A stretch of DNA of 33,393 nt, from the IMG/VR virus record IMGVR_UViG_3300014910_000001; one strand, given 5' to 3'. Source of the stretch: an uncultured virus (IMG/VR IMGVR_UViG_3300014910_000001) (Duplodnaviria > Heunggongvirae > Uroviricota > Caudoviricetes). The notes beneath the pieces are model-generated. The model worked only from the letters and a program-made list of their open reading frames with translations, did no database searches and was not told where the DNA came from. This document shows positions 1-33,393 of the stretch, one piece after another. Position 1 is the stretch's first letter. Each line of letters begins with the position of its first letter. A program made the position numbers and the translations under genes.

Positions 1-1
1 T

Positions 2-541
2 CACACCTATGACTTTGATCTGAGCGAGTTGGCTGAGACCGTTGAGCTGCTGACCATTGCGCCCTATGAGCGTGTGAACGTCCCGGTCAATGGCGTGCCG
101 ACTGAGTGGACGCTCAAGCCACTGACCGGTCGCGGGCAGGAAATGCTGGAGCGTATGCGCGCCGGTCTGCCGGATGCCGACGCGCCGGATTATGAAGCCG
201 CCATAATGCGCATGCGCATCGCGGAGTTCGCGCTTTGTACGTCATTAGATGACGATCCGGAAGACTATGAAGAGGCCGCAAATCGCCGCTTCGACATACT
301 GGAAAGCATGATTCCCGATCTCGAGTTCGCTCCGCTGGTGGCTCACATTCAACTGATGCAGCGCAACCTCCGGCACGGCCTGCTGATGCAAATCACACAG
401 GGTGAAGTTCGTCTCTTGCTCCCGCCATGCGCCTGCGAAAAGGAGGGCATGCAGATGAACACGACTCAACTGTTTATCCCATTTCGCTCTGGATTTTTTG
501 TTCCACGATTTTCCCCTCAGTGGATGGCTAACCATCATTGA
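2..541 (+). CDS. pmgB: Tail assembly chaperone, P1 PmgB-like (5'-truncated at the window edge)
   Basis: The frame is open from position 2 (HTYDFDLSELAETV...), so the TTG at 29 is probably not the true start. It lies directly upstream of the tape measure gene, where P1 has pmgB. Acidic helical protein. Confidence 0.6.
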   Translation, partial: HTYDFDLSELAETVELLTIAPYERVNVPVNGVPTEWTLKPLTGRGQEMLERMRAGLPDADAPDYEAAIMRMRIAEFALCTSLDDDPEDYEEAANRRFDILESMIPDLEFAPLVAHIQLMQRNLRHGLLMQITQGEVRLLLPPCACEKEGMQMNTTQLFIPFRSGFFVPRFSPQWMANHH

Positions 542-665
542 TAACCTGACGCTGACAGCCCGCCAACCCGTAGGTGACGTTGACGCACTACCTTTATGGC
601 GCGCTATTCAGATGAACAACACGCTCACAGAACAGTTGAGAAGAAGCAGAAGCGGATCTGAATGA
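495..665 (+). CDS. Putative frameshifted extension ('T' part) of the tail assembly chaperone
   Basis: The +1 frame is open from 459 to 665 (FLFHDFPLSGWLTIIDNLTLTARQPVGDVDALPLWRAIQMNNTLTEQLRRSRSGSE*). It has no ATG near its 5' end, begins around a T6 run (494-499) and its TGA overlaps the sit ATG (ATGA, 662-665). Confidence 0.55.
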   Translation, partial: FLFHDFPLSGWLTIIDNLTLTARQPVGDVDALPLWRAIQMNNTLTEQLRRSRSGSE

Positions 666-3600
666 AGAATTTCCAGGAATTAAACCAGATTATTGACGCA
701 ATTGAGCATGCCAGCCGTGAACAACTAAAGGAAATTGCTCTTATTCGTCAGGGAATTTCAAAACTACACCCTTCTCAACCTTTGAATAACCGCCAAGATA
801 CTACAGGGATGCGTGTTACAAGATCCCTTTATAGGAGCGGATACGAAGGAAGAAAAGAACAAAACAATCATAAAATTGACGTTTCAAAAGACAAAAATAA
901 AACAGAAAATGAAATAATTTCACCTACACAAAATAAAGTCCCTTCAAGAGTTAAAAAAACACGCGTAAAAGATGGAAAATCACCTTTAGAAGGTAATAAA
1001 AATAAAGATTCTGTATCTTTAGATGACTGGAGGCAGTCTAAAGGCATATTAAATGAAGAAAAATTACCTTTTAAAGGTAATAAAAAGGTTAAATTGAGTG
1101 TTTTCGGTGGCGTTTCAAGCGTCAGAAATGTACGTTCTGTTCGTCAGTCGAAAGCTGATACAGAAGTGGACTCTGATAGCCCAACGGCAGAGGGAAAAAC
1201 ACCTGGTCGTGATGCTGGAGGCCGCTTTAAAGCACGTACAGATTCTGCCGCTGCGTCAGCTGCAACTCAGGAAAAAAATGCGCGTCGCGCTGAGCAAAAA
1301 CAGCAGCAGGGATTTTTCCGATCACTGGGGAGCATGCTGGAATCTGCCACTGAAACGAACAGCGATAGTATGTCTTCAGGCGCAGACATTGCTGGCACGG
1401 CTGCTGGTGGTCCACTCTGGATGATGGGTAAAGGCATGTATGACATTTCTGCCGAAGTCGGTAAGAACGTCGTTACGCTAAAAAACTTCATGCAGGGTAA
1501 AACGGAAGGCAACGCTGCGGTGAAAATGGAGCCTCCATTAATTCATCCACCTGTAACTACCGAAGCCAGAACGCCACCAGCAATCGGTAAGACAAAATCC
1601 GCAGACGGTTTTAAGAACGCTCAACAGGCTAAGGCTATCCAGGTCACGCAGGAACAAACCAAAGTTATCGCCGCCAATGACGATCGCATTGTGGATGCCT
1701 TGGACGACGTGCGCGAGGAAGTTAAAAAGCTGTCTCACACGTCCAGCAAAGGCGCTGGCGGGCTGATGGACTCGCTGATTCCGGGTAAGCGTAAACGCCG
1801 CGGCCGTAAACGCGGACCTCTGTCAGCTGCTGCTGATGTGGCTGATATAGCCGGAGATCTGCTGCCGAACGGTAAAGGCAAGCCGGATGCCTCTAACCCC
1901 AAGCCAAAACCGAAAAAGAAAGGCCTATTGGCAAAGGCAATGGAAGTGCTGAAAGGCGGCAAAAAGGCGGCAACGGTCGCCGGTGCAGCGGCCACAACTG
2001 CTGCTGCCGGTGCAACTATTGCCGCTGGCGGTGTGACTGGAAAAGAACTGTCTAAAGCTGGCGAGAAAGCTACTCAGACTGCAGCTGAGAAAACAACGGA
2101 AAAGGGCGGGCTGAAGGTTGCAGGTAAAGTCGCTGGTAAAACTGCGCTTAAAGCGATCCCATTGGTCGGGACCGTTATCGGCGCGGGCATGGACGCATAC
2201 GAAGGGTATAACGACACAGACGGCCAGCAGAGAGCCTTTGGTCTTAAAGAAGGCGATACCGTCAGCAGCAAGCAGAAGAGCGAGTACACCGCCGCCAACG
2301 TGCTGAATATGGGCGGGCTGGTATCTGGTGCATCCGGCCTGCTGGCGTCCGGCGCTTCTGAGCTGGGTATGAACGGGGTTGCGAAATCACTCACGTTTGA
2401 TACCGGCGACATTGCGAAAGGTCTGGATACCGGGCTGGGTAAAGTGGGCGACATGTTCAGTGCCTTCTCAACCAGCGCTTCAGGCGCCTATGACAAGCTG
2501 ACCGGCACCAGCGCGGAGCAGACCAAAGCGATCACCGATGGCACCACGAAAACCGTCACAGCTATAAACCGCCTCGGTACACAGCTGCAGGGTGGCGAGT
2601 GGGGCGAGGACGGCGTAGGTACGCAGGGTAAAAGCACCGCAGATTATGCCGACGTGGCACAGAACAGCATTGGCGCAGATCTCAATGTTGGCGGTGCAAA
2701 TGCTAAGGTCCGTTCCTTCCGTAACAACAACTTTGGCAACCTGAACTATGTGGGACAGGAGGGCGCAAGCCTGGAGGCCAAAAACGGCAAAGGTGAGGCA
2801 AGGTTTGCCAAGTTCAACACGCCGGAGGAAGGGTTCAGGGCGCTGGCGAACCAGCTGACAAGCTATTCAGAAGGCACCTCTAAAGCCGCCGGTTACAAGA
2901 AGCTGAATACCGTGCAGGACATTATCAAGCTGTACGCGCCGGAGAGTGAAAACAACACGTCGCAGTACGTGGATTCGCTTTCGAAAAAGCTGGGCGTGCG
3001 TGGTGATCAGCAGCTGGACCTTAAAGATCCCAAAGTCATGACGCAGATGATGCGTGGCATTGCCACCATCGAGGGCGGCAACCCGCAGGTCACGAACGAT
3101 TTCATGATGAACGCCATTGGCCACAATGAAAATGGTAAATGGGTCGGCGGGAAATTTAGCGATGAATCCCTGAAATCTGTGAATGAAGCGCGTGCGAAGC
3201 AGGGGCAGGGACCTATTGCAGCAGACTCGCTTTATTCTGCTGGCGAGAAGGTGAAACTGACAGCGGGCGCGGTGGCACCCGCCGCCGCACTGGCACCAAT
3301 TTCCGCACCTGTGACAGCACCCGCAGTAGCAGTGCCAGCAGTGCCAGCAGTCGCCCCAACAGCGCCCACGGTCTCGCAGGTTGCTGCAGCAAAGGAAGCC
3401 GACAAGAACAAGCCAGCCAGCGGCGCAGTAGAGAAAATCAAACACGCCGGCGCTGGCGCATGGAGCCAGGTCAAAGCGCTTAATGAGTGGGCTGATGGAA
3501 AAGTGCAGGGCGCAACTGAATCACTGGGTGTGGCCGGTATGTCCCGTAAACGTCCCACCAGCGGCCTGTCCCTGCCTGCTGGCGAATCACTCCCGGCAGG

Positions 3601-4342
3601 CCTCCAGCTGGCCGCGCTGTCACCGGACCAGATAGCCAGCCGTTCACGTCCCGCCGTCACATCACACGTTTCAACCGACAGCGTGCGCGCCCGTCCGGGC
3701 TCTGCCACGTCTGATACGCCGATCACTGTGGCCAGTACCCGTTCACCAGCTGCAGCACCAGAAGCCAGCGGCCTATTTGATCGCATGCTCGGCGGTGCAA
3801 GAGACGGGGTAAACGCCGTCAGCGCCTCGATAATGCCCGCGATCAGCGACACCTTTAGTCAGACTCTTGGGGGCTTCAGCGGCAACGACATGGTAAGCAG
3901 CGTGCTGGACCAGGCAGGCATTTCTGATCCGGGCATTCTGCGCGCCATTTCTCCGCTTACAAGCAAAGCTGGTGGCTGGCTCGACAGCGGAACAGAGACG
4001 CTGGCCAGCGCTGGTAAATCCTATCTGAACGGCGGCAGTGCGGCGCAGACAAGGCCTGCACAGCAGCCGCTTCTGAATCACCCGGCACAGATCCAGAACG
4101 TGACCGATCTTCCGCGCAGCGGCATGCGCCCGATGATGAGTGGCGATACCAGCAATCACGATCAGGACATGCTCAAGGAGCTGAAAGGTATGCGCACCCA
4201 GCTGGAAGCACTGCTGGGCGTCACGAAGAAAAAAAGCGACACCGCGCCGGACAAAGTGGTTAACACGGCGCAACCGGCACCCCGCACATCATCAACCCTG
4301 AGCATCAGTGATCCGGCGCTCAACGACCTACTGCAGGACTAA
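662..4342 (+). CDS. sit: Tape measure / structural injection transglycosylase (Sit-like)
   Basis: 1226 aa Ala/Gly-rich protein with an internal lysozyme-like domain (RNNNFGNL...RFAKFNTPEEG...YAPESENNT...IATIEGG). P1 synteny pmgB-sit-pmgA-bplA. Confidence 0.8.
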   Translation: MKNFQELNQIIDAIEHASREQLKEIALIRQGISKLHPSQPLNNRQDTTGMRVTRSLYRSGYEGRKEQNNHKIDVSKDKNKTENEIISPTQNKVPSRVKKTRVKDGKSPLEGNKNKDSVSLDDWRQSKGILNEEKLPFKGNKKVKLSVFGGVSSVRNVRSVRQSKADTEVDSDSPTAEGKTPGRDAGGRFKARTDSAAASAATQEKNARRAEQKQQQGFFRSLGSMLESATETNSDSMSSGADIAGTAAGGPLWMMGKGMYDISAEVGKNVVTLKNFMQGKTEGNAAVKMEPPLIHPPVTTEARTPPAIGKTKSADGFKNAQQAKAIQVTQEQTKVIAANDDRIVDALDDVREEVKKLSHTSSKGAGGLMDSLIPGKRKRRGRKRGPLSAAADVADIAGDLLPNGKGKPDASNPKPKPKKKGLLAKAMEVLKGGKKAATVAGAAATTAAAGATIAAGGVTGKELSKAGEKATQTAAEKTTEKGGLKVAGKVAGKTALKAIPLVGTVIGAGMDAYEGYNDTDGQQRAFGLKEGDTVSSKQKSEYTAANVLNMGGLVSGASGLLASGASELGMNGVAKSLTFDTGDIAKGLDTGLGKVGDMFSAFSTSASGAYDKLTGTSAEQTKAITDGTTKTVTAINRLGTQLQGGEWGEDGVGTQGKSTADYADVAQNSIGADLNVGGANAKVRSFRNNNFGNLNYVGQEGASLEAKNGKGEARFAKFNTPEEGFRALANQLTSYSEGTSKAAGYKKLNTVQDIIKLYAPESENNTSQYVDSLSKKLGVRGDQQLDLKDPKVMTQMMRGIATIEGGNPQVTNDFMMNAIGHNENGKWVGGKFSDESLKSVNEARAKQGQGPIAADSLYSAGEKVKLTAGAVAPAAALAPISAPVTAPAVAVPAVPAVAPTAPTVSQVAAAKEADKNKPASGAVEKIKHAGAGAWSQVKALNEWADGKVQGATESLGVAGMSRKRPTSGLSLPAGESLPAGLQLAALSPDQIASRSRPAVTSHVSTDSVRARPGSATSDTPITVASTRSPAAAPEASGLFDRMLGGARDGVNAVSASIMPAISDTFSQTLGGFSGNDMVSSVLDQAGISDPGILRAISPLTSKAGGWLDSGTETLASAGKSYLNGGSAAQTRPAQQPLLNHPAQIQNVTDLPRSGMRPMMSGDTSNHDQDMLKELKGMRTQLEALLGVTKKKSDTAPDKVVNTAQPAPRTSSTLSISDPALNDLLQD

Positions 4343-4345
4343 CAC

Positions 4346-4705
4346 ATGCAAAACGAAATTGACTGCCTTATGCGCGTGGATCAGGGCGGCGTAGTGGTAA
4401 AGAGCGGGGAATCTGATGCCTGGCTTGCTCGGCTGGAAGAATGGCTAAGAACGCCGCAGGGAAGCGTTTATGGCCTGCCGGGATGGGGGAACACCATGCA
4501 GGACTTCAAGCATGAGCCGGTAGGCTCTGAAACCGGCCACTTAACCGAAGTTGCCATTGAGGCCGCGCTGATCCGCAAGCTGCGTATCGATCTGCCTGGG
4601 CTGGGTCTGCGTGCTATCCGCTGCGCGCCGCAAAATGTCGATACCTGGCAAATTACATTCATTACATCTTACGGCCCGCTGGCCGTGTCCATGAACAAAA
4701 GTTAA
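4346..4705 (+). CDS. pmgA: Baseplate wedge / gp25-like protein (PmgA-like)
   Basis: 119 aa with a gp25-like motif (WLRTPQGSVYGLPGWG). Lies between sit and the baseplate J-like gene. Confidence 0.7.
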   Translation: MQNEIDCLMRVDQGGVVVKSGESDAWLARLEEWLRTPQGSVYGLPGWGNTMQDFKHEPVGSETGHLTEVAIEAALIRKLRIDLPGLGLRAIRCAPQNVDTWQITFITSYGPLAVSMNKS

Positions 4706-4717
4706 TCGGGGTAAATT

Positions 4718-6151
4718 GTGAGTATTCAAGAGCTTCTGGAAAAATTTAACGGACAACTACAGGCGAACAGCTGGTGGAAAAAATTTACCAACAGCCAGTT
4801 CATTCAGATGATGGCCGTGTTTGGCGCGCAGATCATCTACGCCGCACAGACTACCGCTGAGCGCGGTCTGACGGAGGGTTTTATCTCAACGGCGACGAAG
4901 CGCTCAAGCATTCTGGCCGCAGCCGAAGACCGTAATTATCTCGGTCACTTAATCACGCCGTCATGGGGCAGTGTGAAGATCACCAACAAAACGAATGAAG
5001 TCATTCAGCTGCCAATCTACGCGGAGTTCCTGTCGAACGCACAGCTGCCCTATGTCACAACCGATGTGGTGATTATCCCTGCTGGCCATAGCGTCGTGGT
5101 GAACGACGTCCGCCAGATGGAGCACGTTAATGTGTCCTCCGTAATCGACGCTGAAGCGCCGTTTTATACGGTAATGCTGCCGCGTGATATTACGGAGGAA
5201 ACAGTTTCAATGGACGTTTACGTGACGGAAAACGAGAACAAAACGCTGTGGAAGAATAACCCATTGTTTCGTCTATCCCGTGGCTCAAGCCAGCATTACG
5301 TGTTGGTCTACAAGCCGTCTGAGCAGTTGGGCGTACGCTTTGGTGACGGCGCGATTGGCAAGATGCCGAAAACCGGAAGTAAAGTCGATCTGGATGTGTG
5401 GTGCAGCCGGGGCGATACCACGCTGACACAAGGCCAGAAGCTGACGCCAGCGGGCAATATTGCCGATATGAATAGCAAGATTGAAGTTGTGACCATGACG
5501 CCAATCACGGGTGGCAGTGGCTTTGAAAGTACGGAGGAAACGCGCAACCGGGCGCAGTACTACGTGGCGTATGACGAGCAGGTAGTATGGGGCGGTGATT
5601 ATAAATACTTCCTGAATCGAGCTGTACCGGGTATGTCGTGGATCAGTGCCTGGGGTGAGCAGGAGCAGGAGATTTCAACCGGCGTTAAGTTGCTGAGCAA
5701 CATCAATACCATCTTCTTTTGCGGGCATAAGCCTGGATACACACAAGCTGAACTTGAAACCATGATCATGACAGCTATCACGGCCATCCCCAATGAGATT
5801 AACAAAAAATTCCGATACGTTCCCACGCAGGAAGAACCATTCACGATCTCATTGAACGCATTGGCGAAAAAGAACGTCATTATTTCTGACGCACGTAAAG
5901 CGGTGCAGGAAGCGTTACAGACACGATTTGGACGCGACGCAACCACGTTTGGCGACAGCGATCAGAATGACGTTGAGGCCGGTAAACACTTCTCACAAGT
6001 GCAGGTTAAAGACCTGTGGCGTGTCATTGAAGAGCTAAACCTGTTTATCTCGTATGAGCTGACCACGCATGACATGAAAACGGCCCTTCAATTGAACGAT
6101 TTTATTTATCTCGATGTGGCTAACTCCACGTTTGATATTAACTACCTGTAA
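4718..6151 (+). CDS. bplA: Baseplate structural protein (BplA, baseplate J/gp6-like)
   Basis: 477 aa with EGFISTATKRSSI, VRFGDGAIGKMP and GGSGFESTEETR motifs typical of baseplate wedge proteins. P1 synteny. Confidence 0.8.
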   Translation: MSIQELLEKFNGQLQANSWWKKFTNSQFIQMMAVFGAQIIYAAQTTAERGLTEGFISTATKRSSILAAAEDRNYLGHLITPSWGSVKITNKTNEVIQLPIYAEFLSNAQLPYVTTDVVIIPAGHSVVVNDVRQMEHVNVSSVIDAEAPFYTVMLPRDITEETVSMDVYVTENENKTLWKNNPLFRLSRGSSQHYVLVYKPSEQLGVRFGDGAIGKMPKTGSKVDLDVWCSRGDTTLTQGQKLTPAGNIADMNSKIEVVTMTPITGGSGFESTEETRNRAQYYVAYDEQVVWGGDYKYFLNRAVPGMSWISAWGEQEQEISTGVKLLSNINTIFFCGHKPGYTQAELETMIMTAITAIPNEINKKFRYVPTQEEPFTISLNALAKKNVIISDARKAVQEALQTRFGRDATTFGDSDQNDVEAGKHFSQVQVKDLWRVIEELNLFISYELTTHDMKTALQLNDFIYLDVANSTFDINYL

Positions 6152-6160
6152 GGCACGGCC

Positions 6161-7252
6161 ATGATCAAAAACTGGGTAAAAGACCGGCTGACCAAAGAAA
6201 AACAGGGTTCTGAGCTTTGGTCAGGGTTTGCTAATACTCTCCAGAGCATTTTCGAAGATGCGGTAGAGCCGATACTGGATCGCATTACTAACCGCAAAAG
6301 TTACTACACAATGAACAAGGACGATCTGACGCTACGCATGAGCGAATATGGACGCTTTTTCATTGTGGCAGAGACTACAGATACCAGCAGACCCGTGCTG
6401 CTGGCGCAGCGTCTGGACGAAGTGCATTTTAAAGGTACTGATAAGCCGATCACGTCAACGTTCTGGCGCGAGTTCGATAATCTGCCAGTCACTTGGCAGG
6501 AGCTGTATGCACCGATAGATCAGGAGCTGGCACCTTATGGCACCTTCTTCACCACGAAAGAAGGCCTGCCGATTGCAGAGGCGAAGTATGGCGAGTTCTT
6601 TCTGACGTCGCGGGCGCAAATCTCGGTGGCTCTGAATGAGCTTTATGAGCGTTATGGTTATCTGGAGCAGGGTGAAGCAGTTCAGAAGCTGCTAACGCAA
6701 TTTGACCGAATCATTGCACCGTTACTGCCGCTTCACATCGTGTTTGACGGCGTAGCGCTATTTATCTCGTTTGAAATGTCAGCCGATGCTGAAAACGTCA
6801 CGCTTATTAGTGCCGGAATCGACTATCAGGCCAAAATGTCTTACTCCGATCTCCAGTCGGAGATCAAAAACCTGCACATGGCCACACAGCATGGATACGA
6901 TATTCCCGCAGTGCCGGTGCAGCAGGTAAAGCGATGCGAACGCTACGATATGTTTGCCGCAGACGCCTGGTGGAATGACTATCGCAGCAGGCCGGACGCC
7001 GCGCCAGCACCCATTTATATTGCCAGTGCTGACAGCGATGGCCGCGCACGGTTATTTACTGATGGTGGCGTACAGTACATTGGTATGCAGAAGGGCAATA
7101 GCCAGGGCATCACAGCCACCAGCACGGACGGCAGTAGCGTGACATTGGCTTTTCCCATCGATGGGACGCCGGAGTTTGTTCTGGCGCTACCCGATGACGG
7201 CAGCGGTACCAGCACGATCACCACGCTTTTTTATGAGCAATTTGTCGCGTAG
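6161..7252 (+). CDS. Baseplate/tail protein (P1 gp16-like)
   Basis: 363 aa between bplA and R. Has HFKGT and PLLPLHIVF motifs typical of gpI-like wedge subunits. Confidence 0.65.
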   Translation: MIKNWVKDRLTKEKQGSELWSGFANTLQSIFEDAVEPILDRITNRKSYYTMNKDDLTLRMSEYGRFFIVAETTDTSRPVLLAQRLDEVHFKGTDKPITSTFWREFDNLPVTWQELYAPIDQELAPYGTFFTTKEGLPIAEAKYGEFFLTSRAQISVALNELYERYGYLEQGEAVQKLLTQFDRIIAPLLPLHIVFDGVALFISFEMSADAENVTLISAGIDYQAKMSYSDLQSEIKNLHMATQHGYDIPAVPVQQVKRCERYDMFAADAWWNDYRSRPDAAPAPIYIASADSDGRARLFTDGGVQYIGMQKGNSQGITATSTDGSSVTLAFPIDGTPEFVLALPDDGSGTSTITTLFYEQFVA

Positions 7253-7263
7253 TTGACCATCGG

Positions 7264-7284
7264 ATTTTACGAACTCTTTACCCT
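7264..7284 (+). promoter_or_regulatory. Putative late promoter (divergent copy of AAATTAC-N8-TACNNT)
   Basis: ATTTTACGAACTCTTTACCCT; aligns with the copies at 12104, 23093 and 25984(-). Confidence 0.45.
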
Positions 7285-7287
7285 CTG

Positions 7288-7314
7288 GCCTCTTAACTCT
7301 GAGAGGCTTTTTTT
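7288..7314 (+). terminator. Intrinsic terminator-like hairpin covering the RBS of gene R
   Basis: GCCTCTT-AACTCT-GAGAGGC followed by T7, ending immediately before the ATG at 7315. Confidence 0.5.
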
Positions 7315-7758
7315 ATGGCTGATACTATCTCTGTCAGCAGCAAGCTATTTAAAGCGAAGCTGCTTGATTATTACTACATCCGTCGCGCTGAATCCTCCAT
7401 CGGGCAGGGTAGCCGCTTCCAGATGGTCAAAGCCTACTGGGGCAAATCAGCGCTCGTCACCAGTAACGCCGCTGGCGGCTGGAATATCGCGGACATTCCC
7501 TCCACGTTCAGCAATGCCAATCTTGAAGGCAAGTTCACTGAAACACCTTTGGTGCTCACCAGTACCGGCGCGGATATATCGATCACTATCCAGCTGGATG
7601 ATGCCTTATTGCCGGAAGGCAAAGCCTATGACCTCAACACGCTGACGCTGGTGGATGGCGACGGTAACGCGTTTGCCGTGCTGTGTCTGCAGCAGGACTC
7701 CGTATTCCGTGGTAAGGCCTACCGCCTTATCGTCACCATTGAACAGAAAACGGCGTAA
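7315..7758 (+). CDS. R: Tail fibre structure/assembly protein (P1 gpR-like)
   Basis: 147 aa directly upstream of the tail fibre gene. P1 synteny 16-R-S-U. Confidence 0.65.
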   Translation: MADTISVSSKLFKAKLLDYYYIRRAESSIGQGSRFQMVKAYWGKSALVTSNAAGGWNIADIPSTFSNANLEGKFTETPLVLTSTGADISITIQLDDALLPEGKAYDLNTLTLVDGDGNAFAVLCLQQDSVFRGKAYRLIVTIEQKTA

Positions 7759-7763
7759 TTCAC

Positions 7764-10700
7764 ATGAGCAGTAATGAAATTACCGATATTGGCGTTATGG
7801 CGGGTAAGGCGTATGGCACCGCGCCGCTGTCGGCGGATATGCAGTACCTGGAGACTTACACCAGTTCCGCATTAAACCGAAAGCTGAAAGGCATTGTGCG
7901 ATCGGGCTTCTACCTGGGCTTCTCGCCGGTCGCTGGTTCCGGGCTGAATGTTATTGTTACCTCAAAAGGGGCGGAAGGCGGGCAGGGCGCGGCCTCAATC
8001 GACGTGAACGCACACCAGATTACCGTGCAGCACCTGGCCGATCTGACACTGCCGGTCGTGGCGGGCAAAACTACCCGTATTGTGCTGGAAGCAAACTACA
8101 AGCTGGGTGTTAAGACTGACCAGGTAGATATCACCTCCACAGTTGAGGCCGCACGCGTCTTTGCGCAGGATATCTCTGTATCGCTGGAACCGAACCAGCT
8201 GGAGCTCTGCCGCGTGCTTGTGCCAACCGGCACCACGCAGGTTACGCAGGCGATGATCGTCACCAACTACCGTATTAACCGGCAGGTAGGGATCACGCTG
8301 GATTCCATCTACACTAGTGACGACGAGCTGATTGCGGCCAACCTGAAGGGGCTAAAAATCCTTAAAGAGCTGATCGATAACAACATGGTTATCGCTAACA
8401 ACGGCTCGGATATTCACGACAAAGCGATGTTCCGTAAAAACATCGAGCTGGATCAGCTGGTTAATGAGAAGCAGCTTGTAGCCAGTAAAAATCTGGCGGA
8501 TGTGCCGGATGTGGCGGAGGCCCGTGACCACCTCGGCCTCGGTACTGTCGCAACAGCAGACCAGCAGACTAACCCTATGGATATGACGCCGGGGGCGCTA
8601 ATGGCCGTGGGCGCGTTTGGTGTTGGCGCGCCGTCGTTGGTCCTGGACAGCAAAACCACCTCACTGGCTGACGTATCTGTGACTGAGCAGAATGCCTTCT
8701 GGACACTGAGCGGCACCTTCAATGACGGTCCGGTTGATCTTGGCAAAACCACGCAGACACTGCGTGGCCAGCTATTCAACATGCGCCGGAAATATGATGC
8801 CGACGCTGCACTTCTTCAGCTGCTGGTGGCGCAGGGTGGCGTGATGTATCTGCGTTTGGCAGGTAAAGTTTCAGGCGACTGGGCGTGGTCCGGGCTGTCA
8901 GCCGGTGCGGATAAAAATGGCTGGCGGAAGGTGATGGACAGCGCCAGCATGACGCTGGCGGACCTGGTTAATCTGGGCGCGGCAAAGGCAGGCGATAACG
9001 ACGATATTACCAGCACAAGTAAGCTGACCAATATCAACACGCCAAAGCTGACGGTCTCAAAAAATCTGGACGTCGGTTCTCAAATCAGCGCTGGATACCG
9101 TATTGGTGTGATCCGCTCAGAGCCGTCTGTACCGTCGATGACATTTTTGCGGACCGATCAGCTGGATGACAAACCTCCGGCATACGAAACAGACATCATG
9201 CAGATTGTTGGCCGTGTGGCAGCAGTGAGCGGTGATGCCTGGAGTGGCAGGATTCTCGGTGGCATAACCACCACGAACATGACGCACGGCGGCGGTAAAG
9301 TTACGATTGATGCGCGTACATCAACAGGTGTGATTGCGGCTCGCCTTGCCCTCAACAGTGGAGACGGCTTAGCAACGCTGCAGGGTGCTGGCGGGCTGGC
9401 TATTACAGGTGGCGGTGGCCTGACGTCTGACGGCGCGGGACTTTTTACCGCAGACTCGGTTGCGCTGCAGCTAAAGGCTAAAACCAAAGACAAAGCCTAT
9501 TATCTGCGCGGGCGAAAGGCGGATAACTCTCTGCACTGGTATATGGGCCAGTCTACGGACAATACCGATACCATTACATGGGGTAACTCGATTCCGAATA
9601 CGTGGTTCACGCTGTCTGGTGATGGCACGGGTGAGACAAACGTTTCGACAATGAAGCTCCGCAATAACGCCATTGTCGGCGGCAACCTTGCGGTTAGCGG
9701 CGGTGCGGACGTTACCGGTCCATTAAACGTGCTGGCAAAGGGTGCAACTGCAGTCGGTGATCTGACTGCTGCCGCGCTAGTGGTCACGGGCAGCAGCAAT
9801 GATGGCACTCAGGGTATTACGGTTAACAGCTTTGCGCCTACTGTCACCTTCATAGACCGTGATGCTGATTCGGCGGGCTTCCGCTGGAGAGGTAACGGCA
9901 GCAGTCTGCGTCTTGACGTGGATGGCCGGGATAATGGTGTAACGTGGAAACAGGACGTGGCCCAGTTCAGTGATAAAGGGCTGCTCTCATTAGGAAACGG
10001 CAATAACAACCCAGCCCGTATGCTAACACTGGGAAATAACTCACCCGGTAAAGGCAATTTGTCCGGGGCGTCGCAAATTGCTGCGATGGCTTACGCAAAT
10101 ATTGGTGCAGATGCCACGACACGCGGGATTGGTTTCGGCGTTGAAATGTCAGTAGGTGATGGCATCACCGTTCAAACTACGCCTGACTGGGTAGAATTTT
10201 GGGGTAACAGTAGTGTTGTGAACGCCAACGCGTCGGTAACACTCATGACGTCGTTCCGCTCTTACGATAAAGCCAGTACCAGTATTGCTACGGCCTATGC
10301 CTTTGAAGGGCGTCAGACGGCGCGAGACGGGGTGAGCCGCTGGAACCTATTTATGCAGGGCTCAGCGCCAAACTACCTGCGTGGCCAGACGTTAATTGGT
10401 GGAACGGATACAAACATTCCTGCCAGTTCAGTGGCTTTATCAGTCAATGGGGGAGCTGATGTTAAAGGCCCGCTGACTGTATATGGTGATGCCTACTTAA
10501 AATCGTCGTTAAGTATTATGGCATCAAGACCATATATCGACTTCAACTCATCGACTACTGCTTCAAACGATTACGACGCTCGCATAATCGTTGATGCGAC
10601 TACCGCTAAAACTAATGGTCAGGCAGCCTTAAATATCGACGCTGCCAACATTAATTTGCTGGGAGTGGCAAATTTAAAAAGTTCTCTGTATGTCGATAAA

Positions 10701-11495
10701 GATGCTCATTTTAACGATGGAGCTTATGTTACAGGTCCATTTTATGCATCAACCCATATAAGTATTGGTAGTTTCGGAACAAGTTCTTTTGCAGGCTCTG
10801 CAGCATCAATTAACATTGGTGATTCGGATACAGGTTTAATTTGTCCATCGGATGGAGTTCTTGACTTCTATGCTAATAACGCACGATATTTAAGTTTGGA
10901 TGGTGCTGGTTCACGCGTTTATTTTGATAAGCCTATAGTTTCCGGCACTCCGGATACTCATCGAATTCTTGGCGGAGGGTATGGTGTTTTCCAGCGTTTC
11001 GATGGTTCCAATTTCTATTTGATGACAACGAATCAGAATGACCAGATGGGATCATGGAATAATCTCAGGCCTTTTTATTTTAATGTTAAAACCGGCAGGG
11101 TCGATATGGGTCACGACGTTGCTATAGGTGGCAATTGCTACTTCAATCAGCAGCTCAATGTGGGCGGCAATATCGTCGCGGGAGATCGTGTTTATACCGG
11201 TAATGGTGGCTCATTTGTTCAGAGCGACGGTAATGTTTATGGCGGATGCTGGGGGGGATACTTAAGCAACTGGATAAGCGGAACTTTCTTTCAACGTGGT
11301 TCAGGCGACATTGTTTCTGACGTACGTCTGGCAGGCGAGGGAGGGGGAATACTTAACGGGACTTATAAGGTGCCTGGTGGCTGCGTAATGACAGGATGGT
11401 ATACGGAAGGCTCAACACCAGGCGGCGATACAATTTTTTATCGTGCAATTCAAAAAGCCGTGAACGGTAACTGGTACACTATTGGACAATTGTAA
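7764..11495 (+). CDS. S: Tail fibre protein (P1 gpS-like)
   Basis: 1243 aa. P1 Sc-like N-terminus (SADMQYLETYTSSALNRKLKGIV), NLADV..ARDHLGLG repeat, IGDSDTGL...DGVLDFYANN, and a C-terminal DGNVYGGCWGGYLSNW / YRAIQKAVNGNWYT tip. Confidence 0.9.
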   Translation: MSSNEITDIGVMAGKAYGTAPLSADMQYLETYTSSALNRKLKGIVRSGFYLGFSPVAGSGLNVIVTSKGAEGGQGAASIDVNAHQITVQHLADLTLPVVAGKTTRIVLEANYKLGVKTDQVDITSTVEAARVFAQDISVSLEPNQLELCRVLVPTGTTQVTQAMIVTNYRINRQVGITLDSIYTSDDELIAANLKGLKILKELIDNNMVIANNGSDIHDKAMFRKNIELDQLVNEKQLVASKNLADVPDVAEARDHLGLGTVATADQQTNPMDMTPGALMAVGAFGVGAPSLVLDSKTTSLADVSVTEQNAFWTLSGTFNDGPVDLGKTTQTLRGQLFNMRRKYDADAALLQLLVAQGGVMYLRLAGKVSGDWAWSGLSAGADKNGWRKVMDSASMTLADLVNLGAAKAGDNDDITSTSKLTNINTPKLTVSKNLDVGSQISAGYRIGVIRSEPSVPSMTFLRTDQLDDKPPAYETDIMQIVGRVAAVSGDAWSGRILGGITTTNMTHGGGKVTIDARTSTGVIAARLALNSGDGLATLQGAGGLAITGGGGLTSDGAGLFTADSVALQLKAKTKDKAYYLRGRKADNSLHWYMGQSTDNTDTITWGNSIPNTWFTLSGDGTGETNVSTMKLRNNAIVGGNLAVSGGADVTGPLNVLAKGATAVGDLTAAALVVTGSSNDGTQGITVNSFAPTVTFIDRDADSAGFRWRGNGSSLRLDVDGRDNGVTWKQDVAQFSDKGLLSLGNGNNNPARMLTLGNNSPGKGNLSGASQIAAMAYANIGADATTRGIGFGVEMSVGDGITVQTTPDWVEFWGNSSVVNANASVTLMTSFRSYDKASTSIATAYAFEGRQTARDGVSRWNLFMQGSAPNYLRGQTLIGGTDTNIPASSVALSVNGGADVKGPLTVYGDAYLKSSLSIMASRPYIDFNSSTTASNDYDARIIVDATTAKTNGQAALNIDAANINLLGVANLKSSLYVDKDAHFNDGAYVTGPFYASTHISIGSFGTSSFAGSAASINIGDSDTGLICPSDGVLDFYANNARYLSLDGAGSRVYFDKPIVSGTPDTHRILGGGYGVFQRFDGSNFYLMTTNQNDQMGSWNNLRPFYFNVKTGRVDMGHDVAIGGNCYFNQQLNVGGNIVAGDRVYTGNGGSFVQSDGNVYGGCWGGYLSNWISGTFFQRGSGDIVSDVRLAGEGGGILNGTYKVPGGCVMTGWYTEGSTPGGDTIFYRAIQKAVNGNWYTIGQL

Positions 11496-11497
11496 AA

Positions 11498-12037
11498 ATG
11501 CTGACTCTTAAAAAACTAACTCCGTATGATCATGAACACCGTGACTTAATCATGCCTGGTGCATATTTCCTGCAAACGGAAGACGGCCTTGATTGGTACT
11601 ATCATTTAACACGATTCGCGGAAGATACAGTTAAAATTGCTTATGATGACTCTGGCGTAGTTCGGTTTATTGAAACAGATGCATCTAAAATCTGGCCCGC
11701 GAATTTAAGTGTGGTTGAGCTGAGTTCTGACAGAGTACCAGCAGAAGCTAATAACACTGGTAATTGGTCATACAGCAACGGTAGTGTGGTTCCGCGTATT
11801 TATACCGCAAGTGAGCTAACCATCAGAGCAGAAGCTGAGCGTGAAAAGCTAATTGCTGCAGCCCGTGCGACCATGAACGAATGGCAAAACGACCTGTTAC
11901 TGGATGAAATCAGCGATGAAGACCGTGCATCTCTGAAGATGTGGAATGGTTACGTAAAAGCACTTAAAGCAGTCATTATTTCATCTCCTGCTGAAATTGT
12001 CTGGCCAGCACCGCCTGAGCCAGCCTCTATCCGATAA
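11498..12037 (+). CDS. U: Tail fibre assembly chaperone (Tfa/gpU-like)
   Basis: FLQTEDGLDWY...KIAYDDSGVV...WNGYVKALKAV...IVWPAPP is the Caudovirales tail fibre assembly family pattern. Confidence 0.85.
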   Translation: MLTLKKLTPYDHEHRDLIMPGAYFLQTEDGLDWYYHLTRFAEDTVKIAYDDSGVVRFIETDASKIWPANLSVVELSSDRVPAEANNTGNWSYSNGSVVPRIYTASELTIRAEAEREKLIAAARATMNEWQNDLLLDEISDEDRASLKMWNGYVKALKAVIISSPAEIVWPAPPEPASIR

Positions 12038-12065
12038 AAAGTATTTAATCCCAGCTTTTATCTCT

Positions 12066-12091
12066 AAACAGCGCCTCCGGGCGCTGTTTTT
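12066..12091 (+). terminator. Rho-independent terminator after the tail fibre operon
   Basis: AAACAGCGCC-TCCG-GGCGCTGTTT followed by T-rich sequence. Confidence 0.75.
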
Positions 12092-12103
12092 CTTTACCTC
12101 TCT

Positions 12104-12124
12104 AAATTACAGACTCCTTACCCT
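12104..12124 (+). promoter_or_regulatory. Putative late promoter of the lydAB-dar operon
   Basis: AAATTACAGACTCCTTACCCT; the motif is shared with three other sites upstream of late genes. Confidence 0.55.
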
Positions 12125-12159
12125 CACGCCACCTGATTACCAGGTGCTAAGGGGGGTAT

Positions 12160-12477
12160 GTGACCGATGTAGAAAAAATGCTCGCGGTTTCGCTTCTCCT
12201 GTCTTTGCTGAGCGGCACAGGCGTATTCCTGCTGGGAGTACGCGAATACCGGATCAAACCAAACGTATTCAATTTCACCACTGAGTTGGTGCTGGCGCTG
12301 ATTACCGGACTGACGGCTTATTTTTTTGCGCGACAGCAGGGACTGGACGAAATCGTGATTTACCTCGCCGTGTTGGTTGCAAGTAACAACTGGCGTGAAC
12401 TTTCAACTGTGTTTAAAGAACGACTCATTGCGGCAATAAATGGCGTATTTGGGTCAAAAGGAGGCTCCGGCCAATGA
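12160..12477 (+). CDS. lydA: Holin (LydA family)
   Basis: 105 aa with hydrophobic segments. LLLSLLSGTGVFL, TELVLALITG and ASNN match P1 LydA as recalled. RBS AAGGGGG. Confidence 0.85.
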   Translation: MTDVEKMLAVSLLLSLLSGTGVFLLGVREYRIKPNVFNFTTELVLALITGLTAYFFARQQGLDEIVIYLAVLVASNNWRELSTVFKERLIAAINGVFGSKGGSGQ

Positions 12478-12929
12478 TTGATTTCCAGAACCTGTTTATG
12501 ACAGCAATGGCGGCGGCGATGGTTATCGATCGCTGCGCATTCGCACGTAAAAAAGTGGCATTACTGGGTTGCGGTATAGCGGTAGTGCGTGACAATGCGC
12601 TGGCCTTCCCGGTCCGCCTGAATATTGCCTGTGCCGGTAAACTTGCGGGAGCCAAAATTGAGTACTGGCTACGCGATAGCAACGATCCGACCGTCGTTAT
12701 CTCCGGCAAACAGCGCACGCTGGACCTTTCGCCAAAAGGTGTGAGTGAAGAGTTTCTACTGATCGATACGCGTTATCTGGAGCCGGGTGAATGGTATCTG
12801 ACAGTCCGTGTCACTCACGGTAACAGCCGTCTTAATCCCCTTTACCGTATTTTCCCGCTGCAGGATACCGTCACCCGAACTTACCAGCTGAGTAAGTCAG
12901 AGCAGGGGGAATACCATGTCGAATCCTAA
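12474..12929 (+). CDS. lydB: Lysis control protein / antiholin (LydB)
   Basis: YWLRD...PTVVISG...VTHGNSRLNPLYRIFP matches P1 LydB as recalled. ATGA overlap with lydA. Confidence 0.85.
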   Translation: MIDFQNLFMTAMAAAMVIDRCAFARKKVALLGCGIAVVRDNALAFPVRLNIACAGKLAGAKIEYWLRDSNDPTVVISGKQRTLDLSPKGVSEEFLLIDTRYLEPGEWYLTVRVTHGNSRLNPLYRIFPLQDTVTRTYQLSKSEQGEYHVES

Positions 12930-13536
12930 GACCTACGTCCTGCTTAGCTTTGACGAGCTCAACGAAAAAGGGCTGGCTAAGCTGAAAAAGGCGATCGCCA
13001 CCAGCGGCTTTGAGGTGGCCAAAATCACCGCCGCCGGCGCAGCCCGGAAAAAGGATGGTGTACCCACTAAAACCTTCAGTCTCACCGGTATGGATGAGCA
13101 GGTCATGACCGTGCAGGTCAACGACAGCGGCGACATTTCCGGTCTGAAGCTGAACGGCAAAAACGTGCCGTTTACCCACGTCACCACGATCCCCGATCTC
13201 GGACGCCAGCTGGCCGCGCTGTTTAAGAAAGGCTCAACGGCATTTCAGAAGGCGCTGGCACGCAAGATGGCACGCGCCGCCGCCAGCAAGGATGACTCAC
13301 CGCAACCAAAACGCGGCGTGAAATCATCGGTGCAGCTGCTGGCCGAAGTGCGCCAGCAGCGTGACGCCTACAAAGCGGGGATCGCGGAAACCCAGGCGAA
13401 GGCAGAGCAGCTGACGCGGGATGCCGATGCGGCACAGAAAAACGCGGACAGCTTACAGACCGAGCTTAATCAGGAGCAGGCGATCACCCGCCAGCTGAAA
13501 GAGCAGATCGCCCAACTGGAAGAGGCAGCAGAATGA
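12916..13536 (+). CDS. hdf: Hdf, DarA_N-domain antirestriction/head protein
   Basis: FDELNEKGL..LKKAI...KKDGV.TK...VNDSGDI...LNGK..P (DarA_N-like) followed by a coiled coil. P1 order lydB-hdf-darA. Confidence 0.8.
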   Translation: MSNPKTYVLLSFDELNEKGLAKLKKAIATSGFEVAKITAAGAARKKDGVPTKTFSLTGMDEQVMTVQVNDSGDISGLKLNGKNVPFTHVTTIPDLGRQLAALFKKGSTAFQKALARKMARAAASKDDSPQPKRGVKSSVQLLAEVRQQRDAYKAGIAETQAKAEQLTRDADAAQKNADSLQTELNQEQAITRQLKEQIAQLEEAAE

Positions 13537-15728
13537 ATGAGATTTTAAGCAACCGCATGGTGCTGGACCTGCGGAGCCACACACCGGGCGCAATGCTGGC
13601 GCAGGCGGTTTACGACGGCCTGATGACCGGCAGCAGCGCGGATATGATGCTGGAAAGCGCCACTATCGACGATATCGATCACACCTACCTGGGAAATGAA
13701 AGCCTGGTGCCGGGTGCGATGTTTGAGGCTATCAGCACCGAGCGCATGCGTCTGGCGCAGACCATGCGCGCCTTCGTGAAGGCCTTAAACCGTGGCCTGA
13801 ATGGAACCAATATCAGCGCTGGTACGGACGATGCAGGCGCGGATACTACCGGGCAGAAAACTGTGGGCGGCGCGGTAATTGGCAAAGTGCGCCGTGTGGC
13901 CAGCATACCGGTTATGAGTGCGCTAATCTCGTTATCAGACGGGCAAAGCGTGTCGCTGGTGTTCCACTCTCCAACTGCTGACAACGGTAAGATCCGCAAT
14001 CAGGATACGCTGGTGGCGTTCCAGTTCCTGATCAACAAGCGCGACGTGACGCACATCGTGGCCCCGATTGGCGGACGGGATGTGTCGCTGCAGCAGGTCA
14101 CGCAGGCGCTTTCAAACCTGATTGAGAAGAACAGTGGCAAATTCACAAAGCAGAAGGACGCCCAGACTAAGCTGCGCGCCGAAGTGGAAACTACCCAGGC
14201 GGAAACTGAAAAGCTGGCAGAGCAGCAATCGGCACTACTGGAAGTGGTGGACACACAGACCGCACGCGTGCAGACGCAGCAGGACAATGAGCAGATGCTG
14301 CGCGGCAAAGTCGCAGCCCAGCGCCAGATTAATGCCGACCTTACCGGCCAGTTGGCGGCACTGCAGCAGGCGAAAGCCAGTGAGCCTGAAAGCACGGACA
14401 CTTTCAGCGATCGCACTATCCAGGTTAAAGCGCGCCTGAACATAGACGGACAGGCGACGCTGAGCAACGCCGCGACGGTCCGCTATCACAGCTATGACCA
14501 GGACGGCGAGCTTGAAGGCAAGGTGATCATCACCGAAGCGGACGGGACCACGTTTGAAATGCCGTCCAAATCCAGCCAGGGCGCGGATATGGGTAAAGCG
14601 GCTACCAAACTGCTGAAGGCCTACCGCACCGGCGCGGCGGATAAATACCGTGTCAGTGCTGAGCCAGTTTCGACGCAGGAGCCGCAACCTGAACCGACGC
14701 CACAGCCTGAACCGGCGCCGCAACCAGAACCAGAACCACAGCCAGAGCCAGAGCCACAACCCGATCCTGTTACACCCGCAGCCGTCTGGCGTTATGCGCT
14801 GGTAAACCGGCCAGTAGGTATCGGCGCGGTACCGCCTGAATATGCCTCTGTTGCAGGCCAGCCAGCAGACGGCCAGCCATACAGCGGCGTTGCGCGTAAC
14901 GGCATCATTTCCTACGACCGTCCACTTACCGACAAAGAGATTGCTGACTTTGAGCTGAAGCTGATCCCGACGCATGCGGATCTCGATACGCTGGCCGTAA
15001 CCGTGGCCGACAAGATGAGCGATTACGCCGCGCAGTATCTGGAAATGTCCGCAGAAGACCCTGACACCTACGCCAAACAGGTACGCATGGTTGCCCGTAA
15101 AAACCTGACCGGCGTGGCGTATCCGGAAGGGGAAGACCTGACCTACTTCAATCAGGCCATTAATGCCAGATTGCAGACACTGGCAGCAGGTCAATCAAAG
15201 CCAGAAGAGACCGACATGACTGACGATCGTGAAAATACTGACCCGTTCTGGATTGCGGCGAAACGCTTGGGTGATCTCGTAGGCTGGGCGTCTGACCTGG
15301 TAAATGCTTGGGCTGAAGCACTGGGCTATGGCAGTGAGCAAATGAAGCAGGCAGCGGACTACGTGGAGGCTAACCAAAGTCCTGAGTATCTGAAGGCAGT
15401 AGAGACGGCGATGATCACCGGCAAGCGTATTCCGCTGGTGGAGGAACTTAGCACTACTGAGCCAGAGCCAGAGCCGCAGCCACAGCCGGAGCCAGTGCCG
15501 GAAGCAGACACCGAAGCGCAGAAGGCGATTGATTACCTTCAGGGGCTGACTTCGCTCGATACCGACGATATGGACGTGATCCGCACTGGCCGCAGTCAGG
15601 TGCGCGAAGCTATTGCCGCGCTGACGGCCGCGGGCGTGTTCGATGAAAACGAATCACTGGTTAATGACGCCGTGCAGCACCTGAGTGATCTGCTGGTGGC
15701 GGTGCAGCGTAATGGGGTGGCCGCATGA
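13533..15728 (+). CDS. darA: Defence-against-restriction protein DarA
   Basis: 731 aa. LSDGQSVSLVFHSPT...LVAFQFLINKRDVTHIVAP N-terminal domain, coiled coil, PE-rich linkers and DarA_C-like YALVNRPVGIGAVP...GIISYDRPLT. Confidence 0.85.
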   Translation: MNEILSNRMVLDLRSHTPGAMLAQAVYDGLMTGSSADMMLESATIDDIDHTYLGNESLVPGAMFEAISTERMRLAQTMRAFVKALNRGLNGTNISAGTDDAGADTTGQKTVGGAVIGKVRRVASIPVMSALISLSDGQSVSLVFHSPTADNGKIRNQDTLVAFQFLINKRDVTHIVAPIGGRDVSLQQVTQALSNLIEKNSGKFTKQKDAQTKLRAEVETTQAETEKLAEQQSALLEVVDTQTARVQTQQDNEQMLRGKVAAQRQINADLTGQLAALQQAKASEPESTDTFSDRTIQVKARLNIDGQATLSNAATVRYHSYDQDGELEGKVIITEADGTTFEMPSKSSQGADMGKAATKLLKAYRTGAADKYRVSAEPVSTQEPQPEPTPQPEPAPQPEPEPQPEPEPQPDPVTPAAVWRYALVNRPVGIGAVPPEYASVAGQPADGQPYSGVARNGIISYDRPLTDKEIADFELKLIPTHADLDTLAVTVADKMSDYAAQYLEMSAEDPDTYAKQVRMVARKNLTGVAYPEGEDLTYFNQAINARLQTLAAGQSKPEETDMTDDRENTDPFWIAAKRLGDLVGWASDLVNAWAEALGYGSEQMKQAADYVEANQSPEYLKAVETAMITGKRIPLVEELSTTEPEPEPQPQPEPVPEADTEAQKAIDYLQGLTSLDTDDMDVIRTGRSQVREAIAALTAAGVFDENESLVNDAVQHLSDLLVAVQRNGVAA
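14678..14766 (+). repeat. Pro-Glu/Gln low-complexity coding repeat in darA (second tract near 15458-15502, third in ddrA near 15890-15931)
   Basis: EPQPEPTPQPEPAPQPEPEPQPEPEPQPDP encoded by GAGCCA/GAACCA/CAGCCA units. Confidence 0.8.
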
Positions 15729-16120
15729 GCTTAACTGCACTGCAAAAGCTGGATTTAGCCGACCAGCTGGACGAGCTGATTATCAAAGCCCCGACCGTTA
15801 AGGGGCTGGACCTTCTGGATCTCAATGACCAGATGGAGGCGATCATGCTCCAGCTGGGGTATGGCACTGCGCCAGCACCCGCCACCAGCGAACCGGCACC
15901 CGCGCCGGTAACTGAGCCAGAGCCGGAACCCGTGAAGGATGATCAGCCCGTTCCCGAAGTGGTTACTGACTTTCTGGCCGGTAAGTTCACCAGCCAGGCG
16001 CAGCTTGATTTTGTCGAGACACTGCGCCGCATCGGTGACTACATCGGCGTTTATCTGGAGCTCGACGACGCGAGAAAACAGACAGCCAGCTGGATAGCGG
16101 CCAGCGGCCTCGCTGCTTAA
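15725..16120 (+). CDS. ddrA: DdrA-like antirestriction accessory protein
   Basis: 131 aa, MSLTALQKLDLADQLDEL N-terminus. ATGA overlap with darA and P1 synteny. Confidence 0.7.
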   Translation: MSLTALQKLDLADQLDELIIKAPTVKGLDLLDLNDQMEAIMLQLGYGTAPAPATSEPAPAPVTEPEPEPVKDDQPVPEVVTDFLAGKFTSQAQLDFVETLRRIGDYIGVYLELDDARKQTASWIAASGLAA

Positions 16121-16125
16121 CCATC

Positions 16126-16148
16126 ACCCCGTTTCGGCGGGGTTTTTT
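16126..16148 (+). terminator. Rho-independent terminator between ddrA and ddrB
   Basis: ACCCCGT-TTCG-GCGGGGT followed by a T-run. Confidence 0.7.
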
Positions 16149-16163
16149 ATTCCCGGAATCAAA

Positions 16164-17540
16164 ATGCTGAACGAGAAATTACGAAATCTGCTGAGCGACG
16201 CTGGCAGCATATTTGCCCTGATTGGGCTGGTGGGCTCACTGCGTAAAGCGCAGACCATAACAGGGCGATCGTCATACGTTGTCACCGGCAAAGGGCAGGA
16301 AGTGAAGACCGCGTTTAAGGTGGTGGATGCGCGCCACCTGATTATTTCCAACAACCTCGACGGCACCATAAACCCGCTTTTCCCGGCTGAACTACAGCCA
16401 CGCGACCGCACCCGCCTGACCAGCAAAGTGCAGGTATCCAAAATCGCGGGCAACCTTCGACCGGCAAAGTTGACCGATTCAGGCATGAGCAGCCACGGCG
16501 CGCCAATTGTGGGCGCTGATAATGTGGTTGAGTCAGGCAATGGCCGTTCGATGGGGATCACCCGTGCCTATGAGCAGGGGCAGGCCGACGAGTATCGCCA
16601 GTACCTAATTAAACACGCTAAAGACTATGGCCTGAAGGCATCCGATATCGCGCAGATGGATATGCCGGTACTGGTGCGTGAGCGTATTACGGACGTTGAT
16701 CGTGCGCAGTTTGCGAAAGATTCCAACCTCTCCGATTTGCAGGAAATGGCGGCAAGTGAGAAAGCCTTTGTTGATGCCGAAATGCTCGACGAACGTCTGA
16801 TGGCCATCTTCAATCCGTCCGACGACGGCAACCTTCTCGCGCGCTCAAATGACGGCTTTATCCGGGCCTTCATGAAAGAGATTGGCGACACGGCGACGGC
16901 AGGCCTGCTGACCGAAGACGGGCGCCCGACGAAGCAACTGATTGACCGTATGCAGAATGCGATCTTTGCCCGCGCCTACAAAGACGAACGCCTGGTTAAG
17001 CTGGTATCTGAAGAGCCGGATCCCGAAATGCGCAATATCCTGACAGCGCTCAACACGGCGGCAAGCGAGTTTGCACAGATGCAGATGCTATCCGGAGACG
17101 TTCATCGGCAGGCCGTCACCGGGCTGGTGGACGGGGTGCAGTCAGTTGATGGTCTCGATCAGCAGGCAATCGCCGCGCTGCAGGATGCTATCAAGCTGGT
17201 TCGCCAGGCCAAAGATAGCGGGCAGGCCATACAGGAAGTGCTGGCACAGCAGGGGCTGTTTGAGGAATCCAGCAAAGAGGCCGAAGCGCTGGCGCTGTTT
17301 ATCGTGGCAAACAACCGCAGCGCAAAACGTATCGGGGCCGCGTTTAAAAAGATGGCTCAGAAGATCAACGACGAGCTGATACACCAACAGCAGGCGATGG
17401 GGGATATGTTCGGCGGCGGTGAGCTTACGCTGAATGACGTGCTAACGGCTGTATCAGGAGAAATTGAGGAGGAATTTGGTGAAGGGAAGGGGCTAAGCTT
17501 TGCCATTTTCGAGTCTGTCAGCGCGCAGGCAACGAACTAA
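16164..17540 (+). CDS. ddrB: DdrB-like protein with a ddrB-ParB domain
   Basis: ELQPRDR...GAPIVGADNVVESGNGR...PVLVRER is the ddrB-like ParB family pattern. P1 synteny after ddrA. Confidence 0.75.
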   Translation: MLNEKLRNLLSDAGSIFALIGLVGSLRKAQTITGRSSYVVTGKGQEVKTAFKVVDARHLIISNNLDGTINPLFPAELQPRDRTRLTSKVQVSKIAGNLRPAKLTDSGMSSHGAPIVGADNVVESGNGRSMGITRAYEQGQADEYRQYLIKHAKDYGLKASDIAQMDMPVLVRERITDVDRAQFAKDSNLSDLQEMAASEKAFVDAEMLDERLMAIFNPSDDGNLLARSNDGFIRAFMKEIGDTATAGLLTEDGRPTKQLIDRMQNAIFARAYKDERLVKLVSEEPDPEMRNILTALNTAASEFAQMQMLSGDVHRQAVTGLVDGVQSVDGLDQQAIAALQDAIKLVRQAKDSGQAIQEVLAQQGLFEESSKEAEALALFIVANNRSAKRIGAAFKKMAQKINDELIHQQQAMGDMFGGGELTLNDVLTAVSGEIEEEFGEGKGLSFAIFESVSAQATN

Positions 17541-17560
17541 TTTTAATGGTTCATAATATG

Positions 17561-17584
17561 CGTCAGCTCAGACTTGAGCTGACG
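17561..17584. repeat. Perfect 10-bp inverted repeat at the left edge of island 1
   Basis: CGTCAGCTCA-GACT-TGAGCTGACG. Confidence 0.8.
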
Positions 17585-17617
17585 GTTTTCACTGGCTACA
17601 CATCCTTAAATCTGACC

Positions 17618-17644
17618 GTCTGCTTTGAGCGAAAAGCGGACATT
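17618..17644 (-). repeat. Palindromic boundary repeat, left copy
   Basis: The reverse complement AATGTCCGCTTTTCGCTCAAAGCAGAC matches 22998-23024 at 23 of 27 positions. Confidence 0.75.
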
Positions 17645-18009
17645 GCTAACAGCGTTATGAGTGAATCAACGGAGAGTTGGTCAGGTACCCTTAGTACTTT
17701 ATGCGCTGCTTACTAGTCATGGTGCGTTCCAAATGGATGATAAAGAATAGAATGCCGAATGAAGATCAATATTGGCCGCAACAAAGTGAGTTCGCATTTC
17801 GTGGGTAGGACCAGAGAGCTACAGCGGAAAAATGTGGAGATTTTAGTTATAAGCTTTGTTCACTGTTCCTAAATGACAGTTTCAATTAAGCGGTGAGCGT
17901 AATTATTGAAATTTCATTGACATCCTCATGTACCTGCCCGTTAAACCGTGGATTTTTTATACATTACAATATAATATTCTCTGATAAATCGCTCAGCGTT
18001 GGTAACCCA

Positions 18010-18345
18010 TTGCAGATTTTTTGTGACAGTTCCGAACTCAGAGATTCAGTTGAGTTTAAAGAAGCAGGGATAAATCTGTTCGGTGATGCCGTAGCTGCAA
18101 AACTGCGCGTGCGGTGTGCTGATATCTGGTCTTCAGCATCGATAGCTGAGCTTCCGAGTTTTCTTAAAACAGAGTTTTTATGCGAAAATGGATGCGATTA
18201 CGTTACAATTAACCTTAGCGAAGGGGTTAAGATGTACTTTGTAAATGGTCATCTCAAACCACCCCGTCAGGCAGACAATTCACTTGATTGGGGTCGGGTA
18301 ACTCGGTTGAAATTGGTTCATATAGGCGAAGATTATGGTTTCTGA
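18010..18345 (+). CDS. HigB/RelE-like toxin ('killer suppression' family)
   Basis: Probable TTG start at 18010 inside the 17893 ORF. LFGDAVAAKLRVRCADI..SASIAELP...INLSEGVKMYF...LDWGRVTRLKLVHIGEDY resembles the HigB-like partners of HigA-ImmA proteins. Overlaps the next gene. Confidence 0.6.
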   Translation: MQIFCDSSELRDSVEFKEAGINLFGDAVAAKLRVRCADIWSSASIAELPSFLKTEFLCENGCDYVTINLSEGVKMYFVNGHLKPPRQADNSLDWGRVTRLKLVHIGEDYGF

Positions 18346-19417
18346 TAACGGATTTAACACGGATTGGGTGTCAGCCCCCGGAGATACCATAATAGACCTC
18401 ATGGACGAACTTGGTTTCAACGAAGAAGAGCTCAGTAAAAGAGTTGGCCTTTCCATGATTAAAAGTCGTGAGTTGATTTCTGGTGAACTTATTCTCACTG
18501 AGAAGATTGCCAACAAACTTGAATCTCTCTTCAATGTCAGCACGACTTTCTGGCTCAGTCGTGAAAATAAATATCGCCAACATAAAGATGCCATCATTCG
18601 CCAAAATAATGAATGGGTTCAGTCTCTGCCTACGTCAGATATGAGTAAACTGGGTTGGATCCCGAAGGGCCTGAGTGGTAATAAAAAAGTAGAGTATTGC
18701 CTGAGTTTTTTCGGCGTTTCATCTGTACCTGAATGGTTTAATTATTATAAAAGTAAACAGACTGCTATAGCTTTCAGAAAATCTGAAGCTTTCAGAACGG
18801 AAGAAATGGCCGTAATAACTTGGCTCAAGAAAGCTGAATATATTTCGCGAAAACAGAGAACTTATGCATGGGATAAGGAAATACTTAAAGGCAGCCTAGA
18901 AGCTTTAAGAAAACATTCTCTTGAAGCTGATCCCAAAGTATTTCTTCCTGCGATACGCAGCATACTCGCTGACGCTGGTGTAGCGCTTGTGATCCTGCCA
19001 ACGCCAACAGGTTGTCCAGCAAGCGGCGCTACCTGTTTTTTTGAGTCTGGCAAAGCGACACTAATAATGAGTTTTCGGTATCTCAGAGACGATCATTTCT
19101 GGTTTACGTTGTTCCATGAGATTGGCCATCTGGTTCTGCACAACTGTGAACAGCACCGCATAGAAGGAATGAGTGGCCTTTCTGAAAAAGAAGAACAGGA
19201 AGCAAACGAGTTTTCCAGCAACGTCCTGATTCCCCCAGCATACCGTGCAGAGTTTGACACGCTGAGTGGGCGGAATTGGAAAAATATTATTAAATTTGCT
19301 AGGAAAATTGGTGTATCAAAAGGGATAGTGCTGGGGCAGTTACAGCACGCCCAAAAAATCCCCTTTGATCATTTTGCCAAATTCAAAGTCAAATATAACC
19401 GTGAAGATCTGTCCTGA
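18335..19417 (+). CDS. HigA-type HTH antitoxin fused to an ImmA/IrrE (M78) Zn metallopeptidase
   Basis: N-terminal SAPGDTI.DLMDE...ELSKRVG...IANKLESLF.VSTTFWL (HigA HTH). C-terminal DDHFWFTLFHEIGHLVLH (HExxH) and EEQEANEFS. Confidence 0.85.
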   Translation: MVSDNGFNTDWVSAPGDTIIDLMDELGFNEEELSKRVGLSMIKSRELISGELILTEKIANKLESLFNVSTTFWLSRENKYRQHKDAIIRQNNEWVQSLPTSDMSKLGWIPKGLSGNKKVEYCLSFFGVSSVPEWFNYYKSKQTAIAFRKSEAFRTEEMAVITWLKKAEYISRKQRTYAWDKEILKGSLEALRKHSLEADPKVFLPAIRSILADAGVALVILPTPTGCPASGATCFFESGKATLIMSFRYLRDDHFWFTLFHEIGHLVLHNCEQHRIEGMSGLSEKEEQEANEFSSNVLIPPAYRAEFDTLSGRNWKNIIKFARKIGVSKGIVLGQLQHAQKIPFDHFAKFKVKYNREDLS

Positions 19418-19419
19418 AA

Positions 19420-20358
19420 TCATCCGCCAAAGTAAACGTGGCTAGAGGGTGATTTCTGCCAGTTGCAAAGAGCATCCTCAAGAATTTGCATTTCAAGCAA
19501 TCCCATGTCCATGAAGGCGCTGAGCCTCGCCAGAAGATCGTCTAATACCTTATAATTGGCCGCATTTCTCGCCTCACCGTAAAATAGAAGGTTTGCACCA
19601 TCCAGAGGTCCTGTTGCCCCGTTCAGATACAGCGTTCCCGGCTTGGCATCAATAATGCAGAACTTGATGAGCATTGTCAGAAAGTCGAACCTTCCAGCCC
19701 GCCCAAATGACAAAACAGCCCTCATGCTCCGGTAAAGAATATCAAAGTACTCTTCCTGACTATTAGATGCGGCTTTGGCTTCAGCAAATCGCGCTTCGTG
19801 ACTACCTACGTTTCCTACCCACGCTACGTATGAGCTGATAACGCGTGGAAGGGGGCGCTTGCTGTCCGGTTTGAGGGATTCGTACTTTCTATGGTTCCCA
19901 AACCTTCTTTTCTGACCGTCTGCCAGCATCTGGCGATAGCAGCCCTCATACCAGGCGTGAAAGGTGTCCACTTCCGCAACCACTTTCTCCCAAGTCCATA
20001 CATCGCCACCGAGTCCACCATAAATATCGGCGCACAATTGCCAACCATATTTCAGATGTTTGCCAAAGTGGGTGGACAGGAAAATAAGCCAGCACGCCTC
20101 ATCTACATTCCCTTCATAAACATGCAACCACGCAGCTCGTAGCGGATCAAAAATATCGCTGTGGGGATTTCCCCGAAGCGGGGATATCTTATTTCTACCA
20201 ATGGCTCCGACATACTCAATACGACGTTTGCTGTCGAGTATCTGTGCGGCGAGCGTTGTGATTTTGTCGGGGGTATCTAATCCCCTGAGCGGGATTTCGT
20301 GTGTACTGAACGATTCGAGCTGCTCTGAAATTTCATCAATTAGATCCTGTCGTTTCAT
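19420..20358 (-). CDS. Alpha-glutamyl/putrescinyl thymine pyrophosphorylase clade 3 (aGPT-PPlase3; HhH-glycosylase-related DNA base modification family)
   Basis: Motifs DSKRRIEYV, DIFDPLRAA, DEACWLIFLSTHFGKH, FGNHRKYESL, FGRAGRFDFL, GATGPLDGANLLF and QILEDALCNWQKSP. Probable ATG at 20358 after a GAGGGAG RBS; alternative GTG at 20376. Confidence 0.75.
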   Translation of the reverse strand: MKRQDLIDEISEQLESFSTHEIPLRGLDTPDKITTLAAQILDSKRRIEYVGAIGRNKISPLRGNPHSDIFDPLRAAWLHVYEGNVDEACWLIFLSTHFGKHLKYGWQLCADIYGGLGGDVWTWEKVVAEVDTFHAWYEGCYRQMLADGQKRRFGNHRKYESLKPDSKRPLPRVISSYVAWVGNVGSHEARFAEAKAASNSQEEYFDILYRSMRAVLSFGRAGRFDFLTMLIKFCIIDAKPGTLYLNGATGPLDGANLLFYGEARNAANYKVLDDLLARLSAFMDMGLLEMQILEDALCNWQKSPSSHVYFGG

Positions 20359-20366
20359 TTTCTCCC

Positions 20367-21317
20367 TCACAACCACTCAAGATAAATTTTGTATGACTGA
20401 TTTTGCAATTTCCCGGCAATGGACCGAGCAGCTGGCAAGTCCTTGTCTTTTTTGCATCTGAATATCGCCAGCATACGAAGGACATCTTTCCAGTATTCAC
20501 TCAGGTTTAGCGTATCAATGTCTGGAATGTCGCCCTCTCGGATGCGTTTCTCTGCATCAACAATGATGCATAAGTAGTGATTTATATCCTCTGTGGGCAT
20601 TGCCACCATAACTGGTGCAGATGGCGCATAACCCTCTTTAAGCGCAGCTTCGATGAGGGGAATATCCTCGGTATAGATGTGCAGACTTGCCGCATAATGG
20701 CGATAAACGCCCAAATTTAAACCGAGGGTTTTTGCAATCATTTCCTGAAGCATCGTGAATGCAAATATGTCGTGAACCAGTCCTGCTCGCGCATCGTTAG
20801 AGCGCATGAATGTGAACATATCGAGGGAATCATTCCTAATCGCAAACTGGAGCCCGACAGTACAGGGGACATCAACGAAAGGATGGGCTATATCGTTTGC
20901 GTCAAACAGCTGTATGGCTGCTCGCCTAGATGTGTTGCGTTTTTTTAAAAGCCGGATGACATTCTCAATCTGGTTAATTTCATTCTTGGTACCAAAGAGA
21001 CGAGGTCCGTAAGCGCCATTAATTGTGCCATCACTTTCTGCAGAATCCTGGTATTTTGAGATGTAATAGCGAATAGATTCAACCTCGTCACTGCCTGATA
21101 GGTACCACATCAACTCACCCAGACAGGTGAATATTTTACCTCTGGATTCTGTTCTGCTAATCCGGCAAATCGGATTGCTCAAAATGATGTGTGTACCCAG
21201 AATCTCTTTTGTCGGTCCCCGTGTTGTTTCAACAGGAACACCATTTGACAGGATATTTTCAAACACAGCCCGCATAACATCATCAATCGTGTTTTTCTCA
21301 ATTTCCATATTTTTCAT
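20367..21317 (-). CDS. Thymidylate synthase-fold enzyme, probably a (d)CMP hydroxymethylase/methylase type
   Basis: ELMWYLSG, AYGPRL, SRRA, catalytic DVPCT, MRSND.. GLVHD and SLHIY motifs. Asp rather than Asn at the substrate-specificity position. Confidence 0.85.
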   Translation of the reverse strand: MKNMEIEKNTIDDVMRAVFENILSNGVPVETTRGPTKEILGTHIILSNPICRISRTESRGKIFTCLGELMWYLSGSDEVESIRYYISKYQDSAESDGTINGAYGPRLFGTKNEINQIENVIRLLKKRNTSRRAAIQLFDANDIAHPFVDVPCTVGLQFAIRNDSLDMFTFMRSNDARAGLVHDIFAFTMLQEMIAKTLGLNLGVYRHYAASLHIYTEDIPLIEAALKEGYAPSAPVMVAMPTEDINHYLCIIVDAEKRIREGDIPDIDTLNLSEYWKDVLRMLAIFRCKKDKDLPAARSIAGKLQNQSYKIYLEWL

Positions 21318-21766
21318 CCAGATAAGAGTACGTGGACAGTCTGTTAGACATCAGTCAGGAGTGAGAATAATCCTAATTATTTGTTATACATTTAGTCTGT
21401 ACAATTTGTCTACAGATTTGAGCTTTTGAGAAAAAAAGTGGCTGGTGTAGGCTAAGTTTACTGTGATGAAGAAATTGGTTATTTGATCCTAGCCACAGCA
21501 TTCGGCTCGTTAACTAAGAGAGAATGCAAATTCTTGTCAACAACTCGTATTTTGGTACTCGAAGCCGTATAACTAGTCATATCTTTTCCTTAGTTTTATC
21601 ACCTGCATTGAACCACACCTCCCTAAGCGAATTTAATAGTCCCCTCAAGTTTCCTTGGTCAGCCATGTCGTCAGCCAAACTGCATTAACCGACAAGCTGG
21701 TAAGCTCCGCCCAACATCGAAGAGGTACGTTTTTAGCCTGACAGCTTAGGTTTATATGGATAGATA

Positions 21767-21786
21767 CCGCTTTTAGCACGGCAGAC
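21767..21786 (+). repeat. Degenerate internal copy of the palindromic boundary repeat
   Basis: CCGCTTTTAGCAC--GGCAGAC versus CCGCTTTTGGCACAGAGCGGAC at 23003. Confidence 0.5.
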
Positions 21787-22075
21787 ATCAGACAGAACTA
21801 GCGGAGCGCTGTGAGCCATAAACGGGCTAATATATGTTAGTTAACAGCAACAATGTGCTAGCTTCTCAAGCTTTAGATAATAACGCCGTATTGGTTAAGA
21901 AAAAACTAAGATGCTGCAATTAAAAATTTTGGAAGTAAACAATTGCATTTTGACGATTAGTGAGATAGAAAAGTCAATATGAAAATAGATCATTGGCAAC
22001 CCTACTACTAGCATTACTTTTATTTCATTGCAACCAAGCAATGCTCCCTTATTTGAAATATTATGAGATCCTTAG

Positions 22076-22957
22076 ATGACTAAATATAACAAAAACCTAG
22101 AGTCTGGGTGGTATAAATTTCAAGAAGAAATTTGCGAGCATTTTAAAAGCATAGGCGCTAGCGCTAAGACAAACGTTACAGTAGATGGGGCAAGAGGAAG
22201 CTCAGATATAGATGTAGTAGTGGAGTCAAAATATCTTGGCACGGATTTCAAATGGTTTGTAGAAGCTAAATATTGGAATAGTAATGTAACCAAGGAAGTT
22301 GTTCATGCGTTTTCGACAGTAATTCAAAATACTGGAGCTGATAGAGGTTTTATTATATCCAAAAATGGGTTCCAGACCGGTGCCATAGAAGCTACCAAGC
22401 ATACAAATATAAGCTTATATACTTTTGATGAGTTTAAGAAAAAAACAATCCACTTGGTACAATCCAATATATTAAAATCCTGTTTAAATAGAGCCATTCT
22501 AACTAGCACAAGGTATTGGGGGCACTCAAAGAAAATAAGAATAAAATATGAACTTAGATATGATCTTTTTGACGACAGAGAGATACTTTCATGTGCAATG
22601 ATTCTTATCATTGTCACTGATCTAATTATAGACGAAGATATAAGTTATCCGTTAGCCGTTTCAAGATATACAGGAATTCAAGCAGATGAAATCAACAGCT
22701 TTCATGAGCTTATGCATTGGCTGAATTCAAGTTTAAATGAGTTAGACCGTAGAATATTAGATGCTGAAATAGCAATGAAGAAAAATAATGATTTCAACCC
22801 TGTATATGAATATTTCACGCCTGATTTAATCAGATTGTGTGCGAAAAAGAAAATTGATAAATTTTTCGACTATAGTTTTCTTCCAGAAGCTGATAGAGAA
22901 TTAATGATTAAGCACAAAAATAAGGTAGACGAATATAGACGCAGCCAAAATAATTGA
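22076..22957 (+). CDS. Mrr-like (PD-(D/E)xK) restriction endonuclease domain protein
   Basis: WYKFQEEI..F...DIDV...FVEAKYW...V.KEVVHAF...GADRGFIISKNGFQTGA fits Mrr_cat. AT-rich gene with an unknown C-terminal half. Confidence 0.8.
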   Translation: MTKYNKNLESGWYKFQEEICEHFKSIGASAKTNVTVDGARGSSDIDVVVESKYLGTDFKWFVEAKYWNSNVTKEVVHAFSTVIQNTGADRGFIISKNGFQTGAIEATKHTNISLYTFDEFKKKTIHLVQSNILKSCLNRAILTSTRYWGHSKKIRIKYELRYDLFDDREILSCAMILIIVTDLIIDEDISYPLAVSRYTGIQADEINSFHELMHWLNSSLNELDRRILDAEIAMKKNNDFNPVYEYFTPDLIRLCAKKKIDKFFDYSFLPEADRELMIKHKNKVDEYRRSQNN

Positions 22958-22997
22958 CATCCTATAAGCCAAAAGAGAAGTTAGAGCTATTGAACGG

Positions 22998-23024
22998 AAT
23001 GTCCGCTTTTGGCACAGAGCGGAC
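22998..23024 (+). repeat. Palindromic boundary repeat, right copy
   Basis: AAT-GTCCGCTTT-TGGCAC-AGAGCGGAC; an imperfect palindrome, inverted relative to 17618-17644. Confidence 0.75.
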
Positions 23025-23062
23025 TATAGGTGCCTAATGCCCGATATGAGTTAACACACAAT

Positions 23063-23085
23063 GGCCGCGCAATGCGGCCTTTTTT
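23063..23085 (+). terminator. Rho-independent terminator insulating the endolysin gene from island 1
   Basis: GGCCGCG-CAA-TGCGGCC followed by T6. Confidence 0.7.
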
Positions 23086-23092
23086 CCACTGG

Positions 23093-23113
23093 AAATTACA
23101 AACTCCATACAGT
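23093..23113 (+). promoter_or_regulatory. Putative late promoter of the endolysin gene
   Basis: AAATTACAAACTCCATACAGT; shared late motif. Confidence 0.55.
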
Positions 23114-23147
23114 CCGGCTCTTCGTCAACACAGAGAGCGGAACCACA

Positions 23148-23639
23148 ATGGACCAATCCCTAAACCGTAAAGCCTTTGGCGACATGCTGGCATTTTCCGA
23201 AGGCACCAGTACTCACCCGTTAACCCGTATGAATGGCTATGACGTCATCGTGACCGGGTTGGGCGAAAAGCAGGGCGAAGTATTTACCGACTTCAGTGAT
23301 CACCCGTTTGCGCATCGCCGTGCAAAAGCGCTTAACAGTCATGGCCTGGCGTCTACCGCAGCAGGCCGCTATCAGCAGCTTTATCGCTACTGGCCTGCCT
23401 ATAAAAACCAGCTGAATCTGCCTGATTTTAGCCCTGCCTCACAGGAGCGATTGCTTGATCAGCTGCTGAAAGAGCAAGGGGCTTATTCCGACGTGCTGGC
23501 CGGACGGATCCGCACAGCGATCAGCAAAACTAACGATATCTGGGCCTCGCTCACTGGTTCGCCGTATGGTCAGAAAACGCATCCCCTTGAGACGCTACTC
23601 GACGCTTACCTGAAATCCGGAGGTGTGATTACCGACTAA
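23148..23639 (+). CDS. Endolysin, lambda R-type lytic transglycosylase
   Basis: Probable start MDQSLNRKAFGDMLAFSEGT at 23148. GYDVIV, FTDFSDHP, STAAGRYQ, DFSPASQ and IWASLTGSPYGQ closely parallel lambda R. Confidence 0.9.
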   Translation: MDQSLNRKAFGDMLAFSEGTSTHPLTRMNGYDVIVTGLGEKQGEVFTDFSDHPFAHRRAKALNSHGLASTAAGRYQQLYRYWPAYKNQLNLPDFSPASQERLLDQLLKEQGAYSDVLAGRIRTAISKTNDIWASLTGSPYGQKTHPLETLLDAYLKSGGVITD

Positions 23640-24520
23640 TACCCGCGCCAGCCTTCAGGGATCGCATAGTCCACGTTTGAGTAGTCGCCGCTTAATGAGT
23701 CAACATAGCGGCGACTTTTTTGCTTCCTGCCACCAGTAGGCTTTGCCCTGAACGTAGATTTCAGCGCCTGATATGCTTCATGCAGTACTCCGCCTTTTCG
23801 CTGAAACTCTTCTGCGATTCGTTCGTTCTGCGCTGCTGACGATGATGCTGCCAGCTGCTTTTGCGTGTTCTGGTAAAACCCGTACTTTTTCACTGTGGCC
23901 GGTTGTGGTTCTGCTGACTTTTCAACTTCAGAATTTAATGGCTCCCCATTTTGTATTTTTCTTTTACTGGAGAGATCTCTTACTTCTTGTTGGTCATTTT
24001 GACTAGGGATAGCCTGTTCATTCTGACTAGGGGTGTTGTGGATAAAATCGTTTTTAAAGAAGGCGTTAGCGATAACTCTCCGGACTATAGTCTGACGTCC
24101 GGACGGCTTCAGATTTGCCTCTTTCAGGGCGTCCAGGCTGGCCCGGACAAAGGACAGTGCTTTACTGGTAAACGTGTATTTACTGGGCTTACTGACGCTG
24201 TGATTTTTCTCGTCGCGCTGCTCTTCATAAGTGAGAATCCCCAGCTTTACTGCAGCACGATAGGCACGCTGAACGGTAGAGATACTGCAACCGGCTTCTT
24301 CTGCCAGATTCCTGAGCGATTTGATGATGATGAAATCGGACGTGGAACCGGCGAGATTGCAGGCGAATTTTAAAACACGGGTAACTGACTTCGGGAGGGG
24401 GGAAAGTTCGATAATATGGGTGAGATCAAAGCCTGTAATTCGGACAGATCTGTGCTCGTTATTTGAGCGGAATGCGGGAAAAGTGTTGCCGGGATCTGCG
24501 CTATTAGCTACTATAGACAC
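23636..24520 (-). CDS. repL: Lytic replication initiator RepL (wHTH)
   Basis: TGFDL...ACNLAGSTSDFIIIKS...LAEEAGCSISTVQRAYRAAVKLGIL...YTFT and C-terminal AIPEGWRG parallel P1 RepL as recalled. Probable GTG start at 24520 with an AAGGA RBS; the frame is open to 24724. Confidence 0.75.
   Translation of the reverse strand: MSIVANSADPGNTFPAFRSNNEHRSVRITGFDLTHIIELSPLPKSVTRVLKFACNLAGSTSDFIIIKSLRNLAEEAGCSISTVQRAYRAAVKLGILTYEEQRDEKNHSVSKPSKYTFTSKALSFVRASLDALKEANLKPSGRQTIVRRVIANAFFKNDFIHNTPSQNEQAIPSQNDQQEVRDLSSKRKIQNGEPLNSEVEKSAEPQPATVKKYGFYQNTQKQLAASSSAAQNERIAEEFQRKGGVLHEAYQALKSTFRAKPTGGRKQKSRRYVDSLSGDYSNVDYAIPEGWRGY
23994..24032. repeat. Two 15-bp direct repeats inside repL next to an AT-rich tract (candidate oriL iterons)
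   Basis: TCATTTTGACTAGGG (23994-24008) and TCATTCTGACTAGGG (24018-24032). Confidence 0.55.
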
Positions 24521-24732
24521 GCTTTTTGTTCCTTCAAGTTGGACATTAGTTTGTTCCTTCTTGTTTGGGATATGGACACGCCTTATCTCCTTGCTATTTG
24601 GAATTAAGATGTGTTGTCCTCCACGAGACAACAGGTGCAATGCCTGAGTCAGTGGTTTTAAAAGTAACTTCCGACCAAAGAAGTTGTTCGGCACAACGCC
24701 GGTGTGGTCTCGACAACCACACAAAGTTGTTT

Positions 24733-24765
24733 AAAAATCGTCTGCGCTAACAGGCGATTTTTTTT
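24733..24765. terminator. Hairpin with A and T tails (possible bidirectional terminator) upstream of repL
   Basis: AAAAATCGTCTG-CGCTAA-CAGGCGATTTTTTT. Confidence 0.6.
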
Positions 24766-24866
24766 CGTGCTCACATTCAGTCGCCAAACTGAATTTGAGC
24801 GCGGATAATAAACGCGATCCGATAAAGGATCAACACTCAGTTTTTTCCTAATTTTTAGTTTTGACT

Positions 24867-24899
24867 AAAACGTGCCCCAGTTTTTCAGGGCACGGTTTT
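24867..24899 (-). terminator. Probable terminator downstream of pro
   Basis: AAAACGTGCCC...GGGCACGGTTTT hairpin about 10 nt beyond the pro stop codon. Confidence 0.5.
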
Positions 24900-24908
24900 C
24901 TTTTCGCC

Positions 24909-25913
24909 TTACTTTCTTGGGTTAATCCATAGCAGTGGTGTTGAGTTCACCGTTGACGGGCGCGTCTGCGGTAATGTGTGCTGGTGGGCGGTTCCGATCG
25001 GCAGTGTGGCCGTCGCATTTGTGCCGATTGATTCCAGCATTGCTGCGACAATCTGCGCGTCTTCCGGTGTGTCCATGCGGCACAGCGCCGTCTGCTGGGC
25101 TTTACTTAAAAACAGCGGCATGTTAGCCAGCGCATCCTTCATAATCCGGCGTCGGGCCTTTGCCACAGTGCCAGCACTTTCGATCATCAGTTGCGCGCTG
25201 CGCAGACGTTCCTCCAGCTCCAGACGCTTTCCATGTTCAATGTGAAGCGCTGACTCCATCAACGAAGAATCCGCCGACTCCATCATTGCCGACTGGCCGC
25301 GCAGCTTTTCAAAGTGTTGGATAATGTCAGCCGCCTGGTTCTCTGAATACCCCTTTTCCATCAGACCTGCGAGCATTGCGTCAGCACGTTCACTGGCTGA
25401 TTCCAGTAGCAGAGCAGGGTGATCCTGGCTGATATAGTTCGGATTGGTCACGTAATCGAAGCCGTGGAAGCTGGTCACTTTGGAAATGGCGTTATCATCG
25501 CCGCCAGTCGCCCATGACCAGCCACCAGCGCGGGAACGGTTCATGCCGTCAACGATGTTGCCGGGCTCGGTATCCAGAATCTCCTGAACGTGAGTCACGA
25601 TGCCGTTATCATCCACGCTGGCCTCCAGCGTGCGGTTAGACGGCACGTTTTCCAGTGTCACCGGCTTACCGTCAATCATCACAACCGCAAATTCAGGCAG
25701 GTTAAGCCGTCCGGTCTTGGCGTAATACGCGGCGCGGCGCCCGTGGCCGTAATACCCGAACATTTCCCCCAGCTGAATGCGCTCCTGCGTTTCGGGGCTG
25801 GCGAAAGTTTCGCGTACAGAACGCAGCAGGTAGTTGCGGTCATTTTGTGGTGTAAATCGACGAATTTTATCAATCAATGAAAAACGGTCCGTCACTGTGC
25901 GGAGTGCTTCCAT
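24909..25913 (-). CDS. pro: Prohead / head-processing protease (P1 Pro-like)
   Basis: GEMFGYYGHGRR...VTHVQEILDTEPG...GGWSWA...GFDYVTNPNY is a prohead protease pattern. It also has repeated M-E-S-A candidate cleavage motifs that recur in DarA and the portal. Confidence 0.8.
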   Translation of the reverse strand: MEALRTVTDRFSLIDKIRRFTPQNDRNYLLRSVRETFASPETQERIQLGEMFGYYGHGRRAAYYAKTGRLNLPEFAVVMIDGKPVTLENVPSNRTLEASVDDNGIVTHVQEILDTEPGNIVDGMNRSRAGGWSWATGGDDNAISKVTSFHGFDYVTNPNYISQDHPALLLESASERADAMLAGLMEKGYSENQAADIIQHFEKLRGQSAMMESADSSLMESALHIEHGKRLELEERLRSAQLMIESAGTVAKARRRIMKDALANMPLFLSKAQQTALCRMDTPEDAQIVAAMLESIGTNATATLPIGTAHQHTLPQTRPSTVNSTPLLWINPRK

Positions 25914-25983
25914 AAATACCTCATGTTCACAGGATAATGCCCCGCAAAGCGGCGGCAGCGCTGGCGATAGCCTGCGTAAAAAG

Positions 25984-26004
25984 ATGGTAGGGAGGTTGTA
26001 ATTT
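25984..26004 (-). promoter_or_regulatory. Putative late promoter of pro
   Basis: Minus strand AAATTACAACCTCCCTACCAT; shared late motif. Confidence 0.55.
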
Positions 26005-26071
26005 ATGGCGGTAGCGATTCTTTGATTATCAGTGGCTCTAATAACCAGTGGATAATTTCATATTAGAAATA

Positions 26072-26099
26072 TTGAATTTATTCGCGCCGGGGATATAGT
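26072..26099 (+). promoter_or_regulatory. Sigma70 promoter of the C4 module
   Basis: TTGAAT-16 bp-TATAGT immediately before the a1b1 leader hairpins. Confidence 0.55.
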
Positions 26100-26105
26100 G
26101 TTCGC

Positions 26106-26152
26106 GCCACTGCAAAACAGTGGTCGGGATTGGAACCCCGGAATGTACAAGG
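26106..26152 (+). promoter_or_regulatory. c4-a1b1-type upstream target region
   Basis: CCACTG-CAAAA-CAGTGG hairpin, then CGGGA-TTGGAAC-CCCG (a1 = TTGGAAC, 26130-26136) and b1 GTACAAGG (26145-26152). Confidence 0.75.
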
Positions 26153-26205
26153 TTGGCACACAGTGCCTTCGGCGCTACCACGTCTGGAATTTGCCAGGCG
26201 TTTCA

Positions 26206-26286
26206 ATGGTGGCGTTGGCGGGGCTACCTTCGGGTAGGCCGGTTCCCTTGTACGCCGGTAGTTCCAACCCTGTTAACGTCACCACC
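26206..26286 (+). ncRNA. c4: C4 antisense RNA (P1/P7 C4, P4 CI family)
   Basis: Closing stem TGGTGGCGTTGGCGGGG / CCCTGTTAACGTCACCA, CTACC-TTCG-GGTAG hairpin, CCGG..CCGG hairpin with loop CCCTTGTAC (b'), and a' GTTCCAA (26261-26267). Both are complementary to flanking a/b sites. Confidence 0.85.
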
Positions 26287-26287
26287 C

Positions 26288-26332
26288 GGAGATTGGAACC
26301 TCCAGTTGTGACGCTTCTTCGTCGTACAGGGA
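26288..26332 (+). promoter_or_regulatory. C4 downstream targets a2 and b2; b2 overlaps an RBS
   Basis: GGAGA-TTGGAAC-CTCC (a2, 26293-26299) and GTACAGGG (b2, 26324-26331), overlapping AGGGA 8 nt before the ATG at 26341. Confidence 0.75.
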
Positions 26333-26340
26333 CCAATTTC

Positions 26341-26607
26341 ATGCCGGAAAAAATTAATTCACCTCACCCTGCATTTTACTCCAGCAGAAGCGAGGGGGGG
26401 ATGCAATACAGCAGTGCTCTACAAATTATATGCAGTAATACTAATGCGTTATGCCGCCGAGAAAAATGGGGCAAAACAGTAAAGCATGTTTACGTTGAAT
26501 CTTGTGAAAGCGATCAGCTCATTATGACCAATGAAGATGGAGCATTGTTTTTTTACATTCCATCAATTGATGATCTGTTAGCGAGTGACTGGCTTATCAT
26601 ATATTGA
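26341..26607 (+). CDS. Tad2 / DUF2829-like small protein (candidate immune-signal sponge)
   Basis: MQYSSALQII...LCRREKWG...FFYIPSIDDLLASDW follows the DUF2829/Tad2 pattern (M.F.EAL...RxxW...W/YxPSxxDxLAxDW). Possible starts at ATG 26341 or ATG 26401 (GAGGGGG RBS). Confidence 0.65.
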   Translation: MPEKINSPHPAFYSSRSEGGMQYSSALQIICSNTNALCRREKWGKTVKHVYVESCESDQLIMTNEDGALFFYIPSIDDLLASDWLIIY

Positions 26608-26707
26608 TAAAAGTCATTTTAGGATTTTTGGTCAGGCTGAAGATATTACTTATTATAATTTTTTGTGCTCTTTTTGAACTCGATTATCTGATGAGTGGGA
26701 GGTTTTT

Positions 26708-28255
26708 TTGATAAAGTTTTTGGTTGCAGAAAAGGCTAAGGTAGATCATGGTAAAATTACCAATGTAGTTTTACTTTCTTTTTCTTCATGGAATGATTAT
26801 TCATTCCAAACCTTATTCGATTTTATATATGTGGATACCAATGGAAACACAAACAAAATCGGGCAAATAAAAATAGGTTTTATAGGTCAAGTAGAAGCAA
26901 AATCTACACTGCATGAGATTGAGCCAGCTTTTCAATTTTTAGAGGATAACTTTTTTAGTATTGCTTCCAGCGTTGAGTTTTACCAGAACCTGTATGCTTT
27001 TGGTAAAGAATTTGGTGACGAAGTGCTAAAAAATTTAAACTGTGTGCTTCTTGTTCCGGACGCTTTGGCAAAAGCAAAGCCAGAAAAAGTGTTTAAGTCA
27101 TCCCTTCTTCGCAACGCTCATTTAAAGACTTTAAGAAATCAATTGAAACGTATTAGGAATGGCGATAGTCCATTGTCAGACTTTTATTTCTCTTTTAAAA
27201 GAAATGAGGGTAAATATGCAAATCTAAATTTAGACTTTACAGTTGTAGCTGAATCACTCCCTCCCACGAACATACATGCTTTAATTGGCAGGAACGGCTT
27301 GGGGAAAACTACTATTTTAAATGGAATGGTTGATTCGATTGTTAAAGGGAAGAGTCATGATTCCGGGATGTTTGTGAATAGTTACGGCGAAAAGATTGAA
27401 AAAGGTTTTTTTAGTTCAGTCATATCTATCGCTTTTAGCGCTTTCGATCCTTTCAATAAAATTGTTGATCAAAAAGATAATAATAATGGATTTAGTTACC
27501 ATTATATAGGTCTTAAAGAGGAAGATAATCATAAGACCTTTCATACTGGTTATTTGACGAAGTTATTTTTAAATTGCTCGGAGTCTGTCTACGAATGTTT
27601 GTCAAATAGTTATAAAAGAAAGTTGTGGTTGGAAACTATGGGCGATATGGGGACCGATGAGAATTTCCGAGATCTGGAGGTTCTTAAACTGGCTGAAATT
27701 GAACCTATGGATGTTATATTCGAATGCCAGAAAACGCTTGAAAGCATGAGCTCGGGGCATGCAATTGCTTTTATAACTGTTAGTATGCTTATTGATAAAA
27801 TTCAAGAGAGATCACTGGTCTTGTTTGACGAGCCAGAAAGTCATCTGCACCCGCCATTACTATCAACATTAATTAGAATCCTGAGTAAATTGTTATATAA
27901 GCGCAATGGTGTTGCAATTATGGCTACTCACTCCCCAGTTGTTATACAAGAAATGCCTAAAGATTGCTGCTGGATTCTAACTCGCTTTGGTGATTCGCTT
28001 AGATTTGATAGGCCATCAATTCCCACTTTTGGCGAAAATATTGGTGTAATAACTAAAGAAGTTTTTAGCTATGAGTTAGAAAATTCAGGGTATTTTGAAC
28101 TTTTCAAACAAAAGGTTAAAGATGGATATTCGTTTGAAGAGATAGTTAAAATGTTTAATAATGAAATTGGAAAGGAAGGATTGGCAGTCCTAATGGTTAT
28201 GGTGGCGTTAAGAGACAAGGGCAAGGGCAAGGGCAAGGAAAAGGACAAGGAATAG
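26708..28255 (+). CDS. ABC/AAA_21-type ATPase (PtuA-like defence ATPase)
   Basis: Walker A GRNGLGKTT, signature MSSGH, Walker B LVLFDEPESHLHP, H-loop ATHSP. TTG start after a GGGAGG RBS; AT-rich. Confidence 0.85.
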   Translation: MIKFLVAEKAKVDHGKITNVVLLSFSSWNDYSFQTLFDFIYVDTNGNTNKIGQIKIGFIGQVEAKSTLHEIEPAFQFLEDNFFSIASSVEFYQNLYAFGKEFGDEVLKNLNCVLLVPDALAKAKPEKVFKSSLLRNAHLKTLRNQLKRIRNGDSPLSDFYFSFKRNEGKYANLNLDFTVVAESLPPTNIHALIGRNGLGKTTILNGMVDSIVKGKSHDSGMFVNSYGEKIEKGFFSSVISIAFSAFDPFNKIVDQKDNNNGFSYHYIGLKEEDNHKTFHTGYLTKLFLNCSESVYECLSNSYKRKLWLETMGDMGTDENFRDLEVLKLAEIEPMDVIFECQKTLESMSSGHAIAFITVSMLIDKIQERSLVLFDEPESHLHPPLLSTLIRILSKLLYKRNGVAIMATHSPVVIQEMPKDCCWILTRFGDSLRFDRPSIPTFGENIGVITKEVFSYELENSGYFELFKQKVKDGYSFEEIVKMFNNEIGKEGLAVLMVMVALRDKGKGKGKEKDKE

Positions 28256-28261
28256 GAGGCC

Positions 28262-29119
28262 ATGATGCGTAGTCTAACTTTTCCAGATATTCAGTGCACC
28301 GATCCATTTGGGACGTGTCTAAAATCAGTTTCTATAAAACATGTTGATTATATAAGCCGCATGTTAGACATTTCGCATACAGTTGCTGCTGAATGGGTTG
28401 ACTTTAAAAGGCTGGTTGTAAATCAAGACCTTGATCAGCTAACATACTGTGAAAGAGGTAAAGTAAAGACAATCATTGCAGGTGATGTAAAAAAGTCTGA
28501 GTTAAGGGCTCTTTACGAAATACACATGCTTAAAAAAGGCAGTAAGGCTCGTAAAATCTATGATGCCCTCAGAGTTACTGATCAATATTGTCCTTTATGT
28601 GGAGTTAAGAAGGTCGCAACTTTAGATCATTATCTCCCTAAATCCCGCTATCCACTACTGTCTGTAAATCCAGAGAATTTAGTGCCTGCTTGTCGTGAGT
28701 GTAATACAGTAAAGCTGGATAAAATATTTACTAAAAAAGAAGAGCATACTCTTTATCCTTATGATGAAGCTCCACATTTTTATGAAGAAGATTGGATTAC
28801 TGTCAATGTAAGTGTAGTGGGTGGTCAGTTCGCTTTTGAATTCCTTGCAACGCCTCCTCAACATTGGTCTCAGGTTGACAAAGAGCGTGTAATAAACCAT
28901 TTTAAAGTCTTTAATTTAGCAGAAACATACAAATCGAGTATTATAGAGCATAAAACGGCTTATAATATTTCATGTAAAATGTTGTGGGAATTGGGTAAAG
29001 AAGAAATGGTAGAGAGATGGTGTAGAGAATGCCTGAAGAGAGAAAAAAATTTCTCTCACCTCAGAGCTGCTTACCGAGGTATTCTTGCCAATGTTCATCT
29101 GTGCGCGCAGTTGACTTAA
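28262..29119 (+). CDS. HNH endonuclease (PtuB-like)
   Basis: CPLCG...TLDHYLPKSRYP...NLVPACRECNTVK Zn-finger HNH, 6 nt after the ATPase with an AGGAGG RBS. Confidence 0.85.
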   Translation: MMRSLTFPDIQCTDPFGTCLKSVSIKHVDYISRMLDISHTVAAEWVDFKRLVVNQDLDQLTYCERGKVKTIIAGDVKKSELRALYEIHMLKKGSKARKIYDALRVTDQYCPLCGVKKVATLDHYLPKSRYPLLSVNPENLVPACRECNTVKLDKIFTKKEEHTLYPYDEAPHFYEEDWITVNVSVVGGQFAFEFLATPPQHWSQVDKERVINHFKVFNLAETYKSSIIEHKTAYNISCKMLWELGKEEMVERWCRECLKREKNFSHLRAAYRGILANVHLCAQLT

Positions 29120-29127
29120 TTTCCTTT

Positions 29128-29165
29128 AAAAAAAGCCCACCAGTATTACACTGTCGGGCTTTTTA
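29128..29165. terminator. Bidirectional terminator between the convergent HNH and portal genes
   Basis: AAAAAAGCCC-ACCAGT-ATTAC-ACTGTC-GGGCTTTTT. Confidence 0.7.
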
Positions 29166-29167
29166 AT

Positions 29168-30865
29168 TTATTCGCCCATTGACGTTACATACCGGGCAAA
29201 CGCCACCAGCTCTTCATGCGTCCAGCTGGCCGGATCGGTACCATCCGGCGCAGACTCGTTCATCATTCCGCCACCGCCTTCATCCTCCTGTGCATCGGCC
29301 TTTTTCCTGCTTTTCTCAAACTCTTCCAGCATCTTGTCGAGCGTGCCGCCGTCCATCTTCAGCTGATCGCTGAACAGGTAGCGCATGAACGTGTCATTCT
29401 CCGCCAGCTTGTTATTGGCCTGTAGCGCATCCATGACCTGCACCATCAGGGTAATGAAGTTAGCGCGGGCGTCCATTTCGCGGCTTTCTTCTTCCTGAAT
29501 TGCGGTGTTCATAGAGTTAAATTGCACGACATAGGGCCGATCATTGACCGGGTAAACCTTGCCGTATTTGAACGCCAGGTGAATGTCGATCAGCCGGTAA
29601 ATCATTTCCTGCGCGCCTTGGCGTAACCATTGCGCCCGGAGTGCCGCCTGGATAGCTGTCTGAATCCATCCGCCTTCACCCAGCCCACCAGCCATCTGAT
29701 CGGCCCAGCCCAGCATAGTTGAGTCGATACCGAGTGCGGCGCACAGCTGGCGCAGGTGAAACATCACGTCCTCGATGCCGGTAATGTCGGCGGGTGTCGA
29801 CTGCGTATCGATCGTAATCCCGTTTTTGCCGTCACCCATCACCGGGATCACATGGTTCATCACGGTTGGCATGGTGTTGCCGTTCACCGCTTTTTTCTGG
29901 AGCGCTTCGCCGTGGCGCTTGAGCGTCTGCGACACGGTGCGGGTGTAGTTCGCGCCGACGACCGGATCGAGTGAGTTGGTAGTCAGGGCAATCAGCCGGT
30001 CAATTTTGGCAGCGTTGTAGCGCGTCGCCTTCAGCGCATTCAGCGCGCCGACCAGATTCAGGAAGGGCTCATAGGCGTGCGCCAGGAAGCTGGTGCCGTA
30101 GTTCTGCGTCTCCGCAACCTCCTTGTCTTCTTCTTCTGACAGCAGAGAGTAACCACGATTGCCGGACGTCACCGGCTGCACGTTACGGGTTGGCGTCCAG
30201 TAAGGATTTTTCATGGGGACCAGCGACCACGGCGTAGACAGCGTGCGGGTATGGGTATCGGGCGACAGCACATAATCCCCGCCGAAGCCGACCAGCTGAT
30301 CGCCTTTGTAAAACTCCTGGATGAAGTAGGGCAGCGAGTAATAGCTGTTTTCCAGGCTGGTGATCCCTTTACCGGAGCGTGCATAGGGGCGCACGTAGGA
30401 CACGCCGAAAATCGCCATTGTCATAGCCAGCGACGGCAGGTGCCGGTTAATCATCGCGCCCAAATCATCCTGCAGCTCTTTGGCTCGTGCCGCGCCTTCA
30501 GCGTCTGACGGATCGACCGGCACGATAGAGAACGCCAGCCCGGTTTTTTTGTCCGGCGCGAATGCGTGGCCAATGTGGATATTTAACGCTGCTGAGCACG
30601 TCGGACTATTCGCCATTTCCTCCAGAATCGCATAGCGCTGTAGCCGGTCCAGCGGCAACTCTGCGCCCAGGTAAAGACTGTCGCCAGCCGAGGTCATTTC
30701 CCCCGCTTTCCCTTCGTTGTACACCATAGCCGCCAGCCCGGAGCGGGAGACGACCACGTTTTGCCCGTTAGTCCATGCGAGACTTTGCGGTGCCTCCGTC
30801 GTAGCCCCCCGGAATGCCTGCCTTAATGCGCTTAAAACGGACAACGCCTTTTTTTTAGTAGCCAA
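29168..30865 (-). CDS. prt: Portal protein (P1 Prt-like)
   Basis: 565 aa. DRLQRYAILEEMA, YGTSFL..AYEP, DITGIEDVMFHLRQL and GGLGEGG motifs; divergent from darB as in P1. Confidence 0.8.
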   Translation of the reverse strand: MATKKKALSVLSALRQAFRGATTEAPQSLAWTNGQNVVVSRSGLAAMVYNEGKAGEMTSAGDSLYLGAELPLDRLQRYAILEEMANSPTCSAALNIHIGHAFAPDKKTGLAFSIVPVDPSDAEGAARAKELQDDLGAMINRHLPSLAMTMAIFGVSYVRPYARSGKGITSLENSYYSLPYFIQEFYKGDQLVGFGGDYVLSPDTHTRTLSTPWSLVPMKNPYWTPTRNVQPVTSGNRGYSLLSEEEDKEVAETQNYGTSFLAHAYEPFLNLVGALNALKATRYNAAKIDRLIALTTNSLDPVVGANYTRTVSQTLKRHGEALQKKAVNGNTMPTVMNHVIPVMGDGKNGITIDTQSTPADITGIEDVMFHLRQLCAALGIDSTMLGWADQMAGGLGEGGWIQTAIQAALRAQWLRQGAQEMIYRLIDIHLAFKYGKVYPVNDRPYVVQFNSMNTAIQEEESREMDARANFITLMVQVMDALQANNKLAENDTFMRYLFSDQLKMDGGTLDKMLEEFEKSRKKADAQEDEGGGGMMNESAPDGTDPASWTHEELVAFARYVTSMGE

Positions 30866-30944
30866 AGTTATACGACCTATTTAATAAACCTTTAGAATCA
30901 GATAAATCATATCCGCTTTATGCAATCTGAGGAAAAGTTACACA

Positions 30945-33393
30945 GTGGAAAATCCAGCAAACAGGGCTGTGCAGGAGGCGGGATCGGTTGAGGAACTGAT
31001 CCGTCTGGTCATGCGCCTGCACAAACAGCGGACCGTAGTAGCGTTTGGCGTTACCAAGCATGAAGGCGTGAGCCTGCAGCGTGAGCGCCGCAGTGCAAAC
31101 GACAATGCGATCGCACTGCTTAACTCACTGCCGCAGGGCTTCGACGGCAACAAGCTGACCGATGAACAGCGCCGGGTGCTGGCGGGCTACAGCGGCGAGG
31201 GCGGTCTTGAAGGCAGTGGCGGCAGTCAGTACGAGTACTACACGCCGCCTTTTATGGCCGAGGGAATATGGGATCTGTTTTCCGATTACGGCATTACCAG
31301 CGGTCACATGCTGGAGCCGTCAGCCGGTACCGGCGTTTTTCAGGAGACAAAACCGGCTGGCGCCATGATGACGTCAGCGGAGATTTCGGACACGTCCGGA
31401 CGTATTAACCAGCTGCTGCACCCGGAGGACGATGTTCGCCTGGGCGCATTTGAGAAGCTGGCGGCATCCGTGCCAGATAACAGCTATGACCATGCCGTAG
31501 GTAACGTGCCATTTGGCGACTCGCGCACAGGCTTTGCCGAGCTCGACCCGGCGTACCGGGATGAAACCAACGTCGGCCATTACTTTGTGATGCGCACCAT
31601 CGACAAAGTGAAGTATGGCGGGCTGGTGGTGCTGGTGGTTCCCAACGGCATGACCGACGGCGGCGGCAACAACAAAAAACTGCGCGATCGCGTTTCCCGT
31701 GTGGCGGAGTTCCTGGGCGCGCACCGCATGCCGTCCGGCACGTTTGCTGAAAGCGGTACCGCAACGGTGGTGGATGTGTGGGTGCTGCGAAAGCATACCG
31801 AAGCACTGACACAACTGGTGCATGACAGCGATGAACAGTCGCTTGAGGCTGCAAGCGTGCTGTGGCCAACGTTCATTCGCGGTAAGTGGTTCGAAACAGA
31901 AGGCCGTCGCTTTGTTCACGGTGCAACTGAGCGATCTGACTTCAACAACATTCTGGTGGTGAAGAAAGATGGCCAGCTGACTAATGCGGCAATGAAGGCC
32001 GCGCTGTCGCGCCGCTTTGACAGCCGTATCGACTGGGATCGGCTGGGTACGCCTGCCGCCGTCTGGCAGTCGCCGGTTGAAGGTGATAAGCGCCTCATGG
32101 CTGGCGTCTGGCACACCTATGACGGCACCCGTTTCATCAAAGACGCCACAACGGCATCGAGCGGGATCGACGCGGCGCGGTTCGGCGCGGCCACTTTTGG
32201 CGACCTTCAGACTAAAACGCGCGCCATTAACGGCATGCTTTCGCTGGACAGCCGCGAACTGTACGCCGCCAGCGTGGAATATCCCCAGCTGTTTGACGAT
32301 CGCACCCATGCTGCTATCCGTTTCGCCATGCAGCAGAAACCAGGCCACCGCTGGCGCGTTATGCGTGCCTCGATCATCGGTCTGCGTATCAATGACGCGC
32401 TGAATACGCAGATGCTGGGCGGCGACGCCAGCGGCATCATTGCCGACGCTGCCCGCCTGGTGAGCGAAGAATTAGGCCAGTACGGCACGCCGAAAGGCCT
32501 GAAGCTGGCCGGACTGTCAGACGCCAGCGCGAAAGGCTGGCTGAGTTTTCAGGCCAACGTCAGCCGTGAAGGTGATCTGTCTGCGCTGCTGAACGGCACC
32601 ATCGACCGCAGCGAGGCTGTGGCAGTCGATTTCGCCAGCCCGGAGCAGGTTGTATCGCACCTTTTCAGTGATGTGGATCTGGTACCTGTAGCGCTGTCGG
32701 CATTCCGCGCCGCGTTTACCGGGCAACTGCCGGAGGATGACGAGGCGCTGCTGGCGCACCTGGCGACCTTCCCGGAGATCGCCCTCGATGGTAACGGCAA
32801 TATCATGCCGCTGGCCCGTGCCACCAGCGGGAACGTGCGCGGCAAAGTTTCCCGTCTGGCGGGGCTTATTGACGACACGCCGGATGGCCCGGTAAAGGCG
32901 AACTATGTCCGCCAGCTGGAAGCCATTAACGAGAAGCGCAAGCACACGTCGATTGAAGATATTACAGTTAACCTCAATGCCCGCTGGCTGGACCGTCGCC
33001 TGATCAAAGAATTTCTGATCGAGCAGGGCTTTGATGACTTCAAATACACCCAGGACCTGGAAAACGATAACGGCTATCTGACCTCAGAAGACAACTACGC
33101 GGGCAAAGACGGCGTTTTCTCTGGCTATCAGGTTCGCTCTGTCACCAGCAAAGGCGGCGTGACCGAGTTCAAGCGCGCCAGCTACAAAGACGGCTTTTAT
33201 AACCAGCTGGAGAATTACCTCAATGGCGTGAAGCCACGCGGGGTGAATGCTAATGCGTACCTGAAGCGCATTAGCGATCTGGAGTCGCATTTCAACGACT
33301 GGCTGCGCACGCATCCGGACGTGGAAACCGTCGTCAGCGACTACAACGATGCGTTCAATGGCTATGTTCCGTTCGAGCATTCTTCTTCCTCAC
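30945..33393 (+). CDS. darB: DarB antirestriction protein (N-terminal DNA methyltransferase domain; 3'-truncated by the window, so missing from the ORF track)
   Basis: Frame from GTG 30945 (VENPANRAV...). Contains LAGYSGEGG, EYYTP, motif I MLEPSAGTGVF, motif IV-like AVGNVPF and GAHRMPSGTF. No stop was seen before the window end. P1 synteny with prt. Confidence 0.85.
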   Translation, partial: MENPANRAVQEAGSVEELIRLVMRLHKQRTVVAFGVTKHEGVSLQRERRSANDNAIALLNSLPQGFDGNKLTDEQRRVLAGYSGEGGLEGSGGSQYEYYTPPFMAEGIWDLFSDYGITSGHMLEPSAGTGVFQETKPAGAMMTSAEISDTSGRINQLLHPEDDVRLGAFEKLAASVPDNSYDHAVGNVPFGDSRTGFAELDPAYRDETNVGHYFVMRTIDKVKYGGLVVLVVPNGMTDGGGNNKKLRDRVSRVAEFLGAHRMPSGTFAESGTATVVDVWVLRKHTEALTQLVHDSDEQSLEAASVLWPTFIRGKWFETEGRRFVHGATERSDFNNILVVKKDGQLTNAAMKAALSRRFDSRIDWDRLGTPAAVWQSPVEGDKRLMAGVWHTYDGTRFIKDATTASSGIDAARFGAATFGDLQTKTRAINGMLSLDSRELYAASVEYPQLFDDRTHAAIRFAMQQKPGHRWRVMRASIIGLRINDALNTQMLGGDASGIIADAARLVSEELGQYGTPKGLKLAGLSDASAKGWLSFQANVSREGDLSALLNGTIDRSEAVAVDFASPEQVVSHLFSDVDLVPVALSAFRAAFTGQLPEDDEALLAHLATFPEIALDGNGNIMPLARATSGNVRGKVSRLAGLIDDTPDGPVKANYVRQLEAINEKRKHTSIEDITVNLNARWLDRRLIKEFLIEQGFDDFKYTQDLENDNGYLTSEDNYAGKDGVFSGYQVRSVTSKGGVTEFKRASYKDGFYNQLENYLNGVKPRGVNANAYLKRISDLESHFNDWLRTHPDVETVVSDYNDAFNGYVPFEHSSSS

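Follow-up and report, generated by a model that had tools for sequence, protein, structure and literature searches.

A P1-like phage-plasmid carries a conserved four-gene cassette that pairs a predicted dCMP C5-hydroxymethylase with an aGPT-Pplase clade 3 protein

The window analysed here, i.e., the whole stretch of 33,393 nucleotides of an uncultured virus (IMG/VR IMGVR_UViG_3300014910_000001), carries on its minus strand a gene for a thymidylate synthase (TS)-fold enzyme, followed by a gene for an aGPT-Pplase clade 3 protein, hereafter the aGPT3 partner (Table 1). The initial annotation, which flagged these two open reading frames, described them as a tightly coupled two-gene operon in a defence hotspot. 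Both reading frames are real and the pair is indeed linked; however, the two genes belong to a conserved and mobile cassette of four genes, of which they form half. The true starts are likely ATG 21308 for the TS-fold enzyme (313 aa) and ATG 20358 for the aGPT3 partner (312 aa), according to homologue alignments and to the way in which RefSeq annotates a plasmid of 99.9% identity. With these starts, the two genes do not overlap and lie 8 nt apart.

Table 1. Features of the cassette region, with coordinates in the window
Feature	Coordinates	Strand	Details
Low-GC cargo island with the cassette and the Mrr gene	17550..23050		GC content, sibling comparison
Small, weakly HigB/RelE-like protein	18010..18345	+	111 aa, TTG start 18010
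Xre-type HTH fused to ImmA/IrrE (M78) metallopeptidase (HTH-M78)	18335..19417	+	360 aa, HEIGH at residue 261
aGPT-Pplase clade 3 / ADDT-family protein	19420..20376	-	ORF 318 aa from GTG 20376
TS-fold enzyme, predicted dCMP C5-hydroxymethylase	20367..21317	-	ORF 316 aa from ATG 21317
Intergenic region of the divergent TS and Mrr genes	21318..22075		758 nt
Mrr-family (type IV-like) restriction endonuclease	22076..22957	+	293 aa; Pfam Mrr_cat 9.1e-16

The gene order of the cassette, in which the TS gene, in some loci a UDG-like gene, and the aGPT3 gene run towards the HTH-M78 gene and the small gene on the opposite strand, is kept across phyla (80 genome loci and 24 viral loci). A TS homologue lies upstream of the aGPT3 gene on the same strand in 78/80 genome loci and in 24/24 viral loci; both loci without one have less than 160 nt of upstream sequence. 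The convergent HTH-M78 gene is found in 78/80 genome loci and in at least 23/24 viral loci, and the small gene accompanies the pair in 65/80 genome loci. Both are present in the window, where the stop codons of the HTH-M78 gene and the enzyme genes are 2 nt apart and where the small gene, with its TTG start set by alignment with 65 homologues, shares 11 nt with the start of the HTH-M78 gene. That this toxin–antitoxin (TA)-like pair is an independent neighbour is argued against by the linkage of the HTH-M78 gene to the enzyme pair in 78 of the 80 loci.

The promoters of the TS and Mrr genes presumably both sit in the intergenic region between them, in which no ORF with a family match was found. 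No operator common to the TS operon and the small-gene/HTH-M78 operon was detected: the repeats in the promoter regions of the window are short and unconvincing, and in 59 loci the k-mers common to the upstream regions of the TS and small genes reach a mean maximum length of 8.8 nt, vs. 8.3 nt in 400 mismatched-locus controls. An Rfam search of 17400-23100 returned only a sub-threshold snoRNA match. Of four RNA-labelled runs compared with the region, the X17 metatranscriptome gave four low-depth contigs of 152-251 nt, with partial coverage of the HTH-M78 gene, the TS gene, and the TS upstream region; since DNA carry-over is possible, they are no evidence on expression. The runs X18 and X19 gave contigs of a ~94% relative which are 20-34 kb long and are therefore probably DNA.

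The TS-fold enzyme matched the Pfam family Thymidylat_synt (PF00303) with an E-value of 1.4e-27 and 96.9 bits against a cut-off of 24.3. As first claimed, it holds the catalytic Cys in DVPCT (Cys152) and an Asp at codon 20769-20771 (Asp183) in MRSNDARAGLVHD; Arg131, Ser173, His213, and Tyr215 are its other key residues. The best PDB match is the CMP 5-hydroxymethylase MilA (PDB 5jnh/5b6d; 1.2e-43, compared with 2.3e-16 for the best true TS), in an alignment which spans residues 36-302 and includes the C-terminal extension. Thus, the closest characterised relative is MilA rather than T4 gp42, the comparator chosen initially, which is absent from the best 60 of the 119 PDB matches below 0.001. 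Both MilA and T4 gp42 share with the window enzyme the TS fold, the catalytic Cys, Glu, His, and Tyr, and the cytosine-specifying Asp: Asp183 aligns to MilA Asp186, which corresponds to Asn177 of E. coli TS (PMC5175136). However, MilA has Lys133 and Ala176, whereas Arg131 and Ser173 stand at these positions in the window enzyme, as in T4 CH, TS, and the MilA A176S/K133R double mutant, which prefers dCMP (PMC5175136).

Conservation of these residues upholds the cytosine-type assignment. Cys152, Arg131, Ser173, and Asp183 are invariant in 71/71 TS-fold homologues, as are Arg172-Ser173-Asn174-Asp175 and His213, and Tyr215 is kept in 70/71. Because the deoxy-type Arg/Ser and the cytosine-type Asp are invariant in the 71 homologues, we read the enzyme from its sequence as a predicted dCMP C5-hydroxymethylase. 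The product would be hydroxymethylated rather than methylated solely by analogy to the closest characterised homologue, which is a hydroxymethylase. The sequence argues against a bona fide ThyA: all NCBIfam ThyA equivalog models scored below cut-off (106.5 bits vs. 174.55 for the best, and 27-77 vs. cut-offs of 108-427 for the rest), and Asp183 replaces the Asn.

The second enzyme belongs, as proposed initially, to aGPT-Pplase clade 3, matching aGPT-Pplase3 (PF18746) at 2.4e-94 and ADDT (PF18724) at 6.3e-66. It carries the conserved motif Q297-x-x-E300-D301-x-x-C304-x-W306, in which E300 does not vary among the aGPT3 sequences and C304 is kept by 23/24 of them. VIA-align of its structure model (pLDDT 92.7) ranked PaMx11 gp46 first (8z2m; Z 9.7), QNG1 (DUF2419) second and third (Z 8.3 and 8.1), and then about 20 HhH glycosylases, so the model points to an HhH-glycosylase-like fold. 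This fold assignment rests on VIA-align; Foldseek of the same model against the PDB gave nothing at E 0.001 or better, and the aGPT3 profile had 0 matches among PDB sequences. In hhalign, E300 and C304 fall on E243 and C247 of gp46, in a weak match with a probability of 4.7% and an E-value of 0.0085. One 666-aa integrase fusion, on a single contig, was considered as a longer form of the protein and rejected as a probable gene-calling artefact.

Clade-2 aGPT-Pplases cannot do without this Cys and Glu (PMC8989533). These enzymes, i.e., M6 gp51, ViI gp247, and PaMx11 gp46 (PUGT), are amino-acid:DNA transferases, which have in common with the window partner the ADDT superfamily, the HhH-glycosylase-like fold, and the Q-x-x-E-x-x-x-C-x-W motif. 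We note four differences between them and clade 3. First, clade-2 systems have a 5-hmU DNA kinase, whereas the window partner comes without one. Second, the partner of a clade-2 enzyme is a dUMP hydroxymethylase, whereas the enzyme beside the clade 3 protein is cytosine-type. Third, gp46 has Thr244 where Asp301 is invariant in clade 3. Fourth, the clade 3 partner occurs in bacterial chromosomes and prophages and, unlike clade 2, not in lytic phages. The aGPT-Pplase literature, as far as it was available, contains no assay of a clade 3 member, as the initial annotation had said.

The HTH-M78 protein matched Pfam Peptidase_M78 (3.4e-08), has a weak HigA/antitoxin match in NCBIfam, and keeps HExxH in 77/80 ORFs of its cluster. 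Among PADLOC profiles, it matched PD-Lambda-2_B (PDLC03982) at 7.9e-30 over residues 15-341 and capP at 5e-12. Validation as a defence module exists for the PD-lambda-2 A/B pair (Vassallo et al. 2022, PMC9519451), in which an Xre-HTH/M78 peptidase gene follows a small overlapping gene, the same arrangement as in the cassette. However, the small gene of PD-lambda-2 is HigB-like in that source, whereas none of 26 members of the cassette's small-protein family matched PD-Lambda-2_A. The small protein has a weak Pfam HigB-like_toxin match in 2/26 members (best E 0.0018), a weak PDB profile match to 6f8s, a 'killer protein' (E 0.69), and a weak lead to a RelE/ParE cluster (Atlas score 0.93). The third component of PD-lambda-2, which is P4 antitoxin-related, is absent from the window and does not recur in the loci; two nucleotide/DNA-modifying enzymes occupy its place in the cassette.

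Some relatives add further genes. A UDG-fold protein is encoded in 28 loci, in at least 25 of them between the two enzyme genes. A Pfam search with it found nothing; its model (pLDDT 93.8) gave 21 Foldseek matches at E 0.001 or better (best 8.2e-05), and the top 50 are all UDG4, UdgX, TDG, or SMUG1. This accessory is a hint that the cassette chemistry takes place at the DNA level. In two loci (L054 and L067), a NUDIX gene immediately precedes the TS gene, and a gene annotated as MazG-like adjoins the E. coli and other enterobacterial copies; these are candidate dCTP-hydrolysing accessories. A DUF4031 gene is also added in some relatives. The Mrr gene joins the cassette occasionally, as an accessory or a neighbour: Mrr homologues (37-39% identity over ~155 aa) adjoin it in 5/80 loci of distant hosts, in at least three of which (L047, L051, and L053) they occupy the same divergent position.

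No Walker-A motif was found in any frame of 17540-23060, and therefore no P-loop kinase is adjacent to the cassette. The window also contains no dCTPase, dNMP kinase, or inhibitor of host nucleases, and it lacks both the MilB-type glycosidase of the MilA pathway and the T4-type dCTPase, kinase, and glucosyltransferase. The earlier statement that no kinase or dCTPase gene is adjacent thus holds for the window, whereas relatives do carry the candidate dCTP-hydrolysing genes described above. The 80 loci have no methyltransferase, kinase, transporter, or further biosynthetic gene in recurrent association. A phage thymidine-hypermodification pathway was rejected on the missing Walker-A motif, the lack of a recurrent kinase cluster, and the cytosine-type TS.

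The cassette is horizontally mobile cargo of a P1-like phage-plasmid. The island that holds it has a GC content of 0.34-0.48 in 1-kb windows vs. 0.56-0.59 upstream, and stands in place of two pieces of sibling phage-plasmids, namely the 3' half of ddrB and a 100-aa gene. At the same site, sibling Pantoea plasmids have a ddrB of full length (970 aa) or different cargo. Of the 'defence hotspot', this much is shown, namely that the cargo at this site varies among sibling P1-like plasmids of Pantoea. The distribution of the cassette is sporadic, with 414/185,579 species genomes in at least eight phyla. In E. coli, 237/5,426 genomes (4.4% of complete genomes) carry it, and all 245 places are chromosomal. 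It is rare in viruses, with 24 loci among 2.9 million viral contigs; a tblastn search of 50,697 phage records gave no homologue at 1e-5, and integrases occur within 6 kb in only 7/80 loci.

PADLOC profiles matched 29/275 flanking ORFs at 1e-10 or better, a rate without a matched control, and the matches include restriction–modification (RM) types I-III, Lamassu, Hma, Shedu, AbiE, and DRT. A few of the flanking matches are generic ATPases or helicases. The E. coli copy is flanked by a dGTPase-family gene, a type I RM system, and a SIR2 gene. Table S10 of DefensePredictor (PMC13092281) calls the TS of this copy, WP_000174035.1, a 'predicted novel defense gene' (log-odds 7.6); the same protein is absent from the tested-systems table in those supplements of the work that were searched. 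The cassette is absent from PADLOC as a system. In PMC13092281, which also has an aGPT-Pplase-containing predicted system, the system DS-4 ('NTTI') protected E. coli from phage; like the cassette, it is bacterial and combines a divergent TS with phage-type hypermodification enzymes. However, the DS-4 TS is uracil-type, its supplementary sequence showing Asn, whereas the window TS is cytosine-type, and DS-4 includes three further components that the window lacks (dNMP kinase, 5hmdU-kinase-like protein, and TIR protein). Between the two roles offered by the initial annotation, defence and self-modification, the sequence does not settle the matter, and distribution and context lean towards defence.

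Our tentative reading, to which we give somewhat less than an even chance, is that the cassette provides inducible defence against phages (or MGEs) through chemistry at cytosine C5. As long as there is no infection or DNA damage, the Xre-M78 protein would, together with its small HigB-like partner, hold the cassette silent or harmless. The TS-like enzyme would then convert dCMP and methylene-THF to 5-hydroxymethyl-dCMP (hm-dCMP), in some relatives possibly fed by a NUDIX or MazG-like dCTP hydrolase. The clade-3 enzyme may flip the C5-substituted cytosine for attack at C6 by Cys304, with Glu300/Asp301 acting as the acid and reading the N4 amino group, and may replace or remove the exocyclic group, most likely in DNA. 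The resulting adduct or lesion could block phage replication, or alternatively mark the DNA as a target, either for glycosylases such as the UDG-like accessory or for type IV nucleases such as the Mrr accessory.

Incorporation of hm-dCMP into DNA is uncertain, because the window has no kinase and the host dCMP kinase handles hm-dCMP poorly. It also counts against a DNA-level mechanism that QNG1, the second-ranked structural neighbour, acts on a nucleotide and not on DNA. In addition, known aGPT-Pplase members need a phosphorylated hydroxymethyl leaving group (PMC8989533), which counts against the proposed mechanism. A bolder form of the anti-phage reading, which we regard as unlikely, is that infection floods replication with 5-hydroxymethyl-dC, on which a kinase-free step resembling a cytosine amino-acid:DNA transferase would build a bulky or labile adduct. 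In this 'modify to destroy' immunity, the adduct would stall phage DNA metabolism or be excised by the UDG-like or Mrr accessories.

Defence could also act at the nucleotide level and leave DNA unmodified, which we consider unlikely. The TS would trap dCMP as hm-dCMP and the partner would cleave its glycosidic bond (cf. MilB, QNG1) or derivatise it, with the outcome that dC precursors are depleted or an inhibitory analogue is made. The kinship to MilA points this way, as an N-glycosidase next acts on the hydroxymethylated nucleotide of the MilA pathway (PMC4081090); so do the second and third structural ranks of QNG1, a nucleotide-acting HhH-like protein, and the lack of a kinase to raise hm-dCMP to the triphosphate. 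The NUDIX and MazG-like genes would fit a drain from dCTP to dCMP, but the window copy has no NTP hydrolase. However, both the Pfam family and the best structural match of the partner are DNA-acting transferases, the partner keeps the transferase Glu/Cys motif rather than a glycosidase signature, and the UDG-fold accessory belongs to a DNA glycosylase superfamily.

Self-modification, in which the cassette would partly replace or decorate the cytosines of its carrier, be it a phage-plasmid or a chromosomal island, against restriction or CRISPR, seems to us distinctly unlikely. The cassette does replace part of the Dar anti-restriction operon of the P1-like element, and regulators of the ImmA type often tie expression to the induction of an MGE, which counts for this reading. 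Known aGPT-Pplase members modify their carrier in this way in lytic phages (PMC8989533). However, the absence of homologues from the phage records, the rarity in viral contigs, the exclusively chromosomal places in E. coli, and the few nearby integrases argue against it, as does the lack of a dCTPase, a dNMP kinase, and an inhibitor of host nucleases in the window. The type IV-like Mrr, which adjoins the cassette in 6/81 cases, is awkward for a self-modifier. A MilA-like small-molecule pathway to a 5-hydroxymethylcytosine-derived metabolite or antimetabolite, with the TA-like pair unrelated, is highly improbable, since for all the sequence closeness to MilA of mildiomycin biosynthesis the ribose-specifying Lys/Ala is replaced by Arg/Ser in all 71 homologues and no other biosynthetic gene recurs in the loci.

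Whichever chemistry it performs, the cassette is compact and common, being found in 4.4% of complete E. coli genomes, in 414 species, and in at least eight phyla. In it, two enzyme families formerly tied to phage counter-defence appear on the host side and with cytosine instead of uracil specificity. Its function would assign a role to aGPT-Pplase clade 3, possibly with a new DNA or nucleotide modification, and would show how a PD-lambda-2-type Xre-peptidase module comes to be coupled to different effectors. If 'modify to destroy' were true, the clade-3 enzyme would be the first such cytosine-acting enzyme and provide the first clade 3 function, and its product would be a new hypermodified cytosine. 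If the clade-3 enzyme acts on unphosphorylated 5hmC, it may also serve 5hmC labelling chemistry.

Both open reading frames flagged in the initial annotation, i.e., a thymidylate synthase (TS)-like gene and a partner gene for a clade-3 aGPT-Pplase, exist, and they match the profiles Thymidylat_synt (1.4e-27) and aGPT-Pplase3 (2.4e-94), respectively. Starts at 21308 and 20358 are favoured on the basis of the RefSeq annotation of a near-identical plasmid and of homologue alignments, so that 8 nt separate the two genes. The flagged pair is half of a larger unit, which has four conserved genes rather than two. Screening contigs of 185,579 genomes, one per species, gave 414 confirmed relatives, of which the best 80 were examined as loci. 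In 78 of 80, the partner is preceded by a TS homologue in the same orientation, and the two loci without it have less than 160 nt of upstream sequence. Clustering of all ORFs in these 80 loci gave an Xre-HTH/M78 peptidase convergent to the enzyme genes (78/80) and a small protein of ~110 aa encoded immediately upstream of the peptidase gene (65/80). Less frequent are a 265-aa protein, usually between TS and partner (28/80), DUF4031 (12/80) and a small Xre HTH protein (5/80) in variable positions, a flanking integrase (7/80) or Mrr nuclease (5/80), and an 88-aa protein beside enterobacterial copies (5/80); the remaining ORFs vary between loci. Both conserved partner genes are present in the window. 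The HTH-M78 protein has an intact HEIGH motif and matches PADLOC PD-Lambda-2_B (7.9e-30) and capP (5e-12), and the small protein is weakly HigB-like, with Pfam matches in 2/26 members, a weak PDB match to a 'killer protein' (E 0.69) and an Atlas score of 0.93 as a weak lead. A ~94% relative from public runs carries precisely positions 17937-21545 of the window between different flanks, which fits a four-gene module.

Coordinates of the cassette, its surroundings and related features in other loci
Feature	Location	Strand
DarA-like protein	window 13533-15728	
ddrB-ParB, 458 aa	window 16164-17540	
Conserved element of ~62-71 nt	window 17613-17683	
Segment carried by the ~94% relative	window 17937-21545	
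Small gene	window 18010-18345	+
HTH-M78 gene	window 18335-19417	+
Partner (clade-3 aGPT-Pplase)	window 19420-20358	-
TS-like gene	window 20367-21308	-
Codon of Asp183, TS-like gene	window 20769-20771	-
Candidate operator	window 21362-21382	-
Mrr gene	window 22076-22957	+
Full-length ddrB, 970 aa	L110 (sibling Pantoea plasmid) 760-3672	
Cassette, two copies	G001 C1 (provirus record) 20451-21290; 113795-114634	
NUDIX genes	L054 4637-4939; L067 4601-5002	
300-aa NUDIX-domain neighbour	L041 8372-9274	
MazG-like gene	L112 12468-12731	
GmrSD_N/Schlafen-AlbA2 protein	L002 1841-3631	

The TS-like protein reaches none of the NCBIfam ThyA equivalog cut-offs, and among solved structures it matches MilA at 1.2e-43 (residues 36-302), compared with 2.3e-16 for the best true thymidylate synthase. 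MilA is a CMP 5-hydroxymethylase of mildiomycin biosynthesis, and residue roles were read from the TS-like/MilA alignment against the MilA paper (PMC5175136). The previously noted DVPCT and MRSNDARAGLVHD motifs are both present, with Asp183 at the codon flagged earlier. In this alignment, Cys152 (MilA Cys155) is the nucleophile, Glu68 (Glu68) serves catalysis, His213 and Tyr215 (His216 and Tyr218) bind the sugar, Asp183 (Asp186) specifies cytosine, and Arg131 (Lys133) and Ser173 (Ala176) govern ribose/deoxyribose preference. A176S/K133R shifts the preference of MilA from CMP to dCMP; at both sites, T4 CH and TS likewise have Ser and Arg (PMC5175136). Cys152, Arg131, Ser173, Asp183 and His213 are invariant in 71 homologues from related loci. 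We read the TS-like enzyme as a predicted dCMP C5-hydroxymethylase, a hydroxymethyl rather than a methyl product being suggested solely by its nearest relative. TCTGTAgacaaattgTACAGA (minus-strand reading), an inverted repeat of 6 nt around a 9-nt spacer, lies ~55-75 nt upstream of the TS-like start and is a candidate operator.

The partner also matches the Pfam ADDT profile (6.3e-66), and its family counts 3,259 members at an E value of 0.001 or better, nearly all of 305-320 aa and strongly conserved, with 49 invariant columns among 24 sequences of 43-80% identity. Foldseek gave no match for its AlphaFold model (pLDDT 92.7). The top VIA-align match is PaMx11 gp46, a 5-PmdU glycinyltransferase (8z2m; Z 9.7, 226 residues aligned), followed by the queuine-salvage nucleotide glycosidase QNG1/DUF2419 (Z 8.3 and 8.1) and then ~20 HhH DNA glycosylases (AlkA, Mag1, NTHL1, EndoIII, OGG, MutY; Z 8.0-5.5), values in the tool's 'middling' range for helical proteins; the fold is assigned from the consistency of this list together with the Pfam match. 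A weak hhalign pairing of the partner family with gp46 (E 0.0085, probability 4.7%) places QILEDALCNWQK on QEVETILCKWKS, and thus E300, D301 and C304 on Glu243, Thr244 and Cys247. In gp46, thymine O4 is contacted by a metal that Glu243 and Thr244 hold in place, and the base is clamped by Cys247 (PMC11472151). For clade-2 enzymes, another report describes an essential Cys and neighbouring Glu, and a reaction proceeding by C6 attack and an exocyclic C5 methylene (PMC8989533). Clade 3 has therefore retained the catalytic motif. Where gp46 has Thr, it carries an invariant Asp301, which may read the cytosine N4 amino group, paralleling the Asn-to-Asp change of the TS-like enzyme.

Several relatives carry accessory genes. 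Pfam finds nothing for the 265-aa protein; its model (pLDDT 93.8) matches exclusively the UDG superfamily (family 4 UDG, UdgX, TDG, SMUG1; 21 structural matches at E 0.001 or better, best 8.2e-05), and its GLNPSNRE and NHNIQSS lie at what we take to be the positions of UDG motifs A and B. NUDIX genes stand directly upstream of TS in two loci (PADLOC candidate family PDC-S07), and a NUDIX-domain protein is a neighbour in a third. The 87-88-aa gene beside enterobacterial copies is a 'MazG-like family protein' in RefSeq, with nothing found by Pfam; NUDIX neighbours accompany cassettes of Bacteroidota, and MazG-like ones those of Enterobacterales. T4 gp56 supplies dCMP from dCTP, and by analogy the NUDIX and MazG-like proteins may be candidate dCTP hydrolases feeding dCMP to the TS-like enzyme. 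The Mrr homologues adjoining the cassette share 37-39% identity with that of the window; they come from three MAGs (Opitutaceae, Sphingomonas, Burkholderiales) and two Rubrivivax genomes, and in three of the five loci Mrr is divergent as in the window. A Candidatus Pantoea communis contig (L002) with a 98% identical cassette has a GmrSD_N/Schlafen-AlbA2 protein nearby, not Mrr; both proteins belong to families of modification-dependent nucleases. DUF4031 (L018, L032, L040, L063 and other fetched loci) lies upstream of TS or between the enzyme genes, is sometimes accompanied by the small Xre HTH protein, and is scarcely mentioned in the literature searched.

The architecture, residue patterns and family memberships of the cassette are observed directly. 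In the proposed mechanism, the Xre-M78/small pair would control the cassette, the TS-like enzyme would hydroxymethylate dCMP, the clade-3 enzyme would act on C5-substituted cytosine through Cys304, and the outcome would harm an invader. The clade-3 enzyme may instead work on a free nucleotide. Its resemblance to QNG1 and the analogy with MilA/MilB point that way, as do accessories of NUDIX and MazG-like type and the lack of a kinase, which the initial annotation had stated (the Walker-A motif is absent from every frame of 17540-23060). In favour of DNA as the substrate are the family of the partner, its top structural match and the UDG-fold protein of relatives. Self-modification of the carrier's DNA, the second option proposed earlier, is less likely than harm to an invader, as the distribution of the cassette speaks against it.

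In E. coli, 237 of 5,426 complete genomes have the cassette, with all 245 places chromosomal; tblastn at 1e-5 found no homologue in 50,697 phage records, and the cassette is rare in viruses, with just 24 loci in 2.9 million IMG/VR contigs (TS gene in 24/24, HTH-M78 gene in 23/24). On either side of the cassette, the two closest ORFs of 100 aa or more were compared with PADLOC; matches number 20/150 at 1e-5 and, for further ORFs, 10/125 at 1e-10, i.e., 29/275 overall at 1e-10 as a raw rate without matched control. They include type I, II, III and IIG RM, type IV enzymes, LmuA, HmaC, SduA, AbiEii, SoFic and DRT, a few being generic ATPases or helicases. In E. coli strain 317, a dGTPase-family gene, IS elements, a type I RM system and a SIR2 gene surround the cassette. 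The TS of this copy, WP_000174035.1, carries the label 'predicted novel defense gene' (mean log-odds 7.6; DefensePredictor Table S10, PMC13092281) and is absent from the tested-systems table of that study; the partner accessions are in no DefensePredictor supplement searched.

The window belongs to a P1-like phage-plasmid, with PHROGs and Pfam matches for a DarA-like 'released upon infection' protein, ddrA, ddrB-ParB, lysozyme, a head-processing protein and tail genes; a 94-kb Pantoea agglomerans plasmid has the flagged region at 99.9% identity. Long acidic repeats of Pro, Glu and Gln (PEPQPEPEPQ...) occur at two sites in the DarA-like protein. In the nearest provirus record (118,644 bp), two copies of the cassette are 93,344 bp apart, and the record therefore exceeds one ~93 kb genome (concatemer or circular overlap). 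GC is 0.34-0.48 at ~17.5-23 kb, where the flagged genes lie, versus 0.56-0.59 upstream. Between ddrA/ddrB and lysozyme, sibling Pantoea plasmids carry one of three alternative contents, i.e., full-length ddrB followed by a 100-aa gene, an unrelated gene whose 569-aa product lacks a Pfam match, or other DNA together with a Vat acetyltransferase gene, which marks the site as a cargo-exchange spot. Compared with the full-length gene, ddrB-ParB is shortened in the window, and the cargo appears to have taken the place of its 3' half; ddrB is one of the Dar anti-restriction genes. An element immediately to the left of the cassette, unannotated and without an Rfam match, has 88-94% identity to six other Erwiniaceae and Klebsiella plasmids. 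It also flanks the cassette in the ~94% relative and may mark a site of recombination or insertion.

In PD-lambda-2, a toxic Xre-peptidase B is neutralised by a HigB-like A, and defence needs a third gene (PMC9519451), whose place is occupied in the cassette by two enzymes. As the initial annotation had indicated for clade 3, no experimental work on it or on the four-gene cassette was found in the literature searched; neither were the four-gene definition, the cytosine/deoxy signature of the TS-like enzyme, the retained Glu/Cys motif with Asp301, or the UDG-fold, NUDIX, MazG-like and Mrr accessories. A defence role of such domains is already in print as a prediction, aGPT-Pplase being among the predicted, unvalidated defence domains, and one TS-containing relative, DS-4 (TS, adenylate kinase, base-hypermodification protein and TIR protein), is already validated (PMC13092281). 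The cassette is experimentally tractable to a high degree.
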